From Nanobdellota archaeon (GTDB taxonomy: Archaea; Nanobdellota; Nanobdellia; CSSed11-243R1), in NCBI GenBank assembly GCA_021163365.1, contig JAGGWW010000006.1:4123-68122 (forward strand): a DNA stretch of 64,000 bases, written 5' to 3'. Shown here one piece after another: positions 1-64,000 of the stretch. The translations under genes and the position numbers were made by a program. Below the pieces are notes generated by a model, which saw only the letters and a list, made by a program, of their open reading frames with translations, did no database searches and was not told the DNA's origin. The number at the start of each line of letters is the position of its first letter. Within the stretch, counting starts at the first letter, position 1.

Positions 1-347
1 GCCATCTAAAAACCCCTTATATCTAATCTTTACAACCTTTGATTTAATTGGAAATATTTTGCTAAACATATTTTTCATAACTTTATATTGTTCTTTTGTT
101 ATCTCTGTTGAATACTCTTTTGCTTTATAAACATCTTTTGAATCAAAGCTTTGCAAAAGTATGTCCTTAAGCTGAAGAAATATTTTTCCATTTTTCTTTC
201 TAAAGCGCAAATAAGTATCTTCATCAAACATCTTTTTTGTGAGAAAATATTCGTCTTCTTCCTTGTAGGGCTTGAGTTTAAATTTACTTAATTTCTTTTT
301 GAGCTCAGCACCCACTTTAAATTTTATTTCCACTTCTTTGTTCATGT
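1..347 (-). CDS. partial CDS (N-terminal part in window), possible CYTH-domain (triphosphate tunnel metalloenzyme) protein
   Basis: Minus-strand ORF starting at ATG ~347 and running off the window start. N-terminus MNKEVEIKFKV resembles the CYTH signature (EIE.KF.v). Not in the ORF track because no stop lies in the window. Confidence 0.3.
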
Positions 348-438
348 TTTAAACAAAGGTGATGCGCTTTTTAAAATGTTCGGGAATAAAAATAACCCCA
401 CCCTGGTTTCCATTCACCCTTCTTTCGCCAATCTTCTT

Positions 439-915
439 TTATTGCCTGTTCCCAAGTTTTCCTTTTGTTATAACTTCTAATGCAAGTTGTGGAGCCTGAT
501 GGGCCACAATTGCGATGTGTTTCCCGTCGTATTTTTCTAAAGCTTCATTGAGAAAATCTCTAATCCTCCTTTCAACGTCTTTATAGCACTCACCATTTGG
601 AAAAGGTTTTTCAATAAATTCCTCCATCCTTTTTTCTATTTCTTTAAAGTCAGAACCAGTGAGGTCCCCAAAGTTAATTTCCCTTAATCTTTTATCCTTT
701 ATTACTTTTCCAAAAACGATCTCAGCTGTCTGAACCGCTCTTTTAAGATCCGAGGAAAAAACAGCATCAAATTTTTTATCCTTTATCAACCTTCTTAACT
801 CTTCAGATTGCTTAATTCCAAGCTCAGATAGACCCACATTAGACCATCCAGACGCTATACTATTCAAGTTATCTGGTGTTGTGCCATGTACGAAATATGT
901 TATCTTAACTCCCAC
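439..915 (-). CDS. histidine phosphatase superfamily protein (phosphoglycerate-mutase-like)
   Basis: N-terminal FVHGTT motif resembles the RHG catalytic motif of branch-1 histidine phosphatases. Size 158 aa. Confidence 0.5.
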   Translation of the reverse strand: MGVKITYFVHGTTPDNLNSIASGWSNVGLSELGIKQSEELRRLIKDKKFDAVFSSDLKRAVQTAEIVFGKVIKDKRLREINFGDLTGSDFKEIEKRMEEFIEKPFPNGECYKDVERRIRDFLNEALEKYDGKHIAIVAHQAPQLALEVITKGKLGNRQ

Positions 916-924
916 TCGTATCCC

Positions 925-2160
925 CTATAAATTTTTTGAAATTAAATCATTAATATCCACGATTTGGATACCCTTCAGTTTTACACCCCTAATTCTCTTT
1001 TTATCTATAACAATTAGTAGCTTTCTGCAATCAAATTTATTTAACCTCTCCTCTATTGTACGTAAATCCTTCTTGGTTATTTTATTCTTCCATTTTACCT
1101 CTGCCACTAAGTCTAGTCTCTTGAATCTCGTAAGAGCAATATCGATTTGAGGGTCTTCAATTATAACTTTTTTTAATCCTAATTTTTTTGCGATCAAATT
1201 CTCAAAGAAATTTTCAATATGAAATGGGATCTTTTCATCGATAACATTTTTGATAAACTTGCAAGGAACAAAGTTTTCAGCATAAGCGTATTTTTCATCA
1301 AGGTAGAAATGTAAATCAAACAAAGGTGAAATATTTTTGTACGCAAACTTTTTCTTATTAAATACGTTCACCCTTTCTATCAGACCGATTTTTACAAGTA
1401 CGTCTAAGTATCTTTGGATTAGACCGGGATTATCCTTTTTTATGAGCCCCCTCGAAAAAAGATAACTAGAAATTTCACTACTTCCATTTTTACCGCTTGC
1501 TATGGCTCTCAAAATACCTTCGTAGGTTAAAGAAAGGCGCCTTTCCTCTTCGCTAAAAATCTCGCCTATGATCTCATTGATGGCTAATTTATTCGCATCA
1601 AGGAACAAAGCAAGCCATTTTCTTATCTTTGGTTTGTAGTTAAACGCGATTATTGGTTCTCTTAGATAAGTTGCTGCCTCAACAAGCTCTTTCTTATCCA
1701 GTTTAAGATTTTTTAACGAATTTATCACGTCGAGTTCATCAATTAAACCAAACACCATTAAAGAAAACAACCCAACTAGAGGTGAGCCCTTACCAAGGAG
1801 CTTCTTTGAGAACCATAAAGTTGACGAAATTGCTATCAATTTACCTTGCTTAGAGGCGTGGAGGTAATCAAAAAATTCCTGCGGGAGTCTATGAAATTCA
1901 TCTATCACAACCCTTTTTGTTTTTATCAATTCCTTGAACAATTCAAAAAATGCATGATATGAAAGCTTGTTGTTATTTCTCAAAATAGTTCTATCTCTAT
2001 TTACAAAGAAATATTCGTCGTAGTTAATGAAATTCTTAACAAAAAACGTTTTTCCTGTTTTTCGCCTACCACAAATCCAAACCCAATCTCCAAGTTTCTC
2101 AATCTGCCGTTTTTCCCTAGTTCTATTAATTATGACCATAAACATAATGATTACGAACAT
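925..2160 (-). CDS. archaeal ATPase family protein (AAA+ P-loop with DUF234-like C-terminus)
   Basis: Walker A GRRKTGKT near the N-terminus. Overall architecture matches Arch_ATPase/DUF234 proteins. 411 aa. Confidence 0.55.
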   Translation of the reverse strand: MFVIIMFMVIINRTREKRQIEKLGDWVWICGRRKTGKTFFVKNFINYDEYFFVNRDRTILRNNNKLSYHAFFELFKELIKTKRVVIDEFHRLPQEFFDYLHASKQGKLIAISSTLWFSKKLLGKGSPLVGLFSLMVFGLIDELDVINSLKNLKLDKKELVEAATYLREPIIAFNYKPKIRKWLALFLDANKLAINEIIGEIFSEEERRLSLTYEGILRAIASGKNGSSEISSYLFSRGLIKKDNPGLIQRYLDVLVKIGLIERVNVFNKKKFAYKNISPLFDLHFYLDEKYAYAENFVPCKFIKNVIDEKIPFHIENFFENLIAKKLGLKKVIIEDPQIDIALTRFKRLDLVAEVKWKNKITKKDLRTIEERLNKFDCRKLLIVIDKKRIRGVKLKGIQIVDINDLISKNL

Positions 2161-2503
2161 ATTTATAAATTTTATGTTAGAATCCTTCTCCTGCTAAATC
2201 ATCCAAATAAGAAAGCAAACCCTCTTCTATTTAGCTTAGAGGGGATGCCTTTTCTTTTTTTCCATTTTTTCTACTCTTCGTCCTTTTCAAACTCAATTCT
2301 CTTGAGGAATTTCCCTGAGACTTGATGTTCAATTCCATTTTCCTCCAACTCATCGGAGCTATTCCAGATAAAATAGTTAAAAGGGAAACACCAACTCTTG
2401 CAAGAAAGAAGAGTTCAGGAGAAATTCCACTCTCAGCAAGTGCAATTTGGCAAAACACCTTAAGCCATACTACTCACAATATAGGATCTTCTGAATTAAA
2501 ATT

Positions 2504-2995
2504 TTAAACTGGCTTTTCTCCCTGCCAATGTCCTTCATATAATTGATTAACTTCTCCTTTTGTATCTAAAAAAATCATCTGGAACCAAAATTCATCTTTG
2601 TGAACGCGAAGTTCATTAACAGTAACTCTAACAGTTTGAGTGCCATAACCAGAATATCCAGAATCCCAAATTGCGCTTTCCGATTTTATAACACCAAGTC
2701 TGTTAAAAGTTGAGCGAGGAAGCAAAAGTCCAACAGCATTCTTTGGAATAGTTACCTTATTTGCAATTCTAATTTCGTATGTGCCTTTTGGAAGATAATA
2801 AAAACCATCGTCCGCTGGCTCGATTTTTATTTTCTCTGGTTTAATTTCTCTTATCTTACCATTTATTGTTACAACCCCTTCTTCTGGAAGCTTCCAAATC
2901 TCAGAAATCTTTAAATCAACACCATTTGGATTAATTTTAATTTCTGGAGGTTGTTCAATATATCTTGCGACATCTTCACCAATCCAAACACTCAT
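2504..2995 (-). CDS. dUTPase / dCTP deaminase superfamily protein
   Basis: LLPRSTFNRLGV and WDSGYSGYG motifs resemble the trimeric dUTPase/dCTP deaminase fold. 163 aa. Confidence 0.5.
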   Translation of the reverse strand: MSVWIGEDVARYIEQPPEIKINPNGVDLKISEIWKLPEEGVVTINGKIREIKPEKIKIEPADDGFYYLPKGTYEIRIANKVTIPKNAVGLLLPRSTFNRLGVIKSESAIWDSGYSGYGTQTVRVTVNELRVHKDEFWFQMIFLDTKGEVNQLYEGHWQGEKPV

Positions 2996-2999
2996 TTTT

Positions 3000-3413
3000 T
3001 CACCCTATAATATTTTTAAGTTCTTTAATCAAATCCTTACATTTGCTTATAGCATCTTTGCATACTTGAAACTCCATCTTCTTTCCATAGTAAGTAAGCA
3101 TGTTCCTCTTATATCTTAAATCATCAAATATATAAAATAAATCTTCCCTTTTTAAGAAATCTCTGAGGAAAAAACCCAAGCAGATGTGATTGGATACTTT
3201 AAAACCCTTCATAAGAGCTATAGCTTGAATCAATTCAAGTATAGAAGTGTAATAATCTTCAAAAACAAAGTTACAATTCTTTTCATTCAAATCTTGAATA
3301 TTTAATATCCTATCATTAGAGACTTCGATAAGTGATTCAGCCCTAACAACATCTGGAGTTACTTGCCTCCCATTCCCGCTTTCAATACAATCTTGCCATG
3401 ATGCCTCTTTCAT
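3000..3413 (-). CDS. HEPN domain protein (toxin component of HEPN/MNT pair)
   Basis: 137 aa. It lies immediately downstream of a nucleotidyltransferase gene and overlaps it by 4 nt (ATGA). The arrangement is typical of HEPN-MNT modules. Confidence 0.45.
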   Translation of the reverse strand: MKEASWQDCIESGNGRQVTPDVVRAESLIEVSNDRILNIQDLNEKNCNFVFEDYYTSILELIQAIALMKGFKVSNHICLGFFLRDFLKREDLFYIFDDLRYKRNMLTYYGKKMEFQVCKDAISKCKDLIKELKNIIG

Positions 3414-3943
3414 TCAAATACCCTCAAAAACCCGTTTAAGGTTATTCCATTTATTATATTATCAGCTAATTTTTTATTAGGTATTTGCTTGATGTTTTTA
3501 AATCTAAATATTTGTATTTTTCTCTGTAATATCTTTTCAAATTTCTTAGTATTTAACTTCTTCTTCGACAAAGTTTCAATGTAAATATCAATATCACTAT
3601 CTTCAACATCCTCGCCTTTGGAATATGAACCAAATAAAACAACAGTTGGATTACTTAACTCTTCGCGTAGATACTTTATCAAACCTGAAATATAAATTTG
3701 TTTTAAATTAAAAATTCTCTTTTCAAGTAAAAATATTTCATTGCTTCTATCAGCAGTATAAAATTTAACATTTCCAATTATAAGTGTTTTCAGAATTCCT
3801 TCTTTACTTAACTCTTTACAATATCGAATAACAGACGGCAAAGATAACCCTAAAACTCTTTCAAGCTGTCTAACCCTCATTTTTGCTGTTGGGTTCATGA
3901 AAAAGAATTCCTTTATCTTTCGTTTGATATCCATCGGTATCAT
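3410..3943 (-). CDS. minimal nucleotidyltransferase (MNT) with N-terminal wHTH, antitoxin component
   Basis: NTase motif LFGSYSKGEDVEDSDIDI (GS..D.D) and an N-terminal HTH-like segment LGLSLPSVIRYCKELSKEGIL. Confidence 0.6.
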   Translation of the reverse strand: MIPMDIKRKIKEFFFMNPTAKMRVRQLERVLGLSLPSVIRYCKELSKEGILKTLIIGNVKFYTADRSNEIFLLEKRIFNLKQIYISGLIKYLREELSNPTVVLFGSYSKGEDVEDSDIDIYIETLSKKKLNTKKFEKILQRKIQIFRFKNIKQIPNKKLADNIINGITLNGFLRVFE

Positions 3944-3976
3944 ATGATATTTTAAAATATCAACTGATATTTAAGG

Positions 3977-4564
3977 TTATCGATTCGTCTTAAACACCTT
4001 CCCATGTCCTGGAATTACAAAATCAGCTATCTCCAAGATTTTTTTGCGGGAAGCAATTAGTTTTTCCATATTTGTGTGTTCGGGGTCATTGTCTGGTTTA
4101 TTAATATCTACTTCTTGTTTCTGGTCCTCAGTCCACCAAAAAACATCTCCTGCTACAACATAAGTTCCTTCTGGTGTAGGAATCACAAATGAGCAGTGTT
4201 CTTCTTTATGTCCGGGTGTACGAATTACCCTTACATCAGTTCCTGGAACAACCCCATTGTGCTGTGAAATTAAATCCTTGTCATACACATAAAGTTCATC
4301 GATTATCTTGGCGTTTTTAAATATACCAGCGAGAACTGTATGGTCTGGATGTCCATGTGTCAAAAGCACGTAATCTATATCATCCACACTCAACCCTTCT
4401 TTTTTTAATGATTCTATTAATTTCTCTCTGTTACAACCTGGATCAGCAATCATCTTTTTGCCATTGCTAATAATTAAAGTAACGGATGAATTGGCTTTCC
4501 ACCCATTATCAGTTTCCTTAGCATATCCTTCAATAAGAATTTTAACTTTGTTCATCTTTTTCAC
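3977..4564 (-). CDS. metallo-beta-lactamase fold hydrolase
   Basis: HGHPDH motif (H.H.DH) and downstream His/Asp ligands. 195 aa. Confidence 0.65.
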   Translation of the reverse strand: MKKMNKVKILIEGYAKETDNGWKANSSVTLIISNGKKMIADPGCNREKLIESLKKEGLSVDDIDYVLLTHGHPDHTVLAGIFKNAKIIDELYVYDKDLISQHNGVVPGTDVRVIRTPGHKEEHCSFVIPTPEGTYVVAGDVFWWTEDQKQEVDINKPDNDPEHTNMEKLIASRKKILEIADFVIPGHGKVFKTNR

Positions 4565-5277
4565 CTCTTTTTATAAACTTCAAGCCAGCCCTGCCAATAA
4601 GGTGCTGGCTTTCTTTTTACAAGTTTCCAGCCAGATAGATTCATAATTGGCTCAAGTATAAAAGGTGCCCAAACTGCATGAACGAATTTAACTTTCTTTT
4701 TTTGAGCTTCATTAAATACTTCTTTGATTATCTCTCCTTTTTTGGAATCAAATCCTTTTGTTACGCTAAGCACTTTTTCACCCCTTTTTTTCTCAATCAT
4801 TCTCTCTTTCCACTTTTTCTCAAACAAAATTGTAACAACATCTCTGTAATCTATGATAAAATATGTCCCCTTATGAGTATTGCTTTCAATGTTTTCAAGT
4901 AAATCCACGAAATCAAATGTGGTAAAATGTGCCAAAGAATTTCCAAGAAAAGTGATGGTGTCAAACTTTCCAGCGATTTTCTTTTTAGTTACATCTCCAA
5001 TGATAAATTTGTTTTTTGATTTTATTTCTCTCGCATACCTCTTTGCGCTGTTAATCATATCAGGATTGATATCAATACCGACGTATGAATGTCCCTTTTG
5101 TTCAAGTATAAACCCTAAAACTCCACCGCCACAGGCTATGTCTAATATTTTCTTTCCAAAGTATTTCTTGTTTGACTGATATAACTTCTTGAGAGAATTA
5201 AATCTTTTTTTATCGCTTACCAGATATCTTTTAAAGTCCTCAGAAATCCTATAAAACTTCTTGATGTTCACTTTCAT
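4561..5277 (-). CDS. class I SAM-dependent methyltransferase
   Basis: Motif I ILDIACGGGVLG. 238 aa. Confidence 0.6.
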   Translation of the reverse strand: MKVNIKKFYRISEDFKRYLVSDKKRFNSLKKLYQSNKKYFGKKILDIACGGGVLGFILEQKGHSYVGIDINPDMINSAKRYAREIKSKNKFIIGDVTKKKIAGKFDTITFLGNSLAHFTTFDFVDLLENIESNTHKGTYFIIDYRDVVTILFEKKWKERMIEKKRGEKVLSVTKGFDSKKGEIIKEVFNEAQKKKVKFVHAVWAPFILEPIMNLSGWKLVKRKPAPYWQGWLEVYKKR

Positions 5278-5765
5278 TTTCTCTTCAGTCTTTTCTTAAA
5301 TTCTTTTGGCAAATCATCAATTCTTTCTATGAAGTCAATCTTCTTCTTTTTTTCATCAAAATGGACAAAACCAATTACCTTCCCTTTCTTTTTTAATTCA
5401 AACAAACCCTCTTTTGCAGCAGGAATGCCAAGCATTCTTCCAATTTCAGCATCTTTTAATTCTTCAATATCCAAAATCTCTGCTATGTTAGAAACAAGCA
5501 TATCATGATATCTTTCAATCTCTCTTTTGTAATCTTTTGGGATAAGCTGCTTTTTTACTTTTCTAGAAAAAAGAATTGAATGAAATTCCTCTGGCGTCAT
5601 AAATTTTCCTTTTTTCTCCATAAATTCTAAATCTCTTTCAAGAGCAGCCTTTCTTGCCTTTTCATCAAGAGCAATAAGCCCTTGCTGTAGCCACTTTATT
5701 CTCTCTAATTCATCTTTCTTGATTGGTTTTTCAATTATTTTCTTAAGCCTCACTTCCACCACCAA
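5274..5765 (-). CDS. hypothetical protein (Lys/Glu-rich)
   Basis: ORF in an operon-like arrangement with overlapping start/stop. No recognisable motif. Confidence 0.3.
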   Translation of the reverse strand: MVVEVRLKKIIEKPIKKDELERIKWLQQGLIALDEKARKAALERDLEFMEKKGKFMTPEEFHSILFSRKVKKQLIPKDYKREIERYHDMLVSNIAEILDIEELKDAEIGRMLGIPAAKEGLFELKKKGKVIGFVHFDEKKKKIDFIERIDDLPKEFKKRLKRK

Positions 5766-6162
5766 GAAGCATCATTGCTTTTTCAGCAATTTCAATCATA
5801 ACAGGGTTTATCAATTTCATTTTCTTTAAATCCTTTAAAGAAACCCATTTGTAATCTGTATGTTCCTTGCAAAGCTTAATCTTTTTTCCCTTTGGCCTGC
5901 ACAAATAAACAACAGTTAAAACCTTTTCACCATCAACAGTTGTTATAATACTTGAAAAAAATTGATAAACAATGTCAATATCTAAGCCTGTCTCTTCTTT
6001 TACCTCTCTTTTTAAAGCATCCTCATAGTTTTCATTTTTCTCTAATCTCCCTGATGGAAAAGTCCATTTACCTTTCACCTTTGGACCATAAACACCAGAA
6101 TATTTTAAAACCAAAAACTGGTCCTTTTCATTAAAGATAACAGCTTGTTGTATTGCTTCCAT
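5743..6162 (-). CDS. NUDIX hydrolase
   Basis: Nudix box GRLEKNENYEDALKREVKEETGL (G.5E.7REVxEExG). Confidence 0.7.
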   Translation of the reverse strand: MEAIQQAVIFNEKDQFLVLKYSGVYGPKVKGKWTFPSGRLEKNENYEDALKREVKEETGLDIDIVYQFFSSIITTVDGEKVLTVVYLCRPKGKKIKLCKEHTDYKWVSLKDLKKMKLINPVMIEIAEKAMMLLGGGSEA

Positions 6163-6182
6163 GTATAATGAAACTCTACAAT

Positions 6183-6194
6183 TATTTATAAATT
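6183..6194 (+). promoter_or_regulatory. putative archaeal TATA box for a leaderless Ku transcript
   Basis: TTTATAAATT lies ~22-28 nt upstream of the Ku ATG (6212), in the divergent intergenic region with the Nudix gene. Confidence 0.3.
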
Positions 6195-6211
6195 ATAAGA
6201 TATTAGTAAAA

Positions 6212-6988
6212 ATGGGTGATACTATTAAAGCGATATGGAAAGGTTCGTTATCTCTTGGACTTGTAAATATTCCTGTTGCTGTTTATCCAGCTGTTGAACC
6301 AAAAGCAATATCATTTAGAGAACTTCACAAAACATGTAAAACTCCTTTAGAACACAAAAGATGGTGTCCAACAGACAAAGAAGAAGTGGCTTGGGAAGAT
6401 GTTGTAAAGGGGTTTGAAATAGCAAAAGACCAGTATGTTGTTATAACAAAAGAAGAGCTTGAAGCTGCAAAACTTAAAACAACAAGCAATATAGAGATAG
6501 TACAGTTTGTAAATAGCGGAGAAATTGACCCAATTTATTATGATAAACCATATTACCTTGCGCCGCAAAAAGGTGGAGAAAAAGCATTCTTCCTTCTAAA
6601 AAATGTTTTAGCAACTCTTGGAAAAGTTGCAATAGCGAGATTCGTTCTAAGAAATAAAGAGTACATTGTTGCAATATACTCTTACAAGAAAGGATTGCTT
6701 ATGCACACACTTCATTATTCGTACGAAATAAGAGATATGAATGAAATAGAAGAGTTAAAGAAAAAAGCAAGGTACACAAAAGAAGAAGAAAAACTTGCAA
6801 TAGCTCTTGTTAAATCACAAAGTTCAAAGTTTGACATCAAGAAATTTAAAGATAGGTATGCTGAAGCACTAAAGGAGATAATAAAAGCAAAACTAAAAGG
6901 CAAAAAAATATCAATGCCCAAAGAGAAAATAGAAAAAGCAAAAGAACTTATGGAAGCACTTAAAGCAAGCATTAAAAAGAAAAAATGA
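6212..6988 (+). CDS. ku: Ku protein (NHEJ DNA end-binding)
   Basis: N-terminus AIWKGSLSLGLVNIPVAVY is the hallmark prokaryotic Ku signature. Likely start is the internal ATG at 6212 rather than 6161. Confidence 0.8.
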   Translation: MGDTIKAIWKGSLSLGLVNIPVAVYPAVEPKAISFRELHKTCKTPLEHKRWCPTDKEEVAWEDVVKGFEIAKDQYVVITKEELEAAKLKTTSNIEIVQFVNSGEIDPIYYDKPYYLAPQKGGEKAFFLLKNVLATLGKVAIARFVLRNKEYIVAIYSYKKGLLMHTLHYSYEIRDMNEIEELKKKARYTKEEEKLAIALVKSQSSKFDIKKFKDRYAEALKEIIKAKLKGKKISMPKEKIEKAKELMEALKASIKKKK

Positions 6989-7941
6989 TAAAACCAATGC
7001 TTTGCAAAACTGGAAAACCTTTTAATTCTAAAGAATGGATATTTGAATTAAAACTCGATGGGACTAGAACAATTGCTTACATTGAAAACAAAAGTTTAAA
7101 GCTTATAAACAGAAGGGGTAAAAATTTTACAAGCAGGTATCCAGAACTAAAGGATTTGCCAAAGCATGTTAAATCAAATTGTATTCTTGACGGAGAAATA
7201 GTTGTATTTAATGATAAAGGAATCCCTGATTTTTACCAACTTGCCACAAGAGAGCAAACAACAAGAAAAGCAAAGATAGAAATACTTTCTAAAACAATGC
7301 CAGCAACATTCGTTATCTTTGACATTCTTAAAAAAGACGGAAAAAATCTTATGAATTTACCTTTAATGAAAAGAAAAAAAATCTTAAGAGAAACAGTAAA
7401 AGACTACGAATATGCGTTTGTAATTGATTACATCGAAGAGTTTGGAAAAAACTTTTTCAAAGAAGCAGTTAAAAAAGGGTTTGAGGGAGTTGTGGCAAAA
7501 AAGAAAAATTCTGTTTACGAGCAAGGAGTTCGTTCTTCAAATTGGCTTAAGATAAAAGCAAAGGAAACAATTGATGCCATAGTAATAGGGTACACAGAAG
7601 GAAAGGGAAAAAGAAAAAACACATTTGGGGCTTTAGTTCTTGGGGCATATAAGGACAACGAATTAATTCACATAGGCAGAGTTGGAACAGGCTGGAAAGA
7701 AAATGATTTAAAACAAATAAAATCGTTGCTTGAAAAAATAGTTACAAAAAATTGTCCTGTAAAAAGAAGTTTTGAGAAATGGAAAGATTACGAAGCAAAG
7801 TATAAAGTTAAATGGGTGAAGCCAAAGCTTGTTGCAGAAATTGAAGCTATGGAAATAACCCCAAAGCTTGAGCTTCGCGCTCCAAGCTTTAAAAGATTGA
7901 GATTTGATAAGCCAATTGAAGAATGTGTTTTATCGAACTAA
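6985..7941 (+). CDS. ligD: ATP-dependent DNA ligase, stand-alone LigD-type ligase domain
   Basis: Motif I ELKLDGTR (KxDG adenylation lysine). 318 aa minimal ligase. Start overlaps the Ku stop (ATGA). Confidence 0.8.
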   Translation: MIKPMLCKTGKPFNSKEWIFELKLDGTRTIAYIENKSLKLINRRGKNFTSRYPELKDLPKHVKSNCILDGEIVVFNDKGIPDFYQLATREQTTRKAKIEILSKTMPATFVIFDILKKDGKNLMNLPLMKRKKILRETVKDYEYAFVIDYIEEFGKNFFKEAVKKGFEGVVAKKKNSVYEQGVRSSNWLKIKAKETIDAIVIGYTEGKGKRKNTFGALVLGAYKDNELIHIGRVGTGWKENDLKQIKSLLEKIVTKNCPVKRSFEKWKDYEAKYKVKWVKPKLVAEIEAMEITPKLELRAPSFKRLRFDKPIEECVLSN

Positions 7942-8007
7942 CATTTCTTGAGATAAAGTGGAAATATTGGACAATACCTAGAAAAGATAAAAAACAGTTA
8001 ATATTGC

Positions 8008-8811
8008 ATGGTGATTATGAAAATAAGAGAAATAAAAGCAAAAAGAATTATCCAGAAAACAAATATTCCTGATGCAGATTGGGTGATTAATCCTTATGTT
8101 GGATGCGAACATGCATGTAGATATTGTTACGCAAGATTTGTATGTAGGTGGAGAAACACAAAAGACAAGTGGGGAGAGTTCGTTGATGTAAAAGTAAACG
8201 CTCCAGAGCTTGCTGCAAAAGAAAGTAAAACCAAGAAAGGTGTTGTTATTTTCTCCACAGTATGTGACCCATACCAACCAATTGAGAGAAAATATAGACT
8301 AACAAGAAAGATATTGCAAAATTTAAATCCAAATATGTATGTTGTTATTTTAACAAAATCAGATTTGGTTTTACGTGACATTGATGTTTTTAAAAGATTT
8401 AAAAATATTGAAATTGGATTAACTATCACTACATTTGATGAAAAAATTAGAAAAATTTGGGAGCCAAAATCACCAAGTTCAGAAAGAAGATTAAAAGCAC
8501 TAAAGAAACTAAAGCAAGAGGGGTTTTCAACTTATGCTTTTATAGCGCCAATTTTTCCTTATCTTGTTAATTTAGAAGATGTTGTTAAAAAAGTCGCGCC
8601 TTATGTTGATGTTTTGATGTTTGAAGATTTAAACATCAACGCTGCAAAGCAAGAGATTTTTTCAACACTTAAAGAACATTTTCCACAGTTAGTTGAAAAG
8701 TACAAAAAACTTGATAAAAAATTTTGGCTTGAAAAAATTAAGGAAATAAAAACACTTGGAAAGAAATACAAAAAGCCAGTTGAGATTTACTTTAAGCATG
8801 TAACGTGGTAG
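8008..8811 (+). CDS. radical SAM protein, SplB-like (COG1533 DNA-repair photolyase family)
   Basis: CEHACRYCYA (CX3CX2C) cluster preceded by NPYVGC, as in spore-photoproduct-lyase-like enzymes. Confidence 0.55.
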   Translation: MVIMKIREIKAKRIIQKTNIPDADWVINPYVGCEHACRYCYARFVCRWRNTKDKWGEFVDVKVNAPELAAKESKTKKGVVIFSTVCDPYQPIERKYRLTRKILQNLNPNMYVVILTKSDLVLRDIDVFKRFKNIEIGLTITTFDEKIRKIWEPKSPSSERRLKALKKLKQEGFSTYAFIAPIFPYLVNLEDVVKKVAPYVDVLMFEDLNINAAKQEIFSTLKEHFPQLVEKYKKLDKKFWLEKIKEIKTLGKKYKKPVEIYFKHVTW

Positions 8812-8812
8812 A

Positions 8813-9844
8813 ATGAAAACCGGCATAGCTAATTTACCTTTGCACTATGGAAAAGCACCACGTTGGCTTTTTGATAGAATGACAAAGCTTTCTGGAGAAA
8901 TATCAGAAATTATAATTGATGAATATGGTGCTGATGAATTTTTAAGAAGATTAGCAAATCCATTTTGGTTTCAAGCATTTGGTTGTGTTCTTGGATTTGA
9001 CTGGCACTCTTCAGGATTAACCACCACAGTTTTGGGTGCTTTAAAAGTTTCTCTTAATGAAAAAAACCTTGGCATACAAGTCTGCGGTGGAAAGGGAGCA
9101 ACAAGCAGAAAAACACCCATGGAGATTGAAAACACAGAATTCAATTTGTCAACAAAGAAGATTGAAGAGCTAAAAAGAGCATCAAAACTTTCTGCAAAAG
9201 TCGACAACTCTCTTATTCAAGATGGATTTCAACTTTATCATCACAATTTCATTTTCACAGAAAAAGGAAAGTGGGCAGTAGTTCAGCAAGGAATGAGTGA
9301 TTCTTGGGCTCGGCGTTACCATTGGCTTTCAGAAAATGTAAATACCTTTGTTGAAGAGCCACATAGCGCAATTGTTTGTGATTTAAAAAAAGAAAAAGTG
9401 CTTAATTTAACTGCAAAAGAAAGCAAAGAAACAAGAAAAGCGACTCTTGATTTAGTTAAAAGCAAAAACATCTTAACACTTCCAAAACGACATGGGATTT
9501 TAAAAAAAGACTTGACTCCGCGTGCAATGAAAATAATAAAACTTGCATATGAGCTACAGCCAAGAGATTATGAGGAGTTGATTTCAATAAAGGGTGTTGG
9601 TCCAAAAACAATTCGCAGCCTAACTCTAATAAGTGATTTAATATACGGAACAAAAGCAAGCTGGAAAGACCCTGTTAAATATTCTTTTGCTCATGGTGGA
9701 AAGGACGGGATTCCTTTTCCTGTCGACAAACCAATTTATGATAAAAGTATTGAAATCCTAAGAGATGCAATTGAAAATGCAAAAATTGGAAAAAAAGAAA
9801 AAATTCTTGCTATAAAAAGACTTTCTGAGTTTGCTAAAGTTTAA
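8813..9844 (+). CDS. conserved hypothetical protein with C-terminal helix-hairpin-helix (possibly DUF763-like)
   Basis: SIKGVGPKTIRSLTLISDL HhH motif. 343 aa. Starts 2 nt after the radical SAM gene. The family assignment comes from memory, not a search. Confidence 0.4.
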   Translation: MKTGIANLPLHYGKAPRWLFDRMTKLSGEISEIIIDEYGADEFLRRLANPFWFQAFGCVLGFDWHSSGLTTTVLGALKVSLNEKNLGIQVCGGKGATSRKTPMEIENTEFNLSTKKIEELKRASKLSAKVDNSLIQDGFQLYHHNFIFTEKGKWAVVQQGMSDSWARRYHWLSENVNTFVEEPHSAIVCDLKKEKVLNLTAKESKETRKATLDLVKSKNILTLPKRHGILKKDLTPRAMKIIKLAYELQPRDYEELISIKGVGPKTIRSLTLISDLIYGTKASWKDPVKYSFAHGGKDGIPFPVDKPIYDKSIEILRDAIENAKIGKKEKILAIKRLSEFAKV

Positions 9845-9870
9845 AAAACAAGAATCATTTTCATGCAAAG

Positions 9871-12800
9871 ATGAAGCCAATTGATATAAAAGATAAAATA
9901 CCAAAAGAGCTATTTGAAAAATTAACTATTGATAAGTTTACTCCACCACAGGAGCTTGCAATAAAAAAGGGTTTGTTAGATGGTAAAAATCTTGTTGTTG
10001 CAAGCCCAACAGCATCTGGTAAAACACTAATTGCTGAAATAGCATGTGTTAAAAACATTCTTGAAAAAGGTGGGAAAGCAATTTATTTAACACCTTTAAA
10101 ATCTCTTGCTTCTGAGAAATATAATGAGTTCAAAGAAAAGTATCCTTTTCTAAACATAATGCTTTCAATTGGAGACTATGACTCAAGTGACCCATGGCTT
10201 CAAAAAGCAGACATTATTGTTTGCTCAAATGAAAAGCTTGATTCTTTGATAAGACACAATGTACCATGGCTACATGAGATTAACACTATTGTAATAGATG
10301 AAATTCATGTTTTAGACCAACCAGACAGAGGACCCACTCTTGAAATATTAATAACAAGACTAAAAGAATTTTGTAAAAATGCACAAATAATTGCGCTCTC
10401 TGCAACAATTCAAAATGCAAAAGAGTTAGCAGAATGGTTAAATGCAAATCTTGTGAAAAGCAATTATCGTCCAGTTGAACTTGAATATGGAGTTTATCTT
10501 GATGGCAAACTTTACTTTGAAGATAAAACTATTGATTTGCCAGAAGCAAAAATACCAGAGCATCAAATAATAAAAGATACTTTAAACATGAAAAAACAAA
10601 TACTGATTTTTCTTTCAAGCAGAAGAAATGCGGAAGCTGTTGCAAAAAATGCAAAAACAGTTGTTGAAAGATATTTGACAAAAGAAGAAAAAGAAAAACT
10701 TCAAAAAATAAGTGATGAGATATTACATGTTTTAGAATCTCCAACAAAACAATGTGAAGTTTTAAGTGAATGTGTAAAACATGGTGTTGCTTTTCATCAT
10801 GCAGGGCTTGTTGGAAAACAGCAAAGGATGATTGAAGAAGCATTTAAACAAGGACTAATTAAATTAATAGCTGCAACTCCAACTCTTTGTCTTGACGCTT
10901 CTGTTGAGATTTGGAATGGGATGAAAAATGTTAAAGTATCAGAAATGAAGCATAACTCTGTTTGGGCATTAAGCAAAGATAAGCTTCTGCAAATTCATCC
11001 AAAACAAGTTAATATTCTTGAAGCTCCAAAAGAAATGGTGGAATTAATTACTACATCTGGAGATAGAATAACACTAACAAAGAACCATAAAATATTAATA
11101 AAAAGGGGCAAAAAGAAGCTTTTAATACCTGCTAGTGAAGTAGAAGCTGGAGATAAAGTGGCACTTGCAGGAAATCTCAGAATGGAAGGGATGTCAGTTA
11201 AATGGGGTGACTTTCTAAGAGATAAAAAAGTTCCATTTGATGACTTGGAACCAAACGAAGATGTGTTCTATTTCATCGGAGCTATGCTTGGAGATGGGTA
11301 TTCTGGCGCAGAATTAAATAATGATAAGTTAATCTTAAAGGGTAGCCCTTGTATTGTGGGTGAAGATAAAGAAGTATTTGATAGGATAAAGAAACTCTTG
11401 AATAAGTATAAAATACACTATAGAGAAAGGCATAGTTCATATGGTGTTCCCGAATTGATTATTTCTAAATCGAATTGGTTGCGTGAGTTTTTGGCGAGAT
11501 GTGGGGTTGTGAAGGGGGAAGAAAAATTCATAAATGAAAAACTTTTAATGGCGAAAAAAGAATTTCTTGCACATTTAATTCAGGGATTATTTGATACAGA
11601 TGGATGTGTAGAAAAGAAAACGTTAAGAATAAGCTTTTCAAGTAACTCATTTAAATTAATTCACTCTTTGAAAAGAGCTCTTTTAAGATATGGGATTGTC
11701 ACATCTTATAGGAAAAGAAAGTGTGGGGAAATAAAAATCGGAGCTCGTAAATATGAAACAAAAGAAAATTTCGAACTGTACATTCAACATAGAGAAAGCA
11801 TACTTAAGTTTTATCAACAGATAGGATTTGGCATAAAAAGAAAACAAAAGGAATTAGAAAAAATAGTAAAAAGAATTAAGAACAATATTGTAAGCGTTAG
11901 TTGTAAAAAATGTGGGTATACTTTACCAACTGAGATATTTACTGGAAGGAATTCAAGTCAAAAGAAGTGGGGAAAACAAAGGCTAAAAATAATAACTCTT
12001 TTGGGAAAAGAAAAAGAATTGCCTTCTTCTGAAATTAGAAGGAAACTTGGTTTCGTACCTTGGAAAAAGGAACGAAGATTAAATACACATTTCATACTAA
12101 TTGAAAGAAAAAGAAAGGGGAAGCATGTAATATGGAAACTAAATAGCTTAGGAAAATGGGTGTATAAAAATGTAATTAAAGGTAATAAGAGCATTAAAGA
12201 CGCCATTGGGGATAGATGCCCAATATGTAATGCAAAGCTTAAGAAAAACCTAAAAGGAACTTGGAAAAAAGAAGATTTTGAAGGTGATATATACTGGTGC
12301 AAATTAAAAGAAATACATAAGGTTGCTCCAACCACAGATAAAGTTTATGACATAGTTCTCTCAAATGGTAACCATGACCACCTTTTTGTTGCGAATGGTT
12401 TTATTGTCCATAATTCTTTTGGTGTCAATCTTCCAAGCCACACAGTTCTTGTAAGGGATTTAAAAAGATATTCTCCAGAATATGGTAGCAATTGGATTCC
12501 TGTTTTGGAAGTTCAACAGTTTTTTGGAAGAGCTGGGCGTCCAAAGTTTGACAAAGAAGGAAGAGCTTTAATGATTGCTCGCTCAGAAATAGAAAAAGAT
12601 GAAATTTTTGAAAAGTATGTTAAGGGCGAGCCAGAAGAAATCTATTCAAAGCTTTCAGCTGAGCCAATTCTTAGAATGCAAGTTCTTGGATTAATTGCAA
12701 CTGGAGAGATTTCAAACAAGAAAAATTTGCTAAATTTTTTCTCAAAAACATTTTTTGCATATCAATATTCAGACATAAAAAGAATTGAGGTAAAGCTTGA

Positions 12801-13539
12801 CAAAATCATAAAATTGCTAATCGATTATGGATTTTTGATAAAACATAAAGATAAAATTCTTCCAACCCAAATTGGGAAAAGAGTTGCAGAGCTTTACATT
12901 GACCCAGAATCAGCTCACTTGTTAATTGAAAAAATAAAAACAAAAAGAAAAAGTGAAATCTTTTGGTTGCATGCGATTTGCTCATGCACAGAAATGTTTC
13001 CTTTACTTAAGGTTTCACCAAAAGAGTTTAACGACTTTCAAAAGATTTACCTTGATTTTGCAAACGAGCTTGATGAGCCAAATCCTTGGGATTTAAATTA
13101 CGAGACATGGATAAATGCTTTTAAAACAGCTTTAATGCTTTTTGATTGGATAAATGAAAAAACAGAAGCAAGAATACTTGAGGAATATAAGGAAACACCA
13201 GGTGTCTTAAGAAACAGAATATACATTGCTGACTGGCTTCTTTATTCTGCTTATGAATTAGCAAGGATTATGAAAGCAAAAGAATTGCTCTTGCCACTTA
13301 ACAAATTGCGCTTAAGAGTTAAAAACGGTATTAAAGAAGAATTGCTTAATCTTCTTCAGCTTGAAGGAATTGGAAGGGTTAAAGCAAGAAAGCTTTATCG
13401 CGCTGGCATAAAAAAGATTTCAGATATCAAAAAAGTTCCTCAAGAAAAATTAGCAGAAATAATTGGTCCCAAAACAGCGCTAAAGGTAAAAAAGCAGGTT
13501 GAGAAAAATTTAAATTCAAAACAAACAACTATTAATTAG
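9871..13539 (+). CDS. hel308: Hel308/Hjm-type Ski2-like DNA helicase, interrupted by an in-frame intein
   Basis: Walker A ASPTASGKT; DEIH box (IVIDEIHVL). The helicase motif ATPTL...GVNLP is split by a 509-aa insertion. C-terminal region has HhH-like ELLNLLQLEGIGRVKARKL. Confidence 0.8.
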   Translation: MKPIDIKDKIPKELFEKLTIDKFTPPQELAIKKGLLDGKNLVVASPTASGKTLIAEIACVKNILEKGGKAIYLTPLKSLASEKYNEFKEKYPFLNIMLSIGDYDSSDPWLQKADIIVCSNEKLDSLIRHNVPWLHEINTIVIDEIHVLDQPDRGPTLEILITRLKEFCKNAQIIALSATIQNAKELAEWLNANLVKSNYRPVELEYGVYLDGKLYFEDKTIDLPEAKIPEHQIIKDTLNMKKQILIFLSSRRNAEAVAKNAKTVVERYLTKEEKEKLQKISDEILHVLESPTKQCEVLSECVKHGVAFHHAGLVGKQQRMIEEAFKQGLIKLIAATPTLCLDASVEIWNGMKNVKVSEMKHNSVWALSKDKLLQIHPKQVNILEAPKEMVELITTSGDRITLTKNHKILIKRGKKKLLIPASEVEAGDKVALAGNLRMEGMSVKWGDFLRDKKVPFDDLEPNEDVFYFIGAMLGDGYSGAELNNDKLILKGSPCIVGEDKEVFDRIKKLLNKYKIHYRERHSSYGVPELIISKSNWLREFLARCGVVKGEEKFINEKLLMAKKEFLAHLIQGLFDTDGCVEKKTLRISFSSNSFKLIHSLKRALLRYGIVTSYRKRKCGEIKIGARKYETKENFELYIQHRESILKFYQQIGFGIKRKQKELEKIVKRIKNNIVSVSCKKCGYTLPTEIFTGRNSSQKKWGKQRLKIITLLGKEKELPSSEIRRKLGFVPWKKERRLNTHFILIERKRKGKHVIWKLNSLGKWVYKNVIKGNKSIKDAIGDRCPICNAKLKKNLKGTWKKEDFEGDIYWCKLKEIHKVAPTTDKVYDIVLSNGNHDHLFVANGFIVHNSFGVNLPSHTVLVRDLKRYSPEYGSNWIPVLEVQQFFGRAGRPKFDKEGRALMIARSEIEKDEIFEKYVKGEPEEIYSKLSAEPILRMQVLGLIATGEISNKKNLLNFFSKTFFAYQYSDIKRIEVKLDKIIKLLIDYGFLIKHKDKILPTQIGKRVAELYIDPESAHLLIEKIKTKRKSEIFWLHAICSCTEMFPLLKVSPKEFNDFQKIYLDFANELDEPNPWDLNYETWINAFKTALMLFDWINEKTEARILEEYKETPGVLRNRIYIADWLLYSAYELARIMKAKELLLPLNKLRLRVKNGIKEELLNLLQLEGIGRVKARKLYRAGIKKISDIKKVPQEKLAEIIGPKTALKVKKQVEKNLNSKQTTIN
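10888..12414 (+). mobile_element. intein with LAGLIDADG homing endonuclease domain inside hel308
   Basis: Begins with Cys (ATPTL|CLDAS) and ends ...IVHN|S (His-Asn then Ser +1 nucleophile). Two LAGLIDADG-like motifs (FYFIGAMLGDGYSG, LIQGLFDTDGCV). Removing it restores ATPTL-SFGVNLPS. Confidence 0.75.
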
Positions 13540-13542
13540 GGG

Positions 13543-13797
13543 GTGCATGAAGTGGGAGAAGCAATAGAATCTGGTTTCTTTGAATCTCAATTAGAAAAAA
13601 CTGCGCATGAAAAAATAAACATTGGAGGTAAAGAAATTTCTTTAAAAGGTGTGACATATGTAAAACCATATCTTTATAGATTAATAGAAGACAGATTAGA
13701 ACACCACAATTTTCTTGTTATGGGAAACAATGTTTATTTTAAACACGAAGGAGAAATATACACCTGGCATGGAAATAAACTTATGATAAAGAAATAA
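13543..13797 (+). CDS. hypothetical small protein
   Basis: 84-aa ORF directly after hel308. No motif. Confidence 0.25.
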   Translation: MHEVGEAIESGFFESQLEKTAHEKINIGGKEISLKGVTYVKPYLYRLIEDRLEHHNFLVMGNNVYFKHEGEIYTWHGNKLMIKK

Positions 13798-13799
13798 GT

Positions 13800-13981
13800 G
13801 GGGCCGTGGTCTAGCAAACCCTTTCTTCCGAAGAAAGCCTTGGGAAAGAAGGGTTTGGGCAACTTGGTCTAGGATGCGTGCCTGGGGCGCACGTGGTCCC
13901 GAGTGACCCTTTTCTTAAGAAGAAAAGCGTCAACGGAAAAGAACTTAAATTGGTCCGGGAATTCAAATCTCGGCGGCCCCA
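13800..13981 (+). tRNA. tRNA-Pro(GGG) with two non-canonical introns (D-loop and T-loop)
   Basis: Acceptor GGGGCCG/CGGCCCC plus A73. Anticodon stem-loop CGTGC-CTGGGGC-GCACG (GGG at 13884..13886). T-arm CCGAG...TTCAAAT-CTCGG split by ~58 nt (13904..13961). D-loop split by ~50 nt (~13816..13865). Exact splice boundaries unresolved. Confidence 0.5.
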
Positions 13982-14021
13982 CTTAAAAAACTTTAAATCA
14001 ATCAATTGCTTTTAATTTTAC

Positions 14022-14534
14022 ATGGAATTTTTTGATGTTTTAAAAAATAGGCATTCTATTCGCTCCTTTAAACAAAAAGAAATAGAAGAAGATAAACTAA
14101 AGAAAATAATTGAAGCTGCAATATCTGCACCCTCTGCTGGAAATTTGCAATCGTATGACATTGTTGTTGTAAAAAATCCATTTAATAAAGAAAGAATTGC
14201 ACAAGCAAGCTTAAACCAAGATTTCATTGCAGAAGCACCAGTTGTTTTAATATTCCTTGCAAACAAAAAAAGAGCATCAAAATATGGAAAAAGAGGAAAA
14301 GAACTTTATTGTGTGCAAGATGCAACAATTGCTGCAGCATACTCACAGCTTGCAGCTGTTGATTTGGGGCTTTCAAGTGTTTGGATTGGTGCATTTGATG
14401 AAGAAAAAATAAGAAAAATAATAAAAGCTCCAGATTATGCAATACCAGTAGCCATATTACCAATAGGTTACCCAGCTGAAGAACCGTATAAAACACAAAG
14501 AAGAAAGGATGTGATTCATGATGAAAAGTGGTAA
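14022..14534 (+). CDS. nitroreductase family protein
   Basis: LKNRHSIRSF N-terminal nitroreductase signature. 170 aa. Confidence 0.7.
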   Translation: MEFFDVLKNRHSIRSFKQKEIEEDKLKKIIEAAISAPSAGNLQSYDIVVVKNPFNKERIAQASLNQDFIAEAPVVLIFLANKKRASKYGKRGKELYCVQDATIAAAYSQLAAVDLGLSSVWIGAFDEEKIRKIIKAPDYAIPVAILPIGYPAEEPYKTQRRKDVIHDEKW

Positions 14535-14667
14535 TAGGATATTTAACTTGTTTGCTGATGGTGGGGATGAAATAATAAAATTCATTAAAAAAAGCAAATG
14601 GCATGCTTTATTAATTGGCTTTTTGTGCTTTATCTCACCAGTAAATTTAATTATGTGGATTATGGTA

Positions 14668-16059
14668 TTATGCGCTCTTTACAGAAAGTGAGTTAAACAA
14701 TTCAACAAAAAGCCTAACACCCCAACCAGTTGCACCTTTTTTATAATAATCTTTATTTTCCTTTGACCAAAAAGTTCCAGCCATGTCTATGTGCGCCCAT
14801 GGTATTTCATCGACAAATTCCTTTAAAAATGCTGCAGCTGTAAGTGATCCTGCAGCACCATTATCATATCCAATGTTCTTAATATCTGCTATATCACTTT
14901 TAATTGCCTCTGAATATTCTTTGTATAAAGGAAGCTTCCAAACCTTTTCATTTGTTTTTTCTCCTGCTTTAAAAATTAAATCTGTTAACTTATCATCATT
15001 TCCAACTAAACCTGCAACATGATAACCCAAAGCAACAACACAAGCACCAGTAAGTGTTGCAATATCAATAATTGCTTTTGGTTTTTTTCTTGCAACAAAA
15101 TAAAGGGCATCTGCAAGTGCAAGTCTTCCTTCAGCATCTGTGTTTATCACTTCAACTGTTTTTCCAGACATTGATTTTAAAACATCTCCTGGCTTCATAG
15201 CATTTCCACCAGGCATATTCTCAACACATGGAATCACTGCAATAATGTTAACTGGTAATCTTAATTCTGCAATTGCGTTTATTGCACAAGCAACAGCTGC
15301 GCCTCCTGCCATATCTCCTTTCATTTCATGCATGCCCTGCGATGGTTTAAGTGAAATACCACCAGAATCAAAAGTTATGCCTTTTCCAACAAGAGCGTAA
15401 AAATCTTTTTTCTTAGTTCCTTTATATTCAATTACAACAAGCTTTGGCTCCTTTCTTGTTCCTTGAGCAACGCCTAAAAAACAACCCATTCCCATTTTCT
15501 TAATTTGTTTTTCATTGTAAATCTTTATCTTAAGTTTGTTCTTCTTAGAAATCTCTGCAATTCTATCAGCAAAAGCATCTGGTGTTGCATGATTTGCTGG
15601 GTCATTAACAAAATCTCTTGCTAAACAAACATACTTTGATACGGTTTCTCCAAACCTTATGCCTTTTTTAATTTCATTCAAATTCTTTTTTGAAAGAATT
15701 GTAACATGCTTTAGCTTGTGATTTTCTTTTTTTGTTTTAAATTTATCAAAATCATAAGATGAGAGAATTACACCTTCAACCAAACACTTACTTGCTTCAT
15801 AATAATCATTCACATTTGGAAAAACAATAGAAAGCTCATCAACCTTAAACTCTTTTGCAAGATTAGCTGCTTTTGCTCCAAGTTTTCTTATATTTTCTAA
15901 ACCATAATCTTCTAAAAATACTTCAATAACTCTCTGTGCTAAAAACCTATTTTTAATTATATCAATCTTTTTCTTTTTGTCCTTTTTTGGGATTACAAGA
16001 AGTTTTGTTTTAACTCTATCTGGAGCTAAGTCAGATACATTTATCTTCATAACAATCAC
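14668..16059 (-). CDS. pepA: leucyl aminopeptidase (M17)
   Basis: NTDAEGRLALADAL M17 signature and metal-ligand region. Confidence 0.8.
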   Translation of the reverse strand: MIVMKINVSDLAPDRVKTKLLVIPKKDKKKKIDIIKNRFLAQRVIEVFLEDYGLENIRKLGAKAANLAKEFKVDELSIVFPNVNDYYEASKCLVEGVILSSYDFDKFKTKKENHKLKHVTILSKKNLNEIKKGIRFGETVSKYVCLARDFVNDPANHATPDAFADRIAEISKKNKLKIKIYNEKQIKKMGMGCFLGVAQGTRKEPKLVVIEYKGTKKKDFYALVGKGITFDSGGISLKPSQGMHEMKGDMAGGAAVACAINAIAELRLPVNIIAVIPCVENMPGGNAMKPGDVLKSMSGKTVEVINTDAEGRLALADALYFVARKKPKAIIDIATLTGACVVALGYHVAGLVGNDDKLTDLIFKAGEKTNEKVWKLPLYKEYSEAIKSDIADIKNIGYDNGAAGSLTAAAFLKEFVDEIPWAHIDMAGTFWSKENKDYYKKGATGWGVRLFVELFNSLSVKSA

Positions 16060-16272
16060 CTACTCAATGTGAATCGCATTAACAGGGCAATGCTTTGCTG
16101 CTTCTTCATTGCATCCAACATCTTCAACTTCTTTTTCATAATGGTCATTAACCTTTTTTGAGCCTTTTAATGTAGATTTTCCATCGTCGCTCATTTCCCA
16201 ATGTTCTGGACAAATTGATGCGCAAAATCCACAACCCACACATTTTTCTCTTTCATGAATTATCTTTGCCAT
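16060..16272 (-). CDS. 4Fe-4S ferredoxin
   Basis: CVGCGFCASICP and C..CP cysteine clusters. 70 aa. Confidence 0.65.
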   Translation of the reverse strand: MAKIIHEREKCVGCGFCASICPEHWEMSDDGKSTLKGSKKVNDHYEKEVEDVGCNEEAAKHCPVNAIHIE

Positions 16273-16435
16273 AGAATTATCTTAAACAAGAGAGTTAATA
16301 TTATTTTCCATTTAGATAAAGCTACTACAAAGACAGCAGCATATTAAGAAAAGATTCTACTATCACTTTATAGTTGCATCACAAATAAAAACTTTCCCCA
16401 AAGGTTTTATAAATTTGCTTATTTAAAGATAAACT

Positions 16436-17848
16436 ATGGCAAATACAAAAAAAGTAGTTGGGGTTTTGTCTCTCTTATTAATAAGTTTAATTATAGTTAA
16501 TACAGCTAATGCTGATTTAAGCGATTTGCTTTACAGCGTTAGCGTAATAAATGATAAAGCAAGACCAGGGGAAAATTTAGAATATAATGTAACATTAAAA
16601 AATGAGGGAAGTCAAGAGCTTCCAATAAGTTTAAACCTTCTTTTTACTGGCTATGCAAAAATAACACCAAGTAGTTTTACTTTAGAGCCAGGAGAAACAA
16701 AAGTTGTTCATGTTAGTTTAACAGTAAAACCAGAACAAAAACCAGGAAAGATAATTGTTAAGTTGCTTGTTTTTTCAAATGGTGAATCTTTGGACTCACC
16801 AATACCTCTTCAAGGAGAAATTTTAGAATCAATGGCTGCATACTCAAATGTTAAAATATTATCAGTTGAATTTCCAAAAGAAATTGATTTAAGAAATCCA
16901 TTTTCATTCAATATGACAATTGATAACCCAGTAAAAACAGTTAATGCAACTCTTGAAATTGATGCTGATTTTGAAAATGATGAACAAATCATTCAACATC
17001 CGCAAACAATTACAATACCTGAAGGAACAAATGAAATAACAGTTGAAAACATAAGCTTTCCATTAAGTGTGTCTTCCGGAAACCATTCAATAACGATAAG
17101 AATTAGATTTGCAGAAGACATATTCACACAATCAACCATTCAAACAAATGTTTTAGGATTCTCAGAATGCGAAACAAAAGAAGATGTTAATGTATCAATA
17201 TTTGGAAAAACATACAAAGCAACAGTTGTAAATTTAGGAAACGCAGCAACAATTTGTAAAGTAGATACAAAGATATCAAAGATAGAAAAATTGTTACTTG
17301 TTTCTGCAAGCGAAGGATACAAAATAGAAAACAACAAGATAAAATGGGAAGTTAAACTTGAACCGCGAACCAAAGCAGTAGTTGAATTTAAAGTTAATTA
17401 TACACCTTTGTTAATAATACCATTTATACTAATTGCAATTGCTATTGCAATATGGTATCTAACAAGAAAAATAGATGTTAAAAAAGAACTTGTGAGTCAT
17501 AAAAGACACCCAAGCTTTTTAGACTTAAAGATACAAATTAAAATAAGAAACCTAACAAATAAAGAATTAAAAAGAGTGAAAATAACAGAGCCTCTTCCAG
17601 CTTTTGTTAAAGAAGTGAGAGATTACGGAACTGTTCCTGGAAGGGTTGTTAAAAAAGGAAAACAAAAAGTTATAACTTGGGAAATAGAAAAACTTAATCC
17701 AAAAGAAGAAAGGGTTCTTTCATACACAATAAGAACATCAATTGTTGTATTAGGAAACATAATTTTCCCACCAACAAAAGTTGAGTTCAGAGATGACAAG
17801 ATGATAAGAGAAGAAGCCTCGAATGCGCTCACAATTCAAATAGAGTAA
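16436..17848 (+). CDS. secreted/membrane-anchored protein with CARDB/DUF11-like beta domains
   Basis: N-terminal signal/TM (VVGVLSLLLISLIIVNTANA). Repeated motif APGE..V.V.N.G typical of CARDB-like domains. TM helix LLIIPFILIAIAIAIWYL near residue 325. Confidence 0.45.
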   Translation: MANTKKVVGVLSLLLISLIIVNTANADLSDLLYSVSVINDKARPGENLEYNVTLKNEGSQELPISLNLLFTGYAKITPSSFTLEPGETKVVHVSLTVKPEQKPGKIIVKLLVFSNGESLDSPIPLQGEILESMAAYSNVKILSVEFPKEIDLRNPFSFNMTIDNPVKTVNATLEIDADFENDEQIIQHPQTITIPEGTNEITVENISFPLSVSSGNHSITIRIRFAEDIFTQSTIQTNVLGFSECETKEDVNVSIFGKTYKATVVNLGNAATICKVDTKISKIEKLLLVSASEGYKIENNKIKWEVKLEPRTKAVVEFKVNYTPLLIIPFILIAIAIAIWYLTRKIDVKKELVSHKRHPSFLDLKIQIKIRNLTNKELKRVKITEPLPAFVKEVRDYGTVPGRVVKKGKQKVITWEIEKLNPKEERVLSYTIRTSIVVLGNIIFPPTKVEFRDDKMIREEASNALTIQIE

Positions 17849-17883
17849 AGATTATAAATATCTTTTCTATTTCTTTTTTTGTT

Positions 17884-17981
17884 CCCCGCGTAGCTCAATG
17901 GTAGAGCGCTCGGCTGTAGTTGGTTTAACTGGAATTTCAGTTGAAACCGAGAGGTTGCTGGTTCGAATCCGGCCGCGGGGA
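17884..17981 (+). tRNA. tRNA-Tyr(GUA) with canonical-position intron
   Basis: Acceptor CCCCGCG/CGCGGGG with C1:G72 (archaeal Tyr identity). Anticodon stem CTCGG/CCGAG, loop CTGTAG then ~26-nt intron, T-arm GCTGG-TTCGAAT-CCGGC. Confidence 0.6.
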
Positions 17982-17982
17982 T

Positions 17983-18159
17983 GCCCCGATAGTCTAGGCG
18001 CCCTTTCCGCCTTCTTTAGAAAAGAAGGCAGGTTGCCAAGAAAGGGTGGGGAAATGGCCTAGGATCCCGGTCTGTCGAGCGACCTTTTCAGAGAAAAGCT
18101 CGAAAAAGAAGAGGTCGTGTAGCAAGCCGGGGACCCGGGTTCGAATCCCGGTCGGGGCG
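17983..18159 (+). tRNA. tRNA-Asp(GUC) with D-loop intron (carrying a nested insertion) and anticodon-loop intron
   Basis: Acceptor GCCCCGA/TCGGGGC. Anticodon loop CTGTCGA between CCGGT/GCCGG. T-arm CCGGG-TTCGAAT-CCCGG. D-loop interrupted by CGCCCTTTCCGC...GAAAGGGTGGGGAAA. Starts 1 nt after tRNA-Tyr. Confidence 0.6.
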
Positions 18160-18191
18160 CTTTCTTTTAATTTGGAAAATTGTGAGCGTAA

Positions 18192-18701
18192 ATGAAAATA
18201 ATACCAACTGAATTCCGTAATGAAACTAACATATTTACAATTTCTGAGAGCGAGTTATTAGAATTAATTAAATATGCTTTAAAAAATCAAAATGAAATAG
18301 GTGGAAAATTTGAAAATGGAAAATTACAAATAAAAACCTTTGACAGCTGGGTGCCAAAGGAATACAGAATTCATTCTCACCCAAATGGTATTGCATTCCC
18401 ATCTGAAGGAGATATAGACTTGATGATTAATTACATGGGTGGAGGAGTATATCACACAATTGTTGGAGTTAGAAGCGATTTAAAAAGAGCAGTTATCCGC
18501 TCTTATAATATGAAGTTTCAATTAGAAAGAGTTTTAATAAAAACAGAAAAAGGCGCGTATAGTGAAATAAGATATAAAGATGGTGAGCTATCATATTTAT
18601 TTGAAAAAAGAGAAAATGTTCAAATGTGTATAAAAAACATGTGCGATTTTTTACACTTGCAAATGCCTGAGAGCTTCAATAATATGATAATTAATCTTTA
18701 G
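18192..18701 (+). CDS. JAB/MPN+ (JAMM) metalloprotease domain protein
   Basis: HSHPNGIAFPSEGD matches the JAMM motif H.H.(7)S.(2)D, with an upstream Glu (EIGG). Confidence 0.6.
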   Translation: MKIIPTEFRNETNIFTISESELLELIKYALKNQNEIGGKFENGKLQIKTFDSWVPKEYRIHSHPNGIAFPSEGDIDLMINYMGGGVYHTIVGVRSDLKRAVIRSYNMKFQLERVLIKTEKGAYSEIRYKDGELSYLFEKRENVQMCIKNMCDFLHLQMPESFNNMIINL

Positions 18702-18800
18702 CGAAAAGTATATAAATACAAAAAAAAGCCATAAATGATATGTTATGGCTTGCGAAAACCCAATTTTTAGAGAAATTTCTATCAACATTTAATTCATCAA

Positions 18801-18901
18801 GGGCCCGTAGCTCAGCCTGGCAGAGCACCTGTTCAGCTTATGATCTTGCTGAGGTGAAGCTTTTAACCAGGGGGTCAGGGGTTCAAATCCCCTCGGGCCC
18901 A
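18801..18901 (+). tRNA. tRNA-Lys(UUU) with putative non-canonical intron in the anticodon stem
   Basis: Acceptor GGGCCCG/CGGGCCC; D-arm GCTC-AGCCTGGCA-GAGC. Removing ~27 nt (TTCAGCTTATGATCTTGCTGAGGTGAA) yields stem CCTGG/CCAGG around loop CTTTTAA. Confidence 0.55.
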
Positions 18902-18914
18902 TATTGGTGATACA

Positions 18915-19148
18915 ATGGAGATAGACATATTCAAAAACAAACTTGTACCAAAAAGCAGAATTTTAAAGGAAGAAGAAGAAAAGGAATTATTAGAAAAATA
19001 TAACATAAGCAAAAAACAACTTCCAAGAATATTAGTTTCTGATCCTGTTGCTAAAGCATTAAATGCAAAACCCGGGAATATAATTGAATTTACAAGAGAA
19101 AGCAAAACAGCAGGTATGTCAAAATTTTATAGAGTGGTGGTTGCTTAA
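18915..19148 (+). CDS. rpoH: DNA-directed RNA polymerase subunit H (Rpo5)
   Basis: 77-aa ORF immediately upstream of rpoB2 in the canonical archaeal operon position. Confidence 0.75.
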   Translation: MEIDIFKNKLVPKSRILKEEEEKELLEKYNISKKQLPRILVSDPVAKALNAKPGNIIEFTRESKTAGMSKFYRVVVA

Positions 19149-20644
19149 TGGATAAAGAAACATCACAATTTTTGTTGAAAAAATATTTTGAAAGTAGGTC
19201 ATTTGTAGATCATAATATTAACTCATTTAATAAATTCATAAAGTATGGGATGCAAAGAGTTATTGATGAAGTTGGAGAAATAGTTCCAGACATTCTTCCA
19301 ATTGGTGTTAGAGATTTAAAAATAAAATTTGGAAAAGTCTGGGTTGAAAAACCAATCATAAAGGAAGCAGATGGTTCAAGAAGAAAAATAATGCCAATTG
19401 AAGCAAGACTTAGAAACCTAACATATGAAGCCCCAATTCTTGTAGAAATGAGTGTGATACAAAGTGGTGAAGAAAAAGATAAACAAACAGTTCAAATTGG
19501 AAGTATTCCAATCATGTTGCGTTCTGAAAATTGCTATCTTCATGGGTTAAGCAAAGAAGAATTAATTGAAGCTGGCGAAGACCCAAGCGACCCGGGTGGC
19601 TACTTCATTATAAACGGTACAGAAAGAGTTGTTGTAATAGTTGAGGATCTTGTAACAAATAAACTTTTAGTTGATGAGCAAAAAACAGGCACATTCCCTT
19701 ATGTTGGAAAGTTATTTAGTGAAGATGGGCAATATAACATTCCGCACACATTAGAAAAAGCAAAAGATGGGATAATATATATTTCATTTACAAAACTTCA
19801 AAAGATTCCTGTTGCCATATTAATGAAAGCATTGGGATTAGTAAAAGATAAAGACATAGTTGAAGCAATTTCAACTGATGAGAAGTTTTCATCTGATTTA
19901 TATATCAATCTATATGAAGCAAAAGACATAAAAAAAGTTGAAGATGCTCTTGAATATCTTGGCAAAAAAATGGGTATAATGGTGCCTGAAAAAAGAATAG
20001 AAAGAGCAGAAGAGATGATAGACAAGTTCTTTTTCCCGCATATTGGACATTCAAAAGAAGATAGAATTACAAAAGCATATTTCTTAGCAAGATGTCTTAA
20101 GAAACTGCTGCTTGTCTCATATGGTGATGTTGCACCAGATGATAAAGACCACTATAGTAATAAGAGATTAAGGCTTTGTGGTGATTTATTAGAAAACTTA
20201 TTTAGATTTTCATTTAGAATGCTCGTTGGTGATATGAAATATAATTTTGAAAGATTAGTAAAAAGAGGAAAAATACCAAATCTTCAATCAATTGTAAGAG
20301 CTCAACTATTGACATCAAGATTAAGAAGCGCCCTTGCAACTGGTGAATGGATTGGAGACAGACATGGAATATCGCAACACCTTGATAGATTAAACTATTT
20401 TGCAACATTATCTCATATAAGAAGAGTTGTCTCGCTTTTAACAGCAAGTAGGGAGAACTTTGAAGCAAGAGACTTACACCCAACACATTGGGGAAGACTT
20501 TGTACATCAGAAACACCAGAGGGTGTAAACGTAGGACTTAGAAAGAACCTTGCTATAACATGTGAAATTTCAACAGAACCTGAAATGTCTGAAGATGAAA
20601 TCATTTCAAAACTTAAAAAAATAGGATTACAGAGGGTAAGATAA
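19148..20644 (+). CDS. rpoB2: DNA-directed RNA polymerase subunit B'' (Rpo2N)
   Basis: 498 aa, N-terminal half of split RpoB. Operon order H-B''-B'-A'-A''. Confidence 0.9.
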   Translation: MDKETSQFLLKKYFESRSFVDHNINSFNKFIKYGMQRVIDEVGEIVPDILPIGVRDLKIKFGKVWVEKPIIKEADGSRRKIMPIEARLRNLTYEAPILVEMSVIQSGEEKDKQTVQIGSIPIMLRSENCYLHGLSKEELIEAGEDPSDPGGYFIINGTERVVVIVEDLVTNKLLVDEQKTGTFPYVGKLFSEDGQYNIPHTLEKAKDGIIYISFTKLQKIPVAILMKALGLVKDKDIVEAISTDEKFSSDLYINLYEAKDIKKVEDALEYLGKKMGIMVPEKRIERAEEMIDKFFFPHIGHSKEDRITKAYFLARCLKKLLLVSYGDVAPDDKDHYSNKRLRLCGDLLENLFRFSFRMLVGDMKYNFERLVKRGKIPNLQSIVRAQLLTSRLRSALATGEWIGDRHGISQHLDRLNYFATLSHIRRVVSLLTASRENFEARDLHPTHWGRLCTSETPEGVNVGLRKNLAITCEISTEPEMSEDEIISKLKKIGLQRVR

Positions 20645-22446
20645 TGGTAAATGTGTTTTTAAACGGAAGATACATTGGAGAACACAAAGACCCTGCTTCA
20701 TTCATTGAGAAAATAAAAGAAATGCGTAGAAATGGTAATTTGCCTACAGAACTTAATGTTGCTTACTATAAAGAAGAAGACAGCATTTATATATTAACAG
20801 ATAAAGGAAGAGCAAGAAGGCCTTTAATTGTTGTAAAAGATGGGAAACCATTACTCACAAAAGAACATATAGAAAAATTAAAGAAAAATGAAATAAGTTG
20901 GGATGACTTAGTAAAACAAGGTGTTATAGAATATCTTGATGCAGAAGAAGAGGAAAATGCCTACATTGCACTTGATGAAAAAGACTTAACACCAGAACAC
21001 ACACATCTTGAAATCTCTCCAACCATAATAATGGGTCCACAAGCAAATATGGTTCCTTATGCTCAACATTCATTAAGTTATCGTATTACACTTGGAGCAA
21101 AAATGACAAAACAAGCATTAGGGCTTTACACAGCTAATGTACCAATAAGAGCTGACACAGATGTAAGCATAATTCATTATCCACAAATACCAATTGTAAA
21201 AACACAAATGTATGATTTGTTAAAAGTTGAAGACCATCCAATTGGCCAAAATGTTGTTGTAGCAATAATGCCATTTGATGGATATAATATTCAAGATGCA
21301 ATTGTAATTAACAAAGGTAGTATAGAAAGGGGATTATTTAGAGCAACAACATACAGACCTTACAAATGTGAAGAATTAAGATATCCTGGAGGACAAACAG
21401 ATATAATAAAAATCCCTGATAAAGATATAAAAGGATATAGAACAGAACATGCATATAGATATCTAGAAGAAGATGGTATAATTGTTCCTGAAGCAGAGGT
21501 TGGCCCAGGAGATGTTCTTGTTGGAAAGGTTTCTCCACCAAGATTCCTTGCAAGCTTAGAAGAATTTAGAGTTGGAACTGAAGCGCAAAGAGAAACATCT
21601 ACAACATTACAACATGCTGAACAAGGAATTGTGGAATCTGTTTTAATCTCAGAATCAGAAGAAGGGAACAAATTTGTGAAAGTAAAAGTTAGAGACGAAA
21701 GAATACCAGAGCTTGGAGACAAATTTGCATCAAGGCACGGACAAAAAGGTGTTGTTGGATTAATTGTCCCAGAAGAAGATATGCCATTCACAGCAGATGG
21801 AATTATTCCAGATATTATTTTCTCACCACACTCAATACCAACACGTATGACAGTTAGCCACTTAATTGAAGTGCTTGGTGGAAAGGTTGGGGCTCTTTAT
21901 GGAAAGTATGTTGATGCAACAGCTTTCCAAAGCATGAGTGAATTTGAACTAAGAAAAATGCTTAAAGAAGCTGGATTTAGAGAAGATGGTTCTGAAATAA
22001 TGTATGATGGAAGAACAGGAGAAGAGATAAAAGCAAGGATATTCATAGGAAGCCAATACTATTACAGACTTAAACACATGGTTGCAAATAAGATTCACGC
22101 AAGAAGCAGGGGACCTGTACAGCTTTTAACAAGACAACCAACAGAAGGAAGAGCAAAAGAAGGAGGATTAAGACTTGGAGAAATGGAAAAAGATTGTTTA
22201 GTAGGGCATGGTGCATCATTACTATTAAAGGAAAGGTTTGATTCTGACAAAACAGTGCTTCCAGTTTGTAAAAAATGTGGTTTAGTTGCTATTTACAACA
22301 AATATAAGAATAAAACAATGTGTCCTGTTTGTGGAGAAAATGCTCCTGTAACATTTGTAGAAATGTCATATGCATTTAAGCTTTTGCTTGATGAACTTAA
22401 ATCAATGGGTATATATCCAAAACTTAAGATAAAACCAAAGTATTGA
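20644..22446 (+). CDS. rpoB1: DNA-directed RNA polymerase subunit B' (Rpo2C)
   Basis: 600 aa C-terminal half of RpoB. Conserved GDKFASRHGQKG and C-terminal Zn ribbon CKKCG...CPVCG. Confidence 0.9.
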   Translation: MVNVFLNGRYIGEHKDPASFIEKIKEMRRNGNLPTELNVAYYKEEDSIYILTDKGRARRPLIVVKDGKPLLTKEHIEKLKKNEISWDDLVKQGVIEYLDAEEEENAYIALDEKDLTPEHTHLEISPTIIMGPQANMVPYAQHSLSYRITLGAKMTKQALGLYTANVPIRADTDVSIIHYPQIPIVKTQMYDLLKVEDHPIGQNVVVAIMPFDGYNIQDAIVINKGSIERGLFRATTYRPYKCEELRYPGGQTDIIKIPDKDIKGYRTEHAYRYLEEDGIIVPEAEVGPGDVLVGKVSPPRFLASLEEFRVGTEAQRETSTTLQHAEQGIVESVLISESEEGNKFVKVKVRDERIPELGDKFASRHGQKGVVGLIVPEEDMPFTADGIIPDIIFSPHSIPTRMTVSHLIEVLGGKVGALYGKYVDATAFQSMSEFELRKMLKEAGFREDGSEIMYDGRTGEEIKARIFIGSQYYYRLKHMVANKIHARSRGPVQLLTRQPTEGRAKEGGLRLGEMEKDCLVGHGASLLLKERFDSDKTVLPVCKKCGLVAIYNKYKNKTMCPVCGENAPVTFVEMSYAFKLLLDELKSMGIYPKLKIKPKY

Positions 22447-22455
22447 GGGAGAAAC

Positions 22456-25065
22456 ATGAATGAGATAATAAGAGACAAAATTGGAGCAATTGAATTTAGA
22501 ATGCTTTCTCCAAAGCTAATTAAAAAGATGGCTGTTGTTAAAGTAATAACACCAGAACTTTACGATGCAGATGGTTATCCAATTGATGGTTCTCTTATGG
22601 ATTTAAAGATGGGTGTAATTGACCCAGGATTGCGCTGCAGAACATGTGGTGGAAAAGTAAAAGAATGTCCTGGCCACTTTGGATACATTGAGTTAGCAAG
22701 ACCTGTTTTTCATATAAGATACATTCCTTTGATATACATATTCTTAAGAAGCACATGCTCATCATGTGGAAGACTTTTGTTGCCACAAGCAGAGATAGAT
22801 AAATGGCTAAAAAAGATGTCCGAAGTTGATGATGAGAAAAAAGCAATTATAACAAAGATAATAATAAATAAAACAAAGTTAATTAAAAAATGTCCGCATT
22901 GTGGTGCAAAACAAGAAAGAATTAAGCTTGTTAAACCTTCCACCTTTATGCAAGGTAGCACAAAACTTACACCAATTGATGTTTTAGAAAGATTAAAAAG
23001 AGTTCCAGATACAGATTCAGAACTTTTAGGAATATCTCCAGCAGCTGGAAGGCCAGAATGGATGGTTTTAACTGTTTTGCCTGTTCCACCAGTTTCTGTA
23101 AGGCCATCAATTACACTTGAGTCTGGAGAAAGAAGTGAAGATGACTTAACACACAAGCTTGGTGATATTGTAAGAACAAACCAAAGATTGCTTGAAAACC
23201 TAAGTGCTGGAGCTCCAGAGCTTATAATAGAAGACCTTTGGGATTTGTTGCAATATCATGTTACAACTTTCTTTGCAAATAACATAGCGCAGATTCCTCC
23301 TGCAAGACACAGAAGTGGAAGGCCACTTAAAACACTTACAGAAAGAATTAAAGGAAAAGAAGGAAGATTTAGAAAGAATCTTGCAGGAAAACGTGTGAAT
23401 TTCTCAGCAAGAACAGTAATTTCTCCTGATTCTCACTTAGCTGTTAATGAAGTTGGAGTTCCAGAAGTAATAGCGAGAGAATTAACAGTCCCAGAAAGAG
23501 TTACAGAATGGAATTTGAAAGAAATGAAAGAGCTTGTTAAAAATGCTCCACATAAATACCCAAGCGCAAATTATGTTATAACACCAGATGGCAAAAGAAA
23601 GGTTATTTCTGATGAAACACGTGGTGCAATACTTGAAGAACTTGCACCAGGATATATTGTTGAAAGACACTTAAGGGATGGAGACATTGCATTGTTTAAT
23701 AGACAGCCATCATTACATAGAATAAGCATAATGGGACATAGAGTAAAGGTTTTACCATACAAAACATTTAGAATGAACTTATGTGTAACAATTCCCTACA
23801 ATGCAGACTTTGATGGAGACGAGATGAATTTACACATTCCGCAAACCGAAGAAGCAAGAGCTGAAGCAGAGATTCTTCTTGGTGTTGAAAATAATATTGT
23901 AACACCAAGATATGGTCTGCCAATAATTGGCGCAATTCAAGACCAAATAACAGGATGCTATTTGCTAACAAAAACAGAAGAATTGTTTTCACAAGAAAAA
24001 GCTGCTGAATTACTTGCAAGTATTGGTATTTTTGAATTACCAAAGAAGCCAGCTATGAAAAAAGGTGGTGTTAAGTACTACACTGGAAAGCAAATATTTT
24101 CAATGATATTGCCAGATATAGATTACATAGGAACATCAAAAAATTGCCCATACCATAATGTGTGCAATAATCCTGATTGCAAATATAAAAAAGTAATAAT
24201 AGAAAAAGGGGAATTAAAGCAAGGAGTTATTGATGCAATAGCCATTGGTGCAGAAGCACCAAAAGGAAAGCTAACACAAGCAATTATTAATAAATATGGA
24301 AATGAAGTTGCAATTGATTTCATTCAAAAAGCAGCTTTGCTTGGAATTAACTTCTTGCAAAGACATGGATTCACAACTTTACTTACTGATACAGATTTAC
24401 CACAAGAAGCAATAAGAGAAATAAAAGATGCATTTAATCATGCTGAAAAGAAAATTGATGAAATAATAAAAGAATATCATGAAGGTAAACTAAAGGCATA
24501 CCCTGGAAGAACAGTAAGGGAAACACTTGAATTTAAAATAATTGAAATAATAAACAGGGCAAGAAACAGAACTGGAAGAATTGTGGAAAGTTATGTTAAG
24601 CCAAATAATTACACAATGATTATGGCAAAATCTGGAGCAAGGGGGGGTGTATTGAACTTAGCGCTTATGGCAGCATCTGTAGGACAGTTAAGCTTAAGAG
24701 GAAGCAGAATTAGAAAAGGATATAGAAATAGAACACTCCCACACTTTAAGTGGGGTGACATAGGTCCAGCAGCTGGTGGTTTTGTAAGACACTCTTATAA
24801 AGGAGGATTAACACCAACAGAATTTTTCTTTAATGCAATAACAGGTAGGGACACAATCATGGACACCTCAATGAGAACACCTAAATCAGGTTATCTTCAA
24901 AGAAGACTTATAAATGCATTGCAAGACTTAAAAGTAGAATATGATAACACAGTTAGAGATGCTTCAGGAAGAATAATTCAATTCACATATGGTGCTGATG
25001 GTTTAGATGTAACAAAATCAGACCATGGAAAGTTATTAATTCCAAAGGAGGAAGTGCTCAAATGA
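22456..25065 (+). CDS. rpoA1: DNA-directed RNA polymerase subunit A' (Rpo1N)
   Basis: 869 aa. [10 protein letters not shown] catalytic motif. N-terminal Zn-binding CRTCGGK..CPGHFG. Confidence 0.9.
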
Positions 25066-26180
25066 CACTGCCACCATCAATAGAAGAACAATTAAAAGAA
25101 CTTAAAGAAATGCTTAAACTTAACAAGGCACAAATGGAAAAACTAAGAAAAATAGCTGAAAAACAATATGAGAAATCATTAATTGAGCCTGGAGAAGCAG
25201 TGGGTGTTGTTGCTGCTCAATCAATTGGTGAACCAGGCACTCAGCTTACTTTAAGAACAAAGTTATTAGCTGGAGCTACAGAAATGACTGTTACACAAGG
25301 TTTGCCACGTTTAATAGAAATATTTGATGCAAGAAGCGAGCCAAGCACACCTGCAATGACAATATTCTTAAAGCCTTCTTATGCAACAAGCGAGGCAAAA
25401 GTTGAAGAAATAGCACTTAGGTTGCTTGAAATATCTTTAGAGGATATATCAAAAGAAATAAATGTGGACTTATTAAGAATGAGAATTGAAATAGAATTGG
25501 ACCCAGCAAAGATGAAGAAATTTAAAGTAAAAGAGAAAGATGTTTTAAAAAGAATTTCTGAATACTTTAAATCAGCAAAGATAACAACTGGGGCTTATAA
25601 GATAAACATAAAACCAAAAGAAGAAGACATGGATATCAAAAAATTATATAGATTAAGAGTTAAATTAAAAGGACTGCACATTGCTGGAATAAAAGGAATA
25701 AAACAAGTTTTACCAATTAAATTTGGAAATGATTGGATAATAAAAACAGCTGGTTCTAATCTTAAAGAAGTTCTTAAGTTGCCTGAGGTTGATATTGAAA
25801 GAACAAAAACAAATGATATATTTGAAATTTGGAGAGTTCTTGGAATAGAAGCTGCAAGAAACGCAATTATAGAAGAAACATTAGATGTGCTTAAAAATCA
25901 AGGAATTGAGGTTGATGTCAGACACATCATGCTTGTAGCAGATATTATGACAAATGATGGTACAATAAAAGGTATTGGAAGATACGGTGTTAGCAGTGCA
26001 AAAGCCTCAGTGCTTGCGCGTGCGAGTTTTGAAGTTCCATTAAAGCACTTATTTAGCGCTGCTGTAAAAGGAGAAGTTGATGAGTTAAGAAGTGTTGTTG
26101 AAAATGTCATGGTTAATCAGCCAGTTCCAGTAGGCACTGGTATGGTTGATTTAAGAGTTAAAAAAGGTGATAAAAAGTGA
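25062..26180 (+). CDS. rpoA2: DNA-directed RNA polymerase subunit A'' (Rpo1C)
   Basis: 372 aa. Follows A' with a 4-nt overlap. Confidence 0.9.
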
Positions 26181-26455
26181 TAACAGAAGTTGCAGAACTT
26201 CCAGATGATTTTAAAAAAGCTTTAAGCTCTGGAAAACTAGTTTATGGCATTAAGAGTGTTTTAAAAGAAATAAAAAAAGGAAACGTTAAAAAAGTAATAA
26301 TAGCATCAAATATTCCAAGCAACTATTTAGATGATTTAAAAAGATATTCGGAGATATCCAACTTTGAAATAATCAAATACAAAGGAACAAATATGGAACT
26401 TGGGGTGCTCTGTAAAAGAGCACATAGTGTTTTGGCAGCAGCCATAGTAAAGTGA
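26177..26455 (+). CDS. rpl30e: ribosomal protein L30e
   Basis: 92 aa in the conserved position between rpoA2 and nusA. Confidence 0.8.
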
Positions 26456-26459
26456 TATT

Positions 26460-26882
26460 ATGGGAAGGATAAGGTTAACAAACGAAGACATAGGATTTAT
26501 AACAATATTTGAAGGAATAACTGGAGCTACTGTTAAAGATTGTATTTATGATAAAGAAAAAGAAAAAATAACATTCATAGTGTCAGAAGGACAAGCTGGG
26601 ATAGCTATTGGTAGAGGGGGAATAAATATAAAAAAGCTTGAGGATAAGCTAAAGAAAAAAATAGAAGTTCTTGAATTTTCAAAAGACCCACTAAAGTTTC
26701 TTGCAAATATATTTAGACCTGTGCAAATAAAAAATGCGTATATATCAGAAAAATCAAATGGTGAAAAAACACTATATGCAAGTGTTTCAAAGGATAGGCT
26801 TGGAATGGCAAAATCAAAGGCAAAAATAGCAAAAGAACTTTTAAAAAGATACTTTGATTTTCAAGAAGTTATACTTCAATAA
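26460..26882 (+). CDS. nusA: transcription termination/antitermination factor NusA (archaeal KH-only form)
   Basis: 140 aa with GxxG KH motif (IGRGGINIKKL). Conserved position. Confidence 0.75.
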   Translation: MGRIRLTNEDIGFITIFEGITGATVKDCIYDKEKEKITFIVSEGQAGIAIGRGGINIKKLEDKLKKKIEVLEFSKDPLKFLANIFRPVQIKNAYISEKSNGEKTLYASVSKDRLGMAKSKAKIAKELLKRYFDFQEVILQ

Positions 26883-26909
26883 AGTTTATAAAGGAATTAA
26901 ATTTAAGGT

Positions 26910-27356
26910 GTGATTATGGCTAAGAAACCAAGAGGATTAAACGCTGGTAAGAAATTAAGACAAAGAAGGAAGAAATTTCGCTTTGCAAAAAAAGACTTAG
27001 CTAAGATGAAGACTAAAGCTTACAAAAAAACAGACCCACTTGAAGGAGCTCCAGCTGCAAGAGGCATTGTTATTCAAAAAATGGAAATAGAAGTAAAACA
27101 GCCACACTCAGGTTTAAGAAAATGTGTAAAAGTGCAAATTGCAAAAAATGGAAGAACTGTTGGAGCTTATGCTGGATACGGTCCTGGAGCAATCAAGTTT
27201 ATTGATGAACATAATGAAGTAATCATAGAGAGAATGGGTGCTCCACAAAGAAGAGCATTTGGAGACATGCCTGGAATTAAATTTAGAGTAATAAAAGTAA
27301 ATGGTGTTTCAATAAAAGAATTGGTTAAAGGAAGAAAAGAAAAACCAATGAGGTAA
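26910..27356 (+). CDS. rps12: 30S ribosomal protein S12
   Basis: KKPRGLNAGKKLRQRRKKFR N-terminus and S12/S23 core. Confidence 0.85.
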   Translation: MIMAKKPRGLNAGKKLRQRRKKFRFAKKDLAKMKTKAYKKTDPLEGAPAARGIVIQKMEIEVKQPHSGLRKCVKVQIAKNGRTVGAYAGYGPGAIKFIDEHNEVIIERMGAPQRRAFGDMPGIKFRVIKVNGVSIKELVKGRKEKPMR

Positions 27357-27360
27357 TAAA

Positions 27361-27957
27361 ATGGAAATAAAATTATTTGAAAAATATTCATTTGAAGGGG
27401 TTGTAGTAAATGACCCTGGATTAAAAAATGTGATTAGCCTTAAACCCATTTATGTTCCTCAAAATTTTGGAAGGCATGCAAGCCAAAGATTTGCTAAGGC
27501 AAAGGTAAACATTGTTGAAAGATTAACAAAGAAGTTAATGACACCAGGGCACAAAGGAAAAAAACATTGGAGAACAAGCGAATATTGTACTGGCAAATCG
27601 CAAACAGTGGTAAACATTGTAAAAAAAGCATTTGAGATAATTGAAAAACAAACAAAGAAAAATCCAATTGAAATTTTAGTAAGGGCAATAGAAAATGCAG
27701 CACCAAGAGAAGAAGTAACAGTAATAGAAATAGGTGGAATTCGTGTGCCAAAGCAAGTTGATACAGCTCCTTTAAGAAGAGTTGATTTGGCATTAAGATG
27801 GTTAACTCAAGGGGCTTTTCAAGCAGTTGCTGACAAAAAGATTTCAATTGAAAAAGGATTAGCAAATGAAATAATAGCTGCAAGCAATGATGACCCAAAA
27901 TCATTTGCTGTTTCTAAGAGAATAGAAGTTGAAAGGCAAGCAGAAGCAAGCAAGTAA
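27361..27957 (+). CDS. rps7: 30S ribosomal protein S7
   Basis: 198 aa. Conserved position after S12. Confidence 0.85.
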   Translation: MEIKLFEKYSFEGVVVNDPGLKNVISLKPIYVPQNFGRHASQRFAKAKVNIVERLTKKLMTPGHKGKKHWRTSEYCTGKSQTVVNIVKKAFEIIEKQTKKNPIEILVRAIENAAPREEVTVIEIGGIRVPKQVDTAPLRRVDLALRWLTQGAFQAVADKKISIEKGLANEIIAASNDDPKSFAVSKRIEVERQAEASK

Positions 27958-27995
27958 TGGAAAGCTTTTTATTGAATTGAAATTTCTCATTATTC

Positions 27996-28298
27996 ATGGA
28001 ACAACAAGCACCAGTAAGAGTAAGAATGCCAAAAGAAGGAGAAATTCTTGGCATAGTTGAGCAACTCCTTGGATATGCAAAAATGAAAGTAAAGGGGGTT
28101 GATGGAAAAACAAGAGTTTGTAGGGTGCCAGGAAAGCTCATGAGATCTCTTTGGGTAAGGGAAAGGGACATAGTGTTGGTAAAACCATGGGAATTTCAAC
28201 CAGATACAAAAGGCGATGTCATATACAAGTACAGAAGAAATCAAGTTGAAATACTAAAGAAAAGAGGCTTGTTAAAAGGGCTTGAAGGAGAACTTTAA
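27996..28298 (+). CDS. eif1a: translation initiation factor 1A (aIF-1A)
   Basis: S1-like OB fold VRVRMP...GKLMRSLWVRERDIVLV. 100 aa. Confidence 0.8.
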   Translation: MEQQAPVRVRMPKEGEILGIVEQLLGYAKMKVKGVDGKTRVCRVPGKLMRSLWVRERDIVLVKPWEFQPDTKGDVIYKYRRNQVEILKKRGLLKGLEGEL

Positions 28299-28310
28299 GA
28301 GGTGATATAG

Positions 28311-28859
28311 ATGGATGTTCTTATTCCTGTTCTTGGAATAATTGTGATAGGTGGATTTGTAATTTATTATTTCAATAGAATAATTGTTTTAGAGAATAGA
28401 ATAAAAAATGCTTGGTCTCAAATTGATGTACAACTTAAAAAAAGAGCAGATTTAGTTCCAAATCTTGTTGAAACAGTAAAAGGTTATATGAAACATGAAA
28501 GGAGTGTTTTTGAAAATATAGCAAAAGCAAGGAAAGAAATGTTAAAAGCAACAACGCAAGAGCAAAAGATAAAAGCTGGAAACATGCTTGCAGATGCTTT
28601 AAAAACAATTTTTGCAATTGCGGAAAACTATCCTAAGCTAAGGGCAAGTGAAAATTTCTTAATGCTTCAGGAAGAGCTTTCTGGAATTGAAAATAAAATT
28701 GCCTATGCAAGACAGTTTTACAATGATTCTGTTCTTGAATATAACAATTTAATTAAAACAATACCTGGAGTTTGGTTTGCAAAATTGATGGGTAAAAAAG
28801 AAAAGCAATACATTGAAATAAAAGAAGTTGAAAGAAAGCCAGTTAAAGTGAAGTTCTAA
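28311..28859 (+). CDS. lemA: LemA family membrane protein
   Basis: N-terminal TM plus conserved RQFYNDSVLEYNNLIKTIPGVWFAK C-terminal LemA motif. Confidence 0.7.
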   Translation: MDVLIPVLGIIVIGGFVIYYFNRIIVLENRIKNAWSQIDVQLKKRADLVPNLVETVKGYMKHERSVFENIAKARKEMLKATTQEQKIKAGNMLADALKTIFAIAENYPKLRASENFLMLQEELSGIENKIAYARQFYNDSVLEYNNLIKTIPGVWFAKLMGKKEKQYIEIKEVERKPVKVKF

Positions 28860-28860
28860 A

Positions 28861-29730
28861 ATGGTAAGCTTCTTTGATGAGATTAGAATCAATAAGATAA
28901 AGTCAGTAATTTTAATTTTCTTAGTTATTGGTGTACTTATTGCACTTGGCTATACAATTGCATTAGTTTACAATCCAGCATTTACTTTGTTCTTTGTTTT
29001 ATTTGCTCTTGTAATAGCAATTACTGAATCATTATATGCTTATTACAAGGGTGATAAACTAATATTAAAATTAGTAAATGCCAAGCCAGCAAAGAAACCA
29101 GAGCACGCCCACCTAATAAATGTTGTTGAAGGATTAAGTTTAGCAGCAGGGATACCACCGCCAAAAGTTTATGTAATAGAAAATCCTGACATAAATGCAT
29201 TTGCAACTGGAAGGGACCCAAAACATGCATCAATTGCAGTTACAACAGGCGCATTAGAAAAATTAGATAGAATAGAACTTGAAGGTGTGGTTGGGCACGA
29301 GATTGGACATATTAAAAATTATGATATTAGATTTGCAACACTTGTTGTTATACTTGTTGGGATAATTGCAATAGTTAGTGGCATATTCCTTCGTTCATTT
29401 TGGTTTAGGGATAGAGATAGAAAAGCAGGAGCAATAGTTTTAGTTGGGCTTTTGTTTGCAATTTTAGCACCAATTGCTGCAAAACTTGTTCAATTAGCAA
29501 TTTCAAGAAAAAGAGAGTATCTTGCTGATGCTTACAGTGCAAAGCTAACAAGGTATCCAGAAGGCTTAGCAAGCGCTCTTGAAAAAATCATGAAGTATAA
29601 CAAAGGTGTATTAAAGGTTGATGACTCTGTTTCAAGCTTGTTTATCGCAAACCCTAAAAAGAAAATAGCTGAACTTTTCTCAACACACCCACCAATTGAA
29701 AAGAGAATCGCTATCCTAAGGGCGATGTAA
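28861..29730 (+). CDS. htpX: M48 zinc metalloprotease HtpX
   Basis: HEIGHIKNYD (HExxH) and multiple TM segments. Paired with lemA. Confidence 0.75.
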   Translation: MVSFFDEIRINKIKSVILIFLVIGVLIALGYTIALVYNPAFTLFFVLFALVIAITESLYAYYKGDKLILKLVNAKPAKKPEHAHLINVVEGLSLAAGIPPPKVYVIENPDINAFATGRDPKHASIAVTTGALEKLDRIELEGVVGHEIGHIKNYDIRFATLVVILVGIIAIVSGIFLRSFWFRDRDRKAGAIVLVGLLFAILAPIAAKLVQLAISRKREYLADAYSAKLTRYPEGLASALEKIMKYNKGVLKVDDSVSSLFIANPKKKIAELFSTHPPIEKRIAILRAM

Positions 29731-30372
29731 ATGAAAATTTCATACTATGTTGAGGAGCCATTTGGCATATCAAAAGAAACAAAGAAAAAATCAATGCTGG
29801 GATGTGTTTTGAATATTGCAACTACAAATAAAAATAAAAAAGAAATAATTGATTTATCTAAAGAAGGCGCAAGGATAAATGTGTGGCCAGTGTTCCCAAA
29901 ATATAATAGCTTATTACTTAGCATGATTAGTGGAACATATTGGTTAGCTAAGGAAAATGTAAAACATTTGTATGAGTTTATAGACATAGCAAGAAAAGTA
30001 GATTCTGAATACATTGTTCTTGATGTAGAAGTACTTCCAATTTGGAAAAATAATCCTTCAAAACATGAATTAGTGAACCTTATCGATGAAATACATGACA
30101 ATGGTATAAAAGCAAAAGTTACAACAATTCCCATAACTCCAAAACCAAATAAAAGAATGAAAATCATCAAAGATAGTTTAAACCTCCTTAAGAAAAGATT
30201 CCCAAATAATAAAATTGGAGTTGATATTGGTGCTGGATTAAGTATTTTTCCTGTTGTAGATAAATTAACTTTAAAGCTTCCGAGAACATTAGAAGAAGAA
30301 CTAAAGTTTTGTGAAAGTTTGGGTGTTTATGAAGTTTCAATATACGATTTATCAAGTGCTTTAGTTAGTTGA
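29731..30372 (+). CDS. hypothetical protein
   Basis: 213-aa ORF. No motif recognised. Confidence 0.3.
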
Positions 30373-31144
30373 AATGGTCCTCAAAAACCTGAGCTTGTGT
30401 TTCATAAAATATTCCAATTGGTATCTTTTCTTTTTCATCTGCTTTTTTCATTGCTTGCTCAAAGTTTGAAGTATCATGCCCTTCTGCATTTAAATCATAA
30501 ACCTTTTTATTGTAAAAATTATATGTATTATTAAAAGCAACACAAGGTTGTAAAACATCAACAAAAGAAAACCCTTTATGTTTAACAGCTTTTTTAATTA
30601 ATTCCTTAAGATGCTCTGGCTTTCCAGCGTATCCCCTTGCAACAAATGTTGCTCCAGAAACAAGCATCAGCTTAATAGGATTAAGTGGATTTTCTATGCT
30701 CCCTTTTGGTGTGGATTTACCTTTAAATCCTTTTGGTGAAGTTGCTGTAAATTGTCCTGTTGTTAGTGCAAAAACACCATTATCATGAACTACTATGGTA
30801 ATGTCTGTGTTTCTCTTTGCAGCATGAATAAGATGTGATATTCCCTCGTCATAAATATCTCCATCTCCAACAAAACCAATTGCAACTAAATCTTTGTTTG
30901 CTAATTTTATCCCTGTTAAAGTTGGTGGGACTCTTCCATGAATTGAATAAAATGAATTAACATTAATATAATCAACAATCTTAGCATGGCATCCTATGCC
31001 ACTTGCAATTACAAATTTTTCTTTTGGTATTCCTTCTTTTATTAATTCATTTATCGCATTCTTAACTGATGTAAGAATCCCAAAGTTTCCGCATCCTGGG
31101 CACCATGTTATCTCAGCATAAGTATCTAACTTCACTTTAACCAC
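30365..31144 (-). CDS. 2-oxoacid:ferredoxin oxidoreductase beta subunit (TPP-binding)
   Basis: [12 protein letters not shown]/Fe-S motif; GDG...N TPP-binding region. Confidence 0.8.
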
Positions 31145-32781
31145 CTTTTTAATTCATTTAATAACTCAATTGGTTCAAACTCTCTTGAATCATACTTAAG
31201 AATCTTATTTTTAATTTCAATTCCCGTATTAAGCTTAATAAGGTTGGCAAGTTGTCCTGTTGCATTTGCTTCAACACAAACTATCTTCTTTGCATTTTTC
31301 AAATGCTTTTCAACAGATTTCTTAGGAAATGGAAGCATATAAATTATTTGAACAATCTTAACATTCTTCAAACCCTTTGCAGCTTCAAGAACAGCGCCGA
31401 TTGAAGAACCCCAAGTTACAATAACATTCTTTCCTTTTCCATAAACTTTAACAGCTTCAAGCTTTTCAACTTCTTTTTCAATTGCTTTCATTTTTCTCAA
31501 TCTTTTCTGTTGCATTTTTTTTACTACTTCCGGCTCTTCCGTTGTTATGCCAAACTCATCATGCTCATAACTTGATGCTTTTACTACGCTGTCTTTTGTT
31601 CCAGGAAATGCTATTGGCGAAACACCATCTTTTGTTATCAAATATCTTTTGTAGTTCTTTCCACCATTTGATGTTTTTATCTTTACTTTCTTAAGGTTTT
31701 TAACCTCAAATGTTTTCAAACTCTCGCTTAGGTGTTTGTCGCTTAATAAAATAACTGGTACTTGATATTTCCAAGCAAGATAAAGTGCTTCTGCAGACTT
31801 ATAATAAGCTTGTTCATTTGTTCCAGGAGCAATCACTACTTTTGGAAACTCTCCATGCCCAGCATTTAATACAAAGTTTAAATCAGCTTGTGAAGTGTAT
31901 GTTGGAACACCCGTGCTTGGTCCTGGTCTTTGACACTCAACTATCACAATTGGTGTTTCTGACATTCCAGCAAGACTTAATGCTTCATTCATCAAAGCAA
32001 AGCCACCACCAGAAGTACCAATCATTGTTTTTGCACCAGCGTATGCGCTTCCTAATGCCATGTTTATTACAGATATTTCATTTTCTGGCTGCACTACTTT
32101 TAGTTTAAACTTTTGAGAATTTTTTGCTAAATAATGCAGTATTGAAGTTGCTGGTGTCATTGGATATGCAATGTAAATATCTAAACCTGCTCTTACTGCG
32201 CCGTATGCTATTGCTGTGTTTCCACTCATTACTTCTTTTGGCTTTCCAATCTTTTTTAATCTTAAAATTTGTTTAACATTCTCTTTTGCAAAAGTGTATC
32301 CCTTCTGAGCTATTACAATGTTCTTATCTGCTTTTTCAGGATAAACTTTTTTTAATACACTTTTTACAATTTTAAAATCAATCCCTAAAGCATAAGAAAG
32401 TGCACCTAACAAAGCAACATTTCTCATTATTTTAATTCCACCAACTTCTTTTACAAAATCTTGAGCAGGTATTCCAATCGCACCTTTATATGAAAATGAA
32501 TTTGAATCATACAAAATTATTCCGTTTTTCTTAAGCTCTTTCTTATGTTTATCAATTGTTTTTTTATCTAACGCGATAAGCACATCTGTTTCTTTATAAT
32601 GACTAAAAATCGGTTTTTTGTCAAAAGATATTTTGTTAAAATTATGTCCGCCTGTGATTAAAGAAGGGTAGTCATCAAGAACAAAAACATAGTACCCCAA
32701 TTGACTTAAAATATTTGCAAAAAGCTTCCCAGCAGCTTTTATCCCATCACCAGCTTTGCCGCCAATTGTTATTGTTTTCAT
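31132..32781 (-). CDS. 2-oxoacid:ferredoxin oxidoreductase alpha subunit (gamma-alpha fusion)
   Basis: 549 aa. Upstream of and overlapping the beta subunit. Typical two-subunit OFOR. Confidence 0.8.
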
Positions 32782-32867
32782 TCACCTCACCTATGAAATC
32801 AAGAAGTTCTCTATTTAATTATTTTTGGTTTAGTAAGGTTTATATGCAATAAAATAATAGAAGAAGT

Positions 32868-33476
32868 GTGATTCAAATTCAATTTTTTAAAGAGGGTGAA
32901 TTGATTAGAATTACTGATGAGAATATTTTATACGAAAGCCAGGTACGTATTCCCTATTTTAACAAATCTAATCCTTACGACAGCTCAGAACTTATAAATA
33001 TCTTAGGAAGCAAAGGGTGGAGCTTTGATGGAAGGATGCTAACTAAAAAGGATACAATCGATAATTTAGTGTACTGCATTTCTTTTATAAAATCTTGGAG
33101 AGAGGTATATGATTCTTTAGCAGAAAAAGTAAAAGAGACTTTTAAGTCAAAAGATGGTTATGAGTTCTCTGAGACATATCATGTATTAGATGGAGTTCCT
33201 CTTACAGAAGAAATGTTTCTTAACGAAATAGAAAGATTAACGCAGAATATTGTTGAAAAGGAAAATAAAGCTTTTGAAAATATTCCAATTGTTAGAAAAG
33301 TGAATGCTAACTGTGTATATCTCAATGAAAAAGATGCATTTAAAAAAATAATGGCGTCTGCATTTGAAAATGGAGAAATTTATCAAAAAATTATTGGATA
33401 TTTGTTTAACAACGGATTCCATCTAGGTCATTTAATAATAGATGAAATTAAGTATTTTCCACCAGAAGACCAATGA
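32868..33476 (+). CDS. hypothetical protein
   Basis: 202-aa ORF. Confidence 0.3.
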   Translation: MIQIQFFKEGELIRITDENILYESQVRIPYFNKSNPYDSSELINILGSKGWSFDGRMLTKKDTIDNLVYCISFIKSWREVYDSLAEKVKETFKSKDGYEFSETYHVLDGVPLTEEMFLNEIERLTQNIVEKENKAFENIPIVRKVNANCVYLNEKDAFKKIMASAFENGEIYQKIIGYLFNNGFHLGHLIIDEIKYFPPEDQ

Positions 33477-33512
33477 TTAAATGTTATAAACCACCTTTTC
33501 CTTTCTTTATCT

Positions 33513-34238
33513 ATGCGAAAAGAAAAAGAGATTTTCAAAATATACAAAGAAGTTTTTGATTTGTCTACAGAAAAGACTATCTACAAATTATCAAATGATG
33601 GATACATAGACTACTTTATTGGACCAATATCAACGGGAAAAGAAGCAAATGTTTTTCTTGCAAAAAATCCAGAAGGAGAAAGCATAGCAGTTAAGATATA
33701 TAGAATTGAAACAAGCAACTTCAAAAATATGTGGAAGTATATAGCGGGTGATGAAAGATTTAGCAATGTTAAGAAGAGAAGAAGAGATATTGTGTTTGCA
33801 TGGGCAAGGAAAGAGTTTAAAAACTTAGAACTTGCAAAAAGAGCAAAGGCTAGCGCACCAGAGCCAATTGCATGTAGAAATAATGTATTAGTAATGGAAT
33901 TTATTGGAACAAACAACATACCAGCTCCAATTGCTAAAATAGCACCTCCAAAGAAACCAGAAACATGGTTTAAAAAAATATTTAAAGACATAAAAAGACT
34001 TTATCAAAAAGCAAATCTTGTACATGGAGACTTAAGTGAATACAATATATTAAACAACAAAGAAAAACCAGTTTTAATAGACTTTGGGCAAGGTGTTCTT
34101 TTTGACCACCCAAATGCAAATCAGATGTTAATGAATGACGTAAAGAACATAGCAAATTGGTTAAAGAAACTTGGTTTAAAATTACCAAGCATAGATGAGC
34201 TGTTTAAATTTGTGGTAGGTAAAAATGGAAGAATATGA
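33513..34238 (+). CDS. rio1: RIO-type serine/threonine protein kinase (Rio1-like)
   Basis: VHGDLSEYNIL catalytic loop and IDFGQ metal-binding motif. No N-terminal wHTH, so Rio1-like. Confidence 0.75.
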   Translation: MRKEKEIFKIYKEVFDLSTEKTIYKLSNDGYIDYFIGPISTGKEANVFLAKNPEGESIAVKIYRIETSNFKNMWKYIAGDERFSNVKKRRRDIVFAWARKEFKNLELAKRAKASAPEPIACRNNVLVMEFIGTNNIPAPIAKIAPPKKPETWFKKIFKDIKRLYQKANLVHGDLSEYNILNNKEKPVLIDFGQGVLFDHPNANQMLMNDVKNIANWLKKLGLKLPSIDELFKFVVGKNGRI

Positions 34239-34761
34239 ACAGGTTATAAAAATACCAAAAGAAAGGGTTGCAGTACTTATTGGTGTAAAAGGAAAAACAA
34301 AGAAAGAAATAGAGGAAAAAACAAACACAAAGATAAGGGTTTCAAAAGAAGGAGAAGTCTCAATTAGGGGGGATTCTTTTGATGCATGGCTTACAAAACA
34401 GATTGTGAAAGCCATTGGTAGAGGTTTTTCTCCAGAAAAAGCTCTTTTATTATTAGATGAAAACTACGGATTAGAAATCATAGAGCTAAGGGATTGGGCA
34501 AAAACAAAAAACTCTTTAACAAGACTTAAAGGAAGAGTTATTGGTGAAAAAGGAAAGGCAAAAAGAACAATAGAGAATTTAACAGAAAGTTATATATCTG
34601 TGTATGGTAAAACAATTTGCATAATAGGAGAAACAAGAAAGATGCCAGCAATTAGAAGAGCAATAGAAATGCTTTTATCTGGAAGCAGACATGCAACAGT
34701 ATACAGAATGCTTGAAAATGAAAGAAAAATTTGGAGAAGACAAGAACTTTTAGGTGAATAA
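34225..34761 (+). CDS. KH-domain RNA-binding protein (Dim2/Pno1-like)
   Basis: Two KH-like segments (IGVKGKTKKEIE; IGEKGKAKRTIE). Conserved neighbour of rio in archaea. Confidence 0.7.
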   Translation: MEEYEQVIKIPKERVAVLIGVKGKTKKEIEEKTNTKIRVSKEGEVSIRGDSFDAWLTKQIVKAIGRGFSPEKALLLLDENYGLEIIELRDWAKTKNSLTRLKGRVIGEKGKAKRTIENLTESYISVYGKTICIIGETRKMPAIRRAIEMLLSGSRHATVYRMLENERKIWRRQELLGE

Positions 34762-36613
34762 AATGCCAAAAGAAGTTGAGATTGCTGAAAAACTTGGAGA
34801 AAGAATGAAAGCAGTATCAGTAGCTGAGTTTTTCAAGAAAAATAAGCACTTGCTTGGATTTGATAATCCATTGAAATCAATGCTTGTTGTTGTTAAAGAA
34901 GCTGTTGATAATGCTCTTGATGCAACCGAGGAATACGCTTATGAGTTGCAGAAAAAAGGAAAAGAAATAGAATTTCCTGAAATAAAAGTTGAAATCAAAA
35001 AGGAAGAACATGGTCTTGTAATCATCCCAGAAGGAAGCGATATACCCATTGCCGATTTGGTAAAAACTGGAAAAAGAAACTGGGATTTGGTTTTATTTGG
35101 AAAAAGATTAAGAGCATCTAAAGTTGAGGGTAATACAAAAGAATACAATGTTGAAGGAAGAAAAGTGAAACTTGTTTTTACGAGTGCAATAAAACCACAA
35201 GTTTATGTTGATGGTGTAAAAGCAAGTGTGAAAGAAAGAACATTAAAGTATAAGGTAAGTGTTACAGATAATGGTCCTGGTATAATAGAAAGTAAAATCC
35301 CTAATGTTTTTGGAAAGCTTCTTTATGGTTCAAAATTCCATAGGCTAAGACAATCAAGAGGACAGCAAGGAATAGGTATATCTTCAGCAGTTCTTTATGC
35401 TCAACAAACAACAGGAATACCTGCAAGAATAACATCAAAAGTAAAAACAAAAAGCAAAGCTGTTGTTATGGAAATTTCAATTGCTGATAACAACGAACCA
35501 ATAATCCATTCAAAAGAATATGTTGATGGCTTTGATTATGAACATGGAACAAAAGTAGAGTTAGTTATAGAAGCAGATTACAGAGAAAGTGGTGAAAAGT
35601 CAGTTTATGAATTTATAAGAAGAACAGCAATTGTTAATCCACATGCAACTTTCATATTAATTGAGCCAAACAAAAGAAAAACTGTTTTTAAAAGGACATC
35701 AAACAAATTGCCAAAAGAACCAAAGGAAATAAAACCACACCCACACGGACTTGAGTTTGGTAAACTTAAAGACATGCTCATAGCAACAAAAGCAAGAACA
35801 ATCAAATCGTTTTTAGTAAACGACTTGTCAAGAGTTAGCTCACAAATGGCGGACAATATATTAAAAAAAGTTAACATAGATGCAAACAAAAAACCAGCAG
35901 AGCTAACAAGACAAGAAATTGAAAAACTATTAAGAGCATTACATAAAGCACCATTGCAAAGACCATCTACTGATTGTTTAAGTCCAATAGGTGAAAATGC
36001 CTTAAGAAAAAGTATTCTTGCTGATACAAAAGCAGAATTTGTAGCTGTTGTTTCAAGAAAACCAACTGTTTACAAAGGTATTCCATTTTTAGTAGAAGCT
36101 GCAATAGCTTATGGTGGAGAAATAAAAAGTGAAGGAATGGCTCAAAGACTTAGATATGCGAATAAAATCCCATTACTATATGATGCAGCAGGGTGCGCAA
36201 CAACAAAAGCAATTCAAGAAATGAATTGGAAGCAGTACAAGGTTCAAAGTGTTGCTCAAAATGGTGTTCCAATGGGTCCTTATGTTATTTTAATTCACCT
36301 TGCAAGTGTTTGGGTGCCATACACATCAGAGGGTAAGAGTGCAATTGCAAGCTATCCAGAGATAATAAAAGAAATGAAGCTTGCCCTACAAGATTGCGCA
36401 AGAAAGTTAAAATCTTACTTGGGAGCAAAGATTAGAGAAGCAATAAAAGCTCAAAGAGTTAGTTTGTTTGAAGCGTATATGCCAGAATTTGCATTAGCAT
36501 TATCAAAGATTATTGGAGTAAAAGAAGATGAGATAAAAAAAGATTTAGTCAAAGTTTTATCAAAGCTAAATAAATTAAGAGCTAAACAAGAAGGGGAAGA
36601 AAATGAGAAATAA
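34754..36613 (+). CDS. top6B: DNA topoisomerase VI subunit B
   Basis: GHKL ATPase Bergerat fold (VDNALDA; TDNGPGI). Confidence 0.85.
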   Translation: MNKMPKEVEIAEKLGERMKAVSVAEFFKKNKHLLGFDNPLKSMLVVVKEAVDNALDATEEYAYELQKKGKEIEFPEIKVEIKKEEHGLVIIPEGSDIPIADLVKTGKRNWDLVLFGKRLRASKVEGNTKEYNVEGRKVKLVFTSAIKPQVYVDGVKASVKERTLKYKVSVTDNGPGIIESKIPNVFGKLLYGSKFHRLRQSRGQQGIGISSAVLYAQQTTGIPARITSKVKTKSKAVVMEISIADNNEPIIHSKEYVDGFDYEHGTKVELVIEADYRESGEKSVYEFIRRTAIVNPHATFILIEPNKRKTVFKRTSNKLPKEPKEIKPHPHGLEFGKLKDMLIATKARTIKSFLVNDLSRVSSQMADNILKKVNIDANKKPAELTRQEIEKLLRALHKAPLQRPSTDCLSPIGENALRKSILADTKAEFVAVVSRKPTVYKGIPFLVEAAIAYGGEIKSEGMAQRLRYANKIPLLYDAAGCATTKAIQEMNWKQYKVQSVAQNGVPMGPYVILIHLASVWVPYTSEGKSAIASYPEIIKEMKLALQDCARKLKSYLGAKIREAIKAQRVSLFEAYMPEFALALSKIIGVKEDEIKKDLVKVLSKLNKLRAKQEGEENEK

Positions 36614-37688
36614 AAAGGACGTAAAGAAAAAATTGGAAGAACTTGGAAAAACATTATATAAAGAAATAAAAGAAGGAAAAAATCCTTTCTTAGACATTCC
36701 AATAAGGGCATTGTCTAATGTTTATTTTAATCCAAAAACAAAGTTGATTGAGCTTGGAGATGCAAAGTCTAGAAGGTATTTCTTTAATGTTGCACATATA
36801 AGAAAATTTGTCCAAACAATTGAGGTTGCATCGCTTGCAAAAGAGCTTTTAGACGTTAACAAACATTTAAGCTTAAGACAGGTTTTCTATGCAATACGTA
36901 AAACTTTACCTGGAACCAAAATAGACATTGTTGAAGATCAAACAGAAAGTAATCAAGCAATTGAAGATTTAGAACTAATTACTGGTGCATCAAGAGAGGA
37001 ATTACATATAAATGCAAAGAAAAGTGGTGCAGCAGCTGGTAAAATTATCATTAAGGATAAAGGAGATACAATTGATTGGTCAAAGTTAGGAAGCGGTGGA
37101 TGGTCAATTCCATCAAACACAGAAGACATTGAGTTTAAGAAGGTGGATGCAAAGTTTGTAATTTATATGGAAAAAGATGCAATGTGGGAAAGACTTCACG
37201 AAGATAAAGTGTGGGAAAAGCTTAAATGTGTTATAATCGCGTCGCAAGGGCAAGCAACAAGAGGGATAAGAAGGCTTTTGAGAAGGTTAAGTGATGAACA
37301 TGGTTTACCAATTTATGTTCTAACAGATTTTGACCCATGGGGTTTTTACATCTATTCTGTGTTAAAATATGGCTCAATTGCGCTTGCACACATTTCAAAA
37401 AAATTAGCAATACCAAATGCAAAGTTCCTTGGATTAACAGCAGAGGATATAAAGAAATACAAACTAGAAAAACAGAAAATTAAGTTTAAGGATGTTGATT
37501 TAAGAAGATTAGAGCAAATAAAAGAATATGAATGGTTTAAAGATGATAAAAGATGGCAAAGACAATTTAAACTTATGAAAGAAATGAAGGGAAAGGTTGA
37601 ACTTGATGCTCTTGTTACAAGAGGTATAAGCTTTGTTTCAAATGTATATCTTCCAGAGAAAATAAAAAACAAAGATTGGATTGATTGA
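36603..37688 (+). CDS. top6A: DNA topoisomerase VI subunit A (Spo11-like)
   Basis: 361 aa following top6B with overlap. Toprim region (VLTDFDPWG). Confidence 0.85.
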   Translation: MRNKKDVKKKLEELGKTLYKEIKEGKNPFLDIPIRALSNVYFNPKTKLIELGDAKSRRYFFNVAHIRKFVQTIEVASLAKELLDVNKHLSLRQVFYAIRKTLPGTKIDIVEDQTESNQAIEDLELITGASREELHINAKKSGAAAGKIIIKDKGDTIDWSKLGSGGWSIPSNTEDIEFKKVDAKFVIYMEKDAMWERLHEDKVWEKLKCVIIASQGQATRGIRRLLRRLSDEHGLPIYVLTDFDPWGFYIYSVLKYGSIALAHISKKLAIPNAKFLGLTAEDIKKYKLEKQKIKFKDVDLRRLEQIKEYEWFKDDKRWQRQFKLMKEMKGKVELDALVTRGISFVSNVYLPEKIKNKDWID

Positions 37689-37731
37689 TCAGGAAAAGCT
37701 TTTAAAATACTAACTCTAAGTATATACAAGT

Positions 37732-37908
37732 GCCCGCGTAGCTCAAAACCCTTTCCGCTGACGCGCAAAGCGTTTACGGAAAAGGTTGGCGAAGTGGTAG
37801 AGCGGCAGCCTGTTAAGCTGTAGGTCGCAGGTTCGAACGCACCCTTTCTTAAAAGAAAGCGTGCACGGAAAGAAAATCCGTGGGTGCTCGGAAGTCCTGC
37901 CGCGGGCG
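37732..37908 (+). tRNA. tRNA-Asn(GUU) with D-loop and T-loop introns
   Basis: Acceptor GCCCGCG/CGCGGGC; anticodon stem-loop GCAGC-CTGTTAA-GCTGT. D-loop carries AACCCTTTCCGCTGACGCGCAAAGCGTTTACGGAAAAGGTTGGCGAAG. T-arm GCAGG-TTCGAAC..[~55 nt]..CCTGC. Confidence 0.6.
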
Positions 37909-38133
37909 CTTTAACAATACTCTCAAGCATGCTTGGATAAGAGCAGAAGGAAGAGGCATAGGTGCTGAAACAGTAAAATACCATTTATTGCCAGATAAAT
38001 TAGAAAGAGTTTGCAAAAGTAGAAATATGACAATACAATTGTACTTGATATATATACCTGCGCACGCTATCGCAATATCCAAAGCCATTGCGGTGAGCGA
38101 GAAGTAATAATTAAATTTATTAATGTCAATCTT

Positions 38134-38358
38134 TTGAAAAATATCATGGTGAGCACAAGAGGAGCTGTAATAGGAATCTTGATTATGTTTCTTGGCTTTT
38201 TTATAATCTATACATTTGTTTCACCAGATTTTTTATTTTCAATAGGAATAGATATTAAAACATACAACGCCATACATCAACAATGGGGATTTTGGGGGCC
38301 TGCAATAGGTGTTGCAATTGTACTTGCTGGATTAATTGCAATGGGAAAATTTAGTTGA
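38134..38358 (+). CDS. small hydrophobic membrane protein (hypothetical)
   Basis: 74 aa with two TM helices. Confidence 0.3.
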   Translation: MKNIMVSTRGAVIGILIMFLGFFIIYTFVSPDFLFSIGIDIKTYNAIHQQWGFWGPAIGVAIVLAGLIAMGKFS

Positions 38359-38576
38359 TTAAAATGGGGATTGGAAAAATCTTTTTTGGTGTTGGAATAA
38401 TTGTCATTGGGATAGTTATATGGTTCTCCTTATTTAGTGATATGTTAAATGTGTTCATAGAGTCTCCTCAAGAAAGATATAATTTTAGAGAAACGATTAG
38501 AAGATTTCAAACAATTTACTTCCTTATAATAATATTAATTGGTGTGGGTTTTGTGCTTTGGGGTTCGCAGACGTAA
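38355..38576 (+). CDS. small hydrophobic membrane protein (hypothetical)
   Basis: 73 aa with two TM helices. 4-nt overlap with the preceding ORF. Confidence 0.3.
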   Translation: MIKMGIGKIFFGVGIIVIGIVIWFSLFSDMLNVFIESPQERYNFRETIRRFQTIYFLIIILIGVGFVLWGSQT

Positions 38577-38610
38577 CTTTTAAAAGCTAATTTTAATTTC
38601 ATTTGTATAC

Positions 38611-38764
38611 GGCCCGGTAGCTTACAACCCTTTACGCTTCGCGCAAAGCGTTGACGGAAAGGGTTGGCGAAGCCTGGTTAGAGCGCTGGTCTTATATGAC
38701 GCATAGGGAATTTCCCTATGTCTAAGCTAACCAGAGGTCCGGAGTTCAAATCTCCGCCGGGCCA
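38611..38764 (+). tRNA. tRNA-Ile(UAU) (putative) with D-loop intron and canonical anticodon-loop intron
   Basis: Acceptor GGCCCGG/CCGGGCC plus A. Mature D-arm TAGCTTAG-CCTGGTTAGAGCG after removing CAACCCTTTACGCTTCGCGCAAAGCGTTGACGGAAAGGGTTGGCGAA. Anticodon stem CTGGT/ACCAG; loop CTTATA then 32-nt intron with hairpin CATAGGGAATTTCCCTATG, then A. Confidence 0.5.
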
Positions 38765-38770
38765 TTTAAG

Positions 38771-40012
38771 GTGATAACTATGAAGGTTGCAATGTTTACA
38801 GACACCTTTTTACCAAACAAAGATGGTGTTGTAACATCAATTTGTAATCATGTAAAAGGATTGAAAAAAAGAAACATTGATGTAGTTATATTTGCTCCTG
38901 GAGAAAAAACTAAGTTAGATGAATATTTTGGAGCAAGGGTTTATTATATAAAAGGTTTAGAATTTAAGAAATATCCTGGTTATAAAATTGTTCTTCCAAC
39001 AAAGTTTATCTCAAGGATAAATGCATTTTTAGAAATTGAAGAGCCAGATATTTATCATATTCATTCTCCATTCTCTCTTGGAATTGCTGGGATGTTATTT
39101 TCTTCAAAGTTCAAAAAGCCAATTGTTGGAACATTTCATACTTACTTAGAAGATTACATTGGATATCTGTTTAATGGAAATGAGAGTAGGGAGTTTTACG
39201 CTACAAAAAAAATTCTTGGCATGACGTCATGGAATTACTTTAGGTTTATTTTTAACAAATGCAGTTTTGTAATTTCTCCAACTAATGAAATTGCAAAAGT
39301 CTTAAGAAAAAAAGGATTTAAGAATATTGTAGTTGTTCCAAGTGCTGTTGATTTTGATTATCTTGATAAACAAAAAAAGATAAACATAAGAAAAAAGCAT
39401 AAGATTCCAAAAGGTTACAAAATAATTCTTTATGTTGGAAGGCTTGGATTTGAAAAGAAACTTAATGTTTTACTTGACGCGTTTAAAATGCTTAATGGAA
39501 AAAATTACTTACTTATTGTTGGAAAAGGACCTTTTGAAAAGAAGTACAAAGATTATGTAAGGAAAAACAAAATCAAAAACGTGAAATTCGTTGGGTATGT
39601 TAAAGACGAAGAGCTTTCAAGTTATTACAGGAGTTGTGATTTATTTGTAAGCCCATCAGATACAGAAACGCAAGGATTAACTCTTGTTGAAGCTATGCAT
39701 TTTGGAAAACCAGTTATAGGTGCAAATAGACTTGGTGTAAAAGAAGTAATTGCTGATTACAAAAATGGATTAAAATTCGAGCCAAACAACTCTCTTGATT
39801 TAAAAGAAAAAATTGAAAAATTGTTGAATGATAAAAAGTTATATAAAAAGATAAGCAAGAATGCAAAGGAGTGTTCTAAGAAGTATTCCATTGAAAATTC
39901 AACAAATAAGTTGATGAAAGTCTATAAAAAATCAAAATACGAAAAACTTGAAATAAAAGATATTAAAAGAAAATTAAGCAAAAGATTTAAAAGCATTTTA
40001 AATTTTGTTTAG
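38771..40012 (+). CDS. glycosyltransferase family 4
   Basis: GT-B fold. C-terminal EAMHFGKPVI...G region typical of GT4. Confidence 0.75.
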   Translation: MITMKVAMFTDTFLPNKDGVVTSICNHVKGLKKRNIDVVIFAPGEKTKLDEYFGARVYYIKGLEFKKYPGYKIVLPTKFISRINAFLEIEEPDIYHIHSPFSLGIAGMLFSSKFKKPIVGTFHTYLEDYIGYLFNGNESREFYATKKILGMTSWNYFRFIFNKCSFVISPTNEIAKVLRKKGFKNIVVVPSAVDFDYLDKQKKINIRKKHKIPKGYKIILYVGRLGFEKKLNVLLDAFKMLNGKNYLLIVGKGPFEKKYKDYVRKNKIKNVKFVGYVKDEELSSYYRSCDLFVSPSDTETQGLTLVEAMHFGKPVIGANRLGVKEVIADYKNGLKFEPNNSLDLKEKIEKLLNDKKLYKKISKNAKECSKKYSIENSTNKLMKVYKKSKYEKLEIKDIKRKLSKRFKSILNFV

Positions 40013-40017
40013 TGTAT

Positions 40018-40173
40018 GCTCCGGTAGTCTAGGCGCCCTTTCCGCTTAGAAAGGGTGGGGAAATCCGGCCAAGGATACCGGCCTTTCGAAATCAGAACCC
40101 CGGTGGGTTCCGATACCTCCTGCGACGTGGTTGGAGAAAGCCGGTGACCCGGGTTCAAATCCCGGCCGGAGCA
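40018..40173 (+). tRNA. tRNA-Glu(UUC) with D-loop intron and anticodon-loop intron
   Basis: Acceptor GCTCCGG/CCGGAGC plus A. Mature D-loop AGTCCGGCCAA after removing ~31 nt (GCGCCCTTTCCGCTTAGAAAGGGTGGGGAAA). Anticodon stem ACCGGC/GCCGGT with loop CTTTCGA, then ~50-nt intron. T-arm CCGGG-TTCAAAT-CCCGG. Confidence 0.6.
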
Positions 40174-40196
40174 TTGAAAAGAAAGTGTGAGAAAAA

Positions 40197-40313
40197 ATGA
40201 AAAGAAGCTCACGAGTTTGGAAAAAAAGAAGACAATGTAGATGGAGAACAAGAAAAAAAAGAATTAGAGAAAGAAAGAGAAAGAGAAGGCAAGAAAGAGC
40301 AAGAGCTAAGTAA
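40197..40313 (+). CDS. rpl41e: ribosomal protein eL41 (L41e), very short basic peptide
   Basis: 38-aa ORF MKRSSRVWKKRRQCRWRTRKKRIRERKRKRRQERARAK is almost entirely Arg/Lys, like eL41. Below the 60-aa threshold of the ORF track. Confidence 0.5.
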   Translation: MKRSSRVWKKRRQCRWRTRKKRIRERKRKRRQERARAK

Positions 40314-40365
40314 TCTAATTCTTACAAAATGTTTAAATATGGTTTTAATTTAGATAAATGTGAAT

Positions 40366-40513
40366 GCGGGGGTGTCCGAGCCTGGCCAAAGGAGCAGGAC
40401 TTAAGTGCCAGTGCTAAGGAATCCTGTGCCTTAGTGGCTGCGAGGGTTCAAACCAGCCTTTCTTAGAAAGAAAGCCTGGGGAAAGAAAGGTTGTGAGATT
40501 CCCTCCCCCCGCA
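40366..40513 (+). tRNA. tRNA-Leu(UAA) with anticodon-loop intron and T-loop intron
   Basis: Acceptor GCGGGGG/CCCCCGC plus A; D-loop AGCCTGGCCAAA. Anticodon stem CAGGA/TCCTG with loop CTTAAG, ~15-nt intron, then A. Variable arm GCC-TTAGT-GGC. T-arm GAGGG-TTCAAAC..[~50 nt with CCTTTCTTAGAAAGAAAGCCTGGGGAAAGAAAGG]..CCCTC. Confidence 0.55.
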
Positions 40514-40522
40514 TTCGTACAT

Positions 40523-40594
40523 GGCCCGAGTAGTTTAACGGTAGAACGAGAGGCTGTGGCCCTCTTGGCCGGGGTTCAACTCCCCGCTCGGGCC
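40523..40594 (+). tRNA. tRNA-His(GUG), intron-less, with encoded G-1
   Basis: G-1 plus acceptor GCCCGAG/CTCGGGC, discriminator C. D-arm GTTT-AACGGTA-GAAC. Anticodon stem-loop AGAGG-CTGTGGC-CCTCT. T-arm CGGGG-TTCAACT-CCCCG. Confidence 0.8.
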
Positions 40595-40616
40595 TTAATT
40601 ATCTCCTAATAGATGT

Positions 40617-40985
40617 TTGGTTCTTTTTATAATAAATAAATTTTTTAATTCTTATATGAATCCAGTTACAACAACATTGTTTTTGGTTGGAATTGGAATA
40701 ATGGCTTACGCTCTATATTTATCAATTAAGTTAAAGGTTATCTTCAACTCTAGAAAAGCATGGTTTTCTTTTGGTGGAAAACTTAGAAAAGCTTGGGGAA
40801 TAATTACCTCTTTAATCTTTTTCTTTTTAACAAGTTATGTTATAATGGGTGTTATGCAAATAACAGGAATTGATTTGATTAATCCAGTAATGCTCACGTC
40901 AATAGTATTTGTTGTTGGTGCGACATTTGTTTTACTTGTTGTTTTTCTAAATTATGAGACATTTTCAAAGTTTGCAGTTCATTAG
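40617..40985 (+). CDS. hypothetical membrane protein
   Basis: 122 aa with 3 predicted TM helices. Confidence 0.35.
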   Translation: MVLFIINKFFNSYMNPVTTTLFLVGIGIMAYALYLSIKLKVIFNSRKAWFSFGGKLRKAWGIITSLIFFFLTSYVIMGVMQITGIDLINPVMLTSIVFVVGATFVLLVVFLNYETFSKFAVH

Positions 40986-41420
40986 TGGGTAATACACAAC
41001 ATCGACTGTGAATATTGAATTCGGATATTTTTTTCAATTGAGCATTAACTTCTTCTCCAAAAATTCTTACAAGTTCAGAATTGTTAATCTCTATTTTCAT
41101 AAACAATATTTTGAAAGAAAAAAGAATTCTTAAAAAAAGAAAAACCAATTCCTCCAGAATTCAAACCAAAACCACCACATGAAATTGTCCTTGAAGCTTG
41201 GAAAGACTTGTCGAAAAAATTGGATAGGATAGAAAGGAAAATTGATTTGCTTCTAAAGAAAAAGTAACCGACAAATTTATAAATAAAAAAATTTCTGATA
41301 AGTTCTGTGACGACGGCGGGAAGACATTGATTGTCTTTTCGTGATTGTCAGGATTGCCCTGGCAAGACTCTGACGATACCTGTTCCAGGTATAGAGTGAG
41401 GAGTCTTTTCCGTCCTGACA

Positions 41421-41462
41421 GCACCCTTCTTAAAAAGAAGCGTGCACGGAAGAAGGGTGGAG
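41421..41462 (+). other. intron-family hairpin element within the 16S leader
   Basis: GCACCCTTCTTAAAAAGAAGCGTGCACGGAAGAAGGGTGGAG is near-identical to the T-loop intron of tRNA-Asn (GCACCCTTTCTTAAAAGAAAGCGTGCACGGAAAG...). It lies in the processing-stem region upstream of 16S. Confidence 0.45.
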
Positions 41463-42335
41463 TCACTTGCCCTCTGCCGGTGCATTGCGTGCTGGCAAAA
41501 AAGAGGGAATGAGTAAACAGGATTTCCTGTTTATGATGTAGGAAGGCAACAAGTGAAAATAGGTTGTGCTCGAAAGCGACCGTTAACTCCAGTTGATCCT
41601 GCTGGAGATCACTGCTTTCGGAGTCCGGCTAAACCATGCAAGTCAGCTGGCAGGGTGCTGCTGGCGGCGAACGGCTTAGTAACACGTAGACAACCTGCCC
41701 TTAGGTGGGGGATAACTCCGGGAAACTGGAGCTAATACCCCATAGGTGTTGGATACTGGAAGGTTCCAACACTGAAAGGGCTTAGGCTTTCCCCTAAGTT
41801 CCGCCTAAGGATGGGTCTGCGGCTGATCAGGCTGTTGGTGAGGTAACGGCTCACCAAACCTAAGACCAGTAGGGGCCGTGAGAGCGGGGGCCCCAAGAAG
41901 GGCACTGAGACAAGGGCCCTAGCCCTACGGGGTGCAGCAGGTGCGAAACTTCTGCAATGCCCGCAAGGGTGACAGAGGGACTCCGAGTGCTCATGCATTG
42001 CATGGGCTTTTGCCAAGTGTAAAAAGCTTGGCGAATAAGGGGTGGGCAAGACCGGTGGCAGCAGCCGCGGTAATACCGGCGCCCCAAGTGGTGATCGCGA
42101 TTATTGGGCCTAAAGCGTCCGTAGCCGGTTTGGTAAGTCTCTGGTGAAATCCATGCGCTTAACGTATGGGCGAGCCAGAGATACTGCCAAGCTAGGGACC
42201 GGGAGAAGCCAGGGGTATTCCTGGGGTAGGAGTAAAATCCTGTAATCCCAGGAGGACCACCGGTGGCGAAGGCGCCTGGCTAGAACGGGTCCGACGGTGA
42301 GGGACGAAAGCTGGGGGAGCAAACCGGATTAGATA

Positions 42336-42381
42336 GACCCTTTCCGCTGACGCGCAAAGCGTCTACGGAAAGTCCTAAATA
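42336..42381 (+). other. 16S insertion 1 (putative intron) splitting universal GGATTAGATACCC
   Basis: GACCCTTTCCGCTGACGCGCAAAGCGTCTACGGAAAGTCCTAAAT lies between GGATTAGATA and CCCGGGTAGTCC. It is near-identical to the tRNA-Asn and tRNA-Ile D-loop insertions. Boundaries +/- 2 nt. Confidence 0.6.
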
Positions 42382-42468
42382 CCCGGGTAGTCCCAGCTGT
42401 AAACGCTGCCTGTTAGGTGTTGCACATCGTTCGACGGTGTGCAGTGCCGAAGCGAAGGCATTAAACAG

Positions 42469-42499
<31 letters not shown>

Positions 42500-42677
42500 T
42501 TCCGGTTGGTTTGCCTCGGGTGCAAGCTGACCGTGACAGCTTACTTAAAGGAATAGGCGGGGGAGCACAACAAGGGGTGAAGCCTGCGGTTCAATTGGAT
42601 TCGACGCCAGGAATCTCACCAGGGCTGACAGCATGATGAAGGTCAGCCTGAAGGGCTTACCTGAAGCGCTGAGAGGT

Positions 42678-42787
<110 letters not shown>

Positions 42788-43193
42788 TCGCCACTAGTTG
42801 CTATTTCCTATCTTCGGATGGGAAAGCACACTAGTGGGACTGCCTGCGTAAGCAGGAGGAAGGTGAGGGCGACGTCAGGTCAGTATGCCCCGAATGCCCT
42901 GGGCTACACGCGGGCTGCAATGCCTCAGACAATGAGATGCAACGCCGAAAGGCGAAGCAAATCTCCTAAACTGAGGCTCAGTTCGGATCGAGGGTTGGGA
43001 CTCACCCTCGTGAAGACGGAATCCCTAGTAACCGCGTTTCAGCATGGCGCGGTGAATACGTCCCTGCTCCTTGCACTCACCGCCCGTCATACCATTCGAG
43101 TTGGGTGGGGATGAGGCTTCCCCTTTTGTTAGATCTTCGGATCTGGCAAAAGAGGAAGTCGAATCCTTGCTCAGCGAGAGGGGTAAAGTCGTC

Positions 43194-43236
<43 letters not shown>

Positions 43237-43377
43237 TTTAATTAAAAGGGTGAGGCAAGGAAGAAATTCCTTGTGCACAACCTAACACGAGTTGTTGCCT
43301 TCCTACAAACCTTTCTCAAAAAGCGTGCTGAAAATTTTCTTAAAATTTAAATACAAGCATCAACTTCCCACAAATAT

Positions 43378-43899
43378 ATGCAATTTAGAAATATTCTTGA
43401 CAAAATTGGATACATCAAAGAAAAGATTAATCTTAAAGAATTTGTAACTCTGTTTGTCATTGTTTTAATCCCAGAAATAATGCGGCACATAGTTTATTAT
43501 CTTGCCCAATTGAAAACAAATTCTATTGATTTCATTGCAAGCTTTGAAACAAGAACAATTTATTCTGCCAGCTTTCCAATTGCAGGAATATTCGAAGAAA
43601 TTTTAATTGGTTTAGTATACATCACATTGTGGTTCAAATTCAAGAAGTTGAGATTTTTAACGTATGCTTGGATTGCTGATGTTGCTTTTGATTTCATAAG
43701 TGTGATTTCATTTTTGCTAATAGGTGCAACACCATTGCAACTTTTAGGATTGCCACTAAAAATCAGATTCCTTTTAAGAGAAATAGTATTCTTCTACTTA
43801 ATCACTGGTCCGCTTTTAATGAAATACAAAATCGATGTAAAGAAGTTTGCAATTGGAACAACTGCATTAGGAATTCTTACAATACTTCTTTCAGTATAA
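43378..43899 (+). CDS. hypothetical integral membrane protein
   Basis: 173 aa, multiple TM helices. Lies between 16S and tRNA-Ala/23S. Confidence 0.4.
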   Translation: MQFRNILDKIGYIKEKINLKEFVTLFVIVLIPEIMRHIVYYLAQLKTNSIDFIASFETRTIYSASFPIAGIFEEILIGLVYITLWFKFKKLRFLTYAWIADVAFDFISVISFLLIGATPLQLLGLPLKIRFLLREIVFFYLITGPLLMKYKIDVKKFAIGTTALGILTILLSV

Positions 43900-43937
43900 A
43901 CGAAATATTTATAAATAACTACTGATTAGTAGTAACT

Positions 43938-45245
43938 ATGGAATGGCATTTCCCTGTAAAAGAACTTGAGGGTGCTTTTAAAAAAGGCAATTATGAAGAA
44001 TATAAAAACACCCTTTCCAAATATTCAAGATATTTAGCTAAGTCCTTTGAGCTTTGTGAGGATAAAGAAAAGTTTAACACATATCTAATTAACATGGTTG
44101 GGTCAGACAACCAATTAGACAACTTAATTAATTTTCATCTAATGGCATTTTATCTTAAACAAGATAGAATATTAAAAAACAAAAAAATACCTTTAAAGAT
44201 TGCTCAAGAGGATTTAACAAAATTATTAGCATTAAAACAAGCAATAGAATTTCAAGAAAGTTCTCCAAATTTAGTTGAAAGAATAAGAAATTTAAGTTTG
44301 GGCAAAGGAAAAATAAAAGAATATTTTAAAAAACAATTTAATGAGTTTGCTAATGCTCTTGAAAAAGGAGAGGTTTCACTTTTTCATATGTTTTATGAAG
44401 AGAGCGAAGCTTACAAAAAACATTTTAAAATAAGCTGGAAAGAATTTGAAAGAGGTTATGAAGAAAAATGCGTTAAACAGCTTGAAGATATAACATTTGA
44501 AGAATTTCTTCAAGGGAATATTAATGATGAGGAAGCAATACAAACAATTTCATGGGTTGATGAATTTTTAAGAAGAGATACATACGATAATCAAAGATTG
44601 ATTGAAATTGTTGAAAACAATATAAATGGACTTAAGGAAATAGAAGATGAAAACATTTGCGGGCTTCTTGATGTAATTAAAGCGTTTATGAAAAAAGGTG
44701 AAATAAACCCAAAGCTTGCTTTTTCTATTTTAGAGTTTATCACAGACAAAGATATATCTCCAATTGTTAGAAATTATGGTTCTGATTATTATGAAGCTGA
44801 AAAACTTGTAAGGAGTATTGCAAACTTTGTTAATCAAGGAAAAATAGAGGATTTGGTTGATATAAATGACTCTATTGTTGAAGAAGGATATGTTTATGCT
44901 CATAAAGAACCAGAGTATATGGAAGAATCTTATGTTGTTTGTATTGATTTCAATACAAGTAAATTGCCAGAAGATTTAAAGAAAAAAGTAAAAGAGGTTG
45001 AAAGTGCAAAAAATGGTGCTTCTCTTCTTAAAAAGATGTATGAAACAAGACTTCAAGAAATAGAAAGCATTAGAAGACAAATAAGGATGGATTACATAAA
45101 GCAAAAAGATGAAAAAATTCTTAAAAAAATAAAAGAACTTGATGAAGAAATTGAAAATTATTATGCAAGAATAAACTATCTTGATGATGCTATTTCTGGG
45201 CTAAGAGATTTAAGCTTTGATTTAAGAAAAAGCAAAGATTTATAA
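43938..45245 (+). CDS. hypothetical protein (helical, acidic/Lys-rich)
   Basis: 435-aa ORF. No motif recognised. Confidence 0.35.
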   Translation: MEWHFPVKELEGAFKKGNYEEYKNTLSKYSRYLAKSFELCEDKEKFNTYLINMVGSDNQLDNLINFHLMAFYLKQDRILKNKKIPLKIAQEDLTKLLALKQAIEFQESSPNLVERIRNLSLGKGKIKEYFKKQFNEFANALEKGEVSLFHMFYEESEAYKKHFKISWKEFERGYEEKCVKQLEDITFEEFLQGNINDEEAIQTISWVDEFLRRDTYDNQRLIEIVENNINGLKEIEDENICGLLDVIKAFMKKGEINPKLAFSILEFITDKDISPIVRNYGSDYYEAEKLVRSIANFVNQGKIEDLVDINDSIVEEGYVYAHKEPEYMEESYVVCIDFNTSKLPEDLKKKVKEVESAKNGASLLKKMYETRLQEIESIRRQIRMDYIKQKDEKILKKIKELDEEIENYYARINYLDDAISGLRDLSFDLRKSKDL

Positions 45246-45268
45246 AAGCTTTCTCTTTCAAGTTTTTT

Positions 45269-46021
45269 ATGAAGTATTTACTTTTGAGTGACGTGCATGG
45301 AGCAGATTTAAAAAAAGCTTACAATCTTTTAAGGGATTCTGTTGATAGCGTTATAATTGCTGGAGACTTAGATAGAGCTTACATAGGAAGACAATTAAAT
45401 GAGATTTTAAAAGAAGATGGAAATTCAATGTTTGTTCCTGGGAATCATGATTTTGCTCATATTAAAAAACAAATGATTTATTCTGGAACATTGGAAAAAC
45501 AAAAAATATCATCTATAGATATGTGGATGGAGTGGATAGATGATGAAGAAGCATATGATTTGCTAAATTCAATTATTTCTAATAAATTTAAAAACAATTA
45601 TCCAACATATCGTGGGAGTGCTGGAAGAAAAATTTCTTTTTCTTTGGAAAGCGGAGGAAATGCAATTTTAATCCATGGTGGTTTAAGTGGTAATTATCGA
45701 GGAGAACCAGCTGACTTATGGTATAGATTGATAACTCAAGAAGATTACATTTCTAATTTTAAAATAATGGAGCAAACAAATCATAATCTTATGATTAGGG
45801 GACATGACCATTTTCCACGTTTAGCATATATAAATGGAAAAAATGAGCTGATAGTGCTTGGAACAAATGAATTGTTAAACAAAGAAATTCAAATAACGCA
45901 TGATTTGGTTTCAATTACAATTGGAGCATTGTTCAATGGATATTATGCGATATTAAATGATGAAGAGAAAAAGAGAACAATCACATTTAAGTTAAATAAA
46001 AATTTAGCCTTTAAGCGCTAA
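45269..46021 (+). CDS. metallophosphoesterase (calcineurin-like)
   Basis: LLLSDVHG, IIAGDLD, VPGNHD, IRGHDH motifs. Confidence 0.6.
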   Translation: MKYLLLSDVHGADLKKAYNLLRDSVDSVIIAGDLDRAYIGRQLNEILKEDGNSMFVPGNHDFAHIKKQMIYSGTLEKQKISSIDMWMEWIDDEEAYDLLNSIISNKFKNNYPTYRGSAGRKISFSLESGGNAILIHGGLSGNYRGEPADLWYRLITQEDYISNFKIMEQTNHNLMIRGHDHFPRLAYINGKNELIVLGTNELLNKEIQITHDLVSITIGALFNGYYAILNDEEKKRTITFKLNKNLAFKR

Positions 46022-46633
46022 CTCTTTAAAGAATTCTTTTAAGAATTGCTTCATAAATTTTGTTCTTTGTTTTGCAATTCTCTTTCCAGTTTTTGTATTC
46101 ATTAATTTCTCAAGCTGTAAAAGTTTTTCATAAAAATGATTTATACTTGTTTGCGAGCCTTTGTAATTCTTCAAGTTAATCTTTGGTTTAATCTTAGGAT
46201 TGTAAATTGGAACTCCAAGTTTTGCACCAGTTGCAAAACATCTTGCAATTCCAATTGCGCCAAGAGCATCGAGTCTATCTGCATCTTGAACAACTTTTGC
46301 TTCTTTTGTTTTTAATTTTCTTAAAACATTTTTGCTAAATGAAATGTTTTCAATTATGTAAGAAACTTGAGAAATTATATTTTCATCAAGATTTAAACTT
46401 TTCAAAAATTTTTCTGCAAGACCTTGCTTTTTGTTTACAAACTTGTAGTCTTCTAAATCGTGTAACAATGCTGCAAGCTCAACTACAAAAGTATCTGCTT
46501 TTTCTTCTTTTGCAATCTTTTTTGCAAGCTTCCAAACGCGGTAAGTGTGCCACCAATCGTGTCCTGATTCTTCGCCATCTAACTTTTGCTTTACAAACTC
46601 TTTTGTTTTACAAATGATTTCCTTTTTGTTCAT
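46004..46633 (-). CDS. HD-domain phosphohydrolase
   Basis: H...HD...D: HTYRVW ... LLHDLED ... DADRLDALG. Confidence 0.65.
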   Translation of the reverse strand: MNKKEIICKTKEFVKQKLDGEESGHDWWHTYRVWKLAKKIAKEEKADTFVVELAALLHDLEDYKFVNKKQGLAEKFLKSLNLDENIISQVSYIIENISFSKNVLRKLKTKEAKVVQDADRLDALGAIGIARCFATGAKLGVPIYNPKIKPKINLKNYKGSQTSINHFYEKLLQLEKLMNTKTGKRIAKQRTKFMKQFLKEFFKELALKG

Positions 46634-46670
46634 AAGATTTATAAATATGAAAAAGGGATTTAAACATTGT

Positions 46671-46784
46671 GGGCCCGTAGCGTAACGGTAACGCGCCCGC
46701 CTTGCAAGAGCCGGTGGCGGAAGTATCGGAACCGCTGTCGGTTCTGATCGCGGGAGACTTCGGGTTCGAATCCCGACGGGTCCA
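46671..46784 (+). tRNA. tRNA-Ala(UGC) with canonical-position intron (~42 nt)
   Basis: Acceptor GGGCCCG/CGGGTCC with G3:U70 (Ala identity) and discriminator A. Anticodon stem CCCGC/GCGGG with loop CTTGCA plus intron. T-arm TCGGG-TTCGAAT-CCCGA. Confidence 0.75.
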
Positions 46785-46790
46785 TTTTGG

Positions 46791-47042
46791 GTGATTAAGT
46801 TGGATGATTATGTTAATCCTGAAATTCTAAAAAGAACTGAAAAGAATATTGATTATTCTCAAAAAGAATTATTAGCTGAAATATACGAACTTGCTTCAGA
46901 AGTTCGCGAGCTAAGAACAGCTCTTTCAGAATTATATCAAGTTGTATTAAACAGAGTTATAGATGAATTAGAAGAACTTGAGCCAGAAGATGAAGAAATT
47001 GTGTTTCCAGAAATTCCAAATCGTAATATTTATAAACTTTAA
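46791..47042 (+). CDS. small acidic hypothetical protein in tRNA-Ala/23S spacer
   Basis: 83-aa ORF with AT-rich composition like the coding genome. Could be a real gene or a chance ORF in the spacer. Confidence 0.25.
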   Translation: MIKLDDYVNPEILKRTEKNIDYSQKELLAEIYELASEVRELRTALSELYQVVLNRVIDELEELEPEDEEIVFPEIPNRNIYKL

Positions 47043-49045
47043 AATTTCTCTTAAACAAAGGCTGATGATTTATGATAATAAAATAGTGCCTTGAGCACCA
47101 ATGGTTTTTTCTTGTGAGTCAGCCTTTTATGTGTGCTTCCTGATCATACGATCTGGAAGCAAAAGGCATCCTCTTAACATGTTCAGCATGTTAATGATGC
47201 CGTGCATAGGGGAGCACCAGAATAGGCACTACGCTGCCAGGTGGATGGCTCGGCTCAGAAGCTGATGAAGGGCGTGGCAAGCTGCGATAAGCCTGGGGTA
47301 GCCGCACGCAGGCTAAGATCCCAGGATTCCCGAATGAGACTTCTTGGCATGCAGTAATGCATGTCACTCGGGTTGGTGATGAGCTAACCCGAGGAGGAAC
47401 TCCGCGAATTGAAACATCTTAGTAGCGGAAGGAAAAGAAATCAATTGAGATGCCGTTAGTAGGGGCGACCGAAAGCGGCATAGGGCAAACTGAACCATAT
47501 ATCGCAAGATATATGGGATGTGGTGTTTGGGAGCTGCGTATGCCAACTTCAAGGTGAAGCTGAACTCTGCTGGAAAGCAGGGCCATAGAGGGTGATAGCC
47601 CCGTAAGCGTAAGCCAAGAAGTTGGCGCAGTTTCCAGAGTACGCGGGGTTGAGATTCTCCGCGGAAATTGGGGGGCAATAACCTCCAACCCTAAATACTC
47701 TCTGAGACCGATAGCGAATTAGTACCGTGAGGGAACGCTGAAAAGTATCCAGAAATGGAGGTGAAAAGAACCTGAAACCTGGCAGCTACGGTATGCTGCG
47801 GCTCAAAAGGCTACTTCCTGAGCGAAGCTGTCGAAAGGCAGTTTTAGCAAAGGAAGTAGTTCCAGGGTTGCAGCGTTCCTTTCGGATAAAGAGGCAGGGA
47901 GTTTGTCTCAGTGGCGAGGCTAAGCTCAATTAAGAGCGGAGCCAAAGCGAAAGCAAAATGCGCGCAATCAGGGTTCTGATGAGGCGCTGCGTACGAAAGT
48001 GCGCGTAGTCACTGGGACAAGACCCGAAACCGCACGATCTACGCCTGGCTAGGACGAAATGAGGGGTTTCTCCCTCATGGAGGTCCGTAGGGGTGCTGCC
48101 TTTCAAAGCGCTCCCATGAGCTGGGTGTAGGGGTAAAAGGCCAATCATGTGCGGTGATAGCTGGTTCCTCCCGAAATGAGTCTCAGCTCAGCCCTACCAG
48201 AGCTTGCTAAGGGGGTAGAGCACTGATTGCGTATGCAGGGGTCGAGAGGCCTCGGTACGCAGTCAAACTCCGAATACCTTAGCAGCTAAGAAGGTAGGAG
48301 TGGGGGCACTGGGGTAAGCTCGGTGTCCAAGAGCGGAACAACGCAGACTGGAGTTAAGGTCCCAAAATGCTGGCTAAGTGATTTCGAACTTTGTCACCAG
48401 CCACAGACAGCCGGGAGGTAGGCTTAGAAGTAGCCATCCTTTAAAAAGTGTGTAACAGCTTACCGGTCGAGGCTGTTGGCGGGGAAAATGGACGGGTCTT
48501 AAGCCAGCTACCGATACTCCAGACCAGGATCCTTTGGATCCTGTGTGGTAGGGAGGCGTGTCGCATGGGCAGAAGCTGGTTCGTAAGGACCAGTGGACCG
48601 TGCGATAATGAGAATCCTGCCGGTAGTAGTAGCCTAGATGGGTGAGAATCCCATCCGCCTTAAGAGCCAGGGTTCCTCGGCAATGCTTCGTCAACCGAGG
48701 GTTAGTCGGTCCTAACCCATGTGGTAATTCCAACATGGGGAAAGGGAAGCAGGTTAATATTCCTGCACCACCTGGATACGTTCGGCAACGAAGGCTTGCC
48801 CAGTGACGCTTGGGGATAGGCAGAGCAGCACCGTCGTGCTGTTTAACAGGGATAAGTCCGGGGAGTTCTGTAATGGAGAGATCCGGACTAAACCTGGAAT
48901 AGCTGGCGTTTGCCAGTTCTGCTGATTCCTCGAGCCCGTGAAAAGCTGGGCAAGAAGGAGTCCAGGTGTCCGTACCGAGAACCGGGACAGGTGTCTCGGG
49001 CTTAGAAGGCTAAGGCGTGTAGGGATAAGTCAGTCAAGGGAAATC

Positions 49046-49078
<33 letters not shown>

Positions 49079-49825
49079 TGCCTGCGACAGTGATTCGATG
49101 AGAATTGTTGTCGCAGGTCGCAGTGACTAGGGGGGCTGGACTGTTTAACAAAAACATAGCTGGTTGCTAATCCGAAAGGATTTGTACAACCGGCGACGCC
49201 TGCCCAGTGCCGGTATCTGAAACCCTGGTTCAACAGGGCTAAGGACCGGTAAACGGCGGAGGTAACTGTAACCTTCTTAAGCAAGCGCAATGCCTTGCCA
49301 TTTAAATGATGGCTTTGCGAACGGCGTAACTAGGTCCCCACTGTCCCTGACTGACACCCTATGAACACACTATTCTGGTGCAAAGGCCAGAGACTCCCAT
49401 TGGGACGATAAGACCCCAGGAGCTTTACTACAGCCAGTACTTGCGTTTCAGGTTTTGGTGTATAGCGTAGGCAGGAGACGTCGAAGCACCCACGCTAGTG
49501 GGTGTGGAGTCGCCAATGTAACACTGCCCACCTGGATCTGGAGCGCTAACTTCAGGGAAAACCTGAAGGACAGGTATTGGTGGGTAGTTTGGCTGGGGTG
49601 GCACGCCCGCGATAAGGTATCACGGGTGCCCTAAGGTCGGCTCATCCGGGTCAGAAATCCGGAGAAGAGCGTAAGGGCAAAAGCCGGCCTGACTGTGTGT
49701 CAGACAGAAAGACACGCAGGGGCGAAAGCCGGGCCTAACGAACCACAGTGCCCTTTTATTGAGGGCCTGTGATGACCGAAAAGCTACCCTGGGGGTAACA
49801 GAGTTGTCGCGGACGAGAGCTCATA

Positions 49826-49912
49826 CAACCTTTCTTTTGAGAAAAGAAACGTTGACGAAAGAAAATTCTCTTTGGTCAAGCTTTCTCTTTTCAAGAGAAA
49901 GGTTGGCGCATA
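49826..49912 (+). other. 23S insertion 1 (putative intron, ~87 nt) at the conserved GAGCTCAYATCGAC site
   Basis: AACCTTTCTTTTGAGAAAAGAAACG...GCTTTCTCTTTTCAAGAGAAAGGTTGGCGCAT carries two copies of the CTTTC..GAAAG hairpin. It lies between GAGCTCATA and TCGACTCCGCGG. This is the same region where archaeal 23S introns are known. Confidence 0.55.
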
Positions 49913-49968
49913 TCGACTCCGCGGCTTGCTACATCGACGTCGGCTCCTCCCATCCTGGCTGTGCAGCA

Positions 49969-50013
49969 AACCTTTTCTTAGAAAGAAAAGCTTTACCAAA
50001 AGAAAAGGTCTGA
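49969..50013 (+). other. 23S insertion 2 (putative intron or expansion) within the H93-equivalent hairpin
   Basis: ACCTTTTCTTAGAAAGAAAAGCTTTACCAAAAGAAAAGGTCTG lies between CCTGGCTGTGCAGCAA and AGGCAGCCAAGGG. ACCTTTTCTT is exactly complementary to AAGAAAAGGT. Confidence 0.4.
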
Positions 50014-50404
50014 AGGCAGCCAAGGGTACGGGTGTTCACCGGTTAAAGGGGGTCGTGAGCTGGGTTCAGTACGCTGCGAGGCAGTACGGTTTTTATCTAG
50101 TGGGAGTGTCGGCCGACTGAGTGGAAGGTCCCCTTAGTACGAGAGGAACAGGGGATCGGCGCCTCTAGTCAACCGGTTGTCCGACAGGGCAGACGCCGGG
50201 TAGCCACGCGCTAGCAGATAAGTCCTGAACGCATCTAAGGACGAAGCTGCTCGCGAAAAAAGTCGGCCATGGCGCGGGAGTAGAAGACTCCGTTGATAGA
50301 GTCGGGGTGTAATCCCGTAAGGGGCAGCCCACGACTACTAATAGCGCCAAGCCTATTCTAAATCCCCTATGCACGGTGTCATATTTTCATCTTTAGAAAG
50401 AATG

Positions 50405-51298
50405 CTAAACTTCATAGTTAATAGAAAACACAATGTTTGCTAGGGATGAAAATCTACGTAAGAGAGTTTTTAAGTAATACACCAAGATAGGATTATGAAT
50501 TTCTTTAAAAATGCTTAGTTGAACCTTAAAGATTTCTCTATCAATCTTGCTGAACTCTGACATATTGAAGGAAAACATTAACTCATACAGTCTTCTAAGA
50601 AAGTTATTGGCACGCTTGAGTAACTTAATAAATTTCGCATCTGTCTTAATATTGTTCTCAACTATGTTCTTGTAAAGCCATTTATATTCATCTGCTATTT
50701 GTTCTAAGCTAACACACAACATATAATAAAATGGCAACTTAGAGTAATGTTTGTGTCCTTCTTTTGATAGAATTCTTTGGCAAAAGTTAGTTAAGCGGTT
50801 TATACCTTTGTCTAGCGACTCTAAAGAACTTGGCTCTTTCTTTGTTGATACATTGTTATAACACTCCTCAGCCAGGTTCAACAACATAAGAAAAATTCTT
50901 CTGATAATTTGATTAAAATTCATAGAATAAGAAGTGGAAATCTCTTTCAGTAGACATCTATCTTTAGTTTGAGAGACAACTTCAAATCCAACAAGCCTTT
51001 GCTCAATAATTTCATCAATAATTCGCATGTCTTTTAGATTAATCAATTCTATTTCATCCACTCCCAAACGATAAAGCAAAGAAATGATTTTTATTAAATG
51101 TCTTCCAGCGTCTTCTGCATTTACTGTTGCTACAGTTGGAACTTCTTTTTTAGCACTTATAATAATTTTATTTCCTATTGTTTCAAGTTCAACTTTTTTT
51201 GTTTTGTCGAGTTTAAATTGCTTAATCCACACAATAGGAAGAGTAACCATGTATGACTTGCGATTCTTAGGGCCTTGGGCAATCAGCTTTTTTTCCAT
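50405..51298 (-). CDS. AbrB/SpoVT-domain plus PhoU-like regulator (putative)
   Basis: N-terminal swapped-hairpin-like segment SYMVTLPIVWIKQFKLDKTKKVELETIGNKIIIS. ~300 aa helical remainder, as in archaeal PhoU-family regulators. Confidence 0.45.
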   Translation of the reverse strand: MEKKLIAQGPKNRKSYMVTLPIVWIKQFKLDKTKKVELETIGNKIIISAKKEVPTVATVNAEDAGRHLIKIISLLYRLGVDEIELINLKDMRIIDEIIEQRLVGFEVVSQTKDRCLLKEISTSYSMNFNQIIRRIFLMLLNLAEECYNNVSTKKEPSSLESLDKGINRLTNFCQRILSKEGHKHYSKLPFYYMLCVSLEQIADEYKWLYKNIVENNIKTDAKFIKLLKRANNFLRRLYELMFSFNMSEFSKIDREIFKVQLSIFKEIHNPILVYYLKTLLRRFSSLANIVFSINYEV

Positions 51299-51389
51299 AT
51301 GTTTTAATATGTTTTATAACAATATAATTGTTTCGATTTAAATTATAAATATATCAAACGCATGTTATCAATTGGGGGGGCGATAAAAA

Positions 51390-52004
51390 ATGTATGAAGA
51401 TATTTACGTTGCGGACAAAGTTGGAAAAGCTTTTGCAATTGCATACAATGCTCACTTTCACCAAACAAGAAAAGATAGAACACCATACATTACACACCCT
51501 TTAGCAGTTGCAAGTTATGTAATTCAAGCAACAGGGATGGCTGAACCTACATTAGTATCTGCGGCTCTTTTGCATGATGTAGTTGAAGACACAGACATAA
51601 CTCTTGAAGATTTATCTAAGGAATTTGATGATGGGGTTGTAAAAATAGTAGAAAAACTTACAAGATTTAAAGACAAAGAAAGCAGAGAAGACTATATGAA
51701 CAAAATTCTAAAATCAAATGATTATTTTGTGTGGATTATAAAATTGGCAGATGTTACGCATAATTTAGAAACAATTGATGTTTTGCCAGAAGAAAACAGA
51801 AAGAGGTTTATAGAAGAGGTAATGAAATTCTATCTTCCTTTAACAAAGCTAACACCAAATGGGGAATTTTTTAAAAGAAAAATGGTTGAAACTTTAAAAT
51901 CCCATGGGATACCAATAACATATCACACTGTATCTCTCTCAAACGATGAAGTTATAATTGATGAAAGATTAGTAGCAAACCTTGCAAAACGCATTTATAT
52001 TTAA
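51390..52004 (+). CDS. RelA/SpoT-type HD-domain (p)ppGpp hydrolase-like small alarmone hydrolase
   Basis: HQTRKDRTPYITHPLAVA ... AALLHDVVEDT ... matches the RelA/SpoT hydrolase HD signature. 204 aa, no synthetase domain. Confidence 0.6.
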   Translation: MYEDIYVADKVGKAFAIAYNAHFHQTRKDRTPYITHPLAVASYVIQATGMAEPTLVSAALLHDVVEDTDITLEDLSKEFDDGVVKIVEKLTRFKDKESREDYMNKILKSNDYFVWIIKLADVTHNLETIDVLPEENRKRFIEEVMKFYLPLTKLTPNGEFFKRKMVETLKSHGIPITYHTVSLSNDEVIIDERLVANLAKRIYI

Positions 52005-52196
52005 ATCAAGAAACTAAATTGCTTGCGTAAGATTTATAAATTAGTGACTACTTCTAAATAGTAACGAGGTGGGGTGAGTGAAACCATCCAAGATATTCGA
52101 AGAAACTGTAGATGAATTTCCTAAAGCACAATATTTTTCTGTTGTTTGCCATTTAGGAAAAGACAATCATAAAGTCTTCCAAGAAAGGTGGCTTAA

Positions 52197-53531
52197 ATGA
52201 GCGATATTCCATGCACAGGAATAATTGGAAGGATGTATGATACGTTTATTCCAATAGCTGAATGGTTAACTGTAACACCCCCAAATAAAGAAGTTCCAAG
52301 AGTTGTGGAACTTTATAAACATAGAAATCAACTACAAATAGCAGACGTTGGATGTGGTGGGTGTGCAGATCACTTTCTCTTAGAAGAGATACTAAAAGAA
52401 ACACTTGAAGAAAATGGGATAACTAATCCAAACATATCAATTGTTGGATACGATAATAATGAAAAACTAATACAAAAAGTAAAAAGTGGAGAATTTGTTT
52501 ACAGTCATTTTGGAGAAACTGACCATCCAAATGAAGAAATTGTAAATAAGATAAATAAAACAGCAAAGAAAGTTTTTGAGCAATATGAAGATGGGTATAA
52601 AATGAAAAAAGATTTTGTTAAAAAAGTTAAAATAAAACATGGTGATATATTTAACTTGCCAATTGAAAAAGACTCACAAGACATTGTAATCTGCTCATAT
52701 GTTATTTATCATTATCATGGAAAAGAAAGACAAATACTTAAAAACTTAGCAGACATAGTTGCATCACACGGTGTTATATTTACAGAAGGTGGATTCTTTA
52801 ACAAAAAACTAAAGAGAATTGATAAAGAGGAAAAAGCATACAGAGAAATAGGGGGTAAAACATATCCAATTGCTTCTGGACTTTATGAACATGATTATAT
52901 CATGAACAAGCAACTTTTTGACATAGTGGATAAAAATAGGGAAACATATTTCATGGAAAAATATAATGCTCGCGCATTTCCAGAAAACAGAAAATTAAGA
53001 CAAGCGCAACTTGATATTTTAAAACAATATGTTGATGGTGGGAATGCCATTGAAGTAATGTGTGGCGAAGGGGTGCTCTCACTTCTTGCTTTATCAAATG
53101 GAATAATAGATAATGTAACATTTGTTGACAACAACAAATATGCATTAAAATTGCTAAACAATCATGTAAAAAGCTTGGGCTTAGAAGAAAAAACACAAAT
53201 AATAAATATGGATATAGAACAACAAACACCAATTGGGAAATTTGATTACTGCTTTGCAATATGTACAGAAATGTTTAACCCAGATTATCCAATTGCAGTA
53301 AAAGTTTTAAGGGATAGATACATACCTCCAATTCCAAGAGATTTCTTAGAAAAATTTAGTAAAGTAGCGAAAAATATAATAGTGATGGAGGCGTATTCAG
53401 ATAAAGAATTTGAAATTTCTCCTGAGCAGCGCATAAAAAAAGTTGCAGAAAAAGTTGAGCTTCATGCAGAAGTTGGAAAAAAAGATTTTGGAAATGGAAC
53501 ACTTTATTATGGTGTTATAAATGGTTTTTAA
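52197..53531 (+). CDS. hypothetical protein with two methyltransferase-like Rossmann segments
   Basis: IADVGCGGCADHF and IEVMCGEGVLSLLA resemble SAM-binding motif I. 444 aa. Confidence 0.35.
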   Translation: MSDIPCTGIIGRMYDTFIPIAEWLTVTPPNKEVPRVVELYKHRNQLQIADVGCGGCADHFLLEEILKETLEENGITNPNISIVGYDNNEKLIQKVKSGEFVYSHFGETDHPNEEIVNKINKTAKKVFEQYEDGYKMKKDFVKKVKIKHGDIFNLPIEKDSQDIVICSYVIYHYHGKERQILKNLADIVASHGVIFTEGGFFNKKLKRIDKEEKAYREIGGKTYPIASGLYEHDYIMNKQLFDIVDKNRETYFMEKYNARAFPENRKLRQAQLDILKQYVDGGNAIEVMCGEGVLSLLALSNGIIDNVTFVDNNKYALKLLNNHVKSLGLEEKTQIINMDIEQQTPIGKFDYCFAICTEMFNPDYPIAVKVLRDRYIPPIPRDFLEKFSKVAKNIIVMEAYSDKEFEISPEQRIKKVAEKVELHAEVGKKDFGNGTLYYGVINGF

Positions 53532-53868
53532 ATCAAAACAAGAAAAAATGAAAGTAATGGATGAAAACTGGGGAAAGATAAAAAGAGTAGAAGAATTTCT
53601 AAAGAAAAACAAAGGAAGGTATTTTAGCATTGATGAGATATGTGAAAATATTGGGTTAGAAAAAACAAATGAGTTAGAAGACGCTTTGTTGCATTACTCT
53701 CATGTTTCACACTTGGGGTTAAAAACAACTCATAGGATTTATAGAAAATATGCAAATTGTGTTGTTCCTGTTTATGATGGATTTGATTTACATCTCATGT
53801 ATAGTGAACGATTAGCAGAAAAGCTGTTTGATAAATCAACATATAAAAAGAAAAATTTTAATGTGTAG
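53521..53868 (+). CDS. hypothetical protein
   Basis: 115-aa ORF overlapping the preceding stop. Confidence 0.25.
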   Translation: MVFKSKQEKMKVMDENWGKIKRVEEFLKKNKGRYFSIDEICENIGLEKTNELEDALLHYSHVSHLGLKTTHRIYRKYANCVVPVYDGFDLHLMYSERLAEKLFDKSTYKKKNFNV

Positions 53869-53884
53869 AAAAAGTTATTTAAAA

Positions 53885-54184
53885 TGTGGGTGGGATAGGC
53901 AACTGTCGAACCTTTTCTTTGCTAAAAGAAAAGGTTTGAGGAAGTCCGTCCACCAAAAAGCCCAGCAGGGTAACCTGTCCGCAGAAATGCGGGGCTCTGA
54001 CGCAGAAAAATACCACAGCTTGTGCAAGATGATGTCGAAAGACTGATATTGCAAGCTTGTGGGTGAAATCGTCAGCCTGGGCGGTGCAAGCCTTAGGCGC
54101 TTAGTCGGATGTTGCCAATCCCTTCAAAGAAGTCGCAATTGTGCGACAGAGGGGATACAGAAGACGGGCTATTTCCCACCCACA
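53885..54184 (+). ncRNA. rnpB: RNase P RNA (putative, archaeal type A-like)
   Basis: GC-rich 300-nt non-coding block with terminal P1 pairing TGTGGGTGGGA/TCCCACCCACA and P2 ACTGTCG/CGACAG. P3 hairpin precedes the P4 strand GAGGAAGTCCG. GCAGGGTAACCTG and 3' ACAGAAGACGGGCTA match RNase P consensus (GGAAAGUCCGG...ACAGAANCCGGCUUA). Confidence 0.55.
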
Positions 54185-54226
54185 AACTTTTGAAAAGAAA
54201 CAAGTTGGCAAAAAATTTATAGAACG

Positions 54227-55174
54227 TTGGTTTCTAGATATCTTGTGTTAATTGCCATAATAGTGTTTATTATTGCAATGGCAGTCCTCGTAAAATCTGC
54301 TGATTTTTTTACAGAATATGCTGAGAAACTAGCTCTTGAACTTGGTGTTTCAAGTTTTATTGTGGGTGTAACTATTGCATCTGTTGCAACATCTCTTCCA
54401 GAGCTCAGCACTTCAATAATGGCAGTTTTAACAGATTCTGGGAGAGCCGCCTCAATTGTTGCAGGTAATGTTATTGGTTCTAACATTGCAAACATTGGTC
54501 TTGTGCTTGGGCTTGGTGCAATTCTTGTTACAATTGACATAAAACAAAATCTTCTTAAAATTGACCTCCCATTACTTTTAGGAGCATCAATTTTTCTTGG
54601 ATTCACTATTTATGACGGGGTGTTCACACTAAGTGAAGCAATCCTTGCTTTAATTGGTTACGTTATTTTTATTAAATACTCATTTGACAACAAGCGCGGC
54701 GACGTAAAAAAGACAAGAAAGGAAAAAGTTGAGTTAAAAACAGTTGCAATTTTAATTGCCTCAACAATAGGAATCATCTTTGGTGCAAAATACACTATAA
54801 TCTCGGTTGTTGAAATTGCAAAAGCAATAATGATACCAGAAGCAATTATTGCTGCCACACTTGTTGCAGTTGGAACCTCTCTTCCAGAACTTAGCGTTAC
54901 AATTTCAGCAATCTCAAAAAAGAAATTTGAGCTTGGTGTTGGAAATATAACTGGTTCAAACATGTTTAACACATTTATAGTAATGGGAATTCCTGCATTA
55001 ATTAAACCACTTCCAATAACACAAGAAATCATTTATCTTGCTTTTCCATTTATGCTTGCAATGACATTCTTATTCATAATTGTATCGCAGGACAGGCACA
55101 TATCCAAATATGAAGGAGCAATAATGCTGCTTATCTATATTTTATTTGTTGGAAAAATTTTTAACCTGATTTAA
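54227..55174 (+). CDS. Ca2+/Na+ antiporter (CaCA family, YrbG-like)
   Basis: Two alpha-repeats: GNVIGSNIANIGLVLG and GNITGSNMFNTFIVMG. ~10 TM helices. Confidence 0.75.
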   Translation: MVSRYLVLIAIIVFIIAMAVLVKSADFFTEYAEKLALELGVSSFIVGVTIASVATSLPELSTSIMAVLTDSGRAASIVAGNVIGSNIANIGLVLGLGAILVTIDIKQNLLKIDLPLLLGASIFLGFTIYDGVFTLSEAILALIGYVIFIKYSFDNKRGDVKKTRKEKVELKTVAILIASTIGIIFGAKYTIISVVEIAKAIMIPEAIIAATLVAVGTSLPELSVTISAISKKKFELGVGNITGSNMFNTFIVMGIPALIKPLPITQEIIYLAFPFMLAMTFLFIIVSQDRHISKYEGAIMLLIYILFVGKIFNLI

Positions 55175-55200
55175 ATTCCAAAACATTTTTAAAACAGCAA

Positions 55201-55389
55201 ATGCACTTGATAATCATGTCAGACCAAAAAATAAGGCTTCCTGCAAGCTATGGCGGAATAATGCAGTATTATGATGAATTTAAGAGCAAGTTTCGCTTGT
55301 CACCATACATGGTAATAGCCTTAACAATTGCTGTAATGATTTTTGTTTTAATTCTTCATTCAATAGGGCCAAAAATCTTTGGGTTTTAA
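55201..55389 (+). CDS. preprotein translocase Sec61 beta subunit (putative)
   Basis: 62 aa. ASYGGIMQYYDEF followed by a single C-terminal TM helix, as in archaeal Sec-beta. Confidence 0.5.
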   Translation: MHLIIMSDQKIRLPASYGGIMQYYDEFKSKFRLSPYMVIALTIAVMIFVLILHSIGPKIFGF

Positions 55390-56012
55390 ACCAAATTCTC
55401 TTGTTTTAAAACATTTACAATTTGATTAAAAACCTCTTCTTTTGACTTTGATGCATCTATTACAAAAATCTTTTCATCAAGCTTGTTTTTCAAATCTAAA
55501 AAGTTTTTTCTTATCTTACCCATTATCTCAAGCTTTTCAAATTTTTCAGAATTAGCCCTTCCATTTTGAATTCTTGATAAAGCAAGCTCTGGGTTTAAAT
55601 CAAGAATAAACGTTATAGTTGGCTTCAAGAAATCTTTTTGAAGCTCATAAATTCTTTCAAAAGGTATTCCTTGTGCTTGTTGGAATGCATAAGTAGAATG
55701 ATAGTATCTATCGCATAAAACAATTTTATTTATCTCTCCTGTTGAAAACAAAAATGGCTTTATTGTTTTTTCCAAATGCTCTTCTCTATCTTTTGTGTAA
55801 AGCTCTAAAAGAAGCTCTGCATTTTTATAAGGGTCCTTTTCTTCTTTTAAAATCTTTCTAATTTTAACACCATATGTTCCATAAGTTGGCTCTCTTGTTG
55901 TTAAAATAATATTCCTTTTATCTAATTCAAAAAAGAAATTGTGAAGTCTTTTTATCTGCTCTCCTTTGCCACATCCATCTAAGCCATCCAAAACAATAAA
56001 CATATTTGCCAT
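55386..56012 (-). CDS. tmk: thymidylate (dTMP) kinase
   Basis: P-loop LDGLDGCGKGEQ, DRY motif (CDRYYHST), lid region. Confidence 0.8.
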   Translation of the reverse strand: MANMFIVLDGLDGCGKGEQIKRLHNFFFELDKRNIILTTREPTYGTYGVKIRKILKEEKDPYKNAELLLELYTKDREEHLEKTIKPFLFSTGEINKIVLCDRYYHSTYAFQQAQGIPFERIYELQKDFLKPTITFILDLNPELALSRIQNGRANSEKFEKLEIMGKIRKNFLDLKNKLDEKIFVIDASKSKEEVFNQIVNVLKQENLV

Positions 56013-56064
56013 AAGATTTCATAAAACCTTAAAGCATAAAAAGATAATGCTATTTTATTTTTTC

Positions 56065-57381
56065 ATGAAAGAGATTTTTAATCCAAAATCAATTGCTGTT
56101 ATTGGAGCATCAAGATATAAAGGCAAAGTTGGGCATGATGTTTTTAAAAACCTTTTAAAATCTAAAAAGAAGGTTTTTCCAGTTAACCCAAATGCAAATA
56201 AGATATTGGGAAAAAAGGCATATGCTTCTGTGCTTGACATAAAGGAAAAAATAGACTTGGCAGTAATAGCTGTTCCTGCTGATATAGTTCCAAATGTTGT
56301 AAAAGAATGCGGAGAAAAAGGTGTAAAAGCAGTTATTATAATATCATCTGGCTTTTCTGAAATAGGAAACAAGGATTTGGAAAATAAAGTAATAGTAATT
56401 GCAAAAGCACATAACATGAAGGTTCTTGGCCCAAATTGCTTAGGTGTTATAAACCCATATCAAAAATTAAATGCATCATTCTTTAACAAAATGCCATTAA
56501 AAGGAGACATTGCATTTATATCGCAAAGTGGTGCATTGGGAGTTGCAGTTTTAGATTGGGCAATTCAAAACAAAGTTGGATTTAGCTCTTTTGTTTCTGT
56601 TGGAAATTGTGCTGATATAAAGATTCCTGATTTAGTTGAATATTTCGGGGAAGATAAAAAAACAAAAGCAATATGTATTTACCTTGAAAGCTTAAAAAAT
56701 GGAAAAAGGTTTATGGAAATTGCTAAGAAAATAAAAAAACCAATAATAGTTTTAAAAGGAGGATTAACAGAAAAAGGGCAAAAAGCTGCGACAACACACA
56801 CAGCAGCGCTTGCAAGCTCTGCTGAAATATACAAAGGTGCTTTTAAGCAAAGTGGTGTTTTACAAGTTGATAATTTACACCAATTGTTTGAAGTTGCAAG
56901 ACATTATGCATGTTGTAAAATTCCAACAAATAAGAGGGGACTAATAATAACTAATGCGGGTGGAGTTGGTGTTTTAGCGAGCGATGCATTTGAAAAAAAT
57001 GGGCTTGAAATTGTTGAGTTACCAGAAAAAATCATAAAAAACTTAAACAAAGTTCTTCCAAAGCATTGGAGTCATTCAAACCCCATAGATATAATTGGAG
57101 ATGCAACACCAAAAAGATATAAAGATGTTTTAAAAATAATTGAAAAAGAAAGATTCTATGATTTCGTTTTCATAGCATTGACACCACAAACAATGACTAA
57201 TCCAGAAGAGGTTGCAAGAATTGTTGTAAGATTTAATAAAAAAACAAAAATTCCGTGCTTCACATGTTTCATGGGTGGAGATGCAGTAAGAAAAGCAAAG
57301 AAGATATTAAAAGAAAACAAAATACTTAACTTTAAAGAACCTGGCTATGGAGCTGAAGTAATAGCAAAGATGATAATATGA
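56065..57381 (+). CDS. acetate--CoA ligase (ADP-forming) alpha subunit / CoA-binding domain protein
   Basis: NPKSIAVIGASRYKGKVG CoA-binding Rossmann start, plus a succinyl-CoA-synthetase-like ligase domain. Start moved to the internal ATG at 56065 (M34 of the track ORF). Confidence 0.65.
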   Translation: MKEIFNPKSIAVIGASRYKGKVGHDVFKNLLKSKKKVFPVNPNANKILGKKAYASVLDIKEKIDLAVIAVPADIVPNVVKECGEKGVKAVIIISSGFSEIGNKDLENKVIVIAKAHNMKVLGPNCLGVINPYQKLNASFFNKMPLKGDIAFISQSGALGVAVLDWAIQNKVGFSSFVSVGNCADIKIPDLVEYFGEDKKTKAICIYLESLKNGKRFMEIAKKIKKPIIVLKGGLTEKGQKAATTHTAALASSAEIYKGAFKQSGVLQVDNLHQLFEVARHYACCKIPTNKRGLIITNAGGVGVLASDAFEKNGLEIVELPEKIIKNLNKVLPKHWSHSNPIDIIGDATPKRYKDVLKIIEKERFYDFVFIALTPQTMTNPEEVARIVVRFNKKTKIPCFTCFMGGDAVRKAKKILKENKILNFKEPGYGAEVIAKMII

Positions 57382-57986
57382 ATCTAAAAGAATTTTCAAA
57401 TATGGTGAAAGAAATAATAAACCAAAAGATTAGTCTAAAGACATTGGATTTTCTAAAAGAATTACCTCAAGGGGAAACAAACTATGTGTTTGGATTTTTA
57501 TTAGAAGAAAATAGCGTGAGGATTTTATCATCTGTAAGAAGCATGCCAACAATTTTTCAGATGTTAAAAAACATAATGCATGTAAATGATTACAATTACA
57601 GCATAAGAATCATAACGCAAGACGGGAAAGCAAAGATACTTACAAAAACAGCTGTTTCTTATGTGGATGATATTAAAAAAGAGTTGCTATTAGGTGAAAA
57701 AGTTAATCGTGTAATGTATGAAAAAATAACAACAGAGAAATTTGAAATTACATTCTCAGAATATGAGGGAACAATAGTCAAATTTAAAGAAAAAGAACAA
57801 GCAGAAAAAATCTTTCAAATAATTGTTGGGTTGTTTCCATTTATAGAATTGGAAAAAGACAATAAAAAAGTAAAAGTCACCTGTAAATTTAACAAAAAAG
57901 AAAATAATGTAACATTAGATTGCATAATAGAAATAGATGGAAAAGGGATTGGAACAAAGAGAAGCATTGTTGTGTTAAACCCTTAA
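57378..57986 (+). CDS. hypothetical protein
   Basis: 202-aa ORF downstream of the acetyl-CoA synthetase alpha gene. No ATP-grasp motifs seen. Confidence 0.3.
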   Translation: MNLKEFSNMVKEIINQKISLKTLDFLKELPQGETNYVFGFLLEENSVRILSSVRSMPTIFQMLKNIMHVNDYNYSIRIITQDGKAKILTKTAVSYVDDIKKELLLGEKVNRVMYEKITTEKFEITFSEYEGTIVKFKEKEQAEKIFQIIVGLFPFIELEKDNKKVKVTCKFNKKENNVTLDCIIEIDGKGIGTKRSIVVLNP

Positions 57987-58211
57987 AAATCTTTCTTTAG
58001 ATAGAATCTCTATGTTCTTCTTTGTTGTTTTCTTTCCATACTTTTTAATTAATTGCTTAACGCTTTCTGATGAGTGCTTTGCAACACAATCATCACAAAC
58101 CTTTACTATTTTATGCGAACCCTTGTCATAGATAATCCTAATCTCTTTTTTCTTTTTACAAATAGAGCAAATACCAATTTCATATCCTAAAGTTATGCCA
58201 AAGTTGCTCAT
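57975..58211 (-). CDS. small zinc-ribbon protein
   Basis: CSICKKKK ... CDDCVAKH gives two CxxC pairs. 78 aa. Co-directional with the upstream GTPase gene. Confidence 0.35.
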   Translation of the reverse strand: MSNFGITLGYEIGICSICKKKKEIRIIYDKGSHKIVKVCDDCVAKHSSESVKQLIKKYGKKTTKKNIEILSKERFLRV

Positions 58212-59272
58212 TCTACACCTTCCAAAACAATACCGTTACCAACAATCTTTATAGAACGCCAATGAGCTTCTGGATTAATAACAACACAAGGCTGGTTTTT
58301 TACAAAAGCAAATGGAAGCTTTGACTCAACTTGTAATTGAACCTTTTCTCCTGGCTTTGCAGAATCAACTTCAGAGCCATCTTTTAATATGTTTAAAACA
58401 TTTACCTTTAAAGTTTGAAGCCCGATGTTTAAAAGAATCTCACTATCTTTCCTTAACTCATCTTTAAAGAACTTTGTTATTTCTAATTCTATTTTTAACT
58501 TCTTTGCTTTATTTAGATTGCCTTCAACTGTAATAACATCGCCTGTTTGAACATCCCAAGGATAAAGACCCTTGTATGAAACTGCAACCCTGTCCCCTGC
58601 TTTTGCTTCTTCAACAACTTCTCCATGCAAGTTAACTTCTTGTACAACAAACTCTTTGCCCCAAGGCATTATAACTGTTTTATCATACTTCTTTATTTTT
58701 CCAGATTCAATTATGCCAAAAACAGTTGTTAAACCACTCTTAATCTCCTTAGCAGTTTCAATAGGTAACATAAGGGTATCTCCTTTTCTTTCTCGCGGAT
58801 TTAACTTGATTAATTCTTCTCTTAATTCAGCAAAACCATCATCAGTAATAGAAGAAACACCAATCATTGGCACATCTTTTAAATTAGAATCAACAAGAAC
58901 AGCCTTTAATTTATTTTTAAGGGATTCAACTTCATCTGTTGTTGAAGAGTCTGTTTTTGTTATTGCAATAACACCATTTGATATGTTTAAGAAATTCAAG
59001 AGCAAGATTAATTCTCCAAGCTTTGGATTAATTCCATCAACAGCAGAAATGCAAAACAAACATGCGTCTGCTTCTTTTAATAAAGCAATCATTTCTTTTG
59101 GTTCATCCATGTTATAAGGTGTGTCAGATAAATAAACCAAGGTGTCCCCTTGTTTAAATGAATAAATCGTGAACTTTTCTGTTTCCAATTCCTTTTTTTG
59201 TTGAAGCTTGTTAGCTACAGTTGTTTTACCTGAGTTATTTAAGCCAATAAGTGCGATTTGTAGTGCTTTCAT
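58208..59272 (-). CDS. EF-Tu-like GTPase family protein (function unassigned)
   Basis: G1 GLNNSGKT, G4 TKTD, followed by beta-barrel domain II-like region (GDRVAVS...GDVITVEG). Confidence 0.55.
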   Translation of the reverse strand: MKALQIALIGLNNSGKTTVANKLQQKKELETEKFTIYSFKQGDTLVYLSDTPYNMDEPKEMIALLKEADACLFCISAVDGINPKLGELILLLNFLNISNGVIAITKTDSSTTDEVESLKNKLKAVLVDSNLKDVPMIGVSSITDDGFAELREELIKLNPRERKGDTLMLPIETAKEIKSGLTTVFGIIESGKIKKYDKTVIMPWGKEFVVQEVNLHGEVVEEAKAGDRVAVSYKGLYPWDVQTGDVITVEGNLNKAKKLKIELEITKFFKDELRKDSEILLNIGLQTLKVNVLNILKDGSEVDSAKPGEKVQLQVESKLPFAFVKNQPCVVINPEAHWRSIKIVGNGIVLEGVE

Positions 59273-59366
59273 TCTATCACCGTGTTTTCACAAACCAAAT
59301 TGGCTTTTATATTTCTTTCCCTTAAATTTTTATATAACTATTCATTTTAATAATTGGGTGATGTTT

Positions 59367-60146
59367 ATGAAAAAAATAATCTTTGGCATGCTAATTGCAT
59401 TGTTTTTTGCGGTGTCTATTGCAAGTGCGCAAAACCAAACAGTAAATCAAACTGCTACACAACTTATGAAAATAGCAGGATATACACCGGATAGCCCAAT
59501 TTATGGATTAGAAAGAATGTGGGAAAGAATAAGACTCATGCTAACATTTAATGAAGAGGCAAAATTAAAGCTTAAAATGGAATTTGCAGAAGAAAGATTA
59601 GCAGAAGCAGAAGCAATGGCTCAAAAAGGAAAACCAGAAATTGCAGAAAAGTTAGTTAATGAATATAAAAACCAATTTAATAAGACAGTAAATGAAGTTA
59701 AAAACAAATATGAGTTTTGCATTGCAAAACAAGAAGAAGTGTGTAAAAATCTTCCTTTTGAAGAAAGATGTGCTAATCTAACAGAAGAAGAGTGTTTAAA
59801 TTCAACAGAAACAATTTGTAAAGCATTTGCAGAGGAAAAATGTGTAAAGTGGGAAAATATGCTTAACAATGCACTAAACAAAACACTAAAACACAGGTAT
59901 GTTTTGCAATGGGTTTTAGAAAAAGTACCAGAGCAAGCAAAAAAAGGAATTGAAAGAGCAATAAATAATTCATATAAGCATGAAGAGAGACTTAAACAAA
60001 AACTTGGGGAAGTTAATGAAACAATAAATAAAGTTAAAGAAGAGAAGCAGAAGCATTTTTATGAAAATCTAACAGAGATATTAAATGAATCAGGAATAAA
60101 ATCTGAAGTACATGTGCCTGAAAAAGTGCATGGAAAACCAATGTAA
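59367..60146 (+). CDS. secreted Cys-containing coiled-coil protein (hypothetical)
   Basis: Signal peptide MKKIIFGMLIALFFAVSIASAQN beginning at the internal ATG. The rest is Lys/Glu-rich helical with paired cysteines. Confidence 0.4.
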   Translation: MKKIIFGMLIALFFAVSIASAQNQTVNQTATQLMKIAGYTPDSPIYGLERMWERIRLMLTFNEEAKLKLKMEFAEERLAEAEAMAQKGKPEIAEKLVNEYKNQFNKTVNEVKNKYEFCIAKQEEVCKNLPFEERCANLTEEECLNSTETICKAFAEEKCVKWENMLNNALNKTLKHRYVLQWVLEKVPEQAKKGIERAINNSYKHEERLKQKLGEVNETINKVKEEKQKHFYENLTEILNESGIKSEVHVPEKVHGKPM

Positions 60147-60227
60147 TTTTCATTTTTTACTTTTTAGTTACGAATTAACAAAGAATTTCTAAAAACACAT
60201 TTAAAGCCTTAAAATCTAATTTGTTTT

Positions 60228-60503
60228 GTGGAAGTTGGCGTAATAGAGAAAAATGTGAAGGTAAATTCTGACTTAGTGAGATTAGCAGAAGAAAGCTTTG
60301 ACATAGGAGTTGGAAGAGATAAGTCTATAATCCTCGTTGGAAAAAACACATCATATGCAATACCATTAAACACAATACAAAAAATAAGAGTAAATGGGCT
60401 TGGACAAACATCCATATACTTTGAAGGTGGGGAATTAAAAATTTATAGTGAGTCTAATAGAATTAGGGCTCTTCGACATTATCTACTTCCTTTTTATCAT
60501 TAA
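60228..60503 (+). CDS. hypothetical protein
   Basis: 91-aa ORF. Confidence 0.25.
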   Translation: MEVGVIEKNVKVNSDLVRLAEESFDIGVGRDKSIILVGKNTSYAIPLNTIQKIRVNGLGQTSIYFEGGELKIYSESNRIRALRHYLLPFYH

Positions 60504-60984
60504 ACAACTTCCTTATGCTTTCAATTGAATCACAAAATTTATTGCTCTTAACATACATTGGTCCTTTTCTTTTGATTATTCCAAGGGATTTCAGTTTGTT
60601 AATAATAGAATAATAACCAGAAACTGCTGCATTCCACATAATTGCCTTTTTAATAAGAAAAACTTCATCATCTGTCAAATGCAACTCTCCATTTTTATAA
60701 TTAGACAAAAGTTTTAAGAAAGGTTTCTTTCCCTTTAATTGATTGTCTTTAAAATATCTTTTACATAATTCATTTAAGATTTTTTCCTCATCCTCGGTAA
60801 TAGGATATGCATTAAAAATTTGACAAACATATGATTTCCAATTCTTTGTATAGAATTTCTCATTAGATATCTTATCGTAAAGCTTTACTGCATATCCTGC
60901 TAAAGATTTGTTTTTATAAAAAACATCGCTAAAGAAATCATACAAATCTTTATACACTCTTTCATTTAAATCAATTAAAGCCAT
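60463..60984 (-). CDS. hypothetical protein co-transcribed with integrase
   Basis: 173-aa ORF whose start abuts the integrase stop (shared nucleotide at 60984). Confidence 0.35.
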   Translation of the reverse strand: MALIDLNERVYKDLYDFFSDVFYKNKSLAGYAVKLYDKISNEKFYTKNWKSYVCQIFNAYPITEDEEKILNELCKRYFKDNQLKGKKPFLKLLSNYKNGELHLTDDEVFLIKKAIMWNAAVSGYYSIINKLKSLGIIKRKGPMYVKSNKFCDSIESIRKLFNDKKEVDNVEEP

Positions 60985-61790
60985 TATACCAACTCATCTA
61001 ATGGATTTTTTATTTTCTTTAATTCAGCTTGAGAAACAGATGTATATATCTGGGTGGTGGATAAATTTGAGTGTCCTAATAACACTTGTATTTTTCTAAT
61101 ATCCACACCAGATTCAAGCAAATGTGTGGCAAAAGAATGCCTTAAAGTGTGTGGAGAAACTTTTTTTGTTATTCCTGCTCTTTGTGCTGCAAGCTTAACA
61201 ACCTTTTGAACATTTCTTTTAGAAAGCTTGCCATTTCTTCCGCTAAAGACATAATCTTCTGGTTTTTTATCTTTCAAAAATTCCTTTAATTCTTCAATTA
61301 AACTGTTTGATATTAAAATCATCCTGTCTTTTGCACCCTTACCTTTTCTTACCCAACCTATTTTATTTTCAAGCTCTAAGTCTTTTACTTTTAGATTAAC
61401 ACATTCATTTAAACGCATTCCTGTTGAATAAAGAAGTTTTATTAAAAGCCTGTGTTTCTTGTTTTTTGTTAAATTTATCATTTTCTTAATTTCTTCTTTT
61501 GTTAAAACAGTTGGTATCTTTTTTGGAATCTTCGGTGTTTTAATATCAAATTTTTTATTAAGTATCTCAGAATAAAAGAATAACAAAGCAGACTTAACAA
61601 GAGCAATTGTTGAGTTTGAAGCACCATTGGAAATAAGTTCTGATAGATATAATTTTATATCGTCTTCATTAACATCTTCTGGATTTTTCTTTATAAATTC
61701 AAGAAACTTTTCATTATAAAATAAATAAGTTAATATTGTTTGCTGACTATAACCACGCAGTTTAAGCTCTGACTCCAACTTTTTAAGCAT
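60984..61790 (-). CDS. xerA: tyrosine recombinase, XerA/XerC/XerD-like
   Basis: C-terminal catalytic region HTLRHSFATHLLESGVDIRKIQVLLGHSNLSTTQIYTSV (R..H..R..Y). N-terminal core-binding domain. Confidence 0.75.
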   Translation of the reverse strand: MLKKLESELKLRGYSQQTILTYLFYNEKFLEFIKKNPEDVNEDDIKLYLSELISNGASNSTIALVKSALLFFYSEILNKKFDIKTPKIPKKIPTVLTKEEIKKMINLTKNKKHRLLIKLLYSTGMRLNECVNLKVKDLELENKIGWVRKGKGAKDRMILISNSLIEELKEFLKDKKPEDYVFSGRNGKLSKRNVQKVVKLAAQRAGITKKVSPHTLRHSFATHLLESGVDIRKIQVLLGHSNLSTTQIYTSVSQAELKKIKNPLDELV

Positions 61791-61874
61791 TTTATTTATA
61801 AAGCATTCTTTATTTATAAAGTTCGCTTTAAAAATCCCAAAGTTAAATAAATGATGAAATAATAATCATAAGCG

Positions 61875-62552
61875 ATGATAGACTTTGATAAACTTATACA
61901 CAATCATGTAAAAAGGGAGGAAAAACCAAAAGTTATTGGAAGATATTATCCTTCTGAAATAGGCTCATGTTTGAGAAAAATTTGGTTTTCTTATAAATAT
62001 CCAAAAGAAACAGAGTCAGAATTATTAAAGATTTTCAAAATTGGAGACATGCTTCATAACTTTGTTGTTGAAGTAATAAAAAGTGAGAAGAATCCTGATG
62101 TTGAACTAATTGATGCTGAAATGCCATTTGAGCTAAAAATGAAAAACTTTGTTATTTCTGGAAGGGTGGATGACATTGTCTTGTTAAAAGCAAATAATAA
62201 AAATATCTTGGTTGAGGTTAAATCAATTAGCAATGTAAACAAGCTTGAAAAAGCAAAACCACAGCATGTTATGCAATTGCAACTTTACATGTTTGCTACA
62301 AAAATAAGAGACGGTATGTTGCTATATGTTGATAAAAGGAATTTGAAAAGCAAGGTTTTTACAATACCTTATGATGAAATTGAAGCAATAAAAGCTCTTG
62401 AGAGATTTAGCATTTTACATGAGCATTTATCTAATAACACAATACCAGAGCCAGAAGCTAAGTTAGATGAAGAAAAGTCATGGATGTGCAAGTACTGTGA
62501 GTACAGGGATTTATGTGAGGAGGCAGATATAAATGGTAAAAAAGACAGATAA
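61875..62552 (+). CDS. Cas4-like PD-(D/E)xK nuclease with Fe-S cluster cysteines
   Basis: N-terminal Cys (SEIGSCLRKIW). Nuclease core GRVDDIV...LVEVKS. C-terminal CKYCEYRDLC triad. This is the RecB-nuclease/Cas4 (DUF83) architecture. Confidence 0.55.
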   Translation: MIDFDKLIHNHVKREEKPKVIGRYYPSEIGSCLRKIWFSYKYPKETESELLKIFKIGDMLHNFVVEVIKSEKNPDVELIDAEMPFELKMKNFVISGRVDDIVLLKANNKNILVEVKSISNVNKLEKAKPQHVMQLQLYMFATKIRDGMLLYVDKRNLKSKVFTIPYDEIEAIKALERFSILHEHLSNNTIPEPEAKLDEEKSWMCKYCEYRDLCEEADINGKKDR

Positions 62553-62745
62553 AATTGGGGATGTTTTAAAAAAATATCCAGAAGCAGCAATGATACTTTT
62601 AGAAGCAGGCTTAGGGTGTGTTGGCTGTCCAATGATGTCTCAAGAAACAATTGAACAAGGATGCAAAGCACATGGTTTAAGCAATGAAGAAATTGATGAA
62701 CTAATTAAAAAAATAAACAAAAAAATAGGTGAGAAAAATGGCTAA
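62533..62745 (+). CDS. DUF1858-like small redox/disulfide domain protein
   Basis: GCVGCPMM motif. 70 aa. Confidence 0.45.
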   Translation: MVKKTDKIGDVLKKYPEAAMILLEAGLGCVGCPMMSQETIEQGCKAHGLSNEEIDELIKKINKKIGEKNG

Positions 62746-63244
62746 GGTTTTAATGATAATTGCCCCAAAAAATTTTAGAGACGAAGAACTTTTCCATACA
62801 AAAGAAGAACTAGAAAAAGAAGGCAATGAAGTTACAATTGCATCAACAACAACAGAAGAAGCAACTGGAATGCTTGGAGGAAAAGCAAAACCAGAAATAA
62901 CAATTGATGAAGTAAATGTTGATGATTACGATGCAATTGTATTTGTTGGCGGTACTGGAGCTTCTATTTACTTTGAAAACCAAAGAGCACACGAGATTGC
63001 AAAACAAGCTTACGAAAAAGGAAAAGTTGTTGCTGCAATCTGCATTGCGCCAAGCACTCTTGCAAACGCTGGAATATTAAAAGGGAAAATGGCAACATCA
63101 TGGCCAAGCGAAGAAACAAACCTACTTGCAAAAGGGGCGTCGTACACAGGAGACCCAGTAACAGTTGATGGAAAAATAGTTACAGCAAATGGACCAACAG
63201 CAGCAAGAAACTTTGGAAGGAAAATTGCTGAGCTGTTAAAATAA
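62729..63244 (+). CDS. DJ-1/PfpI family protein
   Basis: AICIAPS nucleophile-elbow Cys. 171 aa. Confidence 0.75.
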   Translation: MRKMAKVLMIIAPKNFRDEELFHTKEELEKEGNEVTIASTTTEEATGMLGGKAKPEITIDEVNVDDYDAIVFVGGTGASIYFENQRAHEIAKQAYEKGKVVAAICIAPSTLANAGILKGKMATSWPSEETNLLAKGASYTGDPVTVDGKIVTANGPTAARNFGRKIAELLK

Positions 63245-63281
63245 TCGCTTCATTTATATATAAACATGAATTAAAAATATC

Positions 63282-64000
63282 ATGAGAAGCAAACTTCTTT
63301 TAGTAGGAATTTTGTTATCTTTTGCTTTATCAATAACAGCAGCGCAAACATACTACAAGTGTTACGACAGTTGTCCAGCAAAAAACCAAACAGTTGGCTG
63401 CGAGATATATGTAAATGGAAACCTAGCAGTGCAACTTGGAAACCAAACAAACTTCTATTACTATGAATACATAAACGACACTACAAACAACAATTTAGAA
63501 GAATTAGTGTGCTATTATCTTAGTAGCAATGTAACAATATCAACTCCAGCAAAAGCAATGAAATCGCTGAAAACTCCTCGAGTAATACCACCATTGCCAG
63601 CAAACCCAAAACCAGGCAATCCCCCACTTAAAGCAAACCCACCAATTAATCCACCATTGTTTAACTTTAGCAATAAAACACCATTAACAAAATTAGGAGA
63701 AGTAAAGTTGGGACAAAACATTTTCAGCGCGAAGTATTTCACATGTTCTAAAGACTGCCCAGAACCACAAGAAGGATATGAATTTATTGGTTGCATGATA
63801 GTAGTTAATCATGCTTTCTTTAATGCTGTTGGAAGATTACCAGAAGTAAAACCAGGAGTGAGAAACCCAGGCTATACATACATAGCATCGCACACAGATG
63901 TGAAAAATGGGAACATTGTATATGAAGAAATCATTAGCTGTGAATACTGGGAAAAAGGAAAACCACTTCCTCCAAAATTTGAACCATTTGATTATAGAGA
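63282..64000 (+). CDS. partial secreted Cys/Pro/Asn-rich protein (C-terminus beyond window)
   Basis: Signal peptide MRSKLLLVGILLSFALSITAAQT; N-glycosylation-like N.T sequons. No stop before the window end. Confidence 0.35.
   Translation, partial: MRSKLLLVGILLSFALSITAAQTYYKCYDSCPAKNQTVGCEIYVNGNLAVQLGNQTNFYYYEYINDTTNNNLEELVCYYLSSNVTISTPAKAMKSLKTPRVIPPLPANPKPGNPPLKANPPINPPLFNFSNKTPLTKLGEVKLGQNIFSAKYFTCSKDCPEPQEGYEFIGCMIVVNHAFFNAVGRLPEVKPGVRNPGYTYIASHTDVKNGNIVYEEIISCEYWEKGKPLPPKFEPFDYR

Follow-up and report, generated by a model that had tools for sequence, protein, structure and literature searches.

Bulge-helix-bulge (BHB) introns of archaeal rRNA genes, short hairpin-only ones included, are well known in Thermoproteota; such short forms with BHB cores have been reported in Thermoproteales, in a study that treats the BHB elements of archaeal rRNA as introns (Jay and Inskeep, 2015; PMC4496867). 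A second closely related system is found in the tRNA genes of Thermoproteales, where similar introns at different positions have been described as a "large-scale tRNA intron transposition" (Fujishima et al., 2010, as reported in PMC4033280). In DPANN archaea, variants of the tRNA-splicing endonuclease EndA with an extra (L3) loop are reported to go together with many non-canonical tRNA introns and disrupted tRNAs (PMC5829648). Here we describe two insertions in domain V of the 23S rRNA gene of a Nanobdellota archaeon, contained in a stretch of 64,000 nt (the window; GenBank assembly GCA_021163365.1, contig JAGGWW010000006.1, positions 4,123 to 68,122). Both are most probably ORF-less archaeal BHB introns, whose splicing we infer from the BHB layout at their junctions and the return to the exact consensus once they are cut out, from the covariation seen in 86 metagenomic sequences at the H89 position, from a homing-endonuclease intron that occupies the H91 position in Desulfurococcales, and from members of the same family that have to be removed from tRNAs.

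The 23S rRNA gene of the window (47217..50361, +) is full length and well conserved, scoring 2765 bits against the Rfam model LSU_rRNA_archaea (RF02540); the Rfam search of the window also places the 16S rRNA gene at 41586-43234 and the RNase P RNA at 53886-54183. Two proteins encoded in the window are identical to NCBI entries labelled "MAG: Nanoarchaeota archaeon", which places the host among the DPANN archaea. Outside the rRNA genes the G+C content is about 32%, and within the 23S gene the two insertions are the only AT-rich islands devoid of conserved rRNA sequence. In the LSU CM alignment the gene has 89 nt instead of the model's 2 between GAGCUCA and UCGAC, in the terminal loop of H89, and 48 nt instead of 1 between GUGCAGC and GCAGCC, in the terminal loop of H91; the two domain V insertions noticed in the initial annotation are thus real, and their sizes and coordinates were right. 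E. coli positions are given in a numbering which we take to be accurate to ±1 and which was checked against the anchors A2451, A2503, U2552, U2585 and A2602 and the 16S primers 806R, 907R and 1100R. No sign of a group I or group II ribozyme core was found, in that no Rfam intron family reached its gathering score anywhere in the window, and with lengths of only 87 and 47 nt the insertions do not have the features of group I/II self-splicing introns. Contigs of the same organism are 99.9–100% identical to the window in the 23S gene and are therefore comparatively uninformative. The comparison relies on 30 GTDB archaeal 23S genes, used as the intron-less reference that fixes the mature loop sequences, on a scan of genome contigs with a U2504C-containing pattern, whose matches were mostly Thermoproteota and Archaeoglobi and which yielded intron-less references and the LAGLIDADG intron of H91 described below, and on a scan of public metagenomic contigs with a pattern allowing any 30–90 extra nt at the H89 position.

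The geometry of the BHB motif was set with two introns of the window itself, those of tRNA-Lys(UUU) (at 30/31) and tRNA-Leu (at 59/60). On strand A the outer helix is followed by 4 exon nt, a 3-nt bulge cut after its second nucleotide and the intron helix, and on strand B the intron helix is followed by 4 intron nt, a 3-nt bulge cut after its second nucleotide and the outer helix. The canonical 37/38 introns of tRNA-Tyr and tRNA-Ala were set aside as calibrators, their motifs being relaxed and ambiguous. A naive scan for the BHB pattern matched one strand of the window 219 times; it is unspecific and was not used as evidence. Because of these hits the motif taken alone is weak, and the argument depends on its coincidence with the boundaries set by the alignments and on the comparative data.

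Insertion 1 (87 nt, 49825..49911, +; CM alignment and BHB register) lies in the H89 terminal loop, at E. coli ~2477/2478. Its excision in silico gives GAGCUCAU|AUCGAC, so that the resulting loop, GAGCUCAUAUCGAC, has the length and pattern seen in the 30 intron-less archaeal 23S genes, where H89 reads GAGAGNNCAYATCGAC. The exon half of the putative central helix, GCUC (49819..49822, +), pairs with the intron half, GCGC (49906-49909), through three Watson-Crick pairs and one U.C mismatch. The 5' bulge, AU|A (49823..49825, +), is predicted to be cut after its second nucleotide by the rule calibrated on the tRNAs of the window, and the intron half together with the 3' bulge, AU|A (49910-49912), occupies 49906..49912 (+) in the same register. 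Folding of the intervening sequence gives an intron-internal rod (49826..49905, +), the candidate helix H2 of the motif, with 18 consecutive perfect base pairs at its base, between the first and the last arm, and about 38 bp overall; the minimum free energy is –42.6 kcal/mol (z = –8.8 versus shuffles). The two tandem hairpins that had been proposed for this insertion can indeed form (49826-49854 and 49877-49905, with 13-nt arms that are 92% complementary and have one mismatch each), but the single ~38-bp rod folds far better (–41.0 kcal/mol, versus –23.9 kcal/mol for three local hairpins summed). The flanking CAUA...CAUA was also considered as a target-site duplication of a MITE and rejected, the repeat being the two AUA bulges; a MITE-like DNA element is discounted as well, other family copies being without a flanking direct repeat and each having a different exon-complementary 4-mer.

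Insertion 2 (47 nt, 49969..50015, +; CM alignment) lies at E. coli ~2534/2535. It had been assigned to an H93-like hairpin with a perfect 10-bp stem. The stem is there, whereas the hairpin is a different one: according to the structure line of the model the terminal loop is that of H91, and both H92 (the A loop) and H93 come after the insertion. Excision in silico gives GUGCAGCA|GCAGCC. Without an intron H91 always reads xxGUGCAGNAGCxxCC, 16 nt, in the 30 archaeal genes and in metagenomic sequences, and the excised product, xxGUGCAGCAGCxxCC, agrees in length and pattern with these 30 intron-less genes. In the BHB register, positions 49963..49969 (+) comprise GCAG (49963-49966), as the exon half of the putative central helix, and CA|A (49967-49969), as the 5' bulge. 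They are followed by a three-arm core (49970..50009, +), in which arm 1 (ACCUUUUCUU, 49970-49979) and arm 3 (AAGAAAAGGU, 50000-50009) form the perfect 10-bp H2, while arm 1 can alternatively pair locally with arm 2 (~49983-49994). The intron half, CUGA (50010-50013), and the 3' bulge, AG|G (50014-50016), span 50010..50016 (+). CUGA, which reads CUGU in relatives, forms three pairs and one G.A mismatch with GCAG. The H91 motif is relaxed rather than strict in a further respect, one exon U standing between the outer and the central helix, and this extra U is likewise present in a LAGLIDADG intron of Desulfurococcales at the same position (see below). Taken together, the two 23S insertions both have 3-nt bulges in the right register and a central helix paired at 3 of 4 positions, that is, a relaxed BHB motif.

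Relatives of the two insertions are found in tRNA genes of the same window. Among the ten hairpins of the 64 kb that rank as strongest, six carry arms of the type CCUUUYCUU/AAGRAAAGG, and CCUUUYCUU ... AAGRAAAGG is often followed by GCGUNNACGGAAA. The layout of the family is a single nucleotide, arm 1, a loop, arm 2, a spacer and arm 3, then a stretch of 4 nt that complements the upstream exon, and finally 2 nt; the arm sequences drift while their pairing is kept. In the unspliced window, the genes for tRNA-Pro, tRNA-Asn and tRNA-Leu are reported by neither Rfam nor ARAGORN. After splicing in silico, ARAGORN calls tRNA-Pro(GGG), tRNA-Asn(GUU) and tRNA-Leu, and tRNA-Lys(UUU) is reproduced too. 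The insertions that emerge in this way, all on the + strand, are the three-arm family member at 15/16 in the D loop of tRNA-Pro(GGG) (13815..13862), the intron with a family hairpin inside it at 53/54 of the same gene (13904..13961), the D-loop intron of tRNA-Asn(GUU) (37746..37793), whose central helix is 3/4, the 59/60 intron of tRNA-Asn(GUU) (37838..37894), and the 59/60 intron of tRNA-Leu (40453..40499); the BHB register was used for all five of them. The tRNA-Leu intron is a textbook hBHBh', in which the T stem and UUCA:UGAG are followed by an 11-bp helix of arm 1 with arm 3. Judged by the genes that they interrupt, the family insertions of tRNA-Pro, tRNA-Asn and tRNA-Leu cannot be anything but introns.

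The 16S rRNA gene carries three more members of the set, delimited by alignment with six other archaeal 16S genes: mini-introns of 46 nt at E. coli 793/794 (42335..42380, +; central helix UUAG:CUAA), of 43 nt at 908/909 (42500..42542, +; GCUG:CAGC) and of 45 nt at ~1079/1080 (42708..42752, +; ACCG:CGGU), the last a three-arm member. All three have 3-nt bulges in the calibrated register and central helices paired at 4 of 4 positions, and locus 908 is a known intron site of archaeal 16S genes (PMC4496867). Over the whole window, 8 of 11 introns show a 4/4 central helix in this register, each of them matching a different exon context. The core of the tRNA-Asn D-loop intron is identical at 34 of 35 nt to that of the 16S intron at 793/794 (E = 5e-13), stretches of 15–21 nt are common to insertion 2 of the 23S gene and the introns of tRNA-Leu and tRNA-Pro, and more copies of the family are found at 38640-38671, within another unannotated tRNA, and at 41427-41451, within the 16S leader. 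The two 23S insertions belong to one sequence family, which in this genome has spread to at least six tRNA genes as well as to three sites in the 16S and two in the 23S gene.

The mismatch in each of the two 23S central helices deserves attention, since it is almost never seen in the metagenomic homologues described below and could betray decayed, unspliceable relics of introns, which would leave an impaired or non-functional rRNA copy. This we regard as a remote prospect. The 23S gene that carries the insertions has the full length and high score given above, its sequence was recovered identically in three independent assemblies, and the D-loop intron of tRNA-Asn, which must be spliced, also pairs at 3 of 4 positions. 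EndA variants of DPANN archaea are, in addition, reported to accept relaxed motifs (PMC5829648), and such variants would fit the number of odd tRNA introns and relaxed motifs in the window. For the putative 23S introns we infer cleavage, ligation and tolerance of the single central-helix mismatch; the mismatch is probably tolerated because the tRNA-Asn intron bears one as well, although the 23S copies could also be poorly spliced or decaying.

The H89 position proved to be empty in all 30 fetched GTDB archaeal 23S genes, and the initial annotation's description of it as a classic archaeal intron site is unconfirmed; no H89 insertion occurred among the matches of the genome-contig scan with the U2504C-containing pattern. 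The scan of public metagenomic contigs gave a different picture, with 106 contigs and 86 distinct insertions of 30–90 nt, all at the identical nucleotide. In 84 of the 86, intron nucleotides –6 to –3 pair fully (4/4) with the exon, and the two sides vary together: exon GCUC is accompanied by intron GAGU (36 sequences) or GAGC (18), exon GUUC by GAAC (16), GAAU (9) or GGAC (3). In a gapless alignment of the junctions 99.1% of the cells of the central helix are paired, pair 19-34 being CG in 56 rows, UA in 25 and unpaired in none, and at pair 20-33 the window is the only mismatched row among 81. The structure score was reached by 0 of 500 shuffles and exceeded that of all slid controls. Length, sequence and loop of these insertions otherwise vary freely, and conservation is confined to the four nucleotides that pair with the exon. 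In the exons of domains V and VI the contigs share only about 70% identity with the window, and a few of them (L058, L118 and L102/L106) carry the three-arm motif too. A protein encoded next to one of the insertions is at least 90% identical to a Woesearchaeota protein, and several of the contigs measure ~400–500 kb; on these two grounds the contigs are assigned to other DPANN lineages.

For the H91 position the metagenomic data are complemented by two longer introns. Among 42 distinct sequences from the same metagenomic contigs, 15 have insertions of 29–50 nt at the position occupied in the window, with the core GCAG AA|N ... CUGU AG|G. Desulfurococcales MAGs L026 and L030 carry an intron of ~650 nt at the identical nucleotide of H91 and with the same core, and that of L026 encodes a 197-aa LAGLIDADG_3 protein (E = 7e-21). 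GCAG:CUGU is present in all 15 H91 mini-introns and in the two LAGLIDADG introns, and L026, L030 and the metagenomic H91 copies have the same exon GCAG as the window, with a 5' bulge (C/A)A|A. Because a LAGLIDADG-encoding intron with the same core sits at the same nucleotide, the H91 position can be taken as a genuine archaeal intron site common to several phyla. Both insertions are absent from the closest relative found, L020 (Ca. Nanoarchaeia, 80% exon identity), and a presence as patchy as that of the 23S insertions is typical of introns.

These comparisons bear on the proposal that the two insertions are lineage-specific expansion segments, in which case the mature 23S rRNA would keep the rods as prolongations of H89 and H91. 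Their position in terminal loops, their folding as plain helical extensions and the imperfect (3/4) central helix of each would all agree with it, and the P3 helix of RNase P RNA, discussed below, shows that the same hairpin can be permanent in a functional RNA. Even so we judge the proposal improbable. Four nucleotides that covary with the exon across 86 H89 sequences, in insertions whose length (30–90 nt) and sequence are otherwise unconstrained, are what a splicing signal predicts and an expansion segment does not; members of the same family must be removed from tRNAs; the presence of the insertions is sporadic, L020 having neither and H91 being occupied in 15 of 42 sequences; and the intron at the same H91 nucleotide is of the homing-endonuclease type. 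Moreover, the tips of H89 and H91 are near the region of factor binding and A-site accommodation, which would not readily tolerate a rod of 38 bp. The leaning of the initial annotation towards archaeal introns rather than expansion segments is therefore well supported by the BHB layout, the restored consensus, the covariation and the evidence from family and site.

As to the mechanism, cleavage by EndA and ligation by RtcB are the most likely route by analogy with characterised BHB introns (PMC4033280, PMC4496867). In the pre-rRNA, exon GCUC in the H89 loop or GCAG in the H91 loop would pair with GCGC or CUGA near the 3' end of the intron, giving a short helix flanked by the bulges AU|A and AU|A (H89) or CA|A and AG|G (H91), and the intron's own long stem, arm 1 with the last arm, would close the motif. 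The tRNA-splicing endonuclease EndA would then cut after the second nucleotide of each bulge, and an RtcB-type ligase would join the exons, leaving the universal loops GAGCUCAUAUCGAC and GUGCAGCAGCAGCC, and circularise the intron. The process could in principle stop halfway, with the insertions excised and the ends left unjoined, so that the 23S rRNA would be fragmented like that of bacteria with IVSs or the fragmented rRNAs of organelles. Cutting requires EndA alone, and terminal loops elsewhere tolerate breaks; the family members in tRNAs, however, need ligation for function, which implies a ligase that acts on ends of this type, and to our knowledge all characterised archaeal rRNA BHB introns are spliced. 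Fragmentation of this sort seems to us very unlikely, and excision followed by ligation is the outcome that we retain for both loops.

The family hairpin also occurs outside introns. The P3 helix of RNase P RNA (53906..53939, +; Rfam RF00373 alignment) is a continuous 14-bp helix, ~17 nt longer than the Rfam consensus, and its distal part is the family arm sequence. Its resemblance to insertion 2 had been noticed in the initial annotation, with coordinates that were off by 2 nt, and is borne out by the exact 11-mer AACCTTTTCTT, which is common to the two hairpins and is found three times in the window in exact form; when one mismatch is tolerated the count rises to 20, versus 7.3 expected, and a count of 20 was reached in 0 of 100 shuffles. 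An intron at P3 is ruled out by its continuous helix without bulges, so that P3 can be described as a permanent stem that is related to the family in sequence. A further insertion of RNase P RNA, of 36 nt (54117-54152), was tried as a BHB intron and dismissed, the only candidate register deleting the conserved ACAGAAG.

It had further been suggested that one RNA-binding protein, for instance L7Ae or L30e, recognises this shared hairpin; on such a view the hairpin would have been placed in the 23S rRNA and the RNase P RNA for that purpose. The same 11-nt arms in insertion 2 and in P3 are what such a protein would call for, yet the suggestion is unsupported and, in our estimate, barely credible: in the search for a K-turn or L7Ae-L30e element no asymmetric internal loop was found in the family hairpins or in P3, all of them being continuous Watson-Crick helices with 3–4-nt loops; the motif lies mainly within sequences that are removed from tRNAs; and the arm sequences drift while the pairing is maintained. 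A simpler explanation of the sharing is that the copies descend from one another within an intron family that moves or duplicates, given the identity at 34 of 35 nt between the cores of the tRNA-Asn and 16S introns.

A broader hypothesis, which we advance tentatively and hold to be possible rather than probable, is that a single ORF-less BHB family is, or recently was, mobile across classes of RNA genes, moving from the D and T loops of tRNAs into 16S and 23S rRNA, with one hairpin perhaps captured as P3 of RNase P RNA. Such gains would be independent of homing endonucleases and could proceed, for example, by reverse splicing through EndA and RtcB with subsequent reverse transcription or recombination, and introns at H89 and H91 would be widespread and overlooked in DPANN rRNA. 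For models of how ORF-less archaeal introns are transposed, the near-identical tRNA and 16S cores and the more than 100 independent occupants of the H89 site make up a data set, and the window also allows the mismatch tolerance of DPANN splicing endonucleases to be tested.

There are practical consequences too. With standard tools at least five tRNA genes of the window are missed and its rRNAs come out over-long, and recognition of the intron family mends the annotation. The 16S introns break the sites of the "universal" primers 806R and 907/926R, and the 23S introns lie in equally conserved segments; amplicon surveys are therefore likely to under-detect organisms of this kind or to yield products of incorrect size from them. 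Should the introns be spliced, the ribosome would work only after five splicing events, which fall in its decoding and peptidyl-transferase regions.

Set against the described systems, some features of this locus appear to be new. Neither the H89-loop (~2477/2478) and H91-loop (~2534/2535) sites nor rRNA mini-introns of DPANN archaea are described in the literature searched, which leaves their novelty unproven; apparently undescribed are these two sites, their wide presence in DPANN-type metagenomic 23S genes, the presence of five mini-introns in one rRNA operon and an intron family common to tRNA, 16S and 23S genes. Expansion segments, known from eukaryotes and from Asgard archaea (ES9/ES39), and the IVSs of bacterial 23S rRNA likewise add helices to conserved terminal loops, but expansion segments are retained and conserved within lineages, IVSs are removed by RNase III without ligation, and neither class has an exon-complementary 4-nt element with 3-nt bulges or shares sequence with tRNA introns.

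The rRNA BHB introns of Thermoproteota (Desulfurococcus, Pyrobaculum, Aeropyrum and Thermoproteus) agree with the insertions on several points: they have the same location in conserved rRNA, a BHB core, of relaxed form in the two 23S insertions, no ribozyme and ORF-less hairpin forms, and they have the 16S locus 908 in common with the window. In contrast to them, the host here is a mesophile-like DPANN archaeon with 32% GC, five mini-introns of 43–87 nt are found in a single rRNA operon, and the central helix of each 23S copy contains one mismatch. The LAGLIDADG-encoding intron of Desulfurococcales L026 and L030 agrees with insertion 2 in its H91 position and in its core, GCAG CA|A ... CUGU AG|G. 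Finally, the tRNA intron families of Thermoproteales, as far as they are presented in the sources consulted, resemble that of the window in that near-identical cores recur at positions that are not homologous and differ in the nucleotides next to the junctions, which alone are fitted to each exon, and in occupying many non-canonical positions (15/16, 30/31, 53/54 and 59/60); those families are described for tRNA genes only, within the parts of the literature that were covered, whereas the family of the window crosses RNA classes and is found in tRNA, 16S and 23S genes alike.

Introns of the ORF-less family with CCUUUYCUU/AAGRAAAGG hairpin arms interrupt five tRNA genes of the window at non-canonical positions, with one or two introns per gene, and none of the five was reported complete by Rfam or ARAGORN. 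The genes for tRNA-Pro(GGG) (13800-13981), tRNA-Asn(GUU) (37732-37908) and tRNA-Leu (40366-40513) were recovered by in-silico splicing, while a tRNA with anticodon UAU (38611-38764) and the fifth gene (~17983-18158) were read by eye only. The sole Rfam trace of the five is a weak tRNA match of 69 nt (37780-37848) within the Asn gene.

The 16S rRNA gene carries three mini-introns of 43-46 nt, located at 42335-42380, 42500-42542 and 42708-42752 (E. coli ~793/794, 908/909 and ~1079/1080, respectively; numbering accurate to ±1), each with a perfect 4-bp central helix in its bulge-helix-bulge (BHB) motif. The first two split the binding sites of the “universal” primers 806R and 907/926R. A copy of the family hairpin (GCACCCUUCUUAAAAAGAAGCGUGCACGGAAGAAGGGUG) also lies in the 16S leader, about 120 nt upstream of the gene (41416-41465), and is identical at 23 of 25 positions to part of the tRNA-Asn 59/60 intron.

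The RNase P RNA contains a 36-nt insertion (AAUCCCUUCAAAGAAGUCGCAAUUGUGCGACAGAGG; 54117-54152) that the Rfam model lacks, followed closely on its 3' side by the conserved ACAGAAG. Since no convincing BHB register was found in this insertion, it probably represents an additional hairpin specific to the lineage.

The 16S and 23S genes are separated by about 4 kb (43234-47217), in which three plus-strand ORFs (43378-46021; one encodes a metallophosphoesterase), a minus-strand HD-domain ORF and, shortly upstream of the 23S gene, a tRNA-Ala(UGC) (46671-46784) with an intron of ~41 nt are found; a 5S rRNA was not found within the window. In the 23S gene itself, two normally very conserved peptidyl-transferase-centre positions are substituted, with G at the equivalent of E. 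coli A2448 (49795) and C at that of U2504 (49938). The latter substitution is also present in MAGs of Ignisphaera, Desulfurococcaceae, Sulfolobales and Archaeoglobaceae and is therefore not unique to the window.

Among the comparison 23S loci, two from Desulfurococcaceae MAGs, L031 (~5890, minus strand) and L025 (~230, minus strand), have further introns in domain V, at E. coli ~2552 (H92, following GGGGCU) and at ~2590 (following GGGUUUAGAC), which shows that archaeal domain V is densely used as an intron target. Five other loci (L063, L076, L092, L128 and L134) form a distinct lineage with the H89 stem GUCGCAGGC/CCUGCGGC; an H89-loop intron of ~70 nt, with the internal helix CUCUCCAG...CUGGAGGAG, is conserved in it, which suggests its vertical inheritance within this clade.
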